Shown: piece by piece, positions 1 through 64,000 of the stretch
Position numbering within the stretch: the first letter of the stretch is position 1
Layout: every line of letters begins with the position of its first letter
From: Nitrosarchaeum sp.
GTDB lineage: Archaea; Thermoproteota; Nitrososphaeria; Nitrososphaerales; Nitrosopumilaceae
Direction of reading: 5' to 3'
DNA length: 64,000 nt
NCBI GenBank assembly: GCA_965223865.1
Contig: OZ245020.1
Coordinates: 1,921,366 to 1,985,365 of the forward strand
Position numbers and translations under genes: made by a program
The notes under the pieces: generated by a model
Seen by the model: the letters and a program-made list of their open reading frames with translations, nothing else
The model's database searches: none
What the model was told of the DNA's origin: nothing

Positions 1-2
1 GA

Positions 3-581
3 GTTCCATTACAGTATGCTAACGCCCTTAGACGGGTTTGTCTAAATGGTGTTCCTGTGTTTGCAATAGACACTGTCGATATTTTAGAGAACACATCAGC
101 TATACCGGATGAAGGTTTAGCACACAGATTGGGATTAATTCCACTCAAGACTGACCTGACTGGATTTAATGAACCATCAAAATGTGATTGTAAAAGTGAA
201 TCGGGCTGCTCAAACTGCAAAGTCATGTTAGTATTAGACTCGGGGGACTCGGATATAACAAGAACAGTTCTATCAAACGAGTTAATCTCTGAAAACGACT
301 CGATAAAACCAGTTTCTGAAAACATTCCAATCGTTCAATTAGCTACAGGTCAGAGAGTCAAGGTTGAATGCTATGCAAGATTAGGTAGGGGTAGTGAGCA
401 TGCAAAATGGAACTCAGCAAATATTGCAGTTTTGACGGAAACTGACAATGAAGATGAAAGAATTCTAACTGTAGAATCAACAGGATCTCTTAAACCAGAA
501 CAAGTAATTCTTGCAGGAGTAGAAGAAGTCAGCAGTAGGTTAGCAGAATTCAAAGAAATGATTCACCAAGTAGAAGAATAA
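3..581 (+). CDS. rpoD: DNA-directed RNA polymerase subunit D (Rpo3), 5'-truncated by window edge
   Basis: Frame open from base 3 ([11 protein letters not shown]...); [20 protein letters not shown], Cys cluster and EHAKW motifs; precedes rpl18e-rpl13-rps9. Confidence 0.95.
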
Positions 582-624
582 CAAGCATACACATTATATT
601 TGGGTTTTAAAACGCATTATTCAC

Positions 625-972
625 ATGACTAATCAAGTTGTTATACGCATGGCAAAAGATCTAAAAAAGGCATCTGCTTCAAACAGTGCACCAATCTGGG
701 CTAAGTTGGCAGAATATGTGCTAAAACCATCAGTTGCCAGACGCGATATCAATTTGTACAGAATAGGTCAATTAACTAAAGAAAATGACACGGTAGTTTT
801 TCCGGGCAAAGTATTAGGGACAGGCAATATCCCTCATAAAATTACTCTTTGCTCATTTTCCATTTCAAATTCTGCTGCGACAAAGATCATTGAAAATGGT
901 GGAAAAATTATCAGTTATTCAGAATTAATTGAAAAAAATCCAACTGGAAAAGGAGTGGTATTACTTGGCTAA
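625..972 (+). CDS. rpl18e: 50S ribosomal protein L18e
   Basis: APIW...RRDINLYRI...VVFPGKVLGTG motif; canonical gene order. Confidence 0.95.
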   Translation: MTNQVVIRMAKDLKKASASNSAPIWAKLAEYVLKPSVARRDINLYRIGQLTKENDTVVFPGKVLGTGNIPHKITLCSFSISNSAATKIIENGGKIISYSELIEKNPTGKGVVLLG

Positions 973-1426
973 TCAACAAAATACTGTTTCCACAGATAGA
1001 CCTATGGTAGTAGATGCCACTGATCATATCGCGGGTAGACTATCTTCAAATGTTGCAAAATTATTACTAAAAGGAAATAGAGTCTCAATTGTAAACTGTG
1101 AAAAGATTATGATTAGTGGAACACGCTCTAATATCATTAAAGAATACAGAGACTTTTTGGAAATTGCAAGCATACTCCATCCGAAACACGGTCCATTCCA
1201 TCCAAGAAGACCAGACACCATTATGAAAAGAATGATTCGAGGAATGTTACCAAGAAAGAAACCATCAGGTTTAACTGCACATAAAAGACTTAGAACATAT
1301 ATCGGTTCTCCAAAAGAATTAAGTTCTTTTGAAAAAATTCAATTTGAGAAAGCCAAAATTAAAAGATCTGCCTCAAACTATACAACGATGGGAGAACTTG
1401 GAAGAACTATAGGGTGGACTGAATGA
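965..1426 (+). CDS. rpl13: 50S ribosomal protein L13 (uL13)
   Basis: VVDATDHIAGRLSS...GPFHPRRPD...RGMLP; probable TTG start overlapping the rpl18e stop (ORF track starts at 929). Confidence 0.95.
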   Translation: MANQQNTVSTDRPMVVDATDHIAGRLSSNVAKLLLKGNRVSIVNCEKIMISGTRSNIIKEYRDFLEIASILHPKHGPFHPRRPDTIMKRMIRGMLPRKKPSGLTAHKRLRTYIGSPKELSSFEKIQFEKAKIKRSASNYTTMGELGRTIGWTE

Positions 1427-1872
1427 CAACTCCAAAAACTGAAATCTATTTTGCAACTAGAAAAACATCAAGTGCACATGTATACATTACAAAAGGTCAA
1501 GGAAAAGTTAGAATTAATAATGTCCCAGTAGAAATGATTCCTCAAGAAACTGCAAGAGAGGTTATGCTTGCTCCTTTAGAAATAACTGGAGATTTAAGAA
1601 ATAAAATTGACATTTCAGTTAGAGTAAGAGGTGGAGGTTATATGGGACAAGCAAGTGCAGCAGCAACTGGAATTTCAAGAGCATTAATTGGTTGGACCAA
1701 ATCTAAAAAAGACCCAAAAGATCACCCATTACCAAAATCTACCAGAGAAGATCTAAGACAAAGAATTTCTGAGTATGACAAATATCTGATTAGTGGTGAT
1801 GCTAGAAGAAAAGAACCAAAGAAATTTGGCGGACCAGGTGCCAGAAGAAGAAAGCAAAAATCATATCGTTAG
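1423..1872 (+). CDS. rps9: 30S ribosomal protein S9 (uS9)
   Basis: VRGGGYMGQA and C-terminal KKFGGPGARRRKQKSYR. Confidence 0.97.
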   Translation: MTTPKTEIYFATRKTSSAHVYITKGQGKVRINNVPVEMIPQETAREVMLAPLEITGDLRNKIDISVRVRGGGYMGQASAAATGISRALIGWTKSKKDPKDHPLPKSTREDLRQRISEYDKYLISGDARRKEPKKFGGPGARRRKQKSYR

Positions 1873-1875
1873 GCC

Positions 1876-2604
1876 TTGAAGGCTGTAATTTTAGCCGGAG
1901 GCAAAGGAACTAGAGGCAAACCATATACAGAATTTTTTCCCAAAGCTATGACTCCAATTAATGGTTTTCCGCTAATTGATTATTTAGTCAAATACCTTGG
2001 AAATTCAAAACTAATTTCAGACATAATTATAATTTCAGATTTTGAAGGATTAGGTGCTCAGATAAAAAACTACTATGAACACCACCCACGAGTTAAAAAA
2101 ATCACATTTGTTCAGGACTCGCAGAGTGGAACCGGAGGAGATTTACTACATATCAAAAATTTGTTAAAAGGAGATTCGGAATTTCTATTATGGTTTGTAG
2201 ACAATTTGTGTGCAATAGATCTTAAAGAGATGTTACAATTTTTTAAAAACAAAAAGAGTAGTGCTTGTATTGCAACAAGAAAAAAAAGAAAAGAAGAAAC
2301 AGGATTTGCTTTGGTGAAAGATGGAGTTATTAAAGAATTCAAAGAAAAGCCAATCTTAAATTTACCATTGTCTGAATGCCTAGGAATATACATTTTAGAA
2401 AAGAACATACTAAAAAAAATTCAATCTAAATCAAATCAAAAACAAATTAATTTGTCATATGATATTTTACAAGAGTTATCAAAAGAAGGAAAAATTAGTG
2501 CGTATGATATTGGAGACAAAGAATGGATTGATGCTGAATCTCCCACTATTTTAGAACGAAATCAAAAACAAATAAAAAAAATCATAAAACAGATGGGGCT
2601 TTAG
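1876..2604 (+). CDS. Sugar-phosphate nucleotidyltransferase family protein
   Basis: N-terminal AVILAGGKGTR...PKAM motif. Confidence 0.85.
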   Translation: MKAVILAGGKGTRGKPYTEFFPKAMTPINGFPLIDYLVKYLGNSKLISDIIIISDFEGLGAQIKNYYEHHPRVKKITFVQDSQSGTGGDLLHIKNLLKGDSEFLLWFVDNLCAIDLKEMLQFFKNKKSSACIATRKKRKEETGFALVKDGVIKEFKEKPILNLPLSECLGIYILEKNILKKIQSKSNQKQINLSYDILQELSKEGKISAYDIGDKEWIDAESPTILERNQKQIKKIIKQMGL

Positions 2605-3166
2605 ATCCTTTTTCAAATTCAAAAATTTCATCTTCAAATTGAAGGGTTTGGGCAATATCATCTAATCCTTCCAAAAGAATTTTTTTCTTGTGGGAATCAA
2701 TCTCAAATAAAATTAATTCGTCAGGGGTAGCTATGCTTTGATTTTCCAAATCAATTTCTATTTCATCTACTTGTTGTTGTAATTTCTCTACTGTTTTCTC
2801 ATCTAATTTGATTGGTAAGATTCCATTTTTGAAACAATTACTATAAAAGATATCAGCAAATGAGGGTGCAATGATTACTGAAAAACCATAATCCTGTAAA
2901 GCCCATACCGCATGTTCACGACTAGAGCCACATCCAAAATTGTCACCAGCTACTAGAATTTTGGAATTTTTGTATTTGTCATCATTTAATACAAAATCTG
3001 GCCTTTTGTTCTCATTTTCATCATAGCGCCAATTAAAAAATAAGAATTCTCCAAAACCAGATTTTTGGACAAGTTTAAGAAATTGTTTGGGAACAATCTG
3101 GTCAGTATCTACATTTACCTTATCTAATGGAGTGACAATTGTTTTTACTTTTGTAAATGGTTCCAT
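2582..3166 (-). CDS. leuD: 3-isopropylmalate dehydratase small subunit (bacterial type)
   Basis: [38 protein letters not shown]. Confidence 0.95.
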   Translation of the reverse strand: MEPFTKVKTIVTPLDKVNVDTDQIVPKQFLKLVQKSGFGEFLFFNWRYDENENKRPDFVLNDDKYKNSKILVAGDNFGCGSSREHAVWALQDYGFSVIIAPSFADIFYSNCFKNGILPIKLDEKTVEKLQQQVDEIEIDLENQSIATPDELILFEIDSHKKKILLEGLDDIAQTLQFEDEIFEFEKGSKAPSVL

Positions 3167-3167
3167 C

Positions 3168-4583
3168 TTATCTTAAATCCATTTTTCTAACATCAACAAA
3201 ACGGCCCTCAATTGCTGCAGCAGCCGCCATTACAGGACTAACAAGATGAGTTCTACCTCCAGTTCCTTGTCTTCCTTCAAAATTTCTATTGGAGGTACTT
3301 GCACATCTCTCACCAGGTGATAAAATATCTGGATTCATCCCAAGACACATACTACATCCAGCATCTCTCCATTCAAAATTAGCATCAATAAAGATTTTAT
3401 CAAGATTCATCTCTTCGGCTTGTTTTTTTACCATTTGAGATCCGGGCACCACCATAGCTCGAACATTTGGTGAAACTTTTCTTCCTTTGACAACCTTAGA
3501 TGCCTCTATAAGATCTTCTAATCTTGCATTTGTACAAGATCCAATGAAGACTCTATCAATTTTGATATCAGTGATTGGAGTTCCAGGTTTTAAATCCATG
3601 TATTCAAGGGCTTTTTGTGCTCCCTTCTTTTGGTTTTGATCACCTTCAGAGTAATCATCAGGAGAAGGGATTGAGTCAGTAACATCACAAGTCATTCCAG
3701 GGTTTGTTCCCCAACTAACCTGAGGTGCAATATTATCAATATGTAATGTGTATTTTTTTTCAAACTTTGCATCAGAATCTGTTTTTAAATTTTCACGCCA
3801 ATATTCAACAAGAGATTCATAGTTTTTTGGAGTATATTTTCTATCTCGAAGATAATCAAATGTTTTTTCATCAGGTGCAATTAAACCTGCTCTTGCTCCG
3901 GCCTCAATAGACATGTTACAAATAGTCATTCGCTGCTCCATTGAAAGATCCTCAATTCCTTGACCACGATACTCTATTACTGTTCCAGTTCCACCTCCAG
4001 TTCCAATATTTTTGATAATTGATAAAATGATATCTTTTGCAGTAACAGCATGAGGATTCTTTCGTTTTCCTTCCACTCTAATTTCAAAAGGATTAGGTTT
4101 TTCTAACCACAGTGTTTGTGAAGCTAAGACATGCTCTACTTCACTTGTTCCTATTCCAAATGCTAGAGCACCAAATGCTCCATGAGTTGATGTGTGACTA
4201 TCACCGCAAACAATAGTACTTCCAGGTAATGTTATTCCTAATTGAGGTCCAATTACATGGACTATTCCTTGGTTCGGGCTTGCAATATCAAATAATTGTA
4301 TTCCAAAATCTTTACAGTTTTTTTCTAGAGTTTGAATCTGAACTGAAGACGTTTGGTCTAAAATGGGCAGACCACGATCACTTGTTGGAACATTGTGATC
4401 CATTGTAGCAATAGTAAGATCAGGTCTTCGTACCTTTCTGTTATTCATTCGTAGACCATCAAATGCTTGGGGAGATGTTACTTCATGTATTAGATGTCTA
4501 TCAATGTAAATTAAAGAGGGTCCAGATTGTTTTTCTACTACAATGTGAGCATCCCATATTTTTTCAAAAAGTGTTTTTCCCAT
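3168..4583 (-). CDS. leuC: 3-isopropylmalate dehydratase large subunit (bacterial type)
   Basis: [39 protein letters not shown]. Confidence 0.95.
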
Positions 4584-4591
4584 TTTTAACC

Positions 4592-5077
4592 CTAATCTGG
4601 TTTGTAATTGAAAAGTCCACCAGCTTCAATAATTTTTCCAATAATTTCTGAAAAGGGCTTCATTTTGTATGTTTGATTTTTTGTAAGGTTTTTAATTTCA
4701 TTGCTCTCAATATTGATATCAATTTCATCTCCCTCGGAGATTCCGTTATATGCATCCTCTTCAATTTCAATTGGCAACAAAAATGCCCCATCAACTGAAT
4801 TTCTATAAAAAATCCTAGCAAAAGAGAGAGCTAAAACTGCTTTTATGCCTGAATGAGACAATGCAATTGGAGCATGTTCACGAGACGAACCACAACCAAA
4901 ATTTTTTCCAGACAATATAAAATCGCCTTCTTTTACTTTTGAATGAAAATCAGGGTCCAATCCCTCCATGGCATGAGTTGCAAGTTCGGCATAATCATGA
5001 ACCTTGAGATACTGACCTGGAATAATTACATCAGTGTCAATATTATCTCTAAGGTATTTTATTACGTTCCCTTTCAA
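4592..5077 (-). CDS. Archaeal-type homoaconitase/isopropylmalate isomerase small subunit (HacB/LeuD family)
   Basis: [34 protein letters not shown]. Confidence 0.85.
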
Positions 5078-6345
5078 TTCAAGTCCCTCGGATCAGTGAT
5101 TTTTCCAGTTACTGCAGAAGCTGCAGCTACAAGAGGAGATGAAAGATATGTTTGGGATTCAACATGGCCCATTCTCCCTGGAAAATTTCTGTTCGTAGTA
5201 CTGATACAAATTTCATCTTTTGCCAAAACGCCCATGTGTGCACCACAGCAGGCACCACACGTCGGTGGACCTACAGTTACTCCAGCATCTAAGAAAATTT
5301 GTAGTAAACCATTTTCCATAGCTCGTTTGTAAATGGAGATTGCTGCAGGTAAAATTTCTGTTCGAATCTTTACCTTTCTTCCTTTTAGAATTTTTGCAGC
5401 CGCTTCCAGGTCTTCATATTTTGCACCAGTACAAGAGCCAATGTATGACTTGTCCAATTCTACTGATGGAGCTTCTCTTACAACTGCAATGTTTTCTGGA
5501 GAAAAAGGTTTTGCAACAAGGGGTTCTATTTCAGTTCCCTCATATTCAAAAATTTGTGCATATTCAGCATCATCATTACCGTTTATGAGAGAAATATTTG
5601 TCGCTCCTCTACTAGTAAGATAATCAACAACTTTTTGATCAGGTTCCACTATTCCATTTTTAGCCCCTGCTTCTGTTGTCATGTTACATAGTGTTAATCT
5701 ACTTTCAACTGACATCTCTTCAATTCCCGTTCCACCAAACTGCATTGTTCTATACGCTCCTCCATCAGTCCCAATATCGCCAATAATTTTTAAAATGAAA
5801 TCTTTAGCCATTACATGATCTGGTAGTTTTCCATTTAACTTGAAGTATAGAGTTTCTGGAACTTTAAACCAAATCTTACCATTAAGTAAAACATAGGCAA
5901 TATCAGTATGTCCCAATCCACACGCAAAAGCACCTAGAGCTCCAGTTGTGTTTGTGTGAGAGTCTCCGCCAACATAAACATCACCAGGCATAACTAATGC
6001 CTCTTCATGAGATAAAGTGTGACATATTCCATATTGACCCATACCATATTTGAAGTGTTTTATGATTCCGTAATTTTTGGTAAAATTAGAAAGTTTTACA
6101 ATATTTTCAGCTGAAATTTTTTCAGCAGAGGGAACAAAGTGATCTTCAGCAACCCAAACTTTTGATGGATCCCATAATTTTCCAACATCAATACCTTGCT
6201 TCTTTAATTTATCAAATACTTTAAGGACACCAGGACCCGAAACATCATGAACCATGACTTTGTCAACATTTGCAAAAACAACATCATCAGGAGATACTTT
6301 TTCTTTGTTTGATGCACGTGCAAGTATCTTCTCAACAATATTCAT
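5074..6345 (-). CDS. Archaeal-type homoaconitase/isopropylmalate isomerase large subunit (HacA/LeuC family)
   Basis: GDSHTNT, GSCTG, CGACCG, STTNRNFPGRMG. Confidence 0.85.
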   Translation of the reverse strand: MNIVEKILARASNKEKVSPDDVVFANVDKVMVHDVSGPGVLKVFDKLKKQGIDVGKLWDPSKVWVAEDHFVPSAEKISAENIVKLSNFTKNYGIIKHFKYGMGQYGICHTLSHEEALVMPGDVYVGGDSHTNTTGALGAFACGLGHTDIAYVLLNGKIWFKVPETLYFKLNGKLPDHVMAKDFILKIIGDIGTDGGAYRTMQFGGTGIEEMSVESRLTLCNMTTEAGAKNGIVEPDQKVVDYLTSRGATNISLINGNDDAEYAQIFEYEGTEIEPLVAKPFSPENIAVVREAPSVELDKSYIGSCTGAKYEDLEAAAKILKGRKVKIRTEILPAAISIYKRAMENGLLQIFLDAGVTVGPPTCGACCGAHMGVLAKDEICISTTNRNFPGRMGHVESQTYLSSPLVAAASAVTGKITDPRDLN

Positions 6346-6417
6346 AATCAAAAACCCTTCTTTTACAGATTAAAAGCTTTTCAGAACAATAAAAAAGAAA
6401 AACAGTAACAAAATAGC

Positions 6418-7188
6418 ATGTCGCTTACAATTTTACCTCTTTTATCAGAAAAAATGATGGATAAATTCGACATATTTGAAGCGCTATTAACCACATTAGA
6501 AAAAAATAATGAAGAACTTGCAGAAGGAGACATCCTAGTAATTTCAACAAAGTACATCTCGAATTCACAAGGTAGACTTGTCGATCTTGAAAAAATTAGA
6601 ACATCAAAAGAAGGAATCAATATATCAAAGAGATTTAATTTAAACGCAGAAGTTGCAGAAATCATCCTAAGAGAATCAGATAAAGTGTTTGGAGGAATTT
6701 CTGGATTTGTGATTACCTCAGCAGATAACATCATAGCACCAAACGCTGGAATTGACAAATCAAATGCCAAAAAAGGAAAAGTAATTCTTTATCCAAAAGA
6801 TCCCTATATTATTGCAGAGCAAATTCGTAGAAAAATTTTCTTGAAGTTTCTGATTCATCTTGGAATAATTTTAGTAGACAGTAGATTAATGCCAGGTCGT
6901 GTTGGTACATCTGGAATTGCGGTTGCATGTGCAGGAATTGAACCAGTTCTTGATTTAAGAGGAGAAAAAGATCTGAATGGAAATTCTCTAAAGGTGACAT
7001 TTCAGGCAGTAGCTGATAATATTGCAACAATTGCCAATCAAGAAATGGGAGAAGGTTCAGAATCAAAACCATTTGCTATTGTAAGAAATTCAGGTGTAAA
7101 ACTTACAGATAATAAAATCAGTTCAAATCAAATGGCAATTTCACCGGATCAGTGTGTATATGTAAGAAGCCTTGCAGACAAGTACTAA
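6418..7188 (+). CDS. cofE: Coenzyme F420-0:L-glutamate ligase
   Basis: DILVISTK...PNAGIDKSN...DSRLMPGR...MGEGSE. Confidence 0.88.
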   Translation: MSLTILPLLSEKMMDKFDIFEALLTTLEKNNEELAEGDILVISTKYISNSQGRLVDLEKIRTSKEGINISKRFNLNAEVAEIILRESDKVFGGISGFVITSADNIIAPNAGIDKSNAKKGKVILYPKDPYIIAEQIRRKIFLKFLIHLGIILVDSRLMPGRVGTSGIAVACAGIEPVLDLRGEKDLNGNSLKVTFQAVADNIATIANQEMGEGSESKPFAIVRNSGVKLTDNKISSNQMAISPDQCVYVRSLADKY

Positions 7189-7244
7189 AACCTAGTAAGT
7201 ACCTTTGTTCTCCTTTAAATAGAGGTTTTTTTGTTGTCAAAATA

Positions 7245-7796
7245 ATGGAGTACCTTACAACATATCCAAAGACAATTTCATTTCTTGATGGGATAAAACA
7301 CAAAATTGATGTGGATAGTAAGGAAGGAGTAGAGCAATTACACATTGTGGTAAAAAAGAGTTTTGATGAATTAATGAGAATGTTTACAAATGAAGGATTT
7401 ACCAAAGTCAAATTTGAACATAAACAACCAGACCAAATTGGAAATGGTTTGAACCTAAAGCTAAAGAAACCTTGGGAGATGCATGTTAGAATGGTGGATC
7501 TTAAGAAAGGATTGATTGGAATTCATGCCGAAGTAGAAGTGTCTAGAGATTATCTTCAACATCTTTTCTCTCAAAGAACCCCAGTAGTTTATGAAGTTGA
7601 AGAGATCCTAAAAAAGTACCAAATTGATTACAAAATATGGCATGATAAAATCAAGAAAGATGTTCATACAATTTTAGATAATTATAAAGTAAAGCTTGCA
7701 ACCCCAAGCATCCCAGTATTTGCATGGAAACCAATGTTGTTTGTTATTACAACAATTGGCGCATTTTACGGCTGGAAGTATTTTAATACAATCTAA
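7245..7796 (+). CDS. Hypothetical protein with C-terminal transmembrane helix
   Basis: Long ORF; TTTAAATA box at about 7214-7221 places a leaderless start at ATG 7245. Confidence 0.75.
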   Translation: MEYLTTYPKTISFLDGIKHKIDVDSKEGVEQLHIVVKKSFDELMRMFTNEGFTKVKFEHKQPDQIGNGLNLKLKKPWEMHVRMVDLKKGLIGIHAEVEVSRDYLQHLFSQRTPVVYEVEEILKKYQIDYKIWHDKIKKDVHTILDNYKVKLATPSIPVFAWKPMLFVITTIGAFYGWKYFNTI

Positions 7797-7820
7797 AATA
7801 AAGTATATTTTTAAAAAAAG

Positions 7821-8144
7821 CTATACTCCCAGAGTTTCTTCTTTGGTCAATTCCAAAAAAACCTTATCACCTACAGAAAGGCCCATTTCTTTGTATTCAT
7901 GCATCTCTAGTTTCAGCTGAGTAACTCCACCTTGCATACCCATTCCCATTCCAGACATCATTTTATTCAGATCTTTCATCATGTCATTCATGTTGGTAAA
8001 TCCCATTACTTTTGGGCTTCCAAAAGGGGATGGAGGAGAACCAGTTCCTTCTTTAAGATCCTTGACTGAAGACAAAGAAACAACAACATAAGGTGCACCA
8101 TCAGGGGCAGCATCAATGCTTCTTACAACAAATTCCTTCTTCAT
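7821..8144 (-). CDS. Hypothetical protein, Met/Gly-rich centre (possible arcadin-1-like fold)
   Basis: 107-aa ORF with upstream TTATAA box; family assignment is tentative. Confidence 0.7.
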   Translation of the reverse strand: MKKEFVVRSIDAAPDGAPYVVVSLSSVKDLKEGTGSPPSPFGSPKVMGFTNMNDMMKDLNKMMSGMGMGMQGGVTQLKLEMHEYKEMGLSVGDKVFLELTKEETLGV

Positions 8145-8244
8145 GAATAAACTAGATACTCTTTACTTATAATTTTAATTTTCAGGTAAATTTGGAGTTG
8201 TTTTAGCCTTGAAGCTTTAATTATAATTTTACGAAATTAAATTT

Positions 8245-8775
8245 ATGAGTGATAATCTAAAAACTTCCCTACGGTATTATGGAATTTCACCTTGGGAAAT
8301 TGAAGTAATTTATGGATACCTTCACTCAAGATTCAATATTTCTCAAGAAGAAATCGAACCAAATGATGAGAATTATGTGAGTTTTTTGGATGTGGATATT
8401 CCACTTGCTTTTAATGAAGAATTTTTCAAATGGTTCGAATATAGAAGATGGGAAAAAGTAAAAGATGTTTTCAAGGAGATGAAACGACGGCGAGGCTCAG
8501 GTAATGCCATAAAAATTCAATTGAATTTTTTTGGAAATCCAAAAATAGTGTTTGTCTTAGATAGTGAAGATAAAAGATGGTATGATAATGCCCTTGAAAA
8601 AATCGATTTTGTCTTAGAATTGTTACCATATCATTTAAACCCAGAAAAACTTCCTTCTGATATTTCTGAAATTATTTACAAATTTGATACAGAATCTGTA
8701 AGATGGCGACTAAATTCTGCCAAATCATCTGAAAAAAAATATGTCTTTAGAGGAGACACTTGGAAGCCTACTTGA
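8245..8775 (+). CDS. Hypothetical protein
   Basis: 176-aa ORF, TATA-like box about 25 nt upstream. Confidence 0.75.
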   Translation: MSDNLKTSLRYYGISPWEIEVIYGYLHSRFNISQEEIEPNDENYVSFLDVDIPLAFNEEFFKWFEYRRWEKVKDVFKEMKRRRGSGNAIKIQLNFFGNPKIVFVLDSEDKRWYDNALEKIDFVLELLPYHLNPEKLPSDISEIIYKFDTESVRWRLNSAKSSEKKYVFRGDTWKPT

Positions 8776-9208
8776 GATCCTTCTGTATCGGTTCAAGTAA
8801 GGTATGAAGTTCTTTGTATTTTGATTCAAGAAACTCTAATGCATCATCCAGTTTTTTTGATTTTCCATACTTGTATCGAATTAATTCACGATGGTGCCAA
8901 AATGTTTTTCCATTTTCACCTGAAACTGTTGTAAAATAATCAGTTCCCTTTAGAGTATCAGGTAATTTAATATCATAGGGAAAAAGCATTTCAACAATAA
9001 ACCATTCATCACCGTCAGGATAATCAGCACCAGTTTCAACATCAAAAAACACGTGAAGTAAGTCTGATTGCATTAAACCATCATCAGTAATTGAAGGATG
9101 TCTTATTGCAGATTTTTTAAAGTCTAGATTTACAAGTTGAGGTTCAAAAAAACCCTTAATGATGGATTTTCGAAATATCTTATTTGACTCTGTAATGTTC
9201 ACTAGCAA
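8768..9208 (-). CDS. Hypothetical protein
   Basis: 146-aa ORF, convergent with previous gene. Confidence 0.7.
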   Translation of the reverse strand: MLVNITESNKIFRKSIIKGFFEPQLVNLDFKKSAIRHPSITDDGLMQSDLLHVFFDVETGADYPDGDEWFIVEMLFPYDIKLPDTLKGTDYFTTVSGENGKTFWHHRELIRYKYGKSKKLDDALEFLESKYKELHTLLEPIQKDLK

Positions 9209-9256
9209 GAGGATCTAAAAATAAACCAGACTATAACTTATCTGGTTTTGGAGATT

Positions 9257-12119
<2,863 letters not shown>

Positions 12120-12169
12120 AAACAAATCTCCATTTCTTTGAATATTAATAACATGATGGATAAATTCTG

Positions 12170-12316
12170 TTAACCACCAGTAGCTGCATCAAATAATGCA
12201 CATTCACATTTATCACGTTCACCACAATAAGGGCATACACAAACACATTTCTCAATAGAATTTCCACATTCTACACAAATTGCAAACTCTTCTTCCTCTT
12301 TAGTTTCAGAAGACAT
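12170..12316 (-). CDS. 48-aa Cys-rich microprotein ending in TGG (below ORF-track cutoff)
   Basis: MSSETKEEEEFAICVECGNSIEKCVCVCPYCGERDKCECALFDAATGG; TTTATAC box about 20 nt upstream of ATG. Confidence 0.75.
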   Translation of the reverse strand: MSSETKEEEEFAICVECGNSIEKCVCVCPYCGERDKCECALFDAATGG

Positions 12317-12368
12317 GTTTAGTCTAAAAAGAAATCGTATAAATGGTTTGAGACAAATCTCACATTAA

Positions 12369-13337
12369 ATGAAGAAACGAGTTTTTTTAACAAGACAACT
12401 TCATGATTTTGCATTAAAAGAATTAAGGAAAAAATATCAGATTGAAATTCATGCAGGTAAAATTCCCATTCCTAAATCAAAATTGAGATCGAAGATTAAA
12501 CAAATTGAAGGATTGATTTGTTTTCCATATGATAAAATCGATAAAGAATTAATTGATTTGGCAGAAAATCTCAAAGTTATCAGTACGTATAGTGTGGGTT
12601 TTGATCATATTGACATTAATTATGCAAAGAAAAATAAAATTCGTGTGGGGTATACTCCCGAAGTTTTAACTGATGCCACAGCAGATCTTGCCTTTTCACT
12701 AATGATTGATGTATTACGAAGAGTATCTGAAGGAGATAGAATTATTCGTTCTGGAAAATGGACTGAGATTTATGGTGCCTATGATTATGTGGGATTAGAT
12801 TTACAAGGTAAAACACTTGGTATTTTTGGATTGGGTAGAATTGGTAGAACCCTTGCAAAACGAGCCAAAGCATTCGATATGAAAATTATTTATAATAATA
12901 GAAAACCAATTTCTAAGTCTAAGGAAAAATCTCTTGGTGTAAATTATGTTTCGTTTAACAAATTAATTTCTCAAAGTGACATAATTTCAATTCATGTTCC
13001 ACATACAAAAGATACGGACATGTTATTTGACAAAAAAATATTCAGTAAGATGAAAAATTCAGCATTTTTAGTAAATACTGCACGTGGAAAGATAGTCAAC
13101 GAAAAGGATCTAGTTATAGCACTAAGGAAAAAAACTATTGCAGGTGCAGGATTAGATGTTTTTCAAATCGAACCGATTGGAAAGAAACATCCTTTTACAC
13201 AAATACAAAATATTGTTTTGGCGCCTCATATTGGAAGTTCCACAAAAGAGACTAGAGCAAAAATGGCAGAGATCACTATAAGAAATTTAGCACTTGGAAT
13301 TAATGGAAAAAAGCCAGCCTACTCAGTGGGATATTGA
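12369..13337 (+). CDS. D-isomer-specific 2-hydroxyacid dehydrogenase (glyoxylate reductase/D-glycerate dehydrogenase-like)
   Basis: GIFGLGRIG, NTARG, GLDVF, APHIGS. Confidence 0.9.
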   Translation: MKKRVFLTRQLHDFALKELRKKYQIEIHAGKIPIPKSKLRSKIKQIEGLICFPYDKIDKELIDLAENLKVISTYSVGFDHIDINYAKKNKIRVGYTPEVLTDATADLAFSLMIDVLRRVSEGDRIIRSGKWTEIYGAYDYVGLDLQGKTLGIFGLGRIGRTLAKRAKAFDMKIIYNNRKPISKSKEKSLGVNYVSFNKLISQSDIISIHVPHTKDTDMLFDKKIFSKMKNSAFLVNTARGKIVNEKDLVIALRKKTIAGAGLDVFQIEPIGKKHPFTQIQNIVLAPHIGSSTKETRAKMAEITIRNLALGINGKKPAYSVGY

Positions 13338-13410
13338 TTTGAAAATAGGCACGGCTTTGACGAGAAAAAACTGCGCAGTTTTTATATCTAATTTGTTGAC
13401 TATCAACAGA

Positions 13411-13500
13411 TTGAAAAAATTCAAACATACTAATGAAGAATTAGAATTAGCTAAACTACAATCTGAAAAAGAAAAGAAGAAAAAACAATTAGATCAATGA
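13411..13500 (+). CDS. Putative 29-aa basic micropeptide
   Basis: TTG start about 24 nt after TTTTATAT box; MKKFKHTNEELELAKLQSEKEKKKKQLDQ. Confidence 0.4.
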   Translation: MKKFKHTNEELELAKLQSEKEKKKKQLDQ

Positions 13501-13535
13501 AATTTTTCTACTTGTCTTTTTCAGACAAGGTTTTT

Positions 13536-13910
13536 TTAAAATTCGATTTTTGAACCAAATTTTTGATTTAATTCGTTATAGATTTTCTGTCTTTCTAAAT
13601 TGAGGTTTTTATTTTCATCATACATTTTGGTAAAAAATGCACCTAACACTCTCTCACCTTTTTCATCATAGAATCTAATACTATAACTTGTTCGATCTGG
13701 TTTTTCTTCTCTGACAAATTTGCATGATTTTATCGATTCAGAATCAACATGCATGTGTGCAGGTCCATCGTTTTCGCCAATTGTTATCCATTTTTCCTTT
13801 TTTCTCATACTAAGAGAGTTGCTTCTAATTTCACTGACGGCAGCGTTGTTTCTTACAATTAGCAAGACATTATCGATTTTTATAACATCCGATAAAATAT
13901 CAAACAGCAC
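13536..13910 (-). CDS. ChuX/HutX-family heme-like substrate-binding protein
   Basis: LLIVRN-AVSEI...HMHV...SYSIRFYDEKGERVL pattern typical of the family. Confidence 0.7.
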   Translation of the reverse strand: MLFDILSDVIKIDNVLLIVRNNAAVSEIRSNSLSMRKKEKWITIGENDGPAHMHVDSESIKSCKFVREEKPDRTSYSIRFYDEKGERVLGAFFTKMYDENKNLNLERQKIYNELNQKFGSKIEF

Positions 13911-13942
13911 TAAGAAGATTAAAGCATGAAATTATTTCAATT

Positions 13943-14215
13943 TTATTGATTTGAGTCTAATTGAATAAAATCATCTGAATCACCATGAATGCAATCCGTT
14001 CCTACTGCTTTTAATGGTGAAAAACTAATCTTTCCATTTGGAATTTTTCCTTTACCCTGAAGAATTTGGATTTTACCAGAAACAATCTGTTTATGTTTAG
14101 TACATGTAACTCCTACCATATATTCATCTTTGTCAACTACCACCGAGACTATAAATTCTGGTGGATTAACGCATTGCTTTGCATCTTCCATAACTGAACA
14201 TTTGTCTGGTAACAC
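13943..14215 (-). CDS. Hypothetical Cys/His-containing protein
   Basis: 90-aa ORF with C..C...CxxH pattern. Confidence 0.65.
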   Translation of the reverse strand: MLPDKCSVMEDAKQCVNPPEFIVSVVVDKDEYMVGVTCTKHKQIVSGKIQILQGKGKIPNGKISFSPLKAVGTDCIHGDSDDFIQLDSNQ

Positions 14216-14301
14216 AGATTGAACTAAATTTTTATTCGATATTAACCTTGATTGTTACATATTCAATTTAATATTGATTAATACAAGATAAGATTGAACT
14301 C

Positions 14302-15612
14302 TTGGCACATAATTTTGATGTTATAATTATTGGAGGTGGAATTCTTGGTACTTCGATCTCATATTTCTTATCATTTCTAAATAAATCAAAAGAGATAGCA
14401 GTAGTAGAACAAGCTCATAGTGTAGCATTTCATACTAGTGGAAGAAATACCGGAAAAGTCCATGCGCCATATTTGTACAACCCCGAGAAGAAAAAATTGT
14501 TTGCAAAGGCAGCATTTCATGGATACGAAATGTGGGAAGAGTATTCCAAATTAAGAGATCTGCCTTTTAAAAAAGATGGAGTTATCGAGGTTGCCTTGGA
14601 TAAAAAAGGAATCAAGGTTCTTGAAAAATATCTCAAATGGGGCAAACAAAATGGACTAGAAGAAAAAGATATCGAGCTTATATGTAGTGAAGAACTAAAA
14701 AAAATAGAACCTGAAATAAACTGTGAGGCAGCTCTTAATGTGTACAGAGATGGTTCAGCAGATTACTCGGCATTTACCGGCTCTATTATGAAAGACAGTA
14801 AAGAAAATGGTACAAATTTTCTTTTAGATACCAAAGTGACTAATATTAAAAAAGAAAAAGACCAGTGGAAGATAATATTAAATGATGAACATGAAATTTT
14901 TGCAAAATTTCTAATAAATGCTGCAGGAGGAGAAGCTGTAGATATTGCACATAATGCAGAAGTTGCAAAAAACTTTACAGATGTACATTTTAGAGGAGAA
15001 TATTGGAAGGCACCAAAGGAATACTACAACTTGACAAAAACAAGTGTGTATTCTGTTCCTGATTTTCCTGATTATCCATTTTTAGATCCACATTGGATTA
15101 TCAGAGTGGATGGGAGCTGTGAGATTGGTCCAAATGCTGTTCCTGTTTTTAGTCCATACGGATACAACAAAGCAGAAAATGTCAAGGAGTTCATTCCAAA
15201 GATACTTGAAATGCTTGGTTCTGGCGCAAGAAAAACAATTTTTGATAAACAATTTCAAGAGCTAGCAATGAATGAAATACAATCATCAATGTCAAAATCT
15301 GCAATGATTGACAGAGTAAAAAGATTCTTGCCAAAAATAGAAGCAGATAAAATTACAGAGAAAGGAACTGCAGGAATAAGGTCGTCTGTTATTGATGAGA
15401 ATGGAAAATTTGTTCCAGATGTAATTTTAGTCGATAATGAAGCATCATTTCATATTCTAAATTACAATTCACCTGGGGCCACAGGTGCATTACCGTTCTC
15501 AGCCCACATTATAAACCACCTAAACGAATCAGGACTACTTCATAGTGAAGATCTGGATGCACAGTGTGGTCCATGGAGATTCAGTGAGATTATAGAAAAA
15601 TTAGAAGGATAA
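14302..15612 (+). CDS. FAD-dependent oxidoreductase (L-2-hydroxyglutarate oxidase-like)
   Basis: GGGILG Rossmann motif, HTSGRNTG, GPNA, SPGATGA. Confidence 0.85.
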   Translation: MAHNFDVIIIGGGILGTSISYFLSFLNKSKEIAVVEQAHSVAFHTSGRNTGKVHAPYLYNPEKKKLFAKAAFHGYEMWEEYSKLRDLPFKKDGVIEVALDKKGIKVLEKYLKWGKQNGLEEKDIELICSEELKKIEPEINCEAALNVYRDGSADYSAFTGSIMKDSKENGTNFLLDTKVTNIKKEKDQWKIILNDEHEIFAKFLINAAGGEAVDIAHNAEVAKNFTDVHFRGEYWKAPKEYYNLTKTSVYSVPDFPDYPFLDPHWIIRVDGSCEIGPNAVPVFSPYGYNKAENVKEFIPKILEMLGSGARKTIFDKQFQELAMNEIQSSMSKSAMIDRVKRFLPKIEADKITEKGTAGIRSSVIDENGKFVPDVILVDNEASFHILNYNSPGATGALPFSAHIINHLNESGLLHSEDLDAQCGPWRFSEIIEKLEG

Positions 15613-15613
15613 A

Positions 15614-15713
15614 TGGCGCCGGGAGGGAGATTTGAACTCCCGTTCCCTTGCGAGAACGCGCTTTATGGTAACTATTTCCAGGCGCGCGCCCTACCAGGCT
15701 AGGCGACCCCGGC
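15614..15713 (-). tRNA. tRNA-Ser(GGA) with 13-nt intron at 37/38 (about 15663-15675) and encoded CCA
   Basis: Reverse complement GCCGGGGTCGCCTAGCCTGGTAGGGCGCGCGCCTGGAA[ATAGTTACCATAA]AGCGCGTTCTCGCAAGGGAACGGGAGTTCAAATCTCCCTCCCGGCGCCA; long variable arm. Confidence 0.93.
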
Positions 15714-15776
15714 ATATGTCTTACGACAAATTAATTCGGGAAAATTTGATTATATATTATGTTAGAAACAAAGAAA

Positions 15777-16223
15777 CTACTTCCAAATATTTATGGTAAT
15801 AGATTTTTCTACTTTGTTATCTTTATCATCTAATCCTTTGGCATGAATTTTGTACAAGCCCTCCAAAGCTGGCTCTCCATCATTTTTAATTTGATCCCAG
15901 ATAAATTCAATCTCTTCTTTTGGTTCTAATTTTGAAATAACTTGAACTAAATTTGGAGAGTACATTAACATTCCAGAAAGACCAGTAACCCGTAGTCCAT
16001 ATGAAGCATCTGAAAAAGTCAAAGGTATTGTCCCTGAATTAATAATTCTTATTTTAATTTCTTCTCCTTTTTTAAAATCAGATTTCTCAGTAACAACTGA
16101 TAGAGAAGGGCCTTCAACATAGACAAGATGACTAGTGTTTTTTACATCAAGAAGATAAATCCCAAACAATAATCCTGCCAAAATACCTACACATACAAAG
16201 ATCACAAGGCTTTTTGCAAACAT
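15777..16223 (-). CDS. Membrane-anchored hypothetical protein with Ig-like beta domain
   Basis: N-terminal TM helix; WDQ...G..GLYKI beta-sandwich pattern. Confidence 0.7.
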   Translation of the reverse strand: MFAKSLVIFVCVGILAGLLFGIYLLDVKNTSHLVYVEGPSLSVVTEKSDFKKGEEIKIRIINSGTIPLTFSDASYGLRVTGLSGMLMYSPNLVQVISKLEPKEEIEFIWDQIKNDGEPALEGLYKIHAKGLDDKDNKVEKSITINIWK

Positions 16224-16232
16224 TTTCTAGAG

Positions 16233-17231
16233 TTATTCTTTTTGAGTAGGTTTGGTTCTCCATTTTTTTGGATAGGTGTTTGGAGCCATAATGATTCGTT
16301 TTGTTTCAAAAGCATACCCCTTGGTTGCATCACAGATTTCTTCTTCAGACATTATTGACTCTGCCAAAGCCACCGCCTCACTTTTCTGAGTGTAAATTCC
16401 AACAATGTCACCTTTTTTTAGATTAGGTGATATTTGCAAAATACCAGGAATGGCTAGTTGGGCACCATGGCATAAGGCATCAACTGCTGAATCACGAATT
16501 ATTACAGATTTAATTTCACTGAGAGCAACCTCTACGGGTTTTATCATTTGCTTTAATTTTGAGTCATCTTTTTTTTCCTCCCATATTGCAAAAGCATCTG
16601 CCAATTCGTGCAAGGTCACCAAACCATCAATTTCTCGAAATTGATCAACTCTGGTTCTTCTCAGTTCTATCATGGTACCACCTGGTCCCAATATCTCTCC
16701 AATATCATAGTATAATTTTCGAATATATGTTCCAGCCTCACACAATACACGCATCAACAGCAGTCTTTCTTTTTGTTCCAGGACTTCAAGCTCATAGATA
16801 GTTCTAGTTCTGGTTTTTCGTACAACTGCAGAACGTTGTGGGGGTTTTTGATAAATTTCTCCAATGAACATACCTATTACTTCAGCTAATTTTTCTTTGG
16901 AAGGAAGAGAGTGAATTCTTCCAAGGGCATGGTACTCTTTTGGACCATATAATAAAACACCAAGTGCTTTTGTTGCCTCTCCTAAACCTAGTGGCAGCAC
17001 TCCCGATACTTGAGGGTCAAGAGTTCCACTATGACCAATTTTTGGAATTTTTAAAATTCTTTTTGTCCAGGCTACAGTTTCATGACTAGTTGGACCTGGT
17101 GGTTTATCCAAAAGTATGATTCCATAATTTAGTAACTGCTCTATTGTTCTTTTATCATAATATGTCCCATAGGTATCATCTGTAATGTCTTGATCAATTA
17201 CAATTAGATTCTCAAGTTGTTTTAGGGTCAT
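16233..17231 (-). CDS. cbf5: H/ACA RNA-guided pseudouridine synthase Cbf5
   Basis: DKPPGPTSHE, GHSGTLDP, CEAGTYIR, C-terminal PUA domain. Confidence 0.95.
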   Translation of the reverse strand: MTLKQLENLIVIDQDITDDTYGTYYDKRTIEQLLNYGIILLDKPPGPTSHETVAWTKRILKIPKIGHSGTLDPQVSGVLPLGLGEATKALGVLLYGPKEYHALGRIHSLPSKEKLAEVIGMFIGEIYQKPPQRSAVVRKTRTRTIYELEVLEQKERLLLMRVLCEAGTYIRKLYYDIGEILGPGGTMIELRRTRVDQFREIDGLVTLHELADAFAIWEEKKDDSKLKQMIKPVEVALSEIKSVIIRDSAVDALCHGAQLAIPGILQISPNLKKGDIVGIYTQKSEAVALAESIMSEEEICDATKGYAFETKRIIMAPNTYPKKWRTKPTQKE

Positions 17232-17788
17232 AGGAGTTTTCTCACAGTTTCTTTTGCAACATCAATTACTTGCTTTGCAGTCAGATTGTTTGTATTAATT
17301 ATCACATCAAATACTGATTTGTCATCCCCAAAATCAAAATCATACAAGTTTTTGTACAGTGCCTTATTTTTGTCAAATCTTTCTCTTGTTACCTCATATG
17401 CTTCATCCGAACTCATGTTATCTCTTGTTTGCATTCTTTTTGTGCTGTTAGCATGAGATCCCTCTAACCAGATCTTTATTCCATCATTAACTAACCAAGG
17501 TAAGGTATAACTGGTTATCACCATATTTCCTTGATTGAAAAGAGTGGTTAGTTTTTCATCTAATTTTTTATCAAATTCATAATTTTCTTCACGTTGGGCA
17601 AGAAATTTCATCCCATCTTCAGTATCCCACCAATCATCTCCCTCTGAATCAAATCCCTGTTCTTTTGCCATTTTTTTGAGCACATCTCCTCCACTAAGAT
17701 ATGTTAGATGAAATTCTTCAGCCAGACCTTTAGCGACAGTAGTTTTTCCTACTGCAGGAGGGCCAGAAATTACAATTGACTTTGTCAA
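17228..17788 (-). CDS. cmk: Cytidylate kinase (archaeal type)
   Basis: ISGPPAVGKTT P-loop; position in secY-adk-DUF106-cmk-cbf5 cluster. Confidence 0.88.
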   Translation of the reverse strand: MTKSIVISGPPAVGKTTVAKGLAEEFHLTYLSGGDVLKKMAKEQGFDSEGDDWWDTEDGMKFLAQREENYEFDKKLDEKLTTLFNQGNMVITSYTLPWLVNDGIKIWLEGSHANSTKRMQTRDNMSSDEAYEVTRERFDKNKALYKNLYDFDFGDDKSVFDVIINTNNLTAKQVIDVAKETVRKLL

Positions 17789-18408
17789 CTGAGATCCATT
17801 GTTGTTTTGGTAAGTTTCATAACTATACCGCTAAAGGCGATTGATGAAAGAAAATACCAAGCCCAAAGGAACAATGCATTTTCTTGTGTACATACATGTT
17901 CAGGATCGGCTGCTTGTTCTGCAGTACAAGTTAGTTGGAAAAAGTCACCTGGAATGACGTTTAGCGGAATAGGTGAAATTGCAACAGTATATGTAAAGAG
18001 TGCTGGCAATACCAGATAAAATATCAAAATTAATGGAACAAAGGTAATCATCATAGGCCTCATGTTCATTTGCATCATTTCCATTGACATTTTGTTCATG
18101 TATGCCGATTTCTTGTTGAGTTCGCTGATCTTAGCTTGGTCTTTTGCTCTCATTGCAGACATTCTTTCTTTCTGAAATGATCTGGTCTCTTTCATTATTC
18201 GTTTTAGTTTTATCTGATCAACCATCTTTTTTCTTACAGCAGAATTAAAAAAGTTCAACATTATGCCAAACCCTGCTACTGCAAACATAGATGCTATTAG
18301 TCCTTTTACCATTGGATCATCACTTCCCAATGCACCCCTTTCTCCTCCAAAGAAATCAAATTGTAAGAAAAGTGAATCGAGGAATAAGAAGATAAAATTA
18401 AAGTCCAT
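17785..18408 (-). CDS. EMC3/TMCO1-family (DUF106) membrane protein
   Basis: TM-coiled coil-Met-rich RPMMITFVP-TM...WYFLSS; conserved position after adk. Confidence 0.88.
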   Translation of the reverse strand: MDFNFIFLFLDSLFLQFDFFGGERGALGSDDPMVKGLIASMFAVAGFGIMLNFFNSAVRKKMVDQIKLKRIMKETRSFQKERMSAMRAKDQAKISELNKKSAYMNKMSMEMMQMNMRPMMITFVPLILIFYLVLPALFTYTVAISPIPLNVIPGDFFQLTCTAEQAADPEHVCTQENALFLWAWYFLSSIAFSGIVMKLTKTTMDLS

Positions 18409-18411
18409 TTT

Positions 18412-18990
18412 TTACAGCCCTATTGCTTTAATTATTTTATCAGCTGCTTCATCAATCTTTCCCTCTCTATTAAGCACATTTTTTATCGGAGAACCCGAAA
18501 TTACAGCGCATGCAGCAATAAATGCAGATTGAAAGCCAAGCTCCTTCTTTACATTTGTCAGGGTAATATTGTCACGATGTCTTGTAAGATCATTTATTCG
18601 TCGACTATACACTTCTTCAGGTTTTGCAGAAACAGATACAAAGTTAGTGGGTTTTATAATCTTCAGTACATGCTCAGGTAACCCTGGATAATATCCTTCA
18701 GGAGAACTGATAAAGGCATGAGTGTCAATTATTACCACTTCATCAGTAATACTAGCTAGTTTTTCTGCTGCAGTCTTTTGTAATCTTTGTTGTTCACTCA
18801 CAGGTAATTTTCTTAGCTCATCTCTATCATGAATGCCATTTTCTTTTGCAACATCAAACATCAAGGTTCCAAAACTGAAAACACTTACAGTCTTTTTTCG
18901 TTCTTTTAGAATTTCCACAACGCGATTCAATAGAGAAGTTTTTCCCACTCCAGGAATTCCTACCATTACTACTTTCTTATTTTCTACCAA
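18412..18990 (-). CDS. adkA: Adenylate kinase (archaeal type)
   Basis: GIPGVGKTS, IDTH, GYYPGLP. Confidence 0.92.
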   Translation of the reverse strand: MVENKKVVMVGIPGVGKTSLLNRVVEILKERKKTVSVFSFGTLMFDVAKENGIHDRDELRKLPVSEQQRLQKTAAEKLASITDEVVIIDTHAFISSPEGYYPGLPEHVLKIIKPTNFVSVSAKPEEVYSRRINDLTRHRDNITLTNVKKELGFQSAFIAACAVISGSPIKNVLNREGKIDEAADKIIKAIGL

Positions 18991-20407
18991 GTAAAGCACC
19001 CAGCCGTGGCATTACAACTTCTACTTGTTCTCTTACTAGTTGAGTGTAATAGTTAATTAGGATATCCACCATAAGTAAAACTCCAATTCCAGAACCAAAT
19101 ACTCCCAATACATCTGAAACTCCTGCCAAAGCACCTAAAATCATTGAGCCGATTATTGTAACAGATGGAATGTACTTGTTTAGGAGTGCTTCAACAGGTT
19201 TGTTTGATCTTCTAAATCCTGGGATTTGAACATCAGCATCAAGTAAGTTTTGAGCAGCACTCTTTGGAGACAGACCTCCCAATTCAACCCAAAGCTTACC
19301 AAAGACAACTACAATTCCAATCATAAACAAGACATAGCCAACTGCTCGTCCTGGATCCAAAGCTGCTACATCAAGACCCCTTGGGGGAGTAATATAATAG
19401 ATCAGCCCTCCGATAGGCGTAGATGGGCTGGTAGGGTCAAACTGACCAATAATATTCATAAAGGCATTATTATTTCGCGGGTTAAAGTTTGCCCAGAACA
19501 TCTGACCAATAAAAACAGCATTTGCCGTAAGTGCAGATGCTAAGATAACAGGGATGTTTGAGACATACATCATTTTAATGGGATAAACTGCTGAAAAGCC
19601 TCTGTATTTTGTAGATACAATAGGAATTTCAATTTTCATTCCCTGAGTAAACACAAGAATAAGCAAAACTCCTGCAGTAAGGCAAAGTCCAAATATGCTC
19701 GGTAGTTGGTTTGAGCGGAAAAAGATATTTGATACATCACCACTCATTATAGATTGGCCTATATACGGAATAATACCGATTGTTCCTCCATCACCTGCCG
19801 GTAACGGGCTAAACAGACTCCAAAGAATTTGCTGCGCAACACCTGCCATAATGAATAAACTAATTCCACTTCCCAGGCCCCACCCTTTTTGGATTAGTTC
19901 GTCTAAGAACATGATAATTATGGACGCTGCCATCAATTGTCCTATCATCACATACAAAACAGATGGTTCAGTAACTCCTGGACCATAAACTGCAATGGCA
20001 TATACAATAGATTCGGCAACAATTACAACATATGTTACTAATTTTGTAGCTGTTTGAAAAATCCCTCTTTCCTCAGGTTTTTTGAAATCAAATCTCAAGA
20101 TTTCAGAACCTCTCAATAATTGCATCAAGAGACCAGCAGTTACAATTGGACCAATTCCCAATTCAACCAAAGTCCCTTGTTGAGATGCAAAGATTACTCT
20201 TGCAAATTGTAGAAAGTCAAACTCTGGTGTAGTTGCTCCGAACAAAGGCGTTTGTCCCATCACCATGTAGATAAGTAACGCAACCCCACACCAAAGCAAT
20301 CGGGTGGATAAAGGAATCTTCTTTTTCGGTTTGGGAACTTGAGGAATATAAGGTTCTGCCTTGAAAACGACTTTTCTAATAATGCTAGTTACAGTACCTT
20401 CAGCCAT
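18977..20407 (-). CDS. secY: Preprotein translocase subunit SecY
   Basis: ELGIGPIVTAG, GLGSGISLFI, YVSNIPVIL, IPGFR. Confidence 0.97.
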   Translation of the reverse strand: MAEGTVTSIIRKVVFKAEPYIPQVPKPKKKIPLSTRLLWCGVALLIYMVMGQTPLFGATTPEFDFLQFARVIFASQQGTLVELGIGPIVTAGLLMQLLRGSEILRFDFKKPEERGIFQTATKLVTYVVIVAESIVYAIAVYGPGVTEPSVLYVMIGQLMAASIIIMFLDELIQKGWGLGSGISLFIMAGVAQQILWSLFSPLPAGDGGTIGIIPYIGQSIMSGDVSNIFFRSNQLPSIFGLCLTAGVLLILVFTQGMKIEIPIVSTKYRGFSAVYPIKMMYVSNIPVILASALTANAVFIGQMFWANFNPRNNNAFMNIIGQFDPTSPSTPIGGLIYYITPPRGLDVAALDPGRAVGYVLFMIGIVVVFGKLWVELGGLSPKSAAQNLLDADVQIPGFRRSNKPVEALLNKYIPSVTIIGSMILGALAGVSDVLGVFGSGIGVLLMVDILINYYTQLVREQVEVVMPRLGALLGRK

Positions 20408-20825
20408 TATCAGTTAACACCTCTCCACCTACAGCTTTGATCTTTTCTTGTGCTGTTGCGGTAAATTGGTTTACTTTGACAGTATATGCATTTGATGCCT
20501 TACCGCCACCTAGAAGCTTATCAAAACCTGCTGCTGCAAGATCAATGATTTTTTTGCCTCCTTCTTCTTTACCGAACTTTAAGAACAGATCATCAAGATC
20601 ACGGACGCTAGTCCATTTCTTGGTAATGTTAGGGTGAGGTGGATGAGTAGAATCATGTCCAAAATGATTAGGGTCTTCTTTTAACAAAGTACTGTAGTGA
20701 TGTTTCATCATACCTGCAACTCCAAGACCTCCTTTGTGACCACTTGCACGGTGCTGACCTACTTGGCCCCATCCCATATTTCGTCCACCTCTAAGTCTTC
20801 TTGTTTTCCTTAATCGTGTTGCCAT
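20400..20825 (-). CDS. rpl15: 50S ribosomal protein L15 (uL15)
   Basis: RG.R.MGWG...HR.SG.KGG.G; KLLGGG. Confidence 0.95.
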   Translation of the reverse strand: MATRLRKTRRLRGGRNMGWGQVGQHRASGHKGGLGVAGMMKHHYSTLLKEDPNHFGHDSTHPPHPNITKKWTSVRDLDDLFLKFGKEEGGKKIIDLAAAGFDKLLGGGKASNAYTVKVNQFTATAQEKIKAVGGEVLTDNG

Positions 20826-20826
20826 T

Positions 20827-21294
20827 TTACATCATATTCCTTACTAAAGTTTCAAGTTCTTTGTTTTCTCCAAGAACGCCTTTTTGTCCATATAGCCTCT
20901 TTGTACTACGCTTGAATCCATATCTTGGAGGAGCCAAAGCAAACCAAGGTTTTAGGGGTTTTAACTTAGATAGAGTTGCTTTACCTTCAGACAAAGCTGC
21001 TGCAAGTTCATCAGTGCTTGCAAAGCCTAGTTCCTTAAGATCATCACTAGTAATTTTTTTGTAACCAGACTTTCTGGCCTTTTTATCTAAAAGATCCTTT
21101 GCCAAACCTGCATCAAGTTCAATCCAGGAAATGTAATGTTTTATCTTGTTTAGCATTCCCAGGGTGTTGTCTTTTGCAGGAAGGATTGTTGCCCGATATT
21201 TTTTTTCTAATTTGAGCAACTCCATTGTGGTTGTCGCCCAATGGGGAACATCTGCTTGACCTTTTATTCTAACAACAAGATATGCATTTGCCAT
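20827..21294 (-). CDS. rpl30: 50S ribosomal protein L30 (uL30)
   Basis: YLVVRIKG...LAPPRYGF. Confidence 0.95.
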   Translation of the reverse strand: MANAYLVVRIKGQADVPHWATTTMELLKLEKKYRATILPAKDNTLGMLNKIKHYISWIELDAGLAKDLLDKKARKSGYKKITSDDLKELGFASTDELAAALSEGKATLSKLKPLKPWFALAPPRYGFKRSTKRLYGQKGVLGENKELETLVRNMM

Positions 21295-21300
21295 TTTCTA

Positions 21301-21951
21301 TCAACCTTGACTAAATGTTTGTCTAAGACAATCCAAAATTGCTTTTGATGTTGAGTTCATTGTAGGCGTAGAACCTTTTGCAGTTGTCCATGCATCTTTT
21401 AGTCCTGCCAATTCCAATAATCGTTTAATTTTACCACCAGCAACCAAACCTAATCCACGAGGTGCAGGAATGATCTCAATTGTTACACTACCACCTTTTC
21501 CTTTAATCTTAAATGGAACAGAATGCTTTTGGTCACATCTACATTCCCAGCTTCCACATCCTAACTTGATTGGATTTACATTAAGCATTGCTTGATTTGT
21601 AGCCTTTTCTATTGCGATTCTCATTTGTTTTGATTTTCCTTGGCCAATTCCCAAATAGCCATTTTCGTTTCCTGCAGCTACAATAGCTTTGAATCTAGTT
21701 GACTGTCCATTTGATGTCATTTTTTGAATTATACCTACATCCACAACTTCGCTTTTAAGATCTGGAAGTAGTTTTTTTATAATTCCTGCTTCTTGAATTC
21801 GAAGCCCATCTTGAATAATTTCTTCAATTGAAGTAATTTCGCCTGAAGCTACCTTTTGTCCCAAAATTGTTTTTGGAATCCAAACCTCCTCTTCAGGTTC
21901 TCTTCTTGGTCTTCTTTGTCCACCGTTTCGACTTTGTGTTGTTTGACTCAT
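21301..21951 (-). CDS. rps5: 30S ribosomal protein S5 (uS5)
   Basis: WIPKT.LG, GCGSWEC, PAPRGLGL. Confidence 0.96.
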   Translation of the reverse strand: MSQTTQSRNGGQRRPRREPEEEVWIPKTILGQKVASGEITSIEEIIQDGLRIQEAGIIKKLLPDLKSEVVDVGIIQKMTSNGQSTRFKAIVAAGNENGYLGIGQGKSKQMRIAIEKATNQAMLNVNPIKLGCGSWECRCDQKHSVPFKIKGKGGSVTIEIIPAPRGLGLVAGGKIKRLLELAGLKDAWTTAKGSTPTMNSTSKAILDCLRQTFSQG

Positions 21952-21953
21952 TT

Positions 21954-22436
21954 CTATTTGACCTCGCCATCAATTGAAGATTTTATTTGTGAAATATCAT
22001 TTTTTATCGTAAGGTGTTCTCCATTAATTCGCTCATCTGCTGGAAATGTCTCTGAATCTGCTGGAACTTGGAGACCAGCATCAATTACTCCTTTTAGTGC
22101 TGCTGCCATTCTCTCTGTGTATTTTCTAGTACCTGTGTACAAAATTGCATCTTTCGCGCCTTGTCCTAGTGCTTTTTTTCCTGCAAGATAGCCTGTAAGA
22201 TACGCAGCTGGAACATTCTTTCTTGATCCCTTCCAACCCTTGTCAAGTAAATATCGTGAATGTGCTGAAGCAATGACCTTATCGCCAGTCATGCCTGGTT
22301 TTAAAAGTTGGACTTGTGTATTTTCATTAGTAATATTTACAGTGATAAAGTCACGCTTACCCATAAGCATCGTGGCTCTTTTTTTGTAATTGGTCTTTTC
22401 TTCTCTAAGTCTTCTCAATATTTTTGAATAGGCCAT
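21954..22436 (-). CDS. rpl18: 50S ribosomal protein L18 (uL18)
   Basis: RREEKTNY-like start, AAYLTGYLAG, KGVIDAGL. Confidence 0.95.
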   Translation of the reverse strand: MAYSKILRRLREEKTNYKKRATMLMGKRDFITVNITNENTQVQLLKPGMTGDKVIASAHSRYLLDKGWKGSRKNVPAAYLTGYLAGKKALGQGAKDAILYTGTRKYTERMAAALKGVIDAGLQVPADSETFPADERINGEHLTIKNDISQIKSSIDGEVK

Positions 22437-22472
22437 CTATAGAACACGAGTTTGAATCTGCTCTTATATACG

Positions 22473-23375
22473 TTAAGCGTGTATCAGAGAAACTAACAAT
22501 GCTTTTTGAGTATGCAGTCGATTTTCTGCTTCGTCCCAAACAACAGATTGATGACCATCAATTACAGAAGCAGTAACCTCATCTCCTCTTTTAGCAGGAA
22601 GACAATGCATGAAAATAGAATTATTTTTTGCATTCTTCATTAGATCTGAATTTACTTGATATTTTGGAAGGAATTTTTTGGTTCGTTTTGGATCGCGATT
22701 ATGAATTGACGTAAAAGTATCAGTAACTACAACGTCAGCATCAGAGATGGCCCTTACTGGATCTGTAGTAATTTCAATGTCAGTAGACTTTTTTGATTCA
22801 GCAACTACTTTGGAATCTGGTTCAAATCCTTTTGGTGTTGCAACTGACAATTTTGCTCCAGATAATGCACATCCATAAATCATAGAGTTGCATACATTAT
22901 TGCCATCTCCAATCCAGGCAATCTTCAAACCCTTGAATTTTTTTTTCTTTTCTTTGATGGTCATAAAGTCAGCTAATATTTGACATGGGTGAAATGCATC
23001 AGATAGTCCATTTATCACAGGAACAGTTGAGTGTTCAGACAACTTTTCTAATAAATTATGTTCGTAAACTCTTGCCATAATACAGTCAGTATATCGTGAA
23101 AGAGTTTTTGCAGTATCTTCTACTGATTCACCTCTAGATAACTGCATATCATTAGAAGATAGATTAATTGCATGCCCTCCAAGTTGAAACATTCCAACTT
23201 CAAAACTTACTCTTGTTCGAGTAGAAGGTTTTTGAAAGATCATTGATAACGTCTTGTTTTTGAGTAGTGGTTTATTTCCTCCTTTTTTTAGTTTGATTGA
23301 TAGATCAATCAATTGTGAAAATTCCTTTGGGGATAATTCCTTCAAAGTGAGTAAATCTTTAGTTTTTAATTTCAT
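22473..23375 (-). CDS. argF: Ornithine carbamoyltransferase
   Basis: [22 protein letters not shown]. Confidence 0.96.
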
Positions 23376-24850
23376 TTCTTAAAGAATCCAAATAAGCCTC
23401 GTTTCTTCTTTTTAGGTTTTTCTTCTTTATCTTGTTTTTGTTCTTCGAATTCTAGTTCTTCATCGTCTCGGATCTTTTCAGGTTCTTTTTCTTGTTTATC
23501 TTCAACGTCTTCAATAATTTCTTCGTCAGGTTTTATTTCAGATATAGATTCTCCAGGCTCAGGTCTCCCTTGTTTAATCCATTTTCGAATTTTGTTTCCT
23601 AGCTTTATTGCCTCTTCATCATTTTCTGGTGGAGGAATATCATAAAGGTCAGAATAATCCGCTATGTCTTCATCCTTTATTCCTTCAAACGGATCATCAC
23701 TAGCTGAAATAATTTCTGGTTCTGGAGCTGGTTCAGGTTCTGGAATTGGTTCTGGAATTGGTTCTGGAGCTGGTTCTGGAGCTGGTTCTGGAGCTGGTTC
23801 TGGAGCTGGTTCTGGAATTGGTTCTGGAATTGGTTCAGGTTCTGGTTCTGGAGCTGGTTCAGGTTCTGGTTTTGGTTCTGGAGCTGGTTCAGGTTCAGGT
23901 TCTGGTTTTTGTGGTGAAGGAACAGGTTTCAGATCTACTTCTTGTAAGGAACCAAATACAGTTTCTAAGAAAGTTTCTTTATCAAATGGTTTTAGATCAG
24001 AATATTCTTGTCCAACTCCTACATAAAGAACAGGGGTTGAAGTGATTTTCACTATAGACAATGCAGCGCCTCCTCGTGCATCTGCATCAATTTTTGTTAA
24101 AATAGAACCATCAAATTTTACGTGTTCAAAAAATTCTCTAGCTTGATTTACAGTATCATTTCCAGCTAATGAATCTCCCACAAAAATTTTAAAATCAGGA
24201 TTTACTACTTTGGTAATTTTTGCAATTTGTTCCATCAGGTTTTTGCTTGTCTGCATTCTTCCAGCAGTATCAATTAAAACACAATCAGTCTTGTGAGATT
24301 TTGCATAAAGAACTGCATCTCTTGCTACGGCTGCAGGATCAGAATTATAATTTTGAGCAACTAGTTTTAGATTTAGTCGATTTGTATGTTCACGTAATTG
24401 TTCGATTGCACCTGCTCTAAAGGTATCAGCTGCTGCAACAACAACTGAGTATTTTGCTTGTGAAAGCATATGAGCTACCTTAGCAAGAGAAGTGGTTTTT
24501 CCTGTTCCATTAATTCCCACGAATAATATCAAAAAGGGTTGTCCTGCTTTCTTCTTTTCATTTATTCTTTCAAACAAATCAACTTTTCCAGCTTCATCAA
24601 ATAATGAAGAAATACTTGAAATCAAACTATCTTTGATAAATTTTTCAATTTCATTTTTTGCTACTTTAGAACCAATCAAACGTCCTTTCAAATCAGATTT
24701 TATTGCATCAATTACTTCTCCAGCAACATCAGATTCAAGTAAGGAGATTTCTAATTCAAATAGAATTTCTTCAATGTCTTTTTCATCAAGCTCTTTTTCT
24801 CCTAAGCTTTTGGCTGCACTAGAAAATGCCTTACGGAGTTTATCAAACAT
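23372..24850 (-). CDS. ftsY: SRP receptor FtsY with C-terminal Pro/Glu-rich and acidic extension
   Basis: [31 protein letters not shown]. Confidence 0.95.
23716..23905 (-). repeat. Coding tandem repeat (6/12-bp units such as CCAGAACCAGCT) encoding [12 protein letters not shown] in FtsY
   Basis: Repeated ggttctggagct / ggttctggaatt units on + strand. Confidence 0.95.
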
Positions 24851-24854
24851 TGTG

Positions 24855-25277
24855 CTAACCCGAGGATTTTTGTGCTGCCATCATCAACTGATTCATTTGC
24901 TCTTTACCTTGCTCAAGTCTAGTTGATGCCTCTTGTTTTTTAGCTGCAGTCTCTTGTAAGGCAACTTCAATTTCTTTAATTCTTGCCTCAAGATAATTAA
25001 TGGCAGTATCAGGATCTTTTTCCATAGAAACGCCAGCTCCTATATTCAAAACAATTTTGTCATCAGATGAAATTTTTGTTTGTACATAAGTTCCCATGCC
25101 AATTGGCACCAAAGTTTCAAATGTTGGTTTTTGTTTTAAGGATTTTATTGATTCAATTGCAGCTGTTGCTTCTCTAAGAATATTAAGCAACGTCCCTTCC
25201 CTTTGAGATAAATCCCCAAGGTAGGTTTCAAGCATTTGCATTTGTTGTAATAATTGCTGGGCTTGTTCTTGTCTCAT
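24855..25277 (-). CDS. pfdA: Prefoldin subunit alpha
   Basis: Coiled coils flanking [10 protein letters not shown] and IGAGV beta hairpins; adjacent to ftsY. Confidence 0.92.
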
Positions 25278-25332
25278 TTACAACAAACCTTCACCAGATG
25301 GTTATAAATTCATTCATAGAATTAACAGACTT

Positions 25333-25719
25333 GTGAGAAAATCAGGAAAAATTTTAAAGTCAAAATCAAAATGGATTAAGCCATATCCAGATCATCCGTC
25401 TGATGAATTAAAAATCAGATTGTTATTGAACGAAAAAATTAGAGGAGATAAAATTATTGGTTTAGAAGCAAAAATTGAACCAGGCAAGGTACATCAACTA
25501 CACATTCATGAAAAAGAGCATGTCATTGTTTATTCAATTGAGGGAAGATGCAAGGTTACCATAGGCCAAAAAACTCAGATAGTTCTACCAAAGACAATGA
25601 TTTTTCTTCCGCCAAAGGTCCCACATAGATTTGAGAATCACACAAAAAAGAAATGGGAAGGAATTGCATTTGCAGTAGGTTCAAAATCAAAAATCAAAAA
25701 CATATGGATGGATGAATAA
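25333..25719 (+). CDS. Cupin domain protein
   Basis: HxH...E and PxxVPH motifs. Confidence 0.85.
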   Translation: MRKSGKILKSKSKWIKPYPDHPSDELKIRLLLNEKIRGDKIIGLEAKIEPGKVHQLHIHEKEHVIVYSIEGRCKVTIGQKTQIVLPKTMIFLPPKVPHRFENHTKKKWEGIAFAVGSKSKIKNIWMDE

Positions 25720-25738
25720 AAAAATAAAGATTTGAACT

Positions 25739-26359
25739 TTATTTTGCTTTGGAGAATCTATTTTCTACTTCGTCCCAATTAACTACATTCCACCATGCAG
25801 AAATATAGTCAGGTCTTTTGTTTTGATACTTGAGATAGTAAGCATGTTCCCAAACATCACAGCCAAGTAATGGTACCAATCCTTCAGTTCTTGGACTAGT
25901 TTGATTTGGCATAGCTTTGTACTCAACCTTTCCTGAAGAAGGATTGTATACTAACCATCCCCAACCACTGCCTTGAATAACTGCAGATGTAGACGAGAAT
26001 TTCTCCTTGAAGTCTGAAAAGCTTCCAAAGGACTCTTTGATTGCATCAGCAATAGATCCTCCTGGCTCTCCACCTCCATTTGGTTTCATGTTGTTCCAAA
26101 ATAGCCTGTGGTTATCATAGCCACCACCATTGAAGTTTATCGCACCTCTTTTATCCTCTGGCACTTGATTGATATTAGATAGAATATCCAAGATATCTTT
26201 CTCTTGTATCTCAGCAGGACAACTTTCAAGAGCTGCATTGAGTTTGTCAGTGTATGTCTGATGATGTTTTGTATGATGAATCTCCATTGTTCTTGCGTCA
26301 ATGTGAGGTTCTAATGCATCATAAGCATAGGGCATTTCAGGAAGTGTGTATTTTTCCAT
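25739..26359 (-). CDS. sod: Fe/Mn superoxide dismutase
   Basis: HHTKHH, NH..FW, DVWEHAYY. Confidence 0.97.
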   Translation of the reverse strand: MEKYTLPEMPYAYDALEPHIDARTMEIHHTKHHQTYTDKLNAALESCPAEIQEKDILDILSNINQVPEDKRGAINFNGGGYDNHRLFWNNMKPNGGGEPGGSIADAIKESFGSFSDFKEKFSSTSAVIQGSGWGWLVYNPSSGKVEYKAMPNQTSPRTEGLVPLLGCDVWEHAYYLKYQNKRPDYISAWWNVVNWDEVENRFSKAK

Positions 26360-26436
26360 TAGTCAGACTCGGTGTTTATTCCATTTATTGGTTTAGTAGA
26401 CAATTGGTTTTTACTTACTGAAAACAGGATTAATTC

Positions 26437-28485
26437 ATGAAACGCCTTTTAGTTTTTTCTTCGATTTTGACAGTTTTTGTAGTTTTATTTTTTTCAGACT
26501 TTTTGCAACCGGATGATCTTTTATTGTATCTAGATCAAAGTGGTCCTTTTGTTGGAACGGATACCTTAAGAGACCAAGGAATCTATGGAGAAGGAGTTAA
26601 AATTGCAGTAATTGATACAGGCGTAGATTTTAACCATCCAGATCTTCTCGGATGGGGGCCTGATGGCAAGGTAGTTGGAGGATACAACTTTATCAACGAA
26701 GACGAATTGCCCCTTGACACAAATGGACATGGAACACAGGTTGCCGGAGTAATTGCAGCAGATGGAGAAATTAAGGGAATTGCACCAAAGGCAAAGATTC
26801 TAGCATACAAGGTTTCTGAAGAAGGAGAAGGAGTATCATCAAATCTTATCATAAAGGCAATTGACAAAGCAATAGCAGACGGGGCTGATGTAATTAACAT
26901 TAGTTTGGGAGTAAACAAGACCAATGAAAAAATAGACAGTGCTGTAACTCGAGCCCTTGAAAGAGAGATCTTTGTAGTTACTGCTGCAGGAAATGATGGT
27001 CCTGACTTTGGTACAATAGGAAGTCCAGGGGGAAATCATGGTTCTGTTACAGTCGGAGCTACTTACAATAATTTAACATCTAGTCTTGTTGCAACACTGG
27101 AAGTTGACGATAAACCATATACGGTAATTCCGATGCTAGGTTCCTCAAAACTAGAAGAACCCATACAAGGAGAAATAATTTTTGGAGGTTATGGAAAAAA
27201 AGATGAACTAAAAGACATTGAGGTCGAAAATTCGATTCTTTTAGTTGAGAGAGGAAGTGATGTGGAAGGAGAGCTGCTTTACTTTTCTATCAAAGAAGAA
27301 AATGCCGCTGATGCAGGAGCAAATGCTTTGATCGTATACAATAATGAACCTGGAATTTTTCTAGGGGAATTGACTCATGAATTTGTCAAACCAGACTATA
27401 AACCTCAGATTCCAGTAGTATCAATTGACAGAAAAGAAGGACTTGAAATTAAAGAAGGATCTGAGAAAAGTGCACTTTTACATCTGTTTTACAATCCTGA
27501 TTATGTAGCTCACTTTAGTTCCAGAGGTCCAGTCTCGTCATTTTTCATAAAACCTGACATTTTAGCACCTGGGGCATACATCAATACTACTCAAAACAAT
27601 GCAGGATACAACTTTACTAGCGGTACAAGCTATGCTGCACCTCATGTTAGCGGAGCTGCTGCCCTATTACTAGAAAAGAATCCAGATATTCATCATCATG
27701 AGATAAAATCTCTACTACTAACGACTTCTGAGCCTGTTTCTAATGCATATGGCCAGGAATTCACTCTAAAAGATACGGGTTCTGGAAGACTAAACATTGC
27801 AAAGGCCTTTCAGGCAAACCTAGTCATACTTCCTCCACACTTTGTAGATAGTGTTTCAGCAGACAATCCAACTATGCTAAAACAATTTGAATTGAAATTA
27901 CTTGGAGGTTCTCTGGATGACATCGAGGTTTCATTTGAGGGACCAGAGTTTATTCAATTTGCACATATTTTAGAGGATAACAATTTACAGATTAAATTAA
28001 ATGTCATTGGCCAAGAATATGGCGATCATGAAGGAAAGATAATGATAAATCATGAAGACGTTAGTTATGTTGTTCCATTTTTGTTGCATTATACTCAAGG
28101 TTCAATATCAGTGAATCAAGACGACGGAAAGATGAATTTTGAAATATTTCATCCAAAAGAATGGAGCTTTGCAAAAATTTCCGTTACAAATAGCAGAGAT
28201 GGAAAAGTAGATGTCATAACAGCTACACCAAACAGGAATGCATCCATTCAAGTTTATGAAAATACAGAATACTGGATAGAGACAAAGATTAGAGTGAATG
28301 GGGAATCATATGATGCATTTAATGTAATTCAAGTAGATTCAGTTTCAAATCAGATAAAACCTTCTGATTTGAATATTCCTCAAAAGCAGATTGGAATAAT
28401 TGCTGCAATTGTAATTGTTGTAGGCCTTGTTGGACTAGGAATCAGAAGAAGAACAATCACTCGGGAAGTTTTGGACCAGCATTGA
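26437..28485 (+). CDS. Membrane-anchored S8 (subtilisin-like) serine peptidase with PA domain
   Basis: IDTG, HGTQVAG, SGTSYAAPHVSG catalytic triad; N- and C-terminal TM segments. Confidence 0.92.
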   Translation: MKRLLVFSSILTVFVVLFFSDFLQPDDLLLYLDQSGPFVGTDTLRDQGIYGEGVKIAVIDTGVDFNHPDLLGWGPDGKVVGGYNFINEDELPLDTNGHGTQVAGVIAADGEIKGIAPKAKILAYKVSEEGEGVSSNLIIKAIDKAIADGADVINISLGVNKTNEKIDSAVTRALEREIFVVTAAGNDGPDFGTIGSPGGNHGSVTVGATYNNLTSSLVATLEVDDKPYTVIPMLGSSKLEEPIQGEIIFGGYGKKDELKDIEVENSILLVERGSDVEGELLYFSIKEENAADAGANALIVYNNEPGIFLGELTHEFVKPDYKPQIPVVSIDRKEGLEIKEGSEKSALLHLFYNPDYVAHFSSRGPVSSFFIKPDILAPGAYINTTQNNAGYNFTSGTSYAAPHVSGAAALLLEKNPDIHHHEIKSLLLTTSEPVSNAYGQEFTLKDTGSGRLNIAKAFQANLVILPPHFVDSVSADNPTMLKQFELKLLGGSLDDIEVSFEGPEFIQFAHILEDNNLQIKLNVIGQEYGDHEGKIMINHEDVSYVVPFLLHYTQGSISVNQDDGKMNFEIFHPKEWSFAKISVTNSRDGKVDVITATPNRNASIQVYENTEYWIETKIRVNGESYDAFNVIQVDSVSNQIKPSDLNIPQKQIGIIAAIVIVVGLVGLGIRRRTITREVLDQH

Positions 28486-30067
28486 CAATTTCAGGTGAGA
28501 CATTCTCAAATTTCTTAAAGTTCTCAATGAACATCTGAGCTAGCTTTCTTGCAGAAAGATCATACGAGTCCTTGTCAGTCCATGTGTTTCTTGGGTCTAG
28601 AATTTCAGAGGGAACATCAGGAACTTCAGTTGGAATATCTACATTGAATAGATCATCATGTCTATACTTTACAATATCTAGTGCTCCAGTAAGTGCTGCA
28701 GTTACCATTGCTCTGCTATACTTTATCTTGACTCGCTTGCCAACACCGTATGGGCCGCCAGACCATCCTGTATTAATCAGGTATACTACGGTATTGTGTT
28801 GGTTTATCTTCTCACCTAAGAGTTTGGCATAAACTGAGGCTGGCCTTGGCATAAATGGTGCGCCAAAGCATTCAGAGAATACTGACTTTGGCTCTTTTAT
28901 TCCACGTTCGGTTCCAGCTAGTTTGCTCGTATAACCTGACATAAAGTGAAACATTGCACCTTCTTTGGTTAATCTAGATACTGGTGGCAAGACACCTAGT
29001 GCGTCTGCAGTTAGAAATACGATAACTTTGGGATTTCCACCAACTGATGGAATCACAGCTCCTGGAATGTAATCAAGTGGATATGCAACACGGGTATTTT
29101 CAGTTAGAGTGTTATCATCATAGTCTGGAGTATTACCATTTAGTACAACATTTTCTAAAACTGCACCAGGCTTTATTGCATTCCAGATTTCAGGTTCTGC
29201 CTCTTGGCTTAGGTTGATGCATTTTGCATAACATCCTCCTTCAAAGTTAAAGGTTCCATTATCAGACCATCCGTGTTCGTCATCACCAATCAGATTTCTG
29301 TTTGGATCAGCTGAGAGTGTAGTTTTACCAGTCCCTGATAGTCCAAAGAACAGTGCAGTATCACCATCTTTGCCAATGTTAGCTGAGCAATGCATTGGAA
29401 ATACTCCCTTGTCTGGAAGTAGAAAGTTCATTACACCAAACATTGACTTTTTCATCTCACCGGCATATTGTGTTCCTCCAATGAGTACGAGTTTTCTTGT
29501 CAAATCAATTAAGATAAAGATATCAGTTCCAGTACCATCCTCTTCTGGAATTGCCTTAAAGTCATTGATACACATTACAGTAAACTCTGGTTCGTGATTT
29601 TCTAGCTCTTCATCAGTTGGTCGAATAAACAAATTTCTTGCAAAGAGATTCTGCCATACATGATCATTTATCACTCTAATGGGTAGGCGATTGTCTTTGT
29701 CAGCTCCGACAAATCCATCAAAGACAAATAATTCCTTGTTGTTTACAAAGTCTTTCATCTTTTCAAATATTTTCTCAAACTTTCCTGTTGGGAACTGGTG
29801 GTTTACCTTACCCCAGTCTATGGTGTCATGTGTTACATCATCATATACGATAAATCTGTCATCAGGTGAGCGGCCAGTGTATTTTCCAGTGTTTACAGAA
29901 AGGGATCCTGTAGAGTTTACCACACCTTCGTTTCTATCAACAGCTAAGGATACCATCTCATCTACGCTCAAGTTTCTGTGAACTTTAGATGGGTTGATTC
30001 CAAAGTCAGCTAGTTGGGCAACAAACTTTTCAGTTGGAGAGGAGCCTACAATTTCAGTCATTGTCAT
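28457..30067 (-). CDS. pckA: Phosphoenolpyruvate carboxykinase (ATP)
   Basis: TGRSP, YAGEMKK, GLSGTGKTT, IGDDEHGW, EGGCYAK. Confidence 0.97.
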   Translation of the reverse strand: MTMTEIVGSSPTEKFVAQLADFGINPSKVHRNLSVDEMVSLAVDRNEGVVNSTGSLSVNTGKYTGRSPDDRFIVYDDVTHDTIDWGKVNHQFPTGKFEKIFEKMKDFVNNKELFVFDGFVGADKDNRLPIRVINDHVWQNLFARNLFIRPTDEELENHEPEFTVMCINDFKAIPEEDGTGTDIFILIDLTRKLVLIGGTQYAGEMKKSMFGVMNFLLPDKGVFPMHCSANIGKDGDTALFFGLSGTGKTTLSADPNRNLIGDDEHGWSDNGTFNFEGGCYAKCINLSQEAEPEIWNAIKPGAVLENVVLNGNTPDYDDNTLTENTRVAYPLDYIPGAVIPSVGGNPKVIVFLTADALGVLPPVSRLTKEGAMFHFMSGYTSKLAGTERGIKEPKSVFSECFGAPFMPRPASVYAKLLGEKINQHNTVVYLINTGWSGGPYGVGKRVKIKYSRAMVTAALTGALDIVKYRHDDLFNVDIPTEVPDVPSEILDPRNTWTDKDSYDLSARKLAQMFIENFKKFENVSPEIVNAGPKLPE

Positions 30068-30196
30068 CTCCAGGTATGAATTCAGGAATAGTCATAATAT
30101 TTCGATCCGATTTGAATTTCCTTATTATTCATTCGGTACAATCAACGAATTTTTTGTCTAGGAACGTATTTATTTCAAATTTCAAGAGTGATTCTA

Positions 30197-30601
30197 ATGC
30201 CGATCAATAAGGACAAGCTAGCTAAAAGAAAAGAGATTAAAGAACACAATCCTGATTTTATCAGACCAGAAAGCTGGCGTTATGTTAGACTTCAAACAAC
30301 TTGGAGAAAACCAAAAGGTATTGATCATCATCAGAGAAAACAAAAGAGTAGAGGTCGTCCAGGACTTGTCAAAGTTGGATATGGAGGACCAAAAGAAGCA
30401 AGAGGATTACATCCTTCAGGATTTACAGATAATCTAGTTCATACAATTAGCGATTTAGAAAAATTAGATCCAAAGACAGATGGGATAAGATTTGGACATA
30501 GCGTTGGCACTAAGAAAAGAAAAGCGATAGTTGCCAAAGCAATAGAGGGTAAATTCAAAATTTTTAATGCGAGAGTGAGTGCAAGTGGTAGTAAATCTTA
30601 A
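30197..30601 (+). CDS. rpl32e: 50S ribosomal protein L32e
   Basis: WRKPKGID, GYG, GLHPSG. Confidence 0.96.
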   Translation: MPINKDKLAKRKEIKEHNPDFIRPESWRYVRLQTTWRKPKGIDHHQRKQKSRGRPGLVKVGYGGPKEARGLHPSGFTDNLVHTISDLEKLDPKTDGIRFGHSVGTKKRKAIVAKAIEGKFKIFNARVSASGSKS

Positions 30602-31040
30602 AGCTAAAAAAAGACTGGTATCTCGAGTTACCGGTGTTGGTATTCACAGAATAAAGTTTGATTCAGATCATCTAGATGATATTGCAGATGCAATCACTAG
30701 AGAAAATATTCGAAGTCTCATAACCGCAAATACAATCAAATTCAAACCAATCGTTGGAACCTCAAAAGGAAGAGCACATACCAAAAAGGCTCAGAGAAAC
30801 AAAAGAGGAACAAAGCAAGGTTCCAAGCAAGGTAGAAAAGGCGCCAGAGTAGGAAAGAAAGAAGTCTATGTAGCAAAGGTTCGCTCTTTGAGAAGATTGT
30901 TGAAAATTGCTAAAGACAGAAAGGATTTGACAAACCCAGAATTTTGGTTACTCTACAAGAAAGTTGGCGGAAATACTGTAAGAAACAAAGCCCATCTAAG
31001 ACTATTGATGGAAGAGATTATTGCAAAGAGAAAGAACTAG
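30585..31040 (+). CDS. rpl19e: 50S ribosomal protein L19e
   Basis: AITRENIR.LI, GSKQGRKGAR, LYKKVGGN. Confidence 0.95.
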   Translation: MVVNLKAKKRLVSRVTGVGIHRIKFDSDHLDDIADAITRENIRSLITANTIKFKPIVGTSKGRAHTKKAQRNKRGTKQGSKQGRKGARVGKKEVYVAKVRSLRRLLKIAKDRKDLTNPEFWLLYKKVGGNTVRNKAHLRLLMEEIIAKRKN

Positions 31041-31336
31041 AATCGATAAATTTTATTTTCTAAATCTAAAATTTTACCATTCTTGATTTTGATTCCTTCT
31101 CTAGTTAACATGTTTGATTTAATTTCTTCACCATATGCATATCCACCAACTTTACCATCAGATTTTATGACCCTATGACATGGAATTATTACAGGATAAG
31201 GATTCTTGTTCATGATTCTTCCAACTGCTCTTTGACCATTTTTCATTCCAACTGCTTTTGCTAGCTCGCTATATGTTGTAATTTTTCCTTTAGGAACTTC
31301 GGAGAGTTTTTTGTAAATTTTTTTATCAAGATTCAA
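31037..31336 (-). CDS. ogt: O6-methylguanine-DNA methyltransferase (MGMT family)
   Basis: RAVG...IPCHRV active-site motif. Confidence 0.9.
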   Translation of the reverse strand: MNLDKKIYKKLSEVPKGKITTYSELAKAVGMKNGQRAVGRIMNKNPYPVIIPCHRVIKSDGKVGGYAYGEEIKSNMLTREGIKIKNGKILDLENKIYRF

Positions 31337-32109
31337 AGTCGTATAACCTCAAGATCTGTTTTTTCTAAAAGACCAAGTACTTTTTGTTTTTCAGGTCCTA
31401 GACCTGCCCAATCAAGCAGTGCAGCTGTTGCCATTTTGTTTTGTTCCAGTATATGCTCAAATAGATTCCCATCTAGATTTTCAAGTGCATGTTTTGGCAT
31501 TACAGTACCAAGTGCAAATTTTCCATTCAATAACATTTTGTTGAATTTTTCTGGATAATGGGTTCCACCAAAACAAATTGCTACAGGATTTGATTGAATT
31601 TTGCTTACCATAACTTCATGAACTAGCTCTGCAACAGATGTACACAAGGACTCATCAGTCCACTGTTTTTCAGTAGTTCCAATCTCAATAAAGATAGCAG
31701 GTTTTTTCAGGGCAGTTGGTCCATGATGAGTAGCCTCAATAGTAATATCAAACTCTGAAAATTTTGATCTGTTTTCCCACAGGGTCTTCAGATATGCCTT
31801 TTGAAGATCTGGATGAGGAATAGCTAGTTGTCTTTTGTTTCCTCCAAACTTTGCCTCAGAAAAGTTTCCAGTACTATGACATGTAAGGGCCAATACTCCA
31901 GATTCAGCTGCATGTTTTGATAAAAATACAAACCCATCGTATTGGTATTTTTCTTCCAACCAATCAGCAGAAATTGCAGGAGTTGGTATTATCAGTAAAT
32001 CATAAAATTCACCACGGTAAAGATCTCCTTCTTTTTTCATTTTTGTTAAAAGAAATTTTGCCATATTGTATCCGGCAGGGTCATCACGGTATGCGACAAG
32101 AAGTTCCAT
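31333..32109 (-). CDS. dtdA: D-aminoacyl-tRNA deacylase (DTD2 type)
   Basis: FLSKH, HSTGN, EATHHGP, FIEIG, GGTHY. Confidence 0.92.
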   Translation of the reverse strand: MELLVAYRDDPAGYNMAKFLLTKMKKEGDLYRGEFYDLLIIPTPAISADWLEEKYQYDGFVFLSKHAAESGVLALTCHSTGNFSEAKFGGNKRQLAIPHPDLQKAYLKTLWENRSKFSEFDITIEATHHGPTALKKPAIFIEIGTTEKQWTDESLCTSVAELVHEVMVSKIQSNPVAICFGGTHYPEKFNKMLLNGKFALGTVMPKHALENLDGNLFEHILEQNKMATAALLDWAGLGPEKQKVLGLLEKTDLEVIRL

Positions 32110-32148
32110 TAGATAAGAGATATAAGGACACCCTATTAATTTTCAGCA

Positions 32149-32322
32149 ATGAATCCAAGGCAGACTTTGAAGAACATGGCCAATACCATAAAAATGGCCA
32201 AAAAGCCGGACAGCGATGAATATCAGCAGCATCTTAGATTGGTGCTTTTAGGAATTGCAGGTGTAGGTACTATCGGCTTTATTATTCAGTTTGTCTTTTC
32301 TGTAATTACGTTTGGTAGGTAA
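32149..32322 (+). CDS. secE: Protein translocase SecE/Sec61-gamma (57 aa, below ORF-track cutoff)
   Basis: MNPRQTLKNMANTIKMAKKPDSDEYQQHLRLVLLGIAGVGTIGFII...; KP..EY plus TM; directly upstream of spt5. Confidence 0.93.
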   Translation: MNPRQTLKNMANTIKMAKKPDSDEYQQHLRLVLLGIAGVGTIGFIIQFVFSVITFGR

Positions 32323-32324
32323 AT

Positions 32325-32783
32325 TTGTCTGAGGAATTAAAATCACATCTTTTTGCAATCAGAACCACTGGAGGACAAGAAAAGGTGGTAATGAGACTAT
32401 TAGAGGCAAAAGCAAATGCTAACCAGATAAACATTCAATCAGTTTTACTTGTAGATAATCTAAAAGGCTATGTTGTAATTGAAGCGGTAAATCCTAGTGA
32501 TGCATACATGGCAGTTGAGGGAGTTAGACACATTCGCGGTCAACTTCGAGGAGAATTAGAATTTAAAGACATTGAAGGATATCTAGTAAAGAAATCTACA
32601 GTATCACAATTAGCAGTAGATAACATCGTAGAAATCACAGGAGGGCCATTTAAGGGAATGAAGGCAACTATCACTAGAATTGATGCTGAAAAAGAAGAAG
32701 CAACAGTTGTTCTCTTGGATGCATCATATCAACTACCAGTAACAGTGGACGCAAACTATCTAAAACTATCAAGTGAGACTTAG
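32325..32783 (+). CDS. spt5: Transcription elongation factor Spt5
   Basis: TTGGQE NGN domain and KOW GPFKG. Confidence 0.95.
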   Translation: MSEELKSHLFAIRTTGGQEKVVMRLLEAKANANQINIQSVLLVDNLKGYVVIEAVNPSDAYMAVEGVRHIRGQLRGELEFKDIEGYLVKKSTVSQLAVDNIVEITGGPFKGMKATITRIDAEKEEATVVLLDASYQLPVTVDANYLKLSSET

Positions 32784-32818
32784 GAAGGATTAAATTTTTC
32801 ATATAGAGTTGAGATAAC

Positions 32819-33298
32819 ATGGGAGAACAAAAAGTATCATCACTTGTAACAGGCGGAGCAGCTTCTGCAGGTCCACCTTTGGGTCCAGCATTAGGTCCAC
32901 TAGGAGTTAACATTATGGAAGTCATTAATTCAATTAATGAAAAAACAAAGGACTTTGAAGGAATGAAAGTTCCAGTTACAGTAATAGTTGATAGTGACAC
33001 AAAGAAATATGAAATTGAAATTGGTATCCCATCAGCTGCTGCCCTAATCATGAAAGAGGCAGGAATTCAGAAAGGTTCAGGTGCTTCAGGAACTGAATGG
33101 GTAGGAGATGTCTCAATGGATGCAGTAGTTAAAGTTGCAAATACTAAGCTTGAAAAATCATATGCATCATCTCTAAAATCAGTAGCAAAAACAATCATTG
33201 GAACCTGTCTTGCATTAGGAGTTAAAGTGGAAGGAAAGACTCCTAAAGAGATCACAGTTGAGATCAACGAAGGTAAGTGGGACGAAAAATTCCAGTAA
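32819..33298 (+). CDS. rpl11: 50S ribosomal protein L11 (uL11)
   Basis: GPPLGPALGPLG. Confidence 0.97.
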   Translation: MGEQKVSSLVTGGAASAGPPLGPALGPLGVNIMEVINSINEKTKDFEGMKVPVTVIVDSDTKKYEIEIGIPSAAALIMKEAGIQKGSGASGTEWVGDVSMDAVVKVANTKLEKSYASSLKSVAKTIIGTCLALGVKVEGKTPKEITVEINEGKWDEKFQ

Positions 33299-33319
33299 AT
33301 AATTTCAATAATTTTTGAA

Positions 33320-33781
33320 TCAGGCTTGTTTGGTCAAATAAACAGGATCTTTGTCAGTTCTCTGTAGTTCAACAAATGTTTCGGTATTTTGAATTCCTTG
33401 TATTTTTCCAATCTTTTCGATAACTACAGAATGTAAAGCTTCCAAATTCTCAGCATATACCTTTATCATTATATCAAATCTGCCAGTTACCTCTGAAATT
33501 GAGACTACCTCAGGTGCATCCATTAGTTTTTTGTGAATAGCATCTTTGAATTTAGGATCTCGGTTAATACCCACTGATGCCTTTACGCCAATTCCGAGCA
33601 GAGAATCATCAATGACAACAGTGAATTTTTTAATCAACTTTTTTTTCATAAGTCTCTTGATTCTACTATACAGAACGGAGGCGTTGATCTCAAGTTTCTT
33701 TGATAAGGCAGGAACTGAGATTGAACCATCTTTTGTCAGTTCGAAAAGCAATTTCATATCCAATTCATCGAATCGGTGCAA
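33320..33781 (-). CDS. Lrp/AsnC-family transcriptional regulator
   Basis: DELD..LL..L..DG HTH; VTGRFD RAM domain. Confidence 0.9.
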   Translation of the reverse strand: MHRFDELDMKLLFELTKDGSISVPALSKKLEINASVLYSRIKRLMKKKLIKKFTVVIDDSLLGIGVKASVGINRDPKFKDAIHKKLMDAPEVVSISEVTGRFDIMIKVYAENLEALHSVVIEKIGKIQGIQNTETFVELQRTDKDPVYLTKQA

Positions 33782-33945
33782 TGCAAAAAATTTTTGTTGC
33801 GATTTAATAAATGTAGATTTGCTTGGAATTTTGCCATGGAATTATAAAATAACATGGCAAAAAGTGTAATTTTTTAAAATATAGTGAAAATCAGAAATGT
33901 TGATCTCTAAACGATTTTAAGTAGGCTTTCTCGAAATTGTTCGTA

Positions 33946-34608
33946 ATGATTACTGAGGTTCAGCTAGTAGACATGATAAAGGAGGCAAAAGCAGGCACCA
34001 AACAACGCAAATTCAAGCAAGCAGTCGAAATGATTACTGTCTTCAAGGATATCGATGTCAAGAAAGGCTTTGCCCTCAATGAAGTAGTTCAGCTTCCAAA
34101 AACCAGTTCACCTGCAACTGTTTGTGTTATGGCCACAGGAGATATGGGTCAAAAAGCAAAGCAGGCAAATGCAGATGCAGTAGTTGGAACAGAAGAACTA
34201 GATAAATTTGCAACAAACAAAAGAGAATCTAGAAAATTCATTAACAAATATGATTTCTTTTTGGCAGACACTCAAGTCATGCCAACAGTAGGTAAAACTC
34301 TAGGTCAGCTTTTAGGTCCAAGAGGAAAAATGCCAACACCAGTTCCATTTAATGCACCAATAGAGTCATTCTTACAAAGATTTAGATCATCAATTAAGGT
34401 TAGAGCAAGAGGTACACTTTCATTGTCATGTAAAATTGGAGATGAGACAATGGAGGATCAAGATTTGGCAGTTAATGCACATGCAATTCTAAGTGCAGTT
34501 GAAAAGAAATTACCAAATGGTGAGAAAAATATCAAAAGGGTTATGATAAAAACCACAATGGGCAAAGTCATCAAACAAGCAGAAGAGGTCAAGAAGAAAC
34601 ATGCATGA
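33946..34608 (+). CDS. rpl1: 50S ribosomal protein L1 (uL1)
   Basis: LGPRGKMP, KTTMG. Confidence 0.96.
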   Translation: MITEVQLVDMIKEAKAGTKQRKFKQAVEMITVFKDIDVKKGFALNEVVQLPKTSSPATVCVMATGDMGQKAKQANADAVVGTEELDKFATNKRESRKFINKYDFFLADTQVMPTVGKTLGQLLGPRGKMPTPVPFNAPIESFLQRFRSSIKVRARGTLSLSCKIGDETMEDQDLAVNAHAILSAVEKKLPNGEKNIKRVMIKTTMGKVIKQAEEVKKKHA

Positions 34609-35467
34609 AAACAGAACTCAATATCCAAAAAGAAAAGCTCAAATGTATCAGCAATTACAAGAGCTTCCAAAAAAATACAAAGTATTGGCTCTTGTCAAAA
34701 TGGATAAAGTAAGATCAACACAAATTCTTCCATTACGAAAAGCACTAAAAGATGATGTAGAGTTTTTTAACATAAAAGACAAGGTTGCTCAAAAGGCACT
34801 TGAGAATTTAGATATTCCAGGAATTAAAGACATGGCAGCAGAATTAACCGGCCAATGTATGTTCATGTTTACAAACATGTCACCGTTTAAGCTAAATGTA
34901 TTGTTGGCAAAAAACAAGATTATGATGGCAGCAAGAGGAGGAGACATTGCAAGTGTGGACGTGGTGGTTCCTGCAAAGAATACAGGAATTGCACCAGGAC
35001 CAATGCTTACTGAATTTAAGGAAGCAGGGATTCCAACAAAGATTGATCAAGGTACAATTTGGATTGCAAAAGACACCACTCCTGTTAAGAAAGGAGAGGC
35101 AATCAATGAAAAATTAGCAGCACTTCTTGGTAAACTTGACATCAAACCAGTAGAGGCAGGAATTACACTGTACACTGCACTAGAAGAGGGATTCAAGTAT
35201 GCTGAACAAGAGATGATAATTGATGTTGAGAAGATTAAAGATGAATTTGCTCAAGCACACCAAGAAGCAGTTTCATTATCAATAGAGGCAGCATATGTAA
35301 CTCCTGAAAACATCTCACAAATACTCAGCAAGGCTGCACAAGCTGCTCGCTCAGTATCAGTAGAATCTGGATTTATGACTGATGAGACAAAAGAGCAAAT
35401 CCTTCAAAAGGCTCACGGGCAGGCCCAATCACTTTCAGGGCAGGCAAAAGACTACACTCCAGCCTAG
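34601..35467 (+). CDS. rpl10: 50S ribosomal protein L10/P0 (uL10)
   Basis: FTNMSPF, NTGIAPGP, GIPTKI. Confidence 0.95.
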   Translation: MHENRTQYPKRKAQMYQQLQELPKKYKVLALVKMDKVRSTQILPLRKALKDDVEFFNIKDKVAQKALENLDIPGIKDMAAELTGQCMFMFTNMSPFKLNVLLAKNKIMMAARGGDIASVDVVVPAKNTGIAPGPMLTEFKEAGIPTKIDQGTIWIAKDTTPVKKGEAINEKLAALLGKLDIKPVEAGITLYTALEEGFKYAEQEMIIDVEKIKDEFAQAHQEAVSLSIEAAYVTPENISQILSKAAQAARSVSVESGFMTDETKEQILQKAHGQAQSLSGQAKDYTPA

Positions 35468-36102
35468 TCTGTCGTTCCTTTAACTCGTGGAAGATTCCAA
35501 TTATACTTCATTGCTACTAACCGTAATCCTGTAGTTAGAATGATTCCTGTAATTGTTGCAATGTATAGTTCTCCCTCTAAAAACAAAATCAGGTAAAATA
35601 CAGAAATCCCAATAAAACTTGCAGATGCATAAAATTCCTTTACAAAGACTATTGGAACTTGGTTTACAACAACATCTCGCAAAATTCCACCACCAACTGC
35701 TGTAAGCATTCCTGCAAGCATTATTGCAAGAAAATTTAATCCAACTAGATGATAAGCAAATGTAGCTCCAATTATTGCAAATACTCCAAGTCCTATTGCA
35801 TCAAATTTTAAAAATAGATTCCAGTGTTTTTTAAGACGAGAATAAAGAAAGAATATTGCAAGACCAGAAATTACTGTAACTATAACATATGCTGGATCAG
35901 AGATGGAATTTGGGAATTGCCCTAAAACTACATCTCTAATTGTTCCGCCAGCAACTCCAGTAAGTGTTGCAAGAAGCAAAACACCTACAATGTCAGATTT
36001 ATTCTCTATAGCTTTGAAAGCACCAGTAACTGCAAATGCCATTGTGCCAAATAGATCTAGAACGTAGATGAAGACATCAGCTGGAACAGAAAAGTCAACC
36101 AA
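35464..36102 (-). CDS. Trimeric intracellular cation channel (UPF0126) family protein
   Basis: Two GGTIRD / GGGILRD repeats; multiple TM helices. Confidence 0.9.
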   Translation of the reverse strand: MVDFSVPADVFIYVLDLFGTMAFAVTGAFKAIENKSDIVGVLLLATLTGVAGGTIRDVVLGQFPNSISDPAYVIVTVISGLAIFFLYSRLKKHWNLFLKFDAIGLGVFAIIGATFAYHLVGLNFLAIMLAGMLTAVGGGILRDVVVNQVPIVFVKEFYASASFIGISVFYLILFLEGELYIATITGIILTTGLRLVAMKYNWNLPRVKGTTD

Positions 36103-36179
36103 TCATATCAGAATACACAATTATTGCTAATTAACATTGACGTGAAAGAACAAAATTAAATTGAAAAAAGAAAAGTTGA

Positions 36180-36488
36180 CTAGCCAAATAGAGAAGAGAG
36201 TCCTTCCATGGCTGCTTCTTCGGTTTTACCTTCATCTTTAGGTGCTTCTTCTTTCTTTTCTTCGCCACCTGCTGCAGCTTCGGCTGCTGCTGGTGCTGCT
36301 GCAGCTACTGCGACTGGTGCGGCTTTGATTGCATCCTCGATGTTAACATCGGCTAAAGCAGCTACGAGTGCTTTTACTTGTGCGTCATTAACTTCAGCGC
36401 CAGATGCTTTTACAACTGAGCTGATGTTGGCCTCATTGACTTCTTTTTGTAGCTTGTGAAGAAGTAAAGCAGCATAAACATATTCCAT
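36180..36488 (-). CDS. rpl12: 50S ribosomal protein L12 (aP1)
   Basis: [11 protein letters not shown], Ala-rich hinge, GLSSLFG C-terminus. Confidence 0.97.
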
Positions 36489-36546
36489 TATACCGAAAAT
36501 TTCTTAGGACATAATATAAAACTATGGCGAAATCACGCCTGAGAAT

Positions 36547-37056
36547 CTAGTTTAGAATTTTCAGACTTCGACATACAGAGTAAAGGGTTCGTTTGAGATT
36601 TTTATCAACCAGAGTATCCATTCTTTGCTTTAAAACACGTCTTGCCTCATCTCTCTCAGCACCTGGGGGTAATGAAAGTATATTGTTGATAAATTCAGGT
36701 AGAGATTCACGAATCCATCCATCAAGCATTGTGTAGATTTTTGGTGGAAGTAAATCACACTTGTCCTTGTCTAAATCTAAAATACCTGTAAAGTTTTCGT
36801 GTTCTACTCTATACACCAGAGCGAGGACTACATTGTCTGGAGTGGGGTGCTCTAAAATTTCAATTGATCTCTCTCCTGTTTTTCCCTGAGATATCTTGTT
36901 TTTCAGGCCAACAGGATTCACAATAACTCCGTTAATACCAACCTTTCTGCCCTGAACACCAGTCACTATGGCAAAAATAAAATCATTATAATCTCCATTT
37001 TTTTTAACTGAAAAAACATGTACACCCTCCTTTAGTACAGGCTTTTTACCAAACAT
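36547..37056 (-). CDS. Hypothetical protein
   Basis: 169-aa ORF with upstream TATA. Confidence 0.75.
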   Translation of the reverse strand: MFGKKPVLKEGVHVFSVKKNGDYNDFIFAIVTGVQGRKVGINGVIVNPVGLKNKISQGKTGERSIEILEHPTPDNVVLALVYRVEHENFTGILDLDKDKCDLLPPKIYTMLDGWIRESLPEFINNILSLPPGAERDEARRVLKQRMDTLVDKNLKRTLYSVCRSLKILN

Positions 37057-37160
37057 GATTAGAGTGAAATAGATATTGTATTTAATGTATTATTAATCAG
37101 TCGAAACTCAAAATTAATCAGATTTACTGTTTTAGACATCTGAAATCCTATTCTCAAAAT

Positions 37161-38762
37161 TTAAGAACGCTTTTGATATTCATTGGTACATTTTACAAAT
37201 GCCTCTTCAGCTGTCTCTTCGCCTTCTTTGATTAGGTTTTTGATTGTTGTAGGAGAAAAATCAAAAGCCTTGGCAAAAATGGTATCACCAGATTTTTCTT
37301 TTCTTTCTACATAAACTACTCTTCGAAGCTTGAATCTTCCCTTCCACAAAGTATGCTTTTTGTCTATCACATCATCTTTTTTTGAAGCATAAATTGTACT
37401 TTTATCAGATATTTCATTTACGGCATTAACATCTTGTTTTTCTGCAATTGGTATCAATTTTTGTAGCAGATCAATATACTCACTTCTCATTTTGTCTATC
37501 TTTACTTGGAATTTTGTACGATCATGAAAAGTAATGTCAATCTGTCTGTCTTGAATGGAATCAGGAGAAGTTGGCACTCCGTGTTCTACCGAAGGATAAA
37601 GATTTACAATGAAAATTTCAAGATCTGGAATATTTTCTTTATCTTTTTCTTTCCAATACTGTCTGTGTGCACGCATTACCTGTCTTAGTGGAGTGTTTGC
37701 CAAAAAAGCTCCATCCCAGAAAGTTCTTTCTTCAATTTTATTTTCTTTTAAATTCATTACCGGAAATCTAGGATAGTCGTATCTAATTGGAGTTGCCATG
37801 CTAGCTTCAATGTGTTTCATTTCAATGCCATCATAATCAATTCTAAATTTTGGATTGCCTTTAGGATCCAAACCGTATTCAGAAAACCAAGAATAGTCTT
37901 GATTTTTTGTCCAATATCTTTTCTTTGCAAAACTATCAAAGACAACCGGAGTTGTGATATCCTCCACATCCACTGAAATGATCAGTAAGCGAGGATGGAT
38001 TTGCTCATCAGAATTTTCAGTTTTAATTTTAAGAGGTGTGTTACAGAATTTTTTCATAGTTTCTGCCAAGTAAGCATTGTTGAATCTGGCAAAAGCATGC
38101 GTAAAATAAAACGGATCCAAGAACTTCATATCAGGCTGGATCATTGCAGGACTAAGCACATCAGGAGAACCTAGAAAAACTGAGAACAAATAAGAGTAAT
38201 ATCTTCTTGCCAGTTCACTTGAAGCAGGCAATCCCCAAGTATCTGGAAAGAAACCAAAATACAGTTTATCTAGAAATGGAGAATTTGCAACAAATTGTTT
38301 GGCTATTTTTTTGTCAGGAGTGAAAGGTGAATCATAAAACAAATCACTTTGAGTCTTGAGAAATTTTTTTGTATTTGCCCAATTTGGCCAAAAGTTTTGA
38401 AAAAGTGGATTTTGTAAAAAAACATTATCAACCCACCACATTGGATTCATTGTTCCTCCTCTCTCGGAGATTTTCTTGTAAAAATTCTCAAGAGAATCTA
38501 CGGCGTCTTTCCAGATTTGTGGGTTGGATACATTCTTGTTTTTTGGATTAATTACATTATCAACTAAAATTGCAGCATTTACTGCCCCTATCGAGGAGCC
38601 TGCCACAATATCAAACATGGGTCGATTTTCTCTATTGGAATGTGAATCTTCAATGGAAAGATTACTACAGAATGCCTTTAATGCACCAACTTCATATGCG
38701 CCTAATGCACCTCCTCCTTGTAGAATAAGTGCTCTCCGAACTGGTCTGTCAGAATTTTCCAT
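37161..38762 (-). CDS. Patatin-like phospholipase
   Basis: GGGALG, GSSIG nucleophile, DGA catalytic Asp. Confidence 0.9.
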   Translation of the reverse strand: MENSDRPVRRALILQGGGALGAYEVGALKAFCSNLSIEDSHSNRENRPMFDIVAGSSIGAVNAAILVDNVINPKNKNVSNPQIWKDAVDSLENFYKKISERGGTMNPMWWVDNVFLQNPLFQNFWPNWANTKKFLKTQSDLFYDSPFTPDKKIAKQFVANSPFLDKLYFGFFPDTWGLPASSELARRYYSYLFSVFLGSPDVLSPAMIQPDMKFLDPFYFTHAFARFNNAYLAETMKKFCNTPLKIKTENSDEQIHPRLLIISVDVEDITTPVVFDSFAKKRYWTKNQDYSWFSEYGLDPKGNPKFRIDYDGIEMKHIEASMATPIRYDYPRFPVMNLKENKIEERTFWDGAFLANTPLRQVMRAHRQYWKEKDKENIPDLEIFIVNLYPSVEHGVPTSPDSIQDRQIDITFHDRTKFQVKIDKMRSEYIDLLQKLIPIAEKQDVNAVNEISDKSTIYASKKDDVIDKKHTLWKGRFKLRRVVYVERKEKSGDTIFAKAFDFSPTTIKNLIKEGEETAEEAFVKCTNEYQKRS

Positions 38763-38887
38763 ACAATGTTTTTTTCAATCCATTGTAAAAATATATCAAT
38801 TCAAAAACAATTAACAAATTTTCATAATTCTAAAAAATACCAGAATAGTTTGCCTGAAATCAAATAGTTTAATTTTTTTAATACAGA

Positions 38888-39052
38888 TTATACACCAAAA
38901 ATATCTTCTAGTTTTGTTCTAGGCCAGGTTGGTTTTGGTATCTTTCTGACATGGTTTCCAGTATCAAGATTACGATATCGATACATGCACCAAAATATGA
39001 ATGAAGCCTCACCAGCAACAATCAATCCCCCCAAAATGAAACTGGAGTCCAT
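38888..39052 (-). CDS. 54-aa single-TM microprotein
   Basis: MDSSFILGGLIVAGEASFIFWCMYRYRNL...; TTTAATAA box about 22 nt upstream. Confidence 0.55.
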   Translation of the reverse strand: MDSSFILGGLIVAGEASFIFWCMYRYRNLDTGNHVRKIPKPTWPRTKLEDIFGV

Positions 39053-39149
39053 GGGTTTTGTAAAGGAGTGGATTTTATTAAATTTCTTGATTTATTGATA
39101 TGAGAGAGTAAATGCGAATCTTTTTTCATGTAATTCATGGAATAGTTTT

Positions 39150-39407
39150 ATGGGAAAGCTAGGCATTGGGTTGATGATTGCATTTGGTGCAGCAGCTGGT
39201 GGATTTTTTGCCGGAGGCTATCTTGGTGACGCTTTATGGTTTATGGCAAATGACTATCTTCCTGAATGTCAAGAGTTAGAAGAATCTAAACAAAACCAGT
39301 GTGTAAATGAAAACAGAGACTATTATGCAATAAACACGATCTTTTTGTTTGGCGGTACAATAATTCCATTTATGGCAGTAGTTCTGATTGTAAGACAATT
39401 GAATTAA
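39150..39407 (+). CDS. Small membrane protein (2 TM)
   Basis: Two hydrophobic helices with a Cys-containing loop. Confidence 0.65.
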   Translation: MGKLGIGLMIAFGAAAGGFFAGGYLGDALWFMANDYLPECQELEESKQNQCVNENRDYYAINTIFLFGGTIIPFMAVVLIVRQLN

Positions 39408-39431
39408 AAACCTTCAAATCCAATCTCTAGA

Positions 39432-39626
39432 CTATTCATCAGATAATGACATGAATGACTGTATGTTATTGCAGTTCTCGCACATGAAAATCTCTGTTTT
39501 ACTAATCTTCTTTTGTCCATTAATCACCAATGATAAAGTGCTAACACTTAATGCTGGATTTTCCTTGTTAAGATTCATCATTTTTTCTTTACAGATAGGA
39601 CAAGTTACTTCAGTGGGAATAGTCAT
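39432..39626 (-). CDS. Small zinc-ribbon protein
   Basis: CPIC...CENC. Confidence 0.65.
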   Translation of the reverse strand: MTIPTEVTCPICKEKMMNLNKENPALSVSTLSLVINGQKKISKTEIFMCENCNNIQSFMSLSDE

Positions 39627-39799
39627 ACTTGCATATTATAAGAGATAATAATAAAAATTACTCCAAAATTATTCCGGGTTTTTCTTTGAATATTTGATTA
39701 GGGCTTTAGTAATGAAAAACTAATGAAATAAGGAATTCTAATGAAACGATTCTTTTCTCAACAATGTTTATGAATATGAAATTAGGCTTAATGAAATGA

Positions 39800-40501
39800 A
39801 TGAAAAGCATAGTTTTTCTTGCTTTAATTGTTGTTGCGATAATTTCAATTGCATCTTCAATTGAATTTGTAGATGGATCAACAAAATCAGTTTACTTTAC
39901 TTCAGAGGAGGGCTCCATAAAAGTAGATCAGGAGAAATACCTAAAGCCAAAATATGTTCATGAACCAATCTAGCAACACATCTCAGGCCAAATAGAAAAC
40001 TACCAAAGGGCAGAAGAAACAATTCTTACAATAACATCACCTTCAGGAGAGATAGTTGAAAATGTAATCCGTCCTACAAGAGAAGGAGTATTTGATTTTA
40101 GTACTCAGATAACAAGTAACCACTCTTCAGGAGAATATGAGATACGTATTATTCACAAGGAGACAACAATTGGTCCTGCCATCTTCAAAATTATTGCTGA
40201 AACTGAAACAGAGGAACTTCAAATTCAAAAGGTTCCAGAGTGGGTAAAAAACAATGCAGGTTGGTGGGCTGACGATCTAATAGGAAACAATGATTTTGTT
40301 GAAGGGTTACAGTATCTGATTAATCAGGACATAATCAAGGTTCCACCAACTTCTCAGGCAGGTACAGAAACTGCATTAAATGAGATCCCAGAATGGGTAA
40401 AAAACAATGCAGGTTGGTGGGCACAAGGAGAAATAAAGACAAGTGACTTTTTGAGAGGAATTCAATTTTTGATAGAACAAGGAATTATCAAAATAACATA
40501 A
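39800..40501 (+). pseudogene. Secreted protein with two PEWVKNNAGWW domains, interrupted by in-frame TAG at 39971-39973
   Basis: Signal peptide MKSIVFLALIVVAIIS; frame continues past the amber codon to TAA at 40499; absent from ORF track. Confidence 0.8.
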
Positions 40502-40564
40502 ACTATGGAATAACGAATTGAGATTTTTAGGCTTGAGAAATATTTTGAGTGATAAATATCTCAT

Positions 40565-40882
40565 CTATAATGATTCTTGAAATGGGTGATTGATATCATT
40601 GTGGTTTAATAAAAGACGACCACATCGTGTGCATCTTTTTTCATCATTCATTTTTCGTGGAGGATATTCTCTTTTTTCAGGATCCCAAAAATTTAGAGGT
40701 TTGAACTCATGACAAAAACATTTTACACATTCCCCTCTACCTTCTTTTGGAACAAAAAATCTGGCTGGATTTATTACAAAATCTCGTACCCCCATCTCTT
40801 TTAAAACCAAATAGTGCTCTTTTTAGGAATGTCCACAATTACATTCACGTTTTTTGCCATTATCTTCAATAGAATTTCTCAT
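40565..40882 (-). pseudogene. CxCGH...H...CxxCxC Zn-binding protein interrupted by in-frame TAA at 40823-40825
   Basis: MRNSIEDNGKKRECNCGHS*KEHYLV...ECVKCFCHEF; same motif as intact ORF 58071-58286. Confidence 0.7.
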
Positions 40883-41012
40883 AATACATCATATCACATT
40901 TTTTGGCAAATTCCTTCAATTCAGTTCCAAAAACCAATTCTGAAATTTTTCGGTATAACTATCTAAATTCTTGTAAGATGAAAACATTTTATTTTTTAAA
41001 AGATTCATTTGA

Positions 41013-41516
41013 TTACTCAAATTTTTTATTCCATTCAATTGACCATTTGCGTATAAGATATGCTGCACAGGTAAGATAAACTACAGTAGCAATCAACACA
41101 ACAAATGTTGCAGTTATCAGATTGAATTGGTCGAAAAGATAGGCTATTCCGTATCCTCCAAATGCAATTCCCGATACAATAGACAATCCAGTGATAGAAA
41201 GTGGTTTTAGTTTATTGATTCGTTTTGCAGCTTTAGTGTCTAAACCTGGTACGAGGATATGGAGTACTTGTCTATTCACATTAACTGGACCATCTGCAGG
41301 TAACACAATTAATTTTCGAGACCATTGCATCAACCCAATTACAAAAATTGCAGCACCAATTATCATAGATATAGGAGAAAAGAATTTCTGAAATAAACCA
41401 AGGTCTTCTTCAGTACAGCTAGCATTTGACATACATTCAAAATTGAATACAAATAAACTCACAAGACCAAGGATAAGTACACCCAAACCAACGAGAGTAG
41501 TTTTATTTTTTATCAT
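41013..41516 (-). CDS. Hypothetical membrane protein (about 4 TM)
   Basis: Hydrophobic helices; C-terminal KWSIEWNKKF. Confidence 0.7.
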   Translation of the reverse strand: MIKNKTTLVGLGVLILGLVSLFVFNFECMSNASCTEEDLGLFQKFFSPISMIIGAAIFVIGLMQWSRKLIVLPADGPVNVNRQVLHILVPGLDTKAAKRINKLKPLSITGLSIVSGIAFGGYGIAYLFDQFNLITATFVVLIATVVYLTCAAYLIRKWSIEWNKKFE

Positions 41517-41658
41517 AATATTTAGTTAGATTTTGATTAAGAGATTCATAAAGTATTCTAATCTTTGTTTTAGTTTGTGTATTTGTTTGGCTTACCAGAA
41601 TCCAAAAAAATCTTTTCACATCGCTAATTCTTAATATCGGTCTAAAACAGGTTTTTCG

Positions 41659-44331
41659 TTGGATAAAAAAGAGATTCTAAAGGAATTTTCCTCAGATTCG
41701 GATAGGTACTATAAGGTAAGATTGTTTGAAGAGCAAGGATTTTCTAGAAAATCATGCTCAAAATGTGGAAGATTCTTTTGGACTTTGGATTCAGGTCGAA
41801 ATTTGTGCCCAGATGATGCAGATGACACCTATTCGTTTATCGGCAATCCTCCAACCTCAAAGAGATTTGATTATACTCAGGCCTGGAAGGAAGTAGAATC
41901 TTTTTTTGTAAAAAATGGGCATTCCTCAGTCTCTAGGTATCCGGTAGTGTGTAGATGGAGAGATGACCTATACTTTACCATTGCATCAATCGTAGACTTT
42001 CAAAGGGTGATGGGCTCAAAGGTAGTATTTGAATTTCCAGCAAACCCACTAGTAGTTCCACAGACTTGTCTGCGATTCAAAGACTTGGAAAATGTAGGAG
42101 TTACTGGAAGACACTTTTCTAGCTTTTGTATGATTGGCCAGCACAGCATACCAAATTCTCAAGGATATTGGAAAGACCAATGTGTTGATTTAGACTTTAG
42201 ATTACTTACAAAACAATTTGGAATAAAAAAAGAAGAGATTGTGTTTGTTGAAGATGTGTGGGCTGGTGGTGGTTCGTTTGGTTCTTCGCTTGAATATTTT
42301 GTCAGAGGATTAGAGCTTGGAAATGCAGTGTTTACTGAATTTCAAGGAGAACTTGGAAGACACACAACACTTGATCAAAAAATTATCGACATGGGCGCTG
42401 GCCTTGAAAGGTTTGCATGGATTACCATGGGGACTCCAACTGCATATGATTGCTGCTTTGGTCCAATTAATCAAAAGTTATTTGAAAAAATTGGAATTGA
42501 TTCAGATTCAGAAATTTTAAGAAAATACTTTACAGAAATTGCAAAGGCATTAGAAAACTTTGATGATCTAAACGATGTTAGACGCCATGCAATAAAGCAA
42601 TCAGGGCTAACTGACGAGCAGCTAAACAAAACAATAACACCACTTGAGGGAATGTACCTAATTGCAGATCATCTAAGGACGTTAATCTTTGCAATATCAG
42701 ATGGTGCACTTCCAAGTAATGTTGGCGGAGGATACAATCTTCGAATGATGTTGCGCCGAATCAATGGAACAATCAACAGACTAAATCTAAAACTAGACAT
42801 TGATGATTTGATAGATACCCACATAGACTATCTCAAAGAGACATATCCTGAACTTGACTCAAAAAGGGAAGATGTAAAGAAAATTCTAAAAATTGAATCA
42901 GGAAGATATGAGGAATCAAAAAGCAGGATGAAAAAGATTGCAGATAGTGTAAAGCAAAAGGGGCGCACACCCACAGTTGATGAGCTAATAACGCTTTACG
43001 AGTCAGACGGTGTCACGCCTGACTTTCTCAAAGAAGTAAGGGCAATAGAGGAGATTCCCTCTTCATTTTACTCCAAACTATCTGATTTGCATCAATCAGA
43101 GAAGAAAAAAGATATTGAAAAACTTCCACTTGAAGGACTGCCAGAGACTGATGCCCTATTTTACAAAGATGACCCGATGGAGTTTGAGGCCAAGGTTCTC
43201 AAAATTTTTGGAGACTATGTTGTTTTGGATAGGACATCATTTTATGCAAGAGGTGGTGGACAGGAACCAGACCATGGAACAATAGCTGGATTTCAAGTTG
43301 TGGATGTTGACAAACACGCAGACATTATAGTTCACAAGCTGCAAGGCGGGACACCAAAAGAAGGCCAAACCGTTACATGCAAAGTAGAAAAAACTCGGAG
43401 AACAAAAATTACAAAGAACCACACCAGTACTCACATACTAAATGCATCATCTCGTGGAGTTTTAGGTTCCTGGGTTTGGCAGCACTCTGCATTCAAAGAA
43501 GATGATCACGCAAGACTAGACATCACTCATCACTCTTCGTTAACTGATGAGCAAGTACAACAAATTGAAGATGCTGCAAATGATATGGTAAAGAAAAATT
43601 ATCCTGTAACAATTCAGTATTTTGATAGGGGAACTGCAGAACAAAATTATGGATTTAGAATCTATCAGGGCGGTGTAGTTCCTGTAAAGTCAGTACGCAT
43701 TGTTTCAATTGAAGACAAGGACATTGAGGCTTGTGGAGGGACACATGTAAAGAAGACTGGAGAGATTGAGCTAATCAAAATTACAAAGACAAAGAGAATT
43801 CAAGACGGAGTAGTCAGATTGGAATTTGTATCAGGAGATACGGCATTTGATTATGTAAAGAAGCAAGAAGCTGAATCAATAAAACAAAAAGAGTTGGCAG
43901 CTCAAAAAGAGATAATCGAAAAACAAAGAGAAGAAAGAAAACAAAAGGCAAGAGAGATGATGCCAGTTTTGATAGAAAAGATTTCAGCTGGCGAGTCTGG
44001 GATCTTAGAAGAGATTCAAATCGAAGACAAGTTGTGCTTTACTACAAGTGAACAATATGACGAGTATTTTCATCTCAACTTTGGAAAGAAATTAGTAAAT
44101 TCAGAACCTCTGGCAGCATACTGTGGAATATTTGAGGCAGGACCAACCATTCGTGTTATGGTGTACTGTGGCGAACAGTCAGACAGAAATGCAGGGCAGA
44201 TTGCCCGTGAAATTGCAGATATTTTGGGTGGCTCTGGTGGAGGAGATGCCAAATTTGCTCAAGGCGGAGGAAAAGACACATCTAAAAAAGACCAGGCAAT
44301 AGCCAAGGCAAAATCAATGATTTTAGGGTGA
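41659..44331 (+). CDS. alaS: Alanine--tRNA ligase
   Basis: DMGAGLER, IADHLR, HTSTH and ACGGTH editing motifs, GGGD..FAQGGG. Confidence 0.97.
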   Translation: MDKKEILKEFSSDSDRYYKVRLFEEQGFSRKSCSKCGRFFWTLDSGRNLCPDDADDTYSFIGNPPTSKRFDYTQAWKEVESFFVKNGHSSVSRYPVVCRWRDDLYFTIASIVDFQRVMGSKVVFEFPANPLVVPQTCLRFKDLENVGVTGRHFSSFCMIGQHSIPNSQGYWKDQCVDLDFRLLTKQFGIKKEEIVFVEDVWAGGGSFGSSLEYFVRGLELGNAVFTEFQGELGRHTTLDQKIIDMGAGLERFAWITMGTPTAYDCCFGPINQKLFEKIGIDSDSEILRKYFTEIAKALENFDDLNDVRRHAIKQSGLTDEQLNKTITPLEGMYLIADHLRTLIFAISDGALPSNVGGGYNLRMMLRRINGTINRLNLKLDIDDLIDTHIDYLKETYPELDSKREDVKKILKIESGRYEESKSRMKKIADSVKQKGRTPTVDELITLYESDGVTPDFLKEVRAIEEIPSSFYSKLSDLHQSEKKKDIEKLPLEGLPETDALFYKDDPMEFEAKVLKIFGDYVVLDRTSFYARGGGQEPDHGTIAGFQVVDVDKHADIIVHKLQGGTPKEGQTVTCKVEKTRRTKITKNHTSTHILNASSRGVLGSWVWQHSAFKEDDHARLDITHHSSLTDEQVQQIEDAANDMVKKNYPVTIQYFDRGTAEQNYGFRIYQGGVVPVKSVRIVSIEDKDIEACGGTHVKKTGEIELIKITKTKRIQDGVVRLEFVSGDTAFDYVKKQEAESIKQKELAAQKEIIEKQREERKQKAREMMPVLIEKISAGESGILEEIQIEDKLCFTTSEQYDEYFHLNFGKKLVNSEPLAAYCGIFEAGPTIRVMVYCGEQSDRNAGQIAREIADILGGSGGGDAKFAQGGGKDTSKKDQAIAKAKSMILG

Positions 44332-44335
44332 TACT

Positions 44336-47188
44336 ATGGTAAACTGGAACGAGATAGAAACCAAATGGAGGACAAAGTGGCAAGAGAACGGCGACTTTGA
44401 GACAAATCCAAATGAAAATGAAAAAAAATTCATTACAGTAGCTTATCCATATCCAAACTCTCCACAACACATCGGGCATGGTAGAACATACACACTAGCT
44501 GATGTTCATGCGAGATTTTATCGAATGCAGGGGTACAATGTACTTTTTCCAATGGGATTTCATTACACTGGAACTCCAATACTTGGAATGGCAAAAAGAG
44601 TCGAGTCACAAGACCAAGAACTACTTGATGGATTAAGAAACATCTATCATGTCCCTGAAGAAGACATCAAGACTTTTGTTGAACCAATAAAGATTGCAGA
44701 CTATTTTCATGAAGAGATAAAATCTGGAATGATAGAGATGGGTTATTCCATTGACTGGAGAAGAGAGTTTACAACGATAGATCCAGCTTACCAGAAATTT
44801 ATCGAATGGCAAATCAACATACTAAAAGAGAAAAACTTGATAATACAAGGTTCACATCCCGTCGGATGGTGTCCACGTGATCAAAATCCCGTATCACAAC
44901 ACGATACACTAGGTGATGTTGAGCCAGACTTTACTGAATACATCTTGATTAAATTCAAGTATGGAGATTACATTATCCCAACTGCAACACTTCGTCCTGA
45001 GACAATCTTTGGTGTGACAAACCTTTGGGTAAATCCCCAAACCATCTACAAAAAAGTTACAGTAGACGGGGAGAAATGGATAGTCTCATCTGAATGTGCA
45101 CACAAGCTAGAATTTTTAGACAAGGAGATTTCCTATGATGGAGAGATTTCAGGTTCTGATCTAGTTGGAGAAAAGGTAGTCATCCCACACAGAGATGAGT
45201 CAATTGTAATGCTGGAGGCTAGCTTTGTAGAGTCAGGTACTGGAACAGGTCTTGTGATGTCAGTTCCTGCTCATGCACCGTTTGACTATCAGGCTTTGAT
45301 GGATTTGAAGCAAAAAGGCCAGGAATTAGCCTCAAAAATTGAGCCTATTTCCATAATTTCTACTGAAGGATATGGGGAATTTTCAGCAAAGGAGGGATGT
45401 GAAAAGTTTGGTGTCACAAATCAAGATGACCCCAAGTTAGAGGAGGCCACAACTGAGATTTATGGAAAAGAATTCTACAGTGGCATTCTCAAAGATAATT
45501 GTTACAAATTTGCAGGAAGTAAGGTTTCAGAAGCCAAAGACACCATAAAGGAATGGTTAGATGAAAAAAAATATTCTGATGTGTTACTAGAGCTAACAAA
45601 CTCCCCTGTAAAGTGTCGTTGTGGAACTGAATGTGTTGTAAAGATTCTCTCAAATCAATGGTTCTTAAATTACGGTGACAAGCAATGGAAAGACAAAGCA
45701 AACAAGTGTCTAGATGAGATGAGTATTTTACCACCAGAAATTGTAAATGAGTTTCATTATGTTGTGGGTTGGTTGCGAGAAAGAGCTTGTGCAAGACAAC
45801 ATGGTTTGGGAACTAAACTTCCATGGGATAAGGATTGGATTGTTGAGAGCTTGTCAGATTCTGTAATATACATGGCATTTTATACAATAGCTAGATTTGT
45901 AAAAGATGGAACAGTAAAACCAGAAAATTTATCAAAGGAATTTTTTGATTATGTGTTTTTGGGAGATGGAACATCAGACAAAGTAGATGGTGTTTCTCCT
46001 GAAACAGTAGAGAAGATAAGAAAAGAGTTTAGTTACTTTTATCCAGTTGATTCAAGACATTCAGGTAGAGACCTGGTTCCAAACCACTTGACATTTTTTG
46101 TTTTAAATCATGTAGCTATATTTTCAGAAGATCATTGGCCAAAACAAATTGTAGTTAATGGTTCTGTCTTGATGGATGGCAAAAAGATGTCAAAGAGTAT
46201 GGGAAATATCATTCCATTACGTCAAGCAATTAAAGATTATGGTGCAGATCCAATTAGACTTGCAATAATAATTTCAGCTGAGCTGTTACAAGATGCTGAC
46301 TTTAATTTAGAATCTGTATCTGGAATCAAACACAAGCTAGAATGTATCTTAGAAGAATGTGGTAAACTAAAATCAGGTATGCCTAATTCCCTAGAAGCTG
46401 AAGACAAGTGGGTTTTGAGCAGACTGCAGAAGCTGATTCAAAATGTTACTGAAAGCATAGAAAAGATGAGGCTGCGAGAGGCACTTCATGAGATTTTGTT
46501 TGCATTTGAGGTAGACTTGCAGTGGTATTTCAAGCGTGCAAAGGCAAAAAACAGAGAGAATTATCAGGTAATCTTGCATCAGATATACAGCACTAGGGTA
46601 AAGTTGCTATCCCCATTTGCACCCCATATTGCCGAAGAGATGTGGTCAACCCTTGGAAATTCCGAAATGGTATCAAAGTCTAGCTGGCCTAAAGTGTCTT
46701 CAGATGTTATCGATTCAGAATCCATTCAATCTGAAGATTTGCTAAAGTCAATAATGAATGATATTTCAAACATTCTAAAAGTTACCAAAATAACACCAAA
46801 AAAGATTACAATCTATACGGCAGATGCATTCAAGTCAAAGGCATACCATGACATACTAGCAAAAGTAATGGCAGGCCAGACCAACATGGGGTCGGTAATG
46901 AAGGAACTAATTGCAAATCCTGAAACCTCAGATATTAAAAAGAATCCAGACTTTGTTCAAAAGACAATCAAGGATATTTTATCTGAACCACCTGAAATCA
47001 GAAATACAAAGCTTGAGACAAAGGAATTTGATGAGAAGAAACTAGTTTCAGATGAACTAGTATCAATTGCAAAAGAAGACTTTGGAGTCGAGGTATCTGT
47101 TTTTGCCGAAGATGATTCAAACATTTATGATCCAAAGGGAAAGGCAAGACATGCAAGACCCTTTAAACCTGCAATCCTAATAGAGTAA
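44336..47188 (+). CDS. leuS: Leucine--tRNA ligase (archaeal type)
   Basis: HIGH, KMSKS, ATLRPET, SLSDS.IY. Confidence 0.97.
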   Translation: MVNWNEIETKWRTKWQENGDFETNPNENEKKFITVAYPYPNSPQHIGHGRTYTLADVHARFYRMQGYNVLFPMGFHYTGTPILGMAKRVESQDQELLDGLRNIYHVPEEDIKTFVEPIKIADYFHEEIKSGMIEMGYSIDWRREFTTIDPAYQKFIEWQINILKEKNLIIQGSHPVGWCPRDQNPVSQHDTLGDVEPDFTEYILIKFKYGDYIIPTATLRPETIFGVTNLWVNPQTIYKKVTVDGEKWIVSSECAHKLEFLDKEISYDGEISGSDLVGEKVVIPHRDESIVMLEASFVESGTGTGLVMSVPAHAPFDYQALMDLKQKGQELASKIEPISIISTEGYGEFSAKEGCEKFGVTNQDDPKLEEATTEIYGKEFYSGILKDNCYKFAGSKVSEAKDTIKEWLDEKKYSDVLLELTNSPVKCRCGTECVVKILSNQWFLNYGDKQWKDKANKCLDEMSILPPEIVNEFHYVVGWLRERACARQHGLGTKLPWDKDWIVESLSDSVIYMAFYTIARFVKDGTVKPENLSKEFFDYVFLGDGTSDKVDGVSPETVEKIRKEFSYFYPVDSRHSGRDLVPNHLTFFVLNHVAIFSEDHWPKQIVVNGSVLMDGKKMSKSMGNIIPLRQAIKDYGADPIRLAIIISAELLQDADFNLESVSGIKHKLECILEECGKLKSGMPNSLEAEDKWVLSRLQKLIQNVTESIEKMRLREALHEILFAFEVDLQWYFKRAKAKNRENYQVILHQIYSTRVKLLSPFAPHIAEEMWSTLGNSEMVSKSSWPKVSSDVIDSESIQSEDLLKSIMNDISNILKVTKITPKKITIYTADAFKSKAYHDILAKVMAGQTNMGSVMKELIANPETSDIKKNPDFVQKTIKDILSEPPEIRNTKLETKEFDEKKLVSDELVSIAKEDFGVEVSVFAEDDSNIYDPKGKARHARPFKPAILIE

Positions 47189-47353
47189 TACCACTAGAAA
47201 AAAAGTTTCAAATTATTTTTATAAAATGAAAACAAAGTATACTTGACGTTCCTATTTCAGCTGGTTTGTAGGGCAAATCAAGTTTTGTCCTATTTTAACT
47301 AGTTTTGCTATAATGAATCATCCTAGTTTTTACAATTTTGAAAATAAATTATC

Positions 47354-47950
47354 TTAATTGCTTTTTAGAAAATAGCCGTTCAATGAAGATCTTCTCATAT
47401 AGTAAATCAACCCAAATATCGAGATTCCTAAAATCAAAATCGCATATGCTCCAAATTCAGGAATAACATGTGTTCCAATAATTTCAACATGTTCTGCGTT
47501 TGGTGGCAGAACCATACCTAAGGCATAATTTCCAGGGAATTTAGTTAGATCATATTCCATTTCTACACCATCAATGAAGAGTTGATACTTTGCTTCTTCG
47601 GCACTAATTACTTCAAGTGGCAACAAAACCCAGAAGATCTTGTCATTGGGAATAGGGTCCAAAATAAGTTCTAAGGATTTTCGTTCAGTATTTAGACTCA
47701 TTGACAAAAGAGTCGGTTCGTCTTCTTCAAGTGCTTCTCCGCCAATTTCTATGCTGCCATACCCACCATAGTAGATATCAAAGGTAGCATCGTCAACCTG
47801 TATAGTATAAAATTCACCTGTTGTCTTGATTGTATCAAGATATTGAGCAAATGCCTCTCTATTCTCGAAAATATGTTCGGCATAAACAGTAGTTGGCACC
47901 ATAACTATTAGAGAGAAAATTATTGCAAAAGCAAAGAATAGTTTGTGCAA
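47354..47950 (-). CDS. PEFG-CTERM sorting-domain surface protein
   Basis: Signal peptide; EIIGTHVIPEFG followed by TM and basic tail. Confidence 0.88.
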   Translation of the reverse strand: MHKLFFAFAIIFSLIVMVPTTVYAEHIFENREAFAQYLDTIKTTGEFYTIQVDDATFDIYYGGYGSIEIGGEALEEDEPTLLSMSLNTERKSLELILDPIPNDKIFWVLLPLEVISAEEAKYQLFIDGVEMEYDLTKFPGNYALGMVLPPNAEHVEIIGTHVIPEFGAYAILILGISIFGLIYYMRRSSLNGYFLKSN

Positions 47951-48073
47951 GATACATACAGTAACAAATTATCAAATAAAATCAATTATCAAATTCTCAA
48001 AGTTGATTATCGGGTTTGATTTTTAATCAAATCTTGATTATCCTCTCACAAAAAATTAATTAAAAATAAAAAA

Positions 48074-48376
48074 TTAGCTTGTAGGATTCATTGCTGCAGC
48101 ACGATCTTTGGCTTTTTGATCAACTGGTGCATTAACATATTGGCCAGGTTGTGCTTGACACTCTCCAATGTTTACTGAGAAGCCATCCAAGGTTTCTGCA
48201 ACACATCCAGATTCAGTAACTGCTATTATCTTGACCATCTCAATGTTTTCCTCTGGAGCAGTATAGAACATCAAATATGCAAAGAGTAAAACTGCTCCCA
48301 CCGCAATGACGCCTCCTACTAGAAGAATCGGATTCATGCCTGATTTCTTTGATTGCCTGCTTTTAATTGCTGACAT
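48074..48376 (-). CDS. Membrane-anchored hypothetical protein
   Basis: TM helix then a small Cys-paired domain; start at MSAIK. Confidence 0.7.
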   Translation of the reverse strand: MSAIKSRQSKKSGMNPILLVGGVIAVGAVLLFAYLMFYTAPEENIEMVKIIAVTESGCVAETLDGFSVNIGECQAQPGQYVNAPVDQKAKDRAAAMNPTS

Positions 48377-48498
48377 GTTTTTTTTACGTGAGAATCTGAT
48401 AAAATTCAATAAGATATTTTCCACTAATGGGTTTCATTTATGGAAATTAGATTCTCAAATTAAAATCAAATTTATTTGTCTTGGTGAGATTATAATTA

Positions 48499-48687
48499 TT
48501 GAATTTCAACTGTGTCTTTCCATCTTGTAATTACAAACGTAATGACATTGAAGAAAAAGAATTCCTAGAGCACTTGAAAGCAGAACACCATAAGGAAATT
48601 TCAGATATTTCAAAAAAAGAGAATATGCCAATTAATATGGTCGAGATGATAACAATATCAAACTCAAAGGTATTCATTAATTCATAG
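48499..48687 (+). CDS. Small C2H2-like zinc-finger protein
   Basis: CVFPSC...F..HL..EH. Confidence 0.65.
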   Translation: MNFNCVFPSCNYKRNDIEEKEFLEHLKAEHHKEISDISKKENMPINMVEMITISNSKVFINS

Positions 48688-48895
48688 ATTCTAAAATTAT
48701 CAAGATACTTCATCGGCAATCAGATTCCTGATTTTAGTTGGAAGACTTAGCTAGAGTAGGCAATAACTCATCCATCTACAGCCAATTTTTTCCTCAAAAT
48801 AGCAGAGAAGATACTATGAGCCCATTTTGTTGCCATAAAAGAAATGACTCTATCTATCAGGCATTGTTTAAATTTTATTTACTTGTTCTAACTGT

Positions 48896-50434
48896 GTGAA
48901 GAGTTTACTGATTCTTGCACTAATTCCTCTAATCCTTTCAATTGGAATTATTCCAGTCTTGCCTCTTAACGACGCTTTTGCTTTGAAAAGTAAGGGTAAC
49001 TCACTTCCCGAAGTTGGTTCAAACAAAGTTTGTGGGGACAGATTATGCTCAGAAGTTATTGAAGACAAACCAAAACCATCCGAACCAAAGCAAGAAACTG
49101 AAACAGAAATGCTTCGTGTTGACATTGTTAGAATCACAGAAAAAATATCCATGTTGATTGGTGCCAATGGATTTACCGGCGGAAATATCGGGGTTCTAAC
49201 AGGAAATGATGGATTATTACTAATTGATGATGGGCTTGCTTCAGCACTTGATGGAATTAAACTCCAATTAGCAGAATTAAAGACGTGTGATATCTGTGGG
49301 GATGTAAAATTTTTGATCAACACTCATTGGCATGGTGATTATGTAGGCGGAAATTCTCACTTTGGTGAAGAGGGTGCAGTAATAATTGCACATGAAAATC
49401 TAAGAAAACTTTTGTCTGCACCACAAACACTTGAATTTTATGGAGTAACATATGATGTATATCCAGATGAAGCATTACCTGTAGTTACTTTTGAAGATTC
49501 TATTTACTTGTATTTCAACGATGAAACACTTCAAGTGATTCATTTGCCAAATGGTCATACTGATAATGACAGTATGGTGTACTTTGTTGAATCAGGTGTT
49601 CTTCATTTAGGTGATGAATTCTTTAATGGAATGTTTCCATTTGTTGATTTAGATCATGGTGGAAGTGTTCAAGGATTAACCAGAAATATTGAAGATGTTT
49701 TGGATAGATTCCCCGAAGATATCAAAGTAATTCCAGGTCATGGAAAACTTGGAACAATGAATGATGTTAAAATATATCATGAGATGTTAGTTGAAACTAC
49801 AAAGATTGTTCAAGCTCAAATAAATGATGAAAAGAGTTTAGAAGAAATTCAAAACAACGGATTACCTGAAAAATGGCAGTCATGGGAAAAAGGAAATATC
49901 AAAATTCCAATTTGGATTGAGTTTATTTACAATGATTTGACAAACAATAAGCAGATTTTAGCCTCAACTGATGATATCGAACTTGAAAAATTTAGAACTG
50001 CGGATCTTCTTGCCGAACAGCATCTTGAAACATTTGATGAATTAGATTTTGAAGTGTTTACTAAACAACAATGGGAGCGACTTCATGAGAGTCACTCACA
50101 AGATATTGTTGTTCATTGGCCAAATGGACGCACTACAGAAGGAATTGAAGCACATATTGAAGATTTGAAAGCCATGTTTGTCTATGCTCCTGACACACGT
50201 ATACAAGAACATCCTATCAAAATAGCATCTGGACCGTGGACAAGTGTGATTGGAATAATTGAAGGCACATTTACAGAACCGATGCCACTACCAGATGGAA
50301 ACACCATTCCTGCTACTGGAAAGCCTTTCAAACTGATAATGAATACTGTTGGTTATTGGGAAAATGGTGTTATGGTAGAAGAATACTTGTTCTGGGACAA
50401 TCTTGAATTCATGAAACAAATTGGATTATCCTAG
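48896..50434 (+). CDS. Secreted MBL-fold metallo-hydrolase fused to SnoaL-like ester cyclase domain
   Basis: Signal peptide, VCGDRLCSE motif, THWHGDY, GHT.ND, IPGHG; C-terminal GTFT.PM...IPATGK.F...EE.LFWD. Confidence 0.8.
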   Translation: MKSLLILALIPLILSIGIIPVLPLNDAFALKSKGNSLPEVGSNKVCGDRLCSEVIEDKPKPSEPKQETETEMLRVDIVRITEKISMLIGANGFTGGNIGVLTGNDGLLLIDDGLASALDGIKLQLAELKTCDICGDVKFLINTHWHGDYVGGNSHFGEEGAVIIAHENLRKLLSAPQTLEFYGVTYDVYPDEALPVVTFEDSIYLYFNDETLQVIHLPNGHTDNDSMVYFVESGVLHLGDEFFNGMFPFVDLDHGGSVQGLTRNIEDVLDRFPEDIKVIPGHGKLGTMNDVKIYHEMLVETTKIVQAQINDEKSLEEIQNNGLPEKWQSWEKGNIKIPIWIEFIYNDLTNNKQILASTDDIELEKFRTADLLAEQHLETFDELDFEVFTKQQWERLHESHSQDIVVHWPNGRTTEGIEAHIEDLKAMFVYAPDTRIQEHPIKIASGPWTSVIGIIEGTFTEPMPLPDGNTIPATGKPFKLIMNTVGYWENGVMVEEYLFWDNLEFMKQIGLS

Positions 50435-50631
50435 TCTCTGCATCCATTTTTATCTCTAAGATGATAAATCTCTACATATTAGAATACATGATTATCACTA
50501 TGATACCATAGGACCTCTTATGACAAAAGTTCTGGTTTACATTGTAACAAGCATGAAAAAATAGTTGAACTACATTTTAGAATATTAAAAAAATCTAAAT
50601 CTAAAACCAATTACTAAACATCAGTCTGGAA

Positions 50632-51171
50632 TTAATGTGAATATTCAGATTTTAATTGATTCCCGTATTGTTTTAGCAGCTTTCCGACTTTGGGTTCAAT
50701 TACAAACCTGCAGTATGGTGCATCTTGGTTCTGCTCGTAATACTTTTTATGATAACCTTCTGCTGGATAAAACTTTGTTAATCGTACAATTTCAGTCACG
50801 AGAGGATCCTCATACACACCACTTTCTTCAATTTGTTTTTTTGATTTTTCTGCAATCTGTTTTTGTTCTTCATCATGAAAAAATATTGCAGATCTGTATT
50901 GCGTTCCAACATCATTTCCTTGTCTATTAAGTGTGGTAGGATCATGTGTATGCCAAAAGACATCTAGTAATTTTTCAAAGGATATTATTTCTGGGTCAAA
51001 TTCTATTTGAGCAGCCTCTGCGTGGCCTGTTCTCCCAGTGCATACCTGTTCATATGATGGGTTATCTAACACTCCTCCACAATAACCAGGCACTACTGAT
51101 TCTACACCCCTTATTCTTGTAAAAATAGCTTCAGTACACCAAAAACATCCATTGGCAAGGGTTGCTTTCAT
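50632..51171 (-). CDS. msrA: Peptide methionine sulfoxide reductase MsrA
   Basis: GCFWC, HDPT, GTQYRS, AEGYH. Confidence 0.96.
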   Translation of the reverse strand: MKATLANGCFWCTEAIFTRIRGVESVVPGYCGGVLDNPSYEQVCTGRTGHAEAAQIEFDPEIISFEKLLDVFWHTHDPTTLNRQGNDVGTQYRSAIFFHDEEQKQIAEKSKKQIEESGVYEDPLVTEIVRLTKFYPAEGYHKKYYEQNQDAPYCRFVIEPKVGKLLKQYGNQLKSEYSH

Positions 51172-51269
51172 GAATTAATCAAAGAAAGGACATCTTATAT
51201 CGGTTTTACCAAGTTTTTTCAATATATCATAGTATGTTGATTTTGGAAAAATTTTTCAAAATATAATTT

Positions 51270-51704
51270 TCAGATAGCACCACATTTCTTGCATCTATAA
51301 TATCCAACATCAGAAGGTAACTCTCCAATCTCTTCGGTTCTTCTCTCAGATACAAACTCGAAATCTTCTGAACCACAAACACTGCATTTTCTTGGATTGA
51401 ATTCTATATTCTCAAATTCTTTTTTTCTTTCCAGATATTCTTCTTTTGAGATTTTTTCCTCAATGTACTTTTTCTCCAAGATTCTAAGTGCCTCGTCATT
51501 TTGCTTTTTCTCTCTTTCATTGATAGGATCAACTCGTCTGTAATTTAGCACAGAATCCTTTACTCTTGACGGGTGGGTCTTTGTGTACCATATAATAATT
51601 CCTGTAAATAATACTCCCAAAACAAGTCCGTATAGAAAAGGAGTAATTGTTTGAATCCCAACAAATACAACTATTGAGACTATAATTGCAATGATGAATC
51701 TCAT
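51270..51704 (-). CDS. Membrane protein with SHOCT-like segment and C-terminal Zn ribbon
   Basis: 2 TM; ALRILEKKY..EKISKEEY; CSVC...CKKC. Confidence 0.7.
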   Translation of the reverse strand: MRFIIAIIVSIVVFVGIQTITPFLYGLVLGVLFTGIIIWYTKTHPSRVKDSVLNYRRVDPINEREKKQNDEALRILEKKYIEEKISKEEYLERKKEFENIEFNPRKCSVCGSEDFEFVSERRTEEIGELPSDVGYYRCKKCGAI

Positions 51705-51706
51705 TT

Positions 51707-52837
51707 TTACTTCTTTGTTCCTGGAGGTGCACAAATTTTCTCGCAATCTAATTCAGATGCAGGCTTGGTCCATCCTGAAACAATGCAGGAACGGGATTCT
51801 CCTCTTTCGTTAATGAATTGACATTCTTGTTCACCATAACGAAATTCACCTGTTATGGGTTCAGGTATTGGTGCAGATTCTCCCCATCCGCGTTCAACAA
51901 GTTTTGTAATGGTTTGTTCTTTGACACATGCAGGAGAATTGTCTCTTGTTTTGATTATTAATTGCAAATCGTGTTTACATTTGATTTCAGAAACTGAAAT
52001 GCCTGACTTGAATTGTTTCAGCGGTGACCAATACTTTGAATTAAAATCAATTGCTATGTCGGTACTACTAGATGACGGGCCATATCTTACTTTGAGATGA
52101 TATTCTCCAGGAGAAATATTTGATGTATCTAAATGATAATTATATTGTCCATCAGCATCGATATCTATCAAATCAGAAAAAAATACATCACTCTCATCAT
52201 ATGGTCTGTGCAGAGTCAGTTCGACATCTAGTCTCTCACCATTTTTTGCGGCCTTGACTAGTTCCATCTTCCGAACATCTCCCGATACCAAGATTCTGTC
52301 TCCCTGCAAGAAGGTGCCTTCAGATGGGCTTTTTGTTAGGTGGATGTCAGGTGGAGGGCCCCTATTTTCCTGTTTGTCCAATGCAAAGGATTCTGGCAAC
52401 AACTCGTAACTGCCATCATTTTTTACAAGATAGACAAAAACCAAATCCCCTTCGTTGAATATGGGGGAGTTGTAGTACCACACTTCAGGAAATGCCTGCA
52501 CTTCTTTTGGAGCGTCATTCAGAGTTGCAGTCAACAGGTCAAATGGCTGGTAGTTTTTGAGATAAAAATCCACGCTTATCGAATATGCAATGGAATTTTC
52601 TCCTATGCTCTCTTTTTGAATTATAGTTCCAATGGCTACTGAATCACTTTGAGAAAATGGTTCAGCTATTGCAGCATGAAACAGCTCCGACTGATCACAG
52701 TCAGTACTTGTTCCAACCGTACATGCAGAAAGCCGCAAATTGTCAGTATCATCTCCCATATCTTGTGCAAATGATATGCTGGGAGCAGTAATGGCTGCTG
52801 TAAACAAGACAAATGTAATTAAAATGCTAGTCTTCAT
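51707..52837 (-). CDS. Secreted multidomain protein with SPLKQ...C...RGW domain
   Basis: Signal peptide; SPLKQFKSG...KC...SPACVK...LVERGW. Confidence 0.75.
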   Translation of the reverse strand: MKTSILITFVLFTAAITAPSISFAQDMGDDTDNLRLSACTVGTSTDCDQSELFHAAIAEPFSQSDSVAIGTIIQKESIGENSIAYSISVDFYLKNYQPFDLLTATLNDAPKEVQAFPEVWYYNSPIFNEGDLVFVYLVKNDGSYELLPESFALDKQENRGPPPDIHLTKSPSEGTFLQGDRILVSGDVRKMELVKAAKNGERLDVELTLHRPYDESDVFFSDLIDIDADGQYNYHLDTSNISPGEYHLKVRYGPSSSSTDIAIDFNSKYWSPLKQFKSGISVSEIKCKHDLQLIIKTRDNSPACVKEQTITKLVERGWGESAPIPEPITGEFRYGEQECQFINERGESRSCIVSGWTKPASELDCEKICAPPGTKK

Positions 52838-52840
52838 TCT

Positions 52841-55378
52841 CTAATCTCCAAACTCAAAGATCAATTTTGTATAGTATGCATGACTTGCATCTTCTCTAAT
52901 ATTTTCCATAGTACACAAAATAGTTTCATTTTCAATTATCTTTGCATTATCTGGAAACTCTACATCTGTTTCAAACAATGAGACAAATCTTATGTTGTAT
53001 AATCCGTCTGAATCCGGCAGATATCCCATCTGTCCTGATTTTACAATGATAGTTTCAAGTCCTGGCTTTATCGGTATTCCAGATGGGTGCGCAGATTCAC
53101 CATTAACTCGTTCATCACCGCAAATTACGGGATAACCATGACCATCAGCAGGAATACCATAATTGTCTCGAGGAATCTTAGAGTCATCCCATGCATCCTT
53201 TCCCTCTTCATTAAAGAATCCCCATCCTTGTCGATAAGAATCAGGCAAAAAGTCCCATGTCTTTCCTCTATTATCGCCATCATGCCTTATTGGCTGAAAC
53301 TGCCAAAAAGTGACCATTCCCTTTACGCTCTCAGATATCTCCGTAATGGTAATTGGTACCATTCCCCTTTTGTTTATTACATCACCAATTGTCAAGATCA
53401 TATGCGATGTTGGACCTGGTGAGTAGTCATGGAAAGTTCCTTGATTAGGAATATTCTCTACAAAGTCTTGACCTATCTCGTCCCAGACACCATCAATTAT
53501 TGCAGAATGGATCTTGTTGATGTTGGTAACTTGCATTGTTATTGTCCTGTTCTCATGTGTTTCAAGTACAGAAGAAAATGATTCTGAACTTGGAATCTCA
53601 GATGCGTTTGAAAAAACAAAGGAGCCATCTATGTTAACAATTGGTGGGATTGACTTTCTGACATTTGTTATTTGTAATTCCAGTGATTCTTCATTCCCTC
53701 CAGAGGCAAATGTTGGGGCAGTCAGGACAAATCTCTTGGCAGCATTCAATGAAAGTACTTCCTGTCCATCCTTTGCAAGCCATCCGCGTTTTATCAAATC
53801 GTCATAACTTGCCGCACTGACACATACTGGAAGTCCGTCACGTTCCCGCAAGGACAAGATATATCCTGCTGAGCGATCTTCACGGCACTTTACATCATGG
53901 TATTCAACATCATCTGAAACTTGTTTTAGAGGAGATTGAATGTCTGGCGGTATGCCCAAACATTCATGGTCGTCTCCATTTGGGCTAAGATTCATTATAT
54001 TATCAAATGTCTTTCCTCCGTTTTCACTGAACGAATAAAGAATGCAATTATCCCTAGTCCCAGCCTCTGTCACAAAATGAACATTGTTATTATCTGAAGC
54101 CAATTTTGGCAGCCATCCCACCTGAGTTTTGGCATCTTTTAGAATGTCTATCGGCTGTTGCATCATACCTGATTTTGTGGAAGTATAGTATGCTGCTGCA
54201 TCATCATAGGGTGGATTTTTTTTAGTTATGGTAATTTGCCTGAGTTCGTCACCTTCTACATGTGATAAAACAAACCCACGTTCTGAAATTTTGTCGTTTA
54301 TCTTTACAGGATTAACTGTAAAATCCTCTCCTCTGTTTTGACTGTATGCAAGAAACGTCTGAAATTCCTGAGTTTCTCCGTCCCAGTATTCGGATTCCCA
54401 CAAGACATATGCCAAATCACCGCTGGCCAAAACAAAATCGCCTTCGGCTCCAACTGTGTCAATTGAGTTGGGATCAGAATCAAAATGAATCACACCCCCA
54501 AATGTGGTTCCTCCATCATGGCTCTTTGCAAACACCTGATACCATCTTTCAGTGATTCCAAAATCACCTTTTTCATTTACTCTGTCCCTCCATGAAACGT
54601 AGACATTATCTCCGGATACAGCAAACTGCGGATGCGTTACGGTTGTTTTGCCACCATTGACATTTACAATTTCAGTCAAAGTCCCATCTGGAAGTATCTT
54701 TCTTAGATATAGCGAGCCTTTTTCATCAAACTCTTTTCTGTCATCAGACAGAATGTAAATCGTGTCATCATACAGCCGGACAATTATTTCCTGGTCTGAC
54801 TGCTCATGATTAAACAAGGTAACAGGTTCAGAAAAGGTCTCACCAAAGTCATCACTCTTTACAAATATGACGTTGCTTTGTTTTGTGTCCCTGTTCCAGT
54901 AATCTCCAAATACATATAGGACATCATTTGCCTGAAACATTGCAGAAGGACGGTATATTGTTCTGTCATTATCTACAGGATCAAGTTTTTTTGGCTTGCT
55001 AAAGGTCTCACCAAAGTCATTACTTTTTGAAAAATACATCTCGTCGTTGCCGTTCTGGGATGTTCTGTCTTCCCACAAGAGATAGACGTTGTTCTTGCTT
55101 GTGTGAATGTATGGTGTTGGATACAGCGAAGTACCTTCAGTGATGTTTATGGGATTGCCAACAGGTTTACCGTCAGTCACTTTAGCAAAATAGACATCGC
55201 TGGAGTCTTGGTCAACACTTTCGTTCCATACAATATATGCGGTAGGGCCGTCTACTGAAATTTGAGGATCGTTGCTGCCTCTTGTTCTGTCATCTTGATG
55301 ATATCCATCAGTAGAATTAATTCCATACGAGGTAAAAACAACAAGTAATGCAAGCGTTATCAAAAGTTTAGTTTTCAT
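52841..55378 (-). CDS. Secreted Asp-box (BNR/sialidase-like) beta-propeller protein
   Basis: Asp-box repeats SNDFGETF, SDDFGETF, SHDGGTTF, SQNRGEDF, SENGGKTF; also SPLKQ...RGW domain. Confidence 0.8.
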   Translation of the reverse strand: MKTKLLITLALLVVFTSYGINSTDGYHQDDRTRGSNDPQISVDGPTAYIVWNESVDQDSSDVYFAKVTDGKPVGNPINITEGTSLYPTPYIHTSKNNVYLLWEDRTSQNGNDEMYFSKSNDFGETFSKPKKLDPVDNDRTIYRPSAMFQANDVLYVFGDYWNRDTKQSNVIFVKSDDFGETFSEPVTLFNHEQSDQEIIVRLYDDTIYILSDDRKEFDEKGSLYLRKILPDGTLTEIVNVNGGKTTVTHPQFAVSGDNVYVSWRDRVNEKGDFGITERWYQVFAKSHDGGTTFGGVIHFDSDPNSIDTVGAEGDFVLASGDLAYVLWESEYWDGETQEFQTFLAYSQNRGEDFTVNPVKINDKISERGFVLSHVEGDELRQITITKKNPPYDDAAAYYTSTKSGMMQQPIDILKDAKTQVGWLPKLASDNNNVHFVTEAGTRDNCILYSFSENGGKTFDNIMNLSPNGDDHECLGIPPDIQSPLKQVSDDVEYHDVKCREDRSAGYILSLRERDGLPVCVSAASYDDLIKRGWLAKDGQEVLSLNAAKRFVLTAPTFASGGNEESLELQITNVRKSIPPIVNIDGSFVFSNASEIPSSESFSSVLETHENRTITMQVTNINKIHSAIIDGVWDEIGQDFVENIPNQGTFHDYSPGPTSHMILTIGDVINKRGMVPITITEISESVKGMVTFWQFQPIRHDGDNRGKTWDFLPDSYRQGWGFFNEEGKDAWDDSKIPRDNYGIPADGHGYPVICGDERVNGESAHPSGIPIKPGLETIIVKSGQMGYLPDSDGLYNIRFVSLFETDVEFPDNAKIIENETILCTMENIREDASHAYYTKLIFEFGD

Positions 55379-56388
55379 TTTCTTCTCCTGTAAATGACAA
55401 ATGCAAAAGCCATTCCTCCAAAAATTACCAGTGGCATAACCACATACAAAATTACCAGTGGTTCTGAATCAGCTGCAGGATTGATGAACCCCGTTACTGT
55501 TTTGGGCTTGCATAGATCAGGTAAAATTGTAGTTGCACTGTCTGCACTACACATTGTATCCAAACTATTCCTGTGCACATCTAGTTCCCCAGTTGTTTTA
55601 TCAATTAACTGCTGGTCATATACAAAAAAACAATTCTCAAAGTGTGGACTGTTTAGTATACTGATTATTGCTTTGTGTTTTGGACTTTCAATTACAACAA
55701 GTCCTGTTTGTGGGTTTGTTGATAGTGTTGTATCAGTGGTGATGGTGTAATCGGAGTCGTTGTCCCTTAATTTGTTAAAGACATAGACATTGTCTGCAAA
55801 TAGTTTTTCTGAATTTTTCAAGTCTGTCTCAAAGTCGCATGAGTAACTGTGTTCTGCTTTTTCATTCATGAGGTTATTTAGAAAATCATTTCCACGATTA
55901 ATCTGGCTGTAAAGGTTCATTTTGGATTCCAGTTGTTTCATCTCAAAGCCTGAAACCAGATCATAGAGGTGAAATACATTGTGACCTGTTGTCTTGCCTT
56001 CCACATAGTCATCTAGAAAATTAACAATCTCTTTTGTTGCAATATAGTCGCCTACACACAGGTCCCTGTAGTAGTGATCTTCTTTCTTGTCTGCAAACAA
56101 TACGTACTCTTCGCCTTCACGGTAATAGTCATCCCAGGACAAGTCAGCCTTTACTGTAAATTTGTCCTGATGTTCACCCTTGTAGACATTGATTGTCTCA
56201 AAGACCAAGGTGGTTGCCTTTGTGACCAGCGGAGTGCTGTTTTTTTCAATTAGTTTTCCATGTAATAGCAAATCATGTCGTTTGTATGCCTCTTCAAATG
56301 GCGGAATTCCGCAAGACAAGGCAAAGGCTTGGTTTGGCACAACCAAAACAATACTGGCAATTACGATAAAAATCACAAAATATTTCAT
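55375..56388 (-). CDS. Membrane-anchored secreted protein with TIMP/NTR-like N-terminal domain
   Basis: Signal peptide then ALSC..P...LLHGKL...YKG...GEEYVLFA...C; C-terminal TM plus RRRK. Confidence 0.65.
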   Translation of the reverse strand: MKYFVIFIVIASIVLVVPNQAFALSCGIPPFEEAYKRHDLLLHGKLIEKNSTPLVTKATTLVFETINVYKGEHQDKFTVKADLSWDDYYREGEEYVLFADKKEDHYYRDLCVGDYIATKEIVNFLDDYVEGKTTGHNVFHLYDLVSGFEMKQLESKMNLYSQINRGNDFLNNLMNEKAEHSYSCDFETDLKNSEKLFADNVYVFNKLRDNDSDYTITTDTTLSTNPQTGLVVIESPKHKAIISILNSPHFENCFFVYDQQLIDKTTGELDVHRNSLDTMCSADSATTILPDLCKPKTVTGFINPAADSEPLVILYVVMPLVIFGGMAFAFVIYRRRK

Positions 56389-56730
56389 TTATTGGATTTT
56401 CTTGGATGTGTTCATAAGTTCTTCTGATGATGCATACAAAAGAAATAGACGATTGTGAGGCACTATGGTCGGGAAAGAAACCTCCAACCTGCCTACTTTC
56501 TGTTTTCTATTCTGTGGATTTTGCATAAAAGCAACGCGTAGAAATTATCAGTAGTTTACCAAGTTTGTATCTAGTGTGTATTTGTCATTTTTCCTTTCTT
56601 GTCTTTGCTGCTAACTATATCCCCAGCACAACCTGTCTGGAGTATAGATAGGAGCGAAGATTTTGCACTCACGTTGAAAATTGAATTGGAGAGTAAACAT
56701 GTAGATAGGCAGGATATTAGGTTTTGAAAA

Positions 56731-57339
56731 TTACATAAGTTTTGCTTCAGCAAAGTATACTCCAAAAGGTTGACAATAAATCACAACTGTATCATAGACA
56801 TCCAAATCAATGTTTTCTAAAGAATAATTTTGTGAACCACGACTTCCCTTTAATTTTTCAAGATGGATACCATCATGGACATCACCATTTGGAGTTACAT
56901 AGACTCGAAGATCTGGTCCATTTGTAACCTCAAAATCTTCAAATCTAAGAAAAGAGTCCTTCCCAACTTTGATTATTTTGGCTAATCCATTTGCTTGGTG
57001 TCCTGCAAGGCCAATAAATTCTCCTGTTTTTAAAATTTCAGTACTTTGCATTTTATCTCCTTCTGTCATTTGATCCATTTCTTCAGAGATTGTCCTTGTG
57101 ATTGTAGCCGATTCATCCATTATCATGTCTTTTACTTTTTGAGGCATCTTGTCAATTAGATTTTGACGCATAGGATCATCCATATTAGAAAATTTTTCCA
57201 AAGTCAAACCTTGTTCAATATTATTCAATACTACAGGCAATGGTTCATCAACTTCGGTGTCATAAAACAAAGGGCTAGCTAAAACCCCTCCAACTATTAT
57301 AATGGCTCCAATGATTCCAAATAAAACAAATCTATTCAT
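56731..57339 (-). CDS. DM13 domain protein
   Basis: GH...G, LRFEDF.VTNGPDL.VY, LKG..G.QNY, V.IYC..F. Confidence 0.88.
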   Translation of the reverse strand: MNRFVLFGIIGAIIIVGGVLASPLFYDTEVDEPLPVVLNNIEQGLTLEKFSNMDDPMRQNLIDKMPQKVKDMIMDESATITRTISEEMDQMTEGDKMQSTEILKTGEFIGLAGHQANGLAKIIKVGKDSFLRFEDFEVTNGPDLRVYVTPNGDVHDGIHLEKLKGSRGSQNYSLENIDLDVYDTVVIYCQPFGVYFAEAKLM

Positions 57340-57454
57340 GAAAATATTATCTTAATTTAATTATTATTTATTTTACCAAATCCTTTCCTAATTAGAATAT
57401 CAAATCTAAAGAAATTTTATTGCAATAACAAGCATCTAAAAAGAGAGAGAAATT

Positions 57455-57658
57455 TTGAAAAGAAAGACCAGCCTTCTTTTAATAACGAGTATGATGATTG
57501 CAAGTTTCTTACCTTTATCTTTTGGTACATCTCAGCTTTTAGCTGAGAATCCTGAGGAGCCAAACTTGTTTGGTTATTTTGTTACAGTAATGTCTATTTT
57601 CATAGTAGGAGCCTTTGTCATACTAAAAGGAAAAAAATGGAGAAAGAAAAATGAATAG
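57455..57658 (+). CDS. Small membrane protein
   Basis: Signal/TM plus TM; overlaps next start. Confidence 0.55.
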   Translation: MKRKTSLLLITSMMIASFLPLSFGTSQLLAENPEEPNLFGYFVTVMSIFIVGAFVILKGKKWRKKNE

Positions 57659-58034
57659 TTTCAAGTTACAACGGATTGCAATTAAAAAAATAGAATTACT
57701 AATATCAAAAAAGATTGGAGCCAAACAACGCCTTGAACAAATACAGATGAAGCTTGCCCGCGGATTACCCTTGTTTTCAGAGAACCAAGCATATATTGAC
57801 GCGTTGATTTTAGATAATCTAACAGACAAAGAAATAGACTCGATGAAAAAAGAAGTAGAACCAGCAATACTTGAAAAATCAAAAACAGATGATCAAAAAC
57901 TATTTCATTGCATCTGCTGTGGCAATGTAAAAAAGTCATTAGATGGCGGAGGAATGTGCAGCAATTGTTATCTTGATTATAATATCAAAATTTCAAGATT
58001 CATCACAAAACCCACAGGTAGAAGATTTTTTTAA
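57651..58034 (+). CDS. Hypothetical protein with C-terminal Zn finger
   Basis: CICCG...CSNC. Confidence 0.65.
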   Translation: MNSFKLQRIAIKKIELLISKKIGAKQRLEQIQMKLARGLPLFSENQAYIDALILDNLTDKEIDSMKKEVEPAILEKSKTDDQKLFHCICCGNVKKSLDGGGMCSNCYLDYNIKISRFITKPTGRRFF

Positions 58035-58070
58035 ACAATGAAACTTTCAGAGAAATCAGGATGAGAGTAA

Positions 58071-58286
58071 ATGAATAGAGAACCATTTGGGAAAAAATGC
58101 AGCTGCGGCCATTATGAGAGTGAGCATAATTTACAAAAACACAAATTTTCAGAACCAAGAGCGATACCTGAATTGGGAATACTATTCACTCATCCACCAG
58201 GAATGGTAAAGGGACCTGTACGCATTAGTTGTAAAATTTGTGACTGCAAAAAATTTGGTTCAACAAAGAATGTATGGGGATTCTAA
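58071..58286 (+). CDS. Small CxCGH...H...CxxCxC Zn-binding protein
   Basis: KCSCGHYESEH...SCKICDCKKF. Confidence 0.65.
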   Translation: MNREPFGKKCSCGHYESEHNLQKHKFSEPRAIPELGILFTHPPGMVKGPVRISCKICDCKKFGSTKNVWGF

Positions 58287-58432
58287 TGAAAACACCTGGG
58301 AATTGTAATCATTTTTCAACAAACTCTACAATGTGCAGATTCTGCGGCTATTTACAATGCGAGTATTGCTGGAAGGCACATGAAAAACAACACATAGCAA
58401 ATGGGGACAAGGAGATGAATTTTGACATTTAA
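58286..58432 (+). CDS. 48-aa Cys/His-rich (B-box-like) microprotein
   Basis: TAATG coupling to previous ORF; MKTPGNCNH...CRFC...CEYCWKAH...H. Confidence 0.6.
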   Translation: MKTPGNCNHFSTNSTMCRFCGYLQCEYCWKAHEKQHIANGDKEMNFDI

Positions 58433-58534
58433 AATTCCTTTTCCATCTGCCAGGTAAAAGGTCAAAAAAGTTACAATACTCTGATAATATTTTTGGATAT
58501 TCAAAATTAAGTCCATTTTTTTAAACAGTAGACA

Positions 58535-59422
58535 ATGCGTAGAATAGTTTTCTCAGCTCTATTGTTATTTGGGCTTGTGGGTTTGTTTTCCACGCCTGTA
58601 TGGGCAGAGCAAACCATGCTATTTTCTGTTAACAGTATATCTGAATTTGATGTAAAAGAAAATCCAGTTGTTTATGGTACAGCAACAGATTCTGAAGGCA
58701 ATCCATTACCAGGTGTAGATATTCAGGCAAATTTTCCATCAAGAATGATAATGACAACAACTGACTCTGCAGGTGAATTTTCAATTACATATCCAATTAC
58801 TGAAGAACTAGGCAAACATACAGTTACAATCTATGCTACAAAGGACAAAATGTATCTAAGTACACAGATAACATATGAAGTAATAGACAAACAAAAAATA
58901 GCAGAATCTAAAATTTCAGATATAGATTCTCAAAGTATTCTGAAAACTAGCAAATATGACAACAGCAAGTATGATCTCCATTCAAGAACAATTCTAGACA
59001 AGATAGAAAAACAAAAGAAAGAGACCCAAAAGAAAGAGACTCTTTCTGAAGAACAACAACTAATTGATAAACAACGACTGCAATCTCATGAAGACTTGGA
59101 AGAAGATCTAAAATCATTTGAAAAACAAAACGAATTTTACAAACCAAGAAATGCTTTCTTGAGATTTTTGTCTGACATTGATCACTCTGTAAAGAACATA
59201 TTCTGGAACCAGTTCTTGTTTACTGAGAAAAAGACAGAGGATGCACACATTGCAAAGGAGAATGCACTTGAGGAAGGCAAATCTACACTAGAGGCAACCA
59301 AAATCTTCCAAAAAGAAGCTGCAGTCAGCCAAATTGAAATCATGGAGTACAACAAGGAATTGAGTGTAAAGTATGGAAATGCAACAGCCAATATTCAAAA
59401 TCAGTTAGATGATAATCGTTAA
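58535..59422 (+). CDS. Secreted protein with carboxypeptidase-regulatory-like beta domain and helical C-terminus
   Basis: Signal peptide; G...DSEGNPL.GV...TTDSAGEF. Confidence 0.75.
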   Translation: MRRIVFSALLLFGLVGLFSTPVWAEQTMLFSVNSISEFDVKENPVVYGTATDSEGNPLPGVDIQANFPSRMIMTTTDSAGEFSITYPITEELGKHTVTIYATKDKMYLSTQITYEVIDKQKIAESKISDIDSQSILKTSKYDNSKYDLHSRTILDKIEKQKKETQKKETLSEEQQLIDKQRLQSHEDLEEDLKSFEKQNEFYKPRNAFLRFLSDIDHSVKNIFWNQFLFTEKKTEDAHIAKENALEEGKSTLEATKIFQKEAAVSQIEIMEYNKELSVKYGNATANIQNQLDDNR

Positions 59423-59543
59423 CCATTATAATCTAAAAACTAAAACAGATACACCAGTCAAAAATTCAACCCAATTGAAAAAAATTTGATTTAGAGTAAA
59501 TGATTAGAACAGTTTATCAGCTCCTCATATTTTTTGTTTTAAT

Positions 59544-59780
59544 ATGAAATATTTTTTGGTTTTAGTGGTTTTTGGAATGATTGGTATGGTACATGCACAA
59601 GAGCAAAATGAGAATATACGAATTGAAGACCCTACATTTACAAGACAGAATCTTCAAACGGGAGAGACATTATCAAACCCCCACATTGTAATAATAATTG
59701 AGAGTCTTGGTGCAGTACTCATTGTATTTTTTATCATTTTTTATGCCATAAAGAAAAAGTCAAAGAAAATTTCAAAATAA
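59544..59780 (+). CDS. Small membrane-anchored protein
   Basis: Signal peptide plus C-terminal TM and Lys tail. Confidence 0.6.
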   Translation: MKYFLVLVVFGMIGMVHAQEQNENIRIEDPTFTRQNLQTGETLSNPHIVIIIESLGAVLIVFFIIFYAIKKKSKKISK

Positions 59781-59809
59781 TTGAATATACACAAGTAGAG
59801 GACTAGAAA

Positions 59810-60658
59810 CTATGGACTAAGTTTGATTATTGAAATTTCAGGTGGGTTTAGTAGTCTTGGACCTGGTGCAAGACCGCAAGTGATGTATACGTGGGTACCA
59901 TCTTCTAAAATATAGTGTCCTTTGTCATATTCTCCTGAGTATAATAATTCATTTGAAATAGAGCCAAAACCTGGCAGTCTTATCTGTCCGCAGTGAGTAT
60001 GTCCAAATAGATATAGATCAGCCATGTCTTTTGTGATATCAAGTTCGCTCTGATTGTGTGAAAGTAAAATTCTATACCCTACACTTTGCTTATCAAAATG
60101 TGCTTTTGATTCATCTCGATTTTGTGTCAACCAATCATCTAGTCCAATTACTGTAACCTTGTCATCAATTATCACTTTCTCATTTTGCAGTATTTTGATT
60201 GGTGTTAGGATATCTGGGTTATTATCAAAATCAGAAGTTTCCAAGAATTTGATTATTTGTTGTGATAAAATTTCACCCTCAACATCTCTTGTCTGATCAA
60301 AAAGAGAATAGTCGTGATTTCCCATCACACCATATACTCCAAATTTTGATTTTAGCTGTTTTAGGGGCTGAATCGATGGCAGCTCCTCTACACTATCTTC
60401 AATATAATCACCTCCAAGCAATATCAAGTCAGGATTTTTTGAATTGACAATATCAACTACGTTTTGAATAAAGGTAGGATTTGCATCATTTCTCTGAAAA
60501 TCAGAAAGAAACGCAATAGTCATGTTTACCCCTGTATCTGAAATCTCTATGCTGTCTTGTTTTATTATTGCAGGTTCTACAAGAAAGGAATTCACTGACA
60601 AACCTGCAAGAAAAAATCCAAGAATTACAAGTAACATTTTCTTTTTTGTAAAGTTCAA
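59810..60658 (-). CDS. Calcineurin-like metallophosphoesterase (YkuE-like)
   Basis: LSD, GGD, GNHD, SHN, GHTH.GQ motifs. Confidence 0.88.
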   Translation of the reverse strand: MNFTKKKMLLVILGFFLAGLSVNSFLVEPAIIKQDSIEISDTGVNMTIAFLSDFQRNDANPTFIQNVVDIVNSKNPDLILLGGDYIEDSVEELPSIQPLKQLKSKFGVYGVMGNHDYSLFDQTRDVEGEILSQQIIKFLETSDFDNNPDILTPIKILQNEKVIIDDKVTVIGLDDWLTQNRDESKAHFDKQSVGYRILLSHNQSELDITKDMADLYLFGHTHCGQIRLPGFGSISNELLYSGEYDKGHYILEDGTHVYITCGLAPGPRLLNPPEISIIKLSP

Positions 60659-60972
60659 TTATCCAAAAGCAAAAAACTCCGACAAATAAAGACAGCGAAA
60701 TTTAGAGAATGTTATTCTGTTTCTATTTTTCATCTATTGACTTTATTAATCAAAGCAGTTCTCACTTTGAAGGTATTTCAAAAGATCGTCATTTTTACTA
60801 TTCATTGATAACCATGCTTCTCCCTTGGAATATGCATGAAAAGCAAGACAAAGGGCCAATTACAATGAAAATTGTAAAATATTTCATTGATATATTGTAC
60901 CATTAATACAATATTCACAATTCCTTCTTACAATTTGTAAATAAAAGATTCTAGATTTTAAAAAACAGAGGT

Positions 60973-61056
60973 CTAGTCCTCGTAGAAAATCCAGGAAAGT
61001 CCTCTTACTTCTTCCCATGTCTGGTTTGATTCGTTTTGGTTACAATGATTTGCCAT
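60973..61056 (-). CDS. Putative 27-aa leaderless peptide MANHCNQNESNQTWEEVRGLSWIFYED
   Basis: ATG 22 nt downstream of TTTTAAGTA box; followed by short hairpin and T-run. Confidence 0.4.
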   Translation of the reverse strand: MANHCNQNESNQTWEEVRGLSWIFYED

Positions 61057-61077
61057 TGTATTGTTTTTTCAAAAATT

Positions 61078-61099
61078 TACTTAAAAGCAAAACGAATGA
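61078..61099 (-). promoter_or_regulatory. BRE/TATA promoter copy A (cgttttgcTTTTAAGTA)
   Basis: Near-identical to copy B at 61266-61287. Confidence 0.6.
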
Positions 61100-61160
61100 T
61101 TTGTTCATACAAATCATCAGTGATTTGTATTGATGACAGAATTATTAAAAAAATAATTTG

Positions 61161-61245
61161 AAAGGATGGGCCAAAGTGGCCTGCCCATCCATGGAAAGTT
61201 ATGGTCGGTTAAACGGTTAGATGACTCCTACTCGCGTTGAATTCC
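61161..61245 (-). ncRNA. Candidate about 85-nt small RNA ending in GC-rich hairpin (GGAUGGGC...GCCCAUCC) plus U-run
   Basis: GC-rich island in AT-rich intergenic DNA, promoter 21 nt upstream, no start codon at the predicted 5' end. Confidence 0.5.
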
Positions 61246-61265
61246 AAATTAATTATTACAAAGTC

Positions 61266-61287
61266 TACTTAAAAGGCAAACGTATGA
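61266..61287 (-). promoter_or_regulatory. BRE/TATA promoter copy B (cgtttgccTTTTAAGTA)
   Basis: Duplicate of 61078-61099. Confidence 0.6.
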
Positions 61288-61338
61288 ATCATCAGTATGA
61301 TCTAAATACTATTCGTGCAATATTGTAAATAATCTTCA

Positions 61339-61388
61339 TTGGATCTGTCACCAAGATACTGCCGGTGGTTTTTGGTCTTAAGATCCAA
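61339..61388 (+). ncRNA. Solo copy of CUGUC-[hairpin]-CUUAAG structured motif
   Basis: TTGGATCT-GTC-ACCAAGA...TTTTGGT-CTTA-AGATCCAA: perfect 8-bp lower stem and the same internal loop as the triplet at 63.7-63.9 kb. Confidence 0.6.
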
Positions 61389-61719
61389 CATTTAATTTTA
61401 ATTTCAAAAGATTGACTCGATTGATAAAGAGAACCAAATTAGATAATTTTTGACAAAACAATAACGAATTTTCAATAAAATCAAATATGTAACATTCCAA
61501 AGTCTTGGATTTTGTTGATAGAATCAAGCGCACCGTGTACTCATTGCATGATAGAGCATGCTTCTGGAGTAAGTTGTTCATGTCCATGTCATGATTATGG
61601 AGAATAGAGCAAATGATCGGATTGTGTAGCAGATGTTTTTCCTCTGGAGTGTCACTGATTCTATCTGAAGAAACCTTTGAGGCATTGTGTGACAAGTGTA
61701 GAAACTCTAAAGATTGATT

Positions 61720-63003
61720 CTAACTTAGCATTGATTCTATAACAGATTCAAAGACTGGATAAGGCTGAGGTCCCTGAATGGATTTGGTTTGACCTCCAGG
61801 TCCCACAATGATAAATGATGGAGTGGCTTTGACTCCATTATTGATACCTTCTTCTAGATTAAAGACAACTGCCTCACCATATTTTCCTGAATCAATACAA
61901 CTTGCAAATGCATCTTGGTCTAATCCTAAAACTTCAGCATAGTTTTGAAGACTAGATGTATTTGCCCATCCACTGTCAATTCCTCTCTGGTTGGAGTAAA
62001 GATATGAGTGATATTCCCAATAAACTCCTTGTTCTTCGGCGCAGTAAGTAGCAGCAGCGGCTGGAAGAGAATTATCGCCTAAAAATGCAAGATCGACAAA
62101 ATAGAGATTAGCCTTTCCTGTATCTATGTAATTTGTTACAATGTCTGGTTTTGTATTGAGAAACCACTCTTTACATTTTGGACATTGATAATCCCCAAAC
62201 TCTATTATTGTAATTTGTGCATCTTCAGAACCAAGTATTGGAGATGCTTGCGACAAGTTAACACCACCCAAGTTAAGTTGTACTTCAGTGGTTTGAGTAG
62301 ATACTGAAATTATTCCGTTTTGCACCAAAAACTCTATTCCTTTTAGAAAATCATCATCAGAAATTAGTCCCTGACTCCACCAGTCAGCATTATTCTTAAT
62401 CCATCCTGGAATTTCATTACTTTTTGATTCTAAGGATGCATCAGAGGAAACTGAGATTATTTTCTCTTTAATTAGAAATTGAATTCCAGAAACAAAGGTA
62501 CTATCATCAATATCACCATTTGCCCACCAACCTGCATTATTTTTAATCCATGTTGGAACTTTCCCTGTAGAATCATCTTTAATTTCTGAAGGTTGTTGGC
62601 CAATTATCACATCAAATGAAACTGTCTCTTGGGGAATTGGCATAAACAATATTCCTTCAATCTCTAGTGTTATTTTGTTAGTTCCACCCTCAAGTGTTAC
62701 TGGAATGGTAACAGAACCAGGACTGGTATGTGTCAGTGGAATAGGTCCAAATATTGAATTTCCATTATTTTCTATTTTTATGGTATAATCAATGTGTTCT
62801 TGAGTTTTGTTAGTTTGAGGATTGATAAATTCAATTTTGAGCTTTGTCTCTTCTCCTGGTTGTGGATCATCTAAATCTAATTTAACATCAAGAGTTCCAT
62901 CACTTGAGGTATTTGTCTGAGTTTCAGCAAATGTGTCGGGAATTATATTGATAGAAATTACTGTAAATAAAATAATTGCAAAGATTGGAATTAGGGTTTT
63001 CAT
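61720..63003 (-). CDS. Secreted DsbA/thioredoxin-fold protein with two PxWIKNNAxWW domains
   Basis: EFGDYQCPKC active site, GVKATPSF cis-Pro loop, signal peptide. Confidence 0.88.
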   Translation of the reverse strand: MKTLIPIFAIILFTVISINIIPDTFAETQTNTSSDGTLDVKLDLDDPQPGEETKLKIEFINPQTNKTQEHIDYTIKIENNGNSIFGPIPLTHTSPGSVTIPVTLEGGTNKITLEIEGILFMPIPQETVSFDVIIGQQPSEIKDDSTGKVPTWIKNNAGWWANGDIDDSTFVSGIQFLIKEKIISVSSDASLESKSNEIPGWIKNNADWWSQGLISDDDFLKGIEFLVQNGIISVSTQTTEVQLNLGGVNLSQASPILGSEDAQITIIEFGDYQCPKCKEWFLNTKPDIVTNYIDTGKANLYFVDLAFLGDNSLPAAAATYCAEEQGVYWEYHSYLYSNQRGIDSGWANTSSLQNYAEVLGLDQDAFASCIDSGKYGEAVVFNLEEGINNGVKATPSFIIVGPGGQTKSIQGPQPYPVFESVIESMLS

Positions 63004-63083
63004 ATTATACAACAAAATACAACTAGTTTAAACACTTTTTTCTAATTTTGAAGTATTGAGATATTTTTTTCTTTAATTGCTAT

Positions 63084-63686
63084 TCAGAAATTATTCTCAA
63101 AAACTAGTTCAGATAAGGGTAATTGTCCCCCTCTAGGAGAGGCTTGTTTTGTTGCTTTTCCGACCACAACCATCATTGCAATCACATGATCGCCAGGTAG
63201 TTTGATCAATTTACCTACTTTCTCATAATCAAAGCCCTTCATGGGGCATGTATCATATCCCATAGATTTTGCTGCAAGCATTATTGTTTGGGCAGCCATG
63301 CCACAAGACCTCATTGCCTCATCTCTTTGCTGTTGGGGTTTTTCACGGTAAGAATTTTTCAGAGAATCAACTAGAGCATTTCGAGGTTCTTTGGGAATAT
63401 TTTTCCAATATCGTTGAGGGTCTTTATTCCATGAATTCAGATCAGCACATAGTATTATCACTAATGATGCCTCTGATACTTGTTTTTGACCATGAGATAG
63501 TTCAGATAGTTTGTCTTTTAATTCCTGATTTGTAACAATTACAAAACGCCAATTTTGAATGTTGTATGAGGTAGGAGACAGAATGGCAGATTCCAAAATT
63601 TGTGTAATTTCATTTTTTGTAATTTTGTGATTAATATCAAAGCTTTTGATCGATCGTCTTTTCTTTATTGCATCAAAGGTATTCAT
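63084..63686 (-). CDS. Nitroreductase family protein
   Basis: RRSIK, SPTSYNIQNW, GYDTCPM.GFD. Confidence 0.92.
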   Translation of the reverse strand: MNTFDAIKKRRSIKSFDINHKITKNEITQILESAILSPTSYNIQNWRFVIVTNQELKDKLSELSHGQKQVSEASLVIILCADLNSWNKDPQRYWKNIPKEPRNALVDSLKNSYREKPQQQRDEAMRSCGMAAQTIMLAAKSMGYDTCPMKGFDYEKVGKLIKLPGDHVIAMMVVVGKATKQASPRGGQLPLSELVFENNF

Positions 63687-63726
63687 GACTTGGTTTTAAT
63701 AATCTCTAAATTTAATTCAATAAAAG

Positions 63727-63867
63727 AAAAGAGTTGAGCTTAAGACCAACTACCAAAAGGTATGTTGATGACAGCTCGTTTGCTTAAGGTCAGCAATGGT
63801 GATTACTGACGACAGCGTTTGTCTTAAGATCTCCAGCGTCGGCACGGAGATGACAGACCAACCTTTT
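63727..63867 (-). ncRNA. Tandem triplet of CUGUC-[variable hairpin]-CUUAAG structured units (unknown family)
   Basis: Three 40-44-nt units with invariant flanks and unrelated but pairing stems; TATA-like CTTAAAGTA at about 63904-63912 upstream and T-rich tract downstream on - strand. Confidence 0.7.
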
Positions 63868-64000
63868 CAATTAATTTATGAGAATTCGATAGTTAACTAG
63901 GACTACTTTAAGATACTAGTGCCAAATTTGGAATTATTTAACACTATAGTGATTTTCAGATAGTGTATTTATTAGGCCAAAATTGTCTCTTTGCTAAATG

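Follow-up and report, generated by a model that had tools for sequence, protein, structure and literature searches.

An orphan family of small structured RNAs with a conserved GUC/CUUA internal loop in ammonia-oxidising archaea

Results and discussion

The solo hairpin and its surroundings

The window analysed here is a stretch of 64,000 nucleotides (C1:1921366-1985365) from the 2.01-Mb genome of Nitrosarchaeum sp. (genome G000; 34% G+C, 99.98% complete). On its + strand, a hairpin standing alone (61339..61388) was located in 0.7 kb of non-coding DNA, with a metallophosphatase gene on one side and two Cys-rich micro-ORFs on the other, beyond which follow a DsbA-like thioredoxin gene, a nitroreductase gene and an RNA with three further hairpins, the triple RNA. 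An original prediction, made from the letters of the window, had described this hairpin with a perfect 8-bp lower stem, as an inverted copy sharing its GUC/CUUA loop with three tandem hairpins of the - strand; its letters and its pairing were recovered as written, and the tandem hairpins were present 2.3 kb away.

The lower stem of the solo hairpin pairs 61339-61346 (TTGGATCT) with 61381-61388 (AGATCCAA) in 8 perfect base pairs and is followed by an internal loop in which GUC (61347-61349) stands opposite CUUA (61377-61380). Above the loop, ACCAAGA (61350-61356) pairs with TTTTGGT (61370-61376) in an upper stem of 7 bp with a single G-U pair (G61355-U61371), and the apical part of 13 nt (TACTGCCGGTGGT, 61357-61369) allows a few extra pairs. 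Folded as RNA, the + strand reached -18.8 kcal/mol (z -3.30), a value equalled by 0/200 shuffled sequences, versus -15.1 kcal/mol (z -2.20; equalled by 5/200) for the - strand, and the hairpin scored 67.5 bits with the covariance model described below. All 50 letters were unchanged at the orthologous locus in two other genomes (loci L021, L023 and L032), whereas the 25 nt preceding the hairpin showed up to 8 differences between the same loci. An identical hairpin between differing flanks agrees with the proposal that the solo copy did not arise by local duplication.

Several elements flank the hairpin on the same strand. A TATA-like octamer (CTAAATAC, 61302..61309) lies 29 nt before the stem and is the putative promoter of a hairpin RNA, and the T-rich stretch directly after the hairpin (CATTTAATTTTAATTTC, 61389..61408) is a possible transcription stop site. 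Further upstream, a second TATA-like element (ACTTAAAAGG) followed by a conserved box (GTATGAATCATCAGTATGAT) occupies 61266..61301, as seen in an alignment of the genome's own copies and with nhmmer; this element could act as an operator or as a promoter, either a second or a bidirectional one. The nhmmer profile of this region matched all 6 hairpin loci from which it was built, plus one further place without a hairpin in a full-length but weak match (E 0.22). The profile was used instead of a loose search for the box, which at 2 mismatches gave 418 matches, mostly random.

Copies in the window and in the genome

When the window was scanned for CTGTC-N18-40-CTTAAG, 4 matches were obtained, the solo hairpin on the + strand and three on the - strand (63739-63774, 63783-63815 and 63823-63856, spanning 63739-63856), compared to a mean of 0.68 in shuffled windows, 0/100 of which reached 4. 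Genome-wide, the search against shuffles that had been proposed as a check gave a divided answer. The bare pattern, with a gap of 14-50 nt and on both strands, was found 16 times in the real genome versus 18-38 times in 12 dinucleotide-preserving shuffles and was not enriched, so that a test based on it alone would have failed. Once the upper stem had to hold 4 pairs or more and the lower stem 3 or more, 11 copies remained in the genome and 0-1 in the same number of shuffles (ten with 0, two with 1).

A covariance model built from these 11 copies recovered the same 11 from their own genome at 49.6-69.1 bits, together with one degenerate copy at 35.6 bits and one weak match at 21.3 bits. The degenerate copy (L019, C1:1899475-1899569) carries an apical insertion of ~40 nt and altered loop letters (CUCUC .. 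CUUAAA).

Covariation and the folding strand

The pairing of the stems was compared with that of shuffled sequences in two sets. Among the 11 copies of the window's genome, 88.6% of the cells were paired versus 75.9% in shuffles, and 11/17 pairs were changed on both sides versus 4.1 in shuffles, values reached by 0/500 shuffles in either case. Among 107 distinct archaeal sequences, aligned by fitting to the covariance model, which itself favours covariation, 88.1% of the cells were paired versus 76.0 ± 0.5% in shuffles, there were 208 double-sided changes versus 68.4, and the covariation score was 0.366 versus 0.161 in shuffles, slid partners giving no more than 0.143, again with 0/500 shuffles reaching each value. 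In this larger set, the number of pairs with a double change (13/17 versus 11.7) was not significant, as 98/500 shuffles reached it.

The internal loop hardly varies. In all 79 archaeal rows of one alignment (A4), U14, C15, C43, U44, A46 and the closing C-G and U-A pairs were invariant, and the two other loop letters were nearly so (G13 in 76/79, U45 in 78/79). The closing C-G and U-A pairs lie below the loop and a nearly fixed ACCAA/UUGGU helix above it, with a variable apical part. The structural selection that had been proposed for the family is thus borne out by its pairing, its double changes and its near-invariant loop. In the genome row L099, the first hairpin of the triple RNA has UUC opposite CUAA, G13 having become U and U45 having become A together; this double change would turn the juxtaposed G13/A46 and U14/U45, the proposed G.A and U.U contacts, into U-A pairs, and from a single case hints at which loop letters face each other.

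The helices also point to one strand. Among 110 distinct sequences they hold 106 G-U cells versus 19 A-C cells, and at the only pair where the search pattern permitted both kinds there were 11 U-G and 0 C-A. The forward fold was better than the reverse in 54/73 loci. The excess of G-U over A-C and the better forward folds indicate that the CUGUC-to-CUUAAG strand is the one that folds, which is the functional orientation originally predicted.

Phylogenetic distribution

When the covariance model was run on a first sample of 41 genomes, 12 matched, with 6/6 other genomes of the window's genus, 11/24 in its family (Nitrosopumilaceae) and 0/16 from elsewhere in the order. When the family was sampled more widely, 67/151 genomes from 14/27 genera matched. 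Nine hairpin-bearing genera gave 6/6, 7/7, 8/9, 9/9, 8/9, 9/9, 2/2, 9/9 and 2/2, three genera were sporadic (1/10, 2/10 and 1/9) and ten had no match (e.g. 0/9, 0/9 and 0/5), which is to be read as not found rather than absent, since the family samples include incomplete genomes. With 11 strong copies in one genome and this spread over the family, the hairpin is dispersed, as had been proposed; a lack of further copies here or in relatives, named in advance as the outcome that would speak against the proposal, was not observed.

An exact-pattern scan of one genome per species returned at least 115 stretches. Among the 80 listed, 73 were titled as ammonia-oxidising archaea (Nitrosopumilus, Nitrosarchaeum, Nitrosotenuis, Nitrosotalea, Nitrosomaritimum and Nitrosopumilaceae among them) and 7 were bacterial. 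One of the 73 was titled Nitrososphaeraceae, its hairpin and shown flanks being 4 letters off a Nitrosopumilaceae record. With the covariance model, the bacterial stretches scored 17.2-20.3 bits, mostly as local matches without the lower stem, whereas the archaeal ones scored 26.7-66.9 bits; the former were taken as chance on these grounds. The pattern had 0 matches in viral contigs, on which ground viral carriage was rejected. In these samples, the hairpin family is restricted to a portion of a single family of ammonia-oxidising archaea.

Promoter-like boxes and T-runs around single copies

A TATA-like octamer was found upstream of 51 copies, either as CTAAATAC or as one of the variants CTATATAC, CTTTATAC, CTAAATAT and CTAAATAG. 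Its distance to the first paired base was 19-21 nt in 26 copies and 14-23 nt in 39. In 12 others, mostly of the window's genus (28-31 nt there), it was 25-31 nt, with the solo copy at 29 nt. For calibration, TATA-like hexamers were counted upstream of 1028 ORFs of at least 200 aa of the genome, where their counts rise to 30-35 between -31 and -27 from the ATG over a background of ~10. The spacing of the octamer at most single copies is thus that found at the leaderless genes of the genome. By analogy with these, transcription would start where the stem begins or, in the solo copy, 5-9 nt upstream of that point (~61330-61334).

On the other side of the hairpin, T-runs of at least 5 were present within 40 nt in 50/98 distinct copies, compared to 13/98 upstream and 14/98 on the other strand. 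The fixed spacing of the TATA-like box and the T-runs that follow suggest that the single copies are stand-alone genes for RNAs of ~55-75 nt. In the solo copy, a longer transcript that ends with the hairpin is just as plausible, given the 28-31 nt spacing of the genus and the second TATA-like element upstream. This second element and its conserved box (AGAAATCATCAGTATGAT) lie 26-39 nt further upstream of the octamer of single copies, and at the one locus checked (L028) an element of the AGAAATCATCAGTATGAT type also had the ATG of a small divergent gene 20 nt away, so it may act as a bidirectional or second promoter.

A third arrangement, besides the single copies and the triple, is present as one copy per genome in many relatives, in which the hairpin is extended by UGCA...UGCA. 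It lies between the stop codon of a gene for a 126-aa protein and a CATAAAAG box oriented towards a cupredoxin gene of the opposite strand. As this box is 26-27 nt before the hairpin, it might, at a guess, also serve the hairpin itself. The 126-aa protein belongs to no Pfam family (best E 0.0078, below the cut-off). In the window's genome both genes of this locus are kept and the hairpin was not found, so single copies are dispensable.

The same 3' features would be compatible with a transcription stop or a 3'-end protection element that would end and stabilise any incoming transcript without being a functional RNA itself, the loop being read by the termination or decay machinery. Besides the T-runs, such a role would account for the opposite-strand ORFs that converge and end within ~50 nt of the hairpin in 16/37 loci, tying it to gene ends, for the cupredoxin-locus hairpin that abuts a stop codon and for the position of the triple array between two promoter-like boxes. 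However, T-runs alone suffice for termination in archaea, and an internal loop held invariant in 14 genera would be unexpected in a mere terminator; moreover, three hairpins closed by a stem are not the layout of a terminator, and the convergent genes would read the hairpin on the strand with A-C mismatches. We regard such a role as unlikely and continue to favour small RNA genes at the single copies.

A cloverleaf of three hairpins upstream of a nitroreductase gene

The three - strand hairpins of the window (63819-63860, 63780-63818 and 63734-63779) are predicted to fold into a cloverleaf RNA of ~150 nt (63720..63868; -52.7 kcal/mol, z -5.99), in which GAAAAG (63868-63863) pairs with CUUUUC (~63731-63726) as a closing stem, and a T-tract follows at 63719-63730. 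A TATA-like element (GTTAACTAT, 63889..63897), which precedes the closing stem by 20 nt as counted to its first G, is the putative promoter of this RNA, read as GTTAAATATC in 8/9 aligned genomes and as GTTAACTATC in that of the window. Downstream on the same strand lies the nitroreductase gene (63084-63686; 200 aa; Pfam PF00881, E 7.2e-37), whose matches in NCBIfam to named nitroreductases and to BluB were all sub-threshold, and which has a TATA-like element of its own (TTAAATTT, 63708-63715) 21 nt before the ATG.

This order was the same in 9 genomes from several genera: a TATA-like box, 20 nt, GAAAAGG, three hairpins linked by 5 nt, CCUUUU that closes the stem and a T-tract, after which the TTAAATTT box comes next ~20 nt before the ATG of the nitroreductase. 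The triple form was upstream of this gene in 9/9 aligned loci. Without any imposed structure, RNAalifold returned the same four-way cloverleaf from the 9 genomes, with 15/42 pairs compensated, the closing stem itself showing hardly any variation. The T-tract and the separate TATA-like box before the ATG indicate that the triple array is probably outside the nitroreductase mRNA.

A compact hairpin with an invariant internal loop, in a tandem array fixed upstream of one enzyme gene in 9 genomes, might also be a small ligand-sensing aptamer, riboswitch-like, the triple exerting cooperative control of the downstream nitroreductase; tandem small hairpins are known from the guanidine-II and NAD+-I riboswitches. 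But the T-tract and the box before the ATG separate the array from the gene, the single copies have no consistent downstream gene and a 3x4 loop is small for a binding pocket, so an aptamer appears quite improbable and a separate RNA remains our preferred reading of the triple.

Upstream of the triple, the region 63913-63976 (read on the - strand) contains a 20-mer, CCTAATAAATACACTATCTG, near-invariant in the 9 genomes (two single-letter differences), and a CACTAG-type box, CACTAGTA, which is CATTAGTA or CACTCGTA in 3/9 genomes. The window ends at position 64000 with contig C1 itself, ~130 nt upstream of the triple RNA, where relatives have a divergent FAD/NAD-type gene that is cut off here by the contig end.

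Comparison with known RNAs and repeats

At the gathering threshold, Rfam 15 had 0 matches in the whole window, and at E up to 10 none overlapped beyond the first 6 bases of 61339-61388 or beyond the first 7 bases of the triple RNA (63720-63868), the nearest being snoR122 (61266-61344, - strand) and ES036 (63708-63740). No description of a GUC/CUUA hairpin motif was found in the literature searched. The passages of PMC5069720 consulted contained none, and three motif strings had 0 matches in one supplement of that paper; the passages of PMC13475601 consulted mention, of RNAs, only SRP and RNase P; and, by search terms, the main texts of PMC5737381 and of bioRxiv 10.64898/2026.10.21.760802 do not mention the archaeal group, although the supplement of either could list archaeal motifs. 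The hairpin is thus an undescribed orphan family of small structured RNAs with three genomic forms.

The 11-copy alignment was read on both strands for C/D box features. C/D box RNAs are defined by a box C (RUGAUGA) and a box D (CUGA), with a 3-nt bulge plus tandem sheared G.A pairs, and none of these was found. The hairpins resemble archaeal C/D box sRNA genes, with their L7Ae-bound K-turn, as many small intergenic genes of ~55-70 nt whose ends pair, but lack the boxes, and the C/D models of Rfam matched sub-threshold and outside the hairpin only. A K-turn was rejected because the loop reads GUC/CUUA on one strand and UAAG/GAC on the other, and setting it in a K-turn register would disrupt the conserved upper helix. 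Likewise, the 11-nt tetraloop receptor and a reverse-strand UAA/GAN loop, as these are usually defined, would either break the conserved helix or need the strand with A-C mismatches, and a bulge-helix-bulge splice site was discarded as the loop of the hairpin is not staggered. For rRNA mimicry, as in a ribosomal-protein operator, no GUC/CUUA loop with paired flanks was detected in a 5.9-kb stretch that was placed around a 16S rRNA primer site so as to take in, presumably, both the 16S and the 23S gene.

Repeats of DNA were considered as well. A CRISPR array was discarded because the three units of the triple differ in both stems and have 5-nt linkers without spacers. Like REP/BIME elements with their RAYT, the hairpins are dispersed, imperfect, intergenic palindromes on both strands, sometimes clustered, and since DNA hairpins also tolerate G-T pairs, they might be DNA-level repeats, either REP-like or transposon ends, or sites for recombination or protein binding in single-stranded or cruciform DNA. 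In contrast to such elements, they are low-copy, with ~11 copies, their stems differ and are compensated, and they occupy orthologous sites across genera at a fixed spacing to a TATA-like box. The Y1 transposase (PF01797) had 0 matches in the 99.98% complete genome, compared to matches in 6/14 control genomes, which together with the 11 strong copies and their differing stems led us to reject a REP or IS200-IS605 element; the lack of the pattern in viral contigs also argues against DNA repeats of any of these kinds, which we consider very improbable. The structured RNA is retained as the preferred reading.

In layout, the family appears closest to the bacterial CsrB/RsmZ-type decoy RNAs or to the iron-responsive elements bound by IRP/aconitase, without a shared sequence feature. 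As in a CsrB/RsmZ-like RNA with multiple sites, three same-loop hairpins stand under one closing stem in 9 genomes; several short hairpin motifs on one RNA with single copies elsewhere, and conserved unpaired letters framed by variable stems, are common to both. They differ in that the CsrB/RsmZ RNAs are bacterial, hold 5-20 sites (three in the archaeal family), carry GGA in apical loops instead of an internal GUC/CUUA loop, have their single sites in mRNA leaders instead of in putative stand-alone RNAs, and bind CsrA, no CsrA-like partner being known here. The iron-responsive elements are built like the hairpin, with a lower stem, an upper helix of 5-7 bp and, between the two, a small asymmetric loop or bulge, and they likewise occur singly or in tandem; unlike the hairpin, these elements have a conserved apical loop (CAGUGN), whereas the apical part varies here, and lie in untranslated regions of mRNAs, whereas the archaeal hairpins appear to be separate genes. 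The tandem ToxI repeats of type III toxin-antitoxin systems also present a promoter, tandem RNA units, a stop signal and a protein gene in this order, but the units of the triple are non-identical and closed into a cloverleaf, and the downstream gene encodes a nitroreductase (PF00881) with its own promoter-like box and not an endoribonuclease.

Protein genes next to the hairpins

A gene for a 42-aa protein with a CxxC..H..H arrangement was divergent to the hairpin, 80-289 nt upstream of it, at 11 loci in 8 genomes of 3 genera; three of these loci are in the window's genome (C1:1884303-1884431, 1862015-1862143 and 747911-748024) and 8 in relatives. From the spacing of its Cys and His residues the protein may be read as a zinc finger, and in Pfam it matched DUF7128 at sub-threshold level only. 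The adjacency is a suggestive clue to a partner. By phyletic profile, however, this candidate was rejected, as the protein family was found in 134/151 genomes (a tally that includes the unpublished genomes G095, G109 and G110, on which no other result draws) and 26/27 genera, among them genera without the hairpin, and so fails to track the hairpin with its 67/151 genomes.

Other ORFs, of ~60 aa and AbrB/MazE-like, converge on the hairpin and have their stop inside it. In the window's genome they were located at C1:1883935-1884135, ~744809-745000 and ~647700-647900, two of them without an ATG start; the Pfam match to MazE_antitoxin (E 0.019) was below the cut-off. That the single-hairpin RNAs of the genus are mainly cis-antisense regulators of these genes in the manner of type I toxin-antitoxin systems has a very small chance of being correct, for, although a conserved ORF stops inside the hairpin at three places (1884, 745 and 648 kb) and the arrangement recurs at two loci of a congener (L033 and L043), it concerns a minority of copies in one genus, is inapplicable to the solo copy, the triple and the cupredoxin-locus form, rests on a weak protein match and leaves the invariant loop unexplained.

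A candidate protein-docking module

The covarying stems, the invariant loop with its fixed closing pairs, the near-fixed helix and the variable apex suggest a recognition site and not a mere stable hairpin, and the occurrence of the same site once on many small RNAs and three times on a closed RNA favours a module on which a protein docks. Our best explanation for the hairpins is hence a family of small structured RNAs made from the CUGUC strand that would act as protein-docking modules, with the cloverleaf as a multivalent scaffold or decoy, a statement that in its entirety has about an even chance of being right. Its first part, a real structured RNA on the CUGUC-to-CUUAAG strand, is more secure than the whole, and the part that takes the invariant loop as the protein site is less so. 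Fold, strand, family, range and genomic context are shown by the comparisons above, transcription with its two ends is inferred from them, and protein binding follows more weakly.

According to this model, the RNA would be read from CUGUC to CUUAAG from the TATA-like box ~20 nt upstream (29 nt at the solo copy), would start at the base of the lower stem or within a few nucleotides upstream and would end, probably, within the T-rich stretch, giving a product of ~55-75 nt with little beyond the hairpin. Its core, the asymmetric loop with 5' GUC opposite 5' CUUA framed by the fixed pairs and the ACCAA/UUGGU helix, would be the docking site of a dedicated RNA-binding protein. Each single-hairpin gene would supply one such site, and the cloverleaf before the nitroreductase gene would supply three per molecule, as a scaffold or as a titrating decoy.

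A broader proposal, in which about ten stand-alone RNAs of 55-75 nt per genome, each offering a single invariant loop to a dedicated protein, and the cloverleaf decoy or scaffold by the nitroreductase gene form an RNA-protein regulatory system with a tie to light or oxidative stress, is possible but on balance doubtful. If true, it would mean control at the RNA level tied to light or oxidative stress in these archaea. Should the loop indeed bind a protein, that protein would be a new RNA-binding regulator of archaea. Ammonia-oxidising archaea carry out a major step of the global nitrogen cycle and are among the most abundant microbes of the ocean, and no description of regulatory RNAs in them was found in the literature searched. 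The family has been given exact coordinates and a covariance model, and its three genomic forms and clear phylogenetic range are known, so that whether these archaea use small RNAs and regulators that bind them is now a testable question; the spacing from promoter to hairpin offers a handle for annotating small genes in such AT-rich genomes.

Other conserved elements near the solo hairpin

Immediately before the solo hairpin lies another conserved non-coding unit (61067-61245, + strand), made up of a TATA-like box, a hairpin (GGATGGGC..GCCCATCC) and then TATGGTCGGTTAAACGGTTAGATGACTCCTAC. It has 3 copies in the genome and is retained at the orthologous loci, and its sole signal in Rfam, a fluoride riboswitch at 11.2 bits versus a gathering score of 34, fits chance. 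Next to it, on the - strand, a micro-ORF of 27 aa (60973-61056) that ends in ..SWEEVRGLSWIFYED is without a Pfam family, and translation of the paralogous loci near C1:923.5 kb and 1862.2 kb yields similar peptides. The two Cys/His-rich micro-ORFs downstream of the solo hairpin (61512-61607 and 61613-61717, + strand) encode 31 and 34 aa, respectively; in a more distant orthologue of the 31-aa one, the frame and the stop are kept and the changes are mostly synonymous.

Follow-up and report, generated by a model that had tools for sequence, protein, structure and literature searches.

Bacterial decoy RNAs dock several copies of one protein, and CsrB, RsmY and RsmZ are decoys of this type in which several copies of the same recognition element are carried on separate hairpins. 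Ammonia-oxidising archaea, which occur in large numbers in the ocean and play a key part in the nitrogen cycle, are reported to be light-sensitive, and to our knowledge few regulatory RNAs have been described in them. Within a 64,000-nucleotide stretch of Nitrosarchaeum sp. DNA (the window) we characterized a locus of three tandem hairpins that resembles CsrB, RsmY and RsmZ in having one repeated element per hairpin, single copies of the element elsewhere in the genome and a regulated promoter. Unlike the GGA hairpin loop of the bacterial RNAs, the element is an inner loop, GUC/CUUA; the three-arm RNA also differs in its predicted fold, in which exactly three arms radiate from a closed four-way junction, and in its archaeal host, and we know of no CsrA-like partner for it. 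Archaeal H/ACA guide RNAs, which carry one, two or three hairpins, are likewise comparable in having one- and three-hairpin members, with an inner loop between the lower and upper stem of each hairpin. They differ in presenting a variable guide pocket where a small invariant loop is found here, and the hairpins of this locus have no G-A kink-turn or K-loop, no consistent ACA and no Rfam H/ACA match near threshold.

A three-arm hairpin locus and its family

Reading of the sequence placed the three tandem hairpins on the minus strand of window positions 63736-63859, the whole feature extending over 63722-63867. The arms, in the order in which they would be transcribed, are:

63821-63859, minus strand: hairpin arm 1, lower stem GGUCU/AGAC, loop GUC/CUUA; both partners of its upper-stem pairs vary in the 8-genome alignment
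63782-63816, minus strand: hairpin arm 2, lower stem GCU/AGC, loop GUC/CUUA
63736-63777, minus strand: hairpin arm 3, lower stem GAGCU/AGCUC, loop GUC/CUUA; matched by the single-hairpin model at E 8e-13

The inner loop is the same in all three, U[GUC]R facing Y[CUUA]A, and is asymmetric (3 x 4 nt). Every lower stem closes with a U-A pair, after which three bases (GUC) stand opposite four (CUUA) before the upper stem begins, and both upper and lower stems differ in sequence among the arms. The minus strand was predicted to fold at -53.9 kcal/mol (z -6.0), a value equalled by none of 200 shuffles, and the plus strand at -46.4 kcal/mol (z -3.7). An earlier, sequence-only reading of this DNA had proposed three tandem hairpins with an invariant GUC/CUUA loop and covarying stems, a description confirmed by the sequence itself, by folding and by comparison between genomes. 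In the window the pattern CTGTC-N12-40-CTTAAG was observed four times against an expectation of 0.63, and none of 100 shuffles reached four; the fourth match, at 61345-61382 on the plus strand, is a single hairpin and accounts for that reading having spoken of four copies. Genome-wide the bare CTGTC-gap-CTTAAG pattern gave 15 matches compared with 36 for the backwards-read control and so was not enriched. Eleven of the 15 form hairpins and constitute one family, and it is this hairpin structure, not the bare pattern words, that excludes a chance origin.

A single-hairpin covariance model was built from eleven copies of this genome. Searching the same genome returned 12 sites, ten of them at E ~1e-9 or below (9.3e-10 to 8.5e-15), and besides the three arms there are eight single-hairpin relatives. 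Among 41 relatives the model found sites in 12, all belonging to one family, and none in the 16 genomes searched from other families of the order. In a wider sample the hairpin family was present in 68 of 151 genomes and in 14 of the 27 genera of the family, so that scanning with a covariance model, an approach proposed along with the first description, did recover homologues with a conserved loop in this genome and its relatives. Relatives carry 1-11 hairpin copies and this genome 11-12.

Across 47 distinct single-arm copies, 93.4% of cells were paired compared with 77.4% after shuffling (0/500 shuffles reached the observed value), although these figures overstate independence because the copies are kin that share descent and their alignment was fitted to the model. 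Controls in which the partner strand was slid gave only 29-48% pairing, and compensatory change was observed at 13 of the 15 pairs. Given the slid controls and the many pair types, the hairpin structure is convincing despite this kinship. The same 47 copies contain 69 G-U pairs on the strand originally proposed and 16 on its complement, and that strand is the more stable in 37 of the 47. This asymmetry, taken with the stability, indicates that the folded molecule is a single strand of this polarity, and the minus-strand assignment that had been made from a few G-U wobbles is thereby borne out. The truly fixed part of the loop is U[NUC]R opposite Y[CUUA]A, its first base being mostly G, with C or U in some genera.

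The triple array itself occupies the equivalent position in six further genomes, of which one belongs to a different genus, and the intergenic alignment of the seven shows variable stems, constant loops and conserved blocks on both sides. An 8-genome alignment of the whole RNA, in which 18 of 35 pairs are compensatory, was used to build a full-length model; this detected the full-length RNA at >60 bits in 20 of the 151 sampled genomes, representing 6 genera, with one copy per genome. These data indicate that the three-arm RNA is very probably one conserved small RNA gene of marine ammonia-oxidising archaea, belonging to a family confined to this clade.

Comparison with described RNAs yielded no counterpart. 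No Rfam 15 family matched anywhere in the window at gathering thresholds, and an E-value scan of 62000-64000 (E up to 10 allowed) gave six weak matches (E 0.75-7.5), all far below threshold and none on the hairpins, with both hairpin regions likewise yielding nothing at threshold; an Rfam search had been suggested as a check on novelty, and no family reaches threshold there. A full-text literature search, some queries of which were loosely framed, found no description of the RNA. With neither an Rfam family nor a paper found by that search, we regard this as a new RNA family. Transcription start sites of thaumarchaea are reported in supplementary tables that might bear on expression in marine relatives (PMC5069720).

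Particular classes were considered individually. ARAGORN identified no tRNA or tmRNA in 15 hairpin loci, and an origin from tRNA ends or integration sites was therefore dropped for these loci. H/ACA guides were rejected on the invariant 3 x 4 loop of the 47 copies, the absence of tandem G-A pairs and the differing sequences that follow the three hairpins. C/D box and kink-turn RNAs were rejected since the hairpins contain neither a C (RUGAUGA) nor a D (CUGA) box; the snoRNA-type Rfam matches lie outside the hairpins only and score 13-22 bits against cut-offs of 36-75. The ARAGORN result, the box search and the invariance of the loop thus agree with the earlier view that the array is not a tRNA, C/D or H/ACA RNA. 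Integron attC sites would have conserved R boxes, arrays with gene cassettes between the sites and an IntI integrase close by; no cassettes lie between the three hairpins and no integrase domain was found in 75 neighbouring proteins. Presumed likenesses to a kink-turn, bulge-helix-bulge, sarcin-ricin motif, tetraloop receptor, T-loop and anticodon loop (CUGUCAC, UCUUAA) were also considered and none is claimed. For a uS8 site or a UAA/GAN loop the plus strand would have to be the folded one and to have a 3 x 3 UAA/GAN loop; the plus strand here offers UAAG opposite GAC (4 x 3). A uS8-like reading of that strand, raised earlier as a weaker alternative, is disfavoured also by the wobbles, the stability and the promoter direction, all of which point to the minus strand.

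Promoter, closing helix and neighbouring genes

The sequences on either side of the arms are conserved and comprise the following features:

63916-63921, minus strand: distal box CACTAG, 19 nt upstream of the TATA box
63897-63902, minus strand: proximal box TCCTAG, abutting the TATA box and separated from the distal box by 13 nt, the spacing of the protein-coding promoter members
63889-63896, minus strand: TATA box, TTAACTAT here and TTAAATAT in relatives, conserved in the 7-genome alignment and in 20 genomes
63862-63868, minus strand: 5' strand of the closing helix P1, GAAAAGG, pairing with 63726-63731 in the minimum-energy fold; predicted transcript start at ~63867
63722-63731, minus strand: 3' strand of P1, CUUUUC, continuing as a U-tract; the 3' end is predicted here, with a T-rich run after arm 3 in 7/7 aligned genomes
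63708-63715, minus strand: TATA box of the nitroreductase gene, TTAAATTT, conserved and 21 nt before the ATG; a neighbour lying outside the RNA
63084-63686, minus strand: nitroreductase gene, 200 aa, Pfam Nitroreductase 7e-37

The conserved upstream TATA box is TTAACTAT (63889-63896), rather than ATAAATTA, which lies closer to the hairpins. It is kept in all 20 genomes with the full RNA, and in 19 of these CACTAG precedes it by exactly 19 nt (perfect in 15, one base changed in 4). In three-arm promoters a second CTAG-type box abuts the TATA. Under the search pattern used, this two-box layout was found at only nine sites in the 2-Mb genome, one of which is the three-arm promoter, and defines a promoter class consisting of a distal CACTAG, 13 nt, a proximal nnCTAG abutting the TATA and a first transcribed base ~21 nt after it; the promoter at 63889-63921 belongs to this class. 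Seven of the nine sites have an ORF start ~21-24 nt after the TATA and are leaderless units, with the ATG 21 nt after the TATA in two members counted by eye. The base 22 nt after the three-arm TATA is the first A of P1 (63867). Coincidence of the TATA spacing with the first P1 base makes a start at ~63867 well predicted from spacing, and 63867 is also where the earlier reading had ended its feature. Transcription, its start and its end are predicted here from likeness to promoters and terminators, in an AT-rich genome in which such boxes are common. Members of the CACTAG set in this genome are alike in box sequence, in the 13 nt between boxes, in the 19 nt from distal box to TATA and in the 21 nt from TATA to first transcribed base; they differ in that the other members found head leaderless protein genes whereas the three-arm member heads a non-coding RNA.

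The seven leaderless sites lie in two islands encoding DNA photolyase, universal stress proteins (Usp) and B12-binding proteins, which also contain TFB paralogues, PNPOx-like proteins and an amine-oxidase-type flavoprotein. A CarH-like B12-binding protein, the candidate regulator, is full-length in 13 of the 20 RNA-carrying genomes and present in several genera that have no RNA. It does not co-track with the RNA and was rejected as a strict partner. The other seven genomes have no full-length homologue, one of them (G058) retaining a fragment that contains a stop codon. Changes in the distal box were seen in 4 of these 7 compared with 1 of the 13 with the full-length protein (one-sided Fisher p ~0.03), an association that is only a hint because three of the four altered genomes belong to one genus. 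The link of the three-arm RNA to a light regulon is weak.

The bases immediately before arm 1 and after arm 3 are complementary and would close the structure. Here and in close kin this helix pairs GAAAAGG with CCUUUUC, and in genera g43, g37 and part of g13 it has been rewritten with different sequences that keep the complementarity. Folding each of the 20 full-length copies individually recovered P1 in the minimum-energy structure of 14 by a strict count and of three more by eye. A processed array of small hairpin RNAs, one of the proposals of the sequence-only reading, is neither favoured nor contradicted by these data as a whole, but the covariation of P1 speaks for joint action of the three arms within a single folded RNA. 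In the predicted fold this RNA is a four-way junction of P1 and three arms, ~145-160 nt long with both ends paired. Archaeal termination needs oligo-T, not hairpins; on the basis of this known role of oligo-T, termination is predicted at the U-tract (63722-63731), where we infer the 3' end to lie. Neither the closing helix nor the CACTAG promoter class had been mentioned in the sequence-only reading, and nor had the single-hairpin relatives with promoters of their own.

In 14 of 21 loci a nitroreductase gene follows the RNA ~50 nt downstream on the same strand, with the U-rich tract between them, an arrangement that raises the question of whether the hairpins form a cis-acting leader or attenuator of this gene, in which transcription from the CACTAG promoter would stop at the U-tract or read through depending on a factor or ligand bound at the loops. 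Some single hairpins also lie upstream of same-strand genes, the distance being +174 and +195 for a GSDH-type dehydrogenase in two species and +2 to +106 for other genes. Against a leader, the nitroreductase has its own conserved TATA at leaderless spacing and the U-tract, which is half of P1 and separates the RNA from that TATA, pairs with the 5' end as it would in a finished RNA. Furthermore, no nitroreductase follows in genera g37 and g43 or in one g13 genome, the next gene converges on the RNA in four genomes, and most single hairpins have no same-strand gene downstream. We consider a leader function quite unlikely. Both the U-rich tract beyond the hairpins and the separate nitroreductase TATA had been noticed before and were found to be real. 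The nitroreductase TATA together with the converging next gene in four genomes indicates a stand-alone RNA, and the comparative evidence for its own promoter and U-tract upholds the stand-alone transcript that had been suggested. On the other side, a divergent 337-aa flavoprotein gene precedes the RNA in 14 of 21 loci, and the nitroreductase and flavoprotein arrangement is again not followed in g37, g43 and one g13 genome. In the present assembly window position 64000 is the end of contig C1, 79 nt past the distal promoter box, and the flavoprotein gene of relatives is missing because the contig end cuts the locus.

Tandem structured units followed by a terminator-like tract and then a protein gene are also the layout of ToxI arrays, the RNA antitoxins of type III toxin-antitoxin pairs, and by this analogy the protein encoded downstream would be the toxin. 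ToxI units are near-identical, whereas the three units here are alike only in the loop and its closing pairs and share one junction closed by P1. The downstream protein is moreover an ordinary nitroreductase-family flavoprotein (Nitroreductase 7e-37) that is dispensable, being missing in 7 of 21 loci, and the probability of a type III array is negligible.

Single-hairpin relatives

The single-hairpin relative within the window is associated with a promoter-like block of its own:

61280-61309, plus strand: promoter-like block belonging to the single hairpin, with the TATA CTAAATAC at its end; conserved across genera
61339-61388, plus strand: single-hairpin relative, lower stem UUGGAUCU/AGAUCCAA, same loop; model E 1.3e-14

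An ortholog of this hairpin in genome G004 lies at the same distance from the three-arm gene of that genome. A CTAAATAC-type block precedes most single hairpins, such a box being present <=45 nt upstream in 48 of 68, and the g13-type promoter of the three-arm gene is plainly related to this block. Runs of T5 or longer within 25 nt downstream were found for 27 of the 68 single hairpins compared with 11 of 68 on the other strand (genome background 0.107).

Approximately 18 of 35 single hairpins, representing nine or more different contexts, directly adjoin or overlap the 3' end of an opposite-strand gene, the stop codon being 1-46 nt from the hairpin or overlapped by it. One possible reading is that the hairpins serve the converging genes as 3'-end structures, terminators or antisense RNAs, with the three-arm locus as an unusual special case. 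On the strand of the converging genes, however, the G-U pairs are lost (16 compared with 69) and no U-tract follows, and the three-arm RNA lies between divergent genes, so that as a general account of the family this is very improbable. A cis-antisense role for the one-arm RNAs fits with the explanation we prefer, that of a stand-alone structured RNA with recognition loops. The tail-to-tail location suggests that one-arm RNAs may also act as antisense transcripts, and we offer no other explanation for it; a decoy model by itself leaves the bias towards opposite-strand 3' ends unexplained. Among the converging genes are small AbrB-like ORFs, one that encodes an SRPBCC protein and one of 126 aa that precedes a blue copper protein, and a Pfam search of 75 flanking proteins revealed no common function among the neighbours of the hairpins.

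Some of the small ORFs form a recognizable group. ORFs of 63-69 aa (MK..KLQHR.YLGKD...) end inside the hairpin complement at G000:C1 744980-745017 and 1884118-1884155 and at the relatives L040 and L050, so that the tails of the mRNA and the hairpin RNA would overlap. From their sequence they look like AbrB/SpoVT-type proteins, without a Pfam match, and the paralogous cassettes in which they are found also encode proteins of 560-690 aa and 52-77 aa.

Dispersed intergenic copies that form hairpins, have conserved unpaired bases and show a strand bias could equally be REP- or MITE-like DNA hairpins, in which case they would be single-stranded sites for a transposase or recombinase and the copies relics of mobility. 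Several copies do lie in variable cassettes with paralogous neighbours, and one genome has a near-identical tandem pair. REP/REPIN elements with their RAYT transposases share with this family short imperfect palindromes in intergenic positions near gene ends, sometimes clustered. The present family differs from them in its very low copy number (1-11 per genome in relatives), in loci kept at orthologous positions across genera with compensatory changes, in the dedicated promoter at a fixed distance and, at the three-arm locus, in a helix that spans 140 nt. Searching the 99.98% complete genome for the Y1 transposase of IS200/RAYT (PF01797) gave no match, whereas 6 of 14 control genomes responded, and with only 11-12 copies present a REP/RAYT system, for which a Y1 gene and tens to hundreds of copies would be expected, was rejected. 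The 75 neighbouring proteins contain no transposase or integrase domain either. We give mobile DNA hairpins very little probability, and the suggestion of single-stranded DNA sites for an HUH enzyme, which formed part of the sequence-only reading, is likewise disfavoured by the missing Y1 gene, the absence of such domains nearby and the persistence of the loci across genera.

Proposed role and further observations

We think it probable that the locus encodes a stand-alone structured RNA whose loops are putative recognition sites. Within this explanation the RNA gene itself is held with considerable confidence, while titration of a protein specifically is a tentative suggestion made by analogy. 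Of the roles proposed in the sequence-only reading, a multivalent protein-binding or sponge RNA is still our best guess. The gene would be ~145 nt long and read on the minus strand from ~63867 to ~63722 under the control of the two-box CACTAG/TATA promoter, and the one-arm members would be short hairpin RNAs of ~55-65 nt, each with its own, related promoter. Since the promoter type is shared with photolyase, B12-binding and spare-TFB neighbourhoods, the RNA is probably made together with that set, and induction might perhaps be by light or oxidative stress. The invariant loop would be the docking site for a protein, of which the three-arm RNA could hold or titrate up to three copies and the one-arm RNAs would present single sites; we infer such a partner from three like loops on a junction, single-loop relatives and a dedicated promoter, which by analogy are what would be expected if one protein docked on the RNA in several copies. 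A more far-reaching version, which we consider rather unlikely, would make this the first archaeal multivalent decoy RNA, switched by stress or light, its loops capturing a nuclease or RNA-binding regulator whose targets would otherwise be the single-hairpin transcripts, many of them antisense to the ends of neighbouring genes, and so forming a post-transcriptional layer of photoprotection in ammonia-oxidising archaea. The RNA is directly testable, the family being compact and strongly covarying, with ends that are predicted and an invariant loop open to mutation, and the promoter shared with photolyase- and B12-linked genes provides a way into the light or oxidative-stress response. Repetition of one loop three times around a four-way junction suggests a module for RNA-protein recognition without earlier description.

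Several further elements were observed among the single hairpins and near them. Hairpin L026 (G000:C1:1899475-1899569, minus strand) is a member with a ~40-nt apical insertion, a CUC/CUUA loop and changed closing pairs (E 5e-6). In G068 (genus g40) two near-identical hairpins, L086 and L121, stand in tandem behind one CACTAG-type TATA; the pair looks like a recent duplication and a route to multi-arm forms. Between the window hairpin and the end of a DsbA-like gene, positions 61512-61717 (plus strand) contain two cysteine-rich ORFs of 31 and 34 aa, which may be small metal-binding or redox peptides, or chance ORFs. A GC-rich structured element, here called RNA X, occurs at window positions 61150-61260 (plus strand) and also on the minus strand at G000:C1 about 745103-745217 and 1886341-1886455; in several genera it precedes many of the single hairpins by ~100 nt. 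A search of Rfam gave no match to it. It has a GGGCC-AAAGU-GCCC-type hairpin with a conserved AUGACUCC stretch behind it, its own promoter-like block has inverted AATGATT/AATCAT repeats, and it is probably another undescribed RNA gene.
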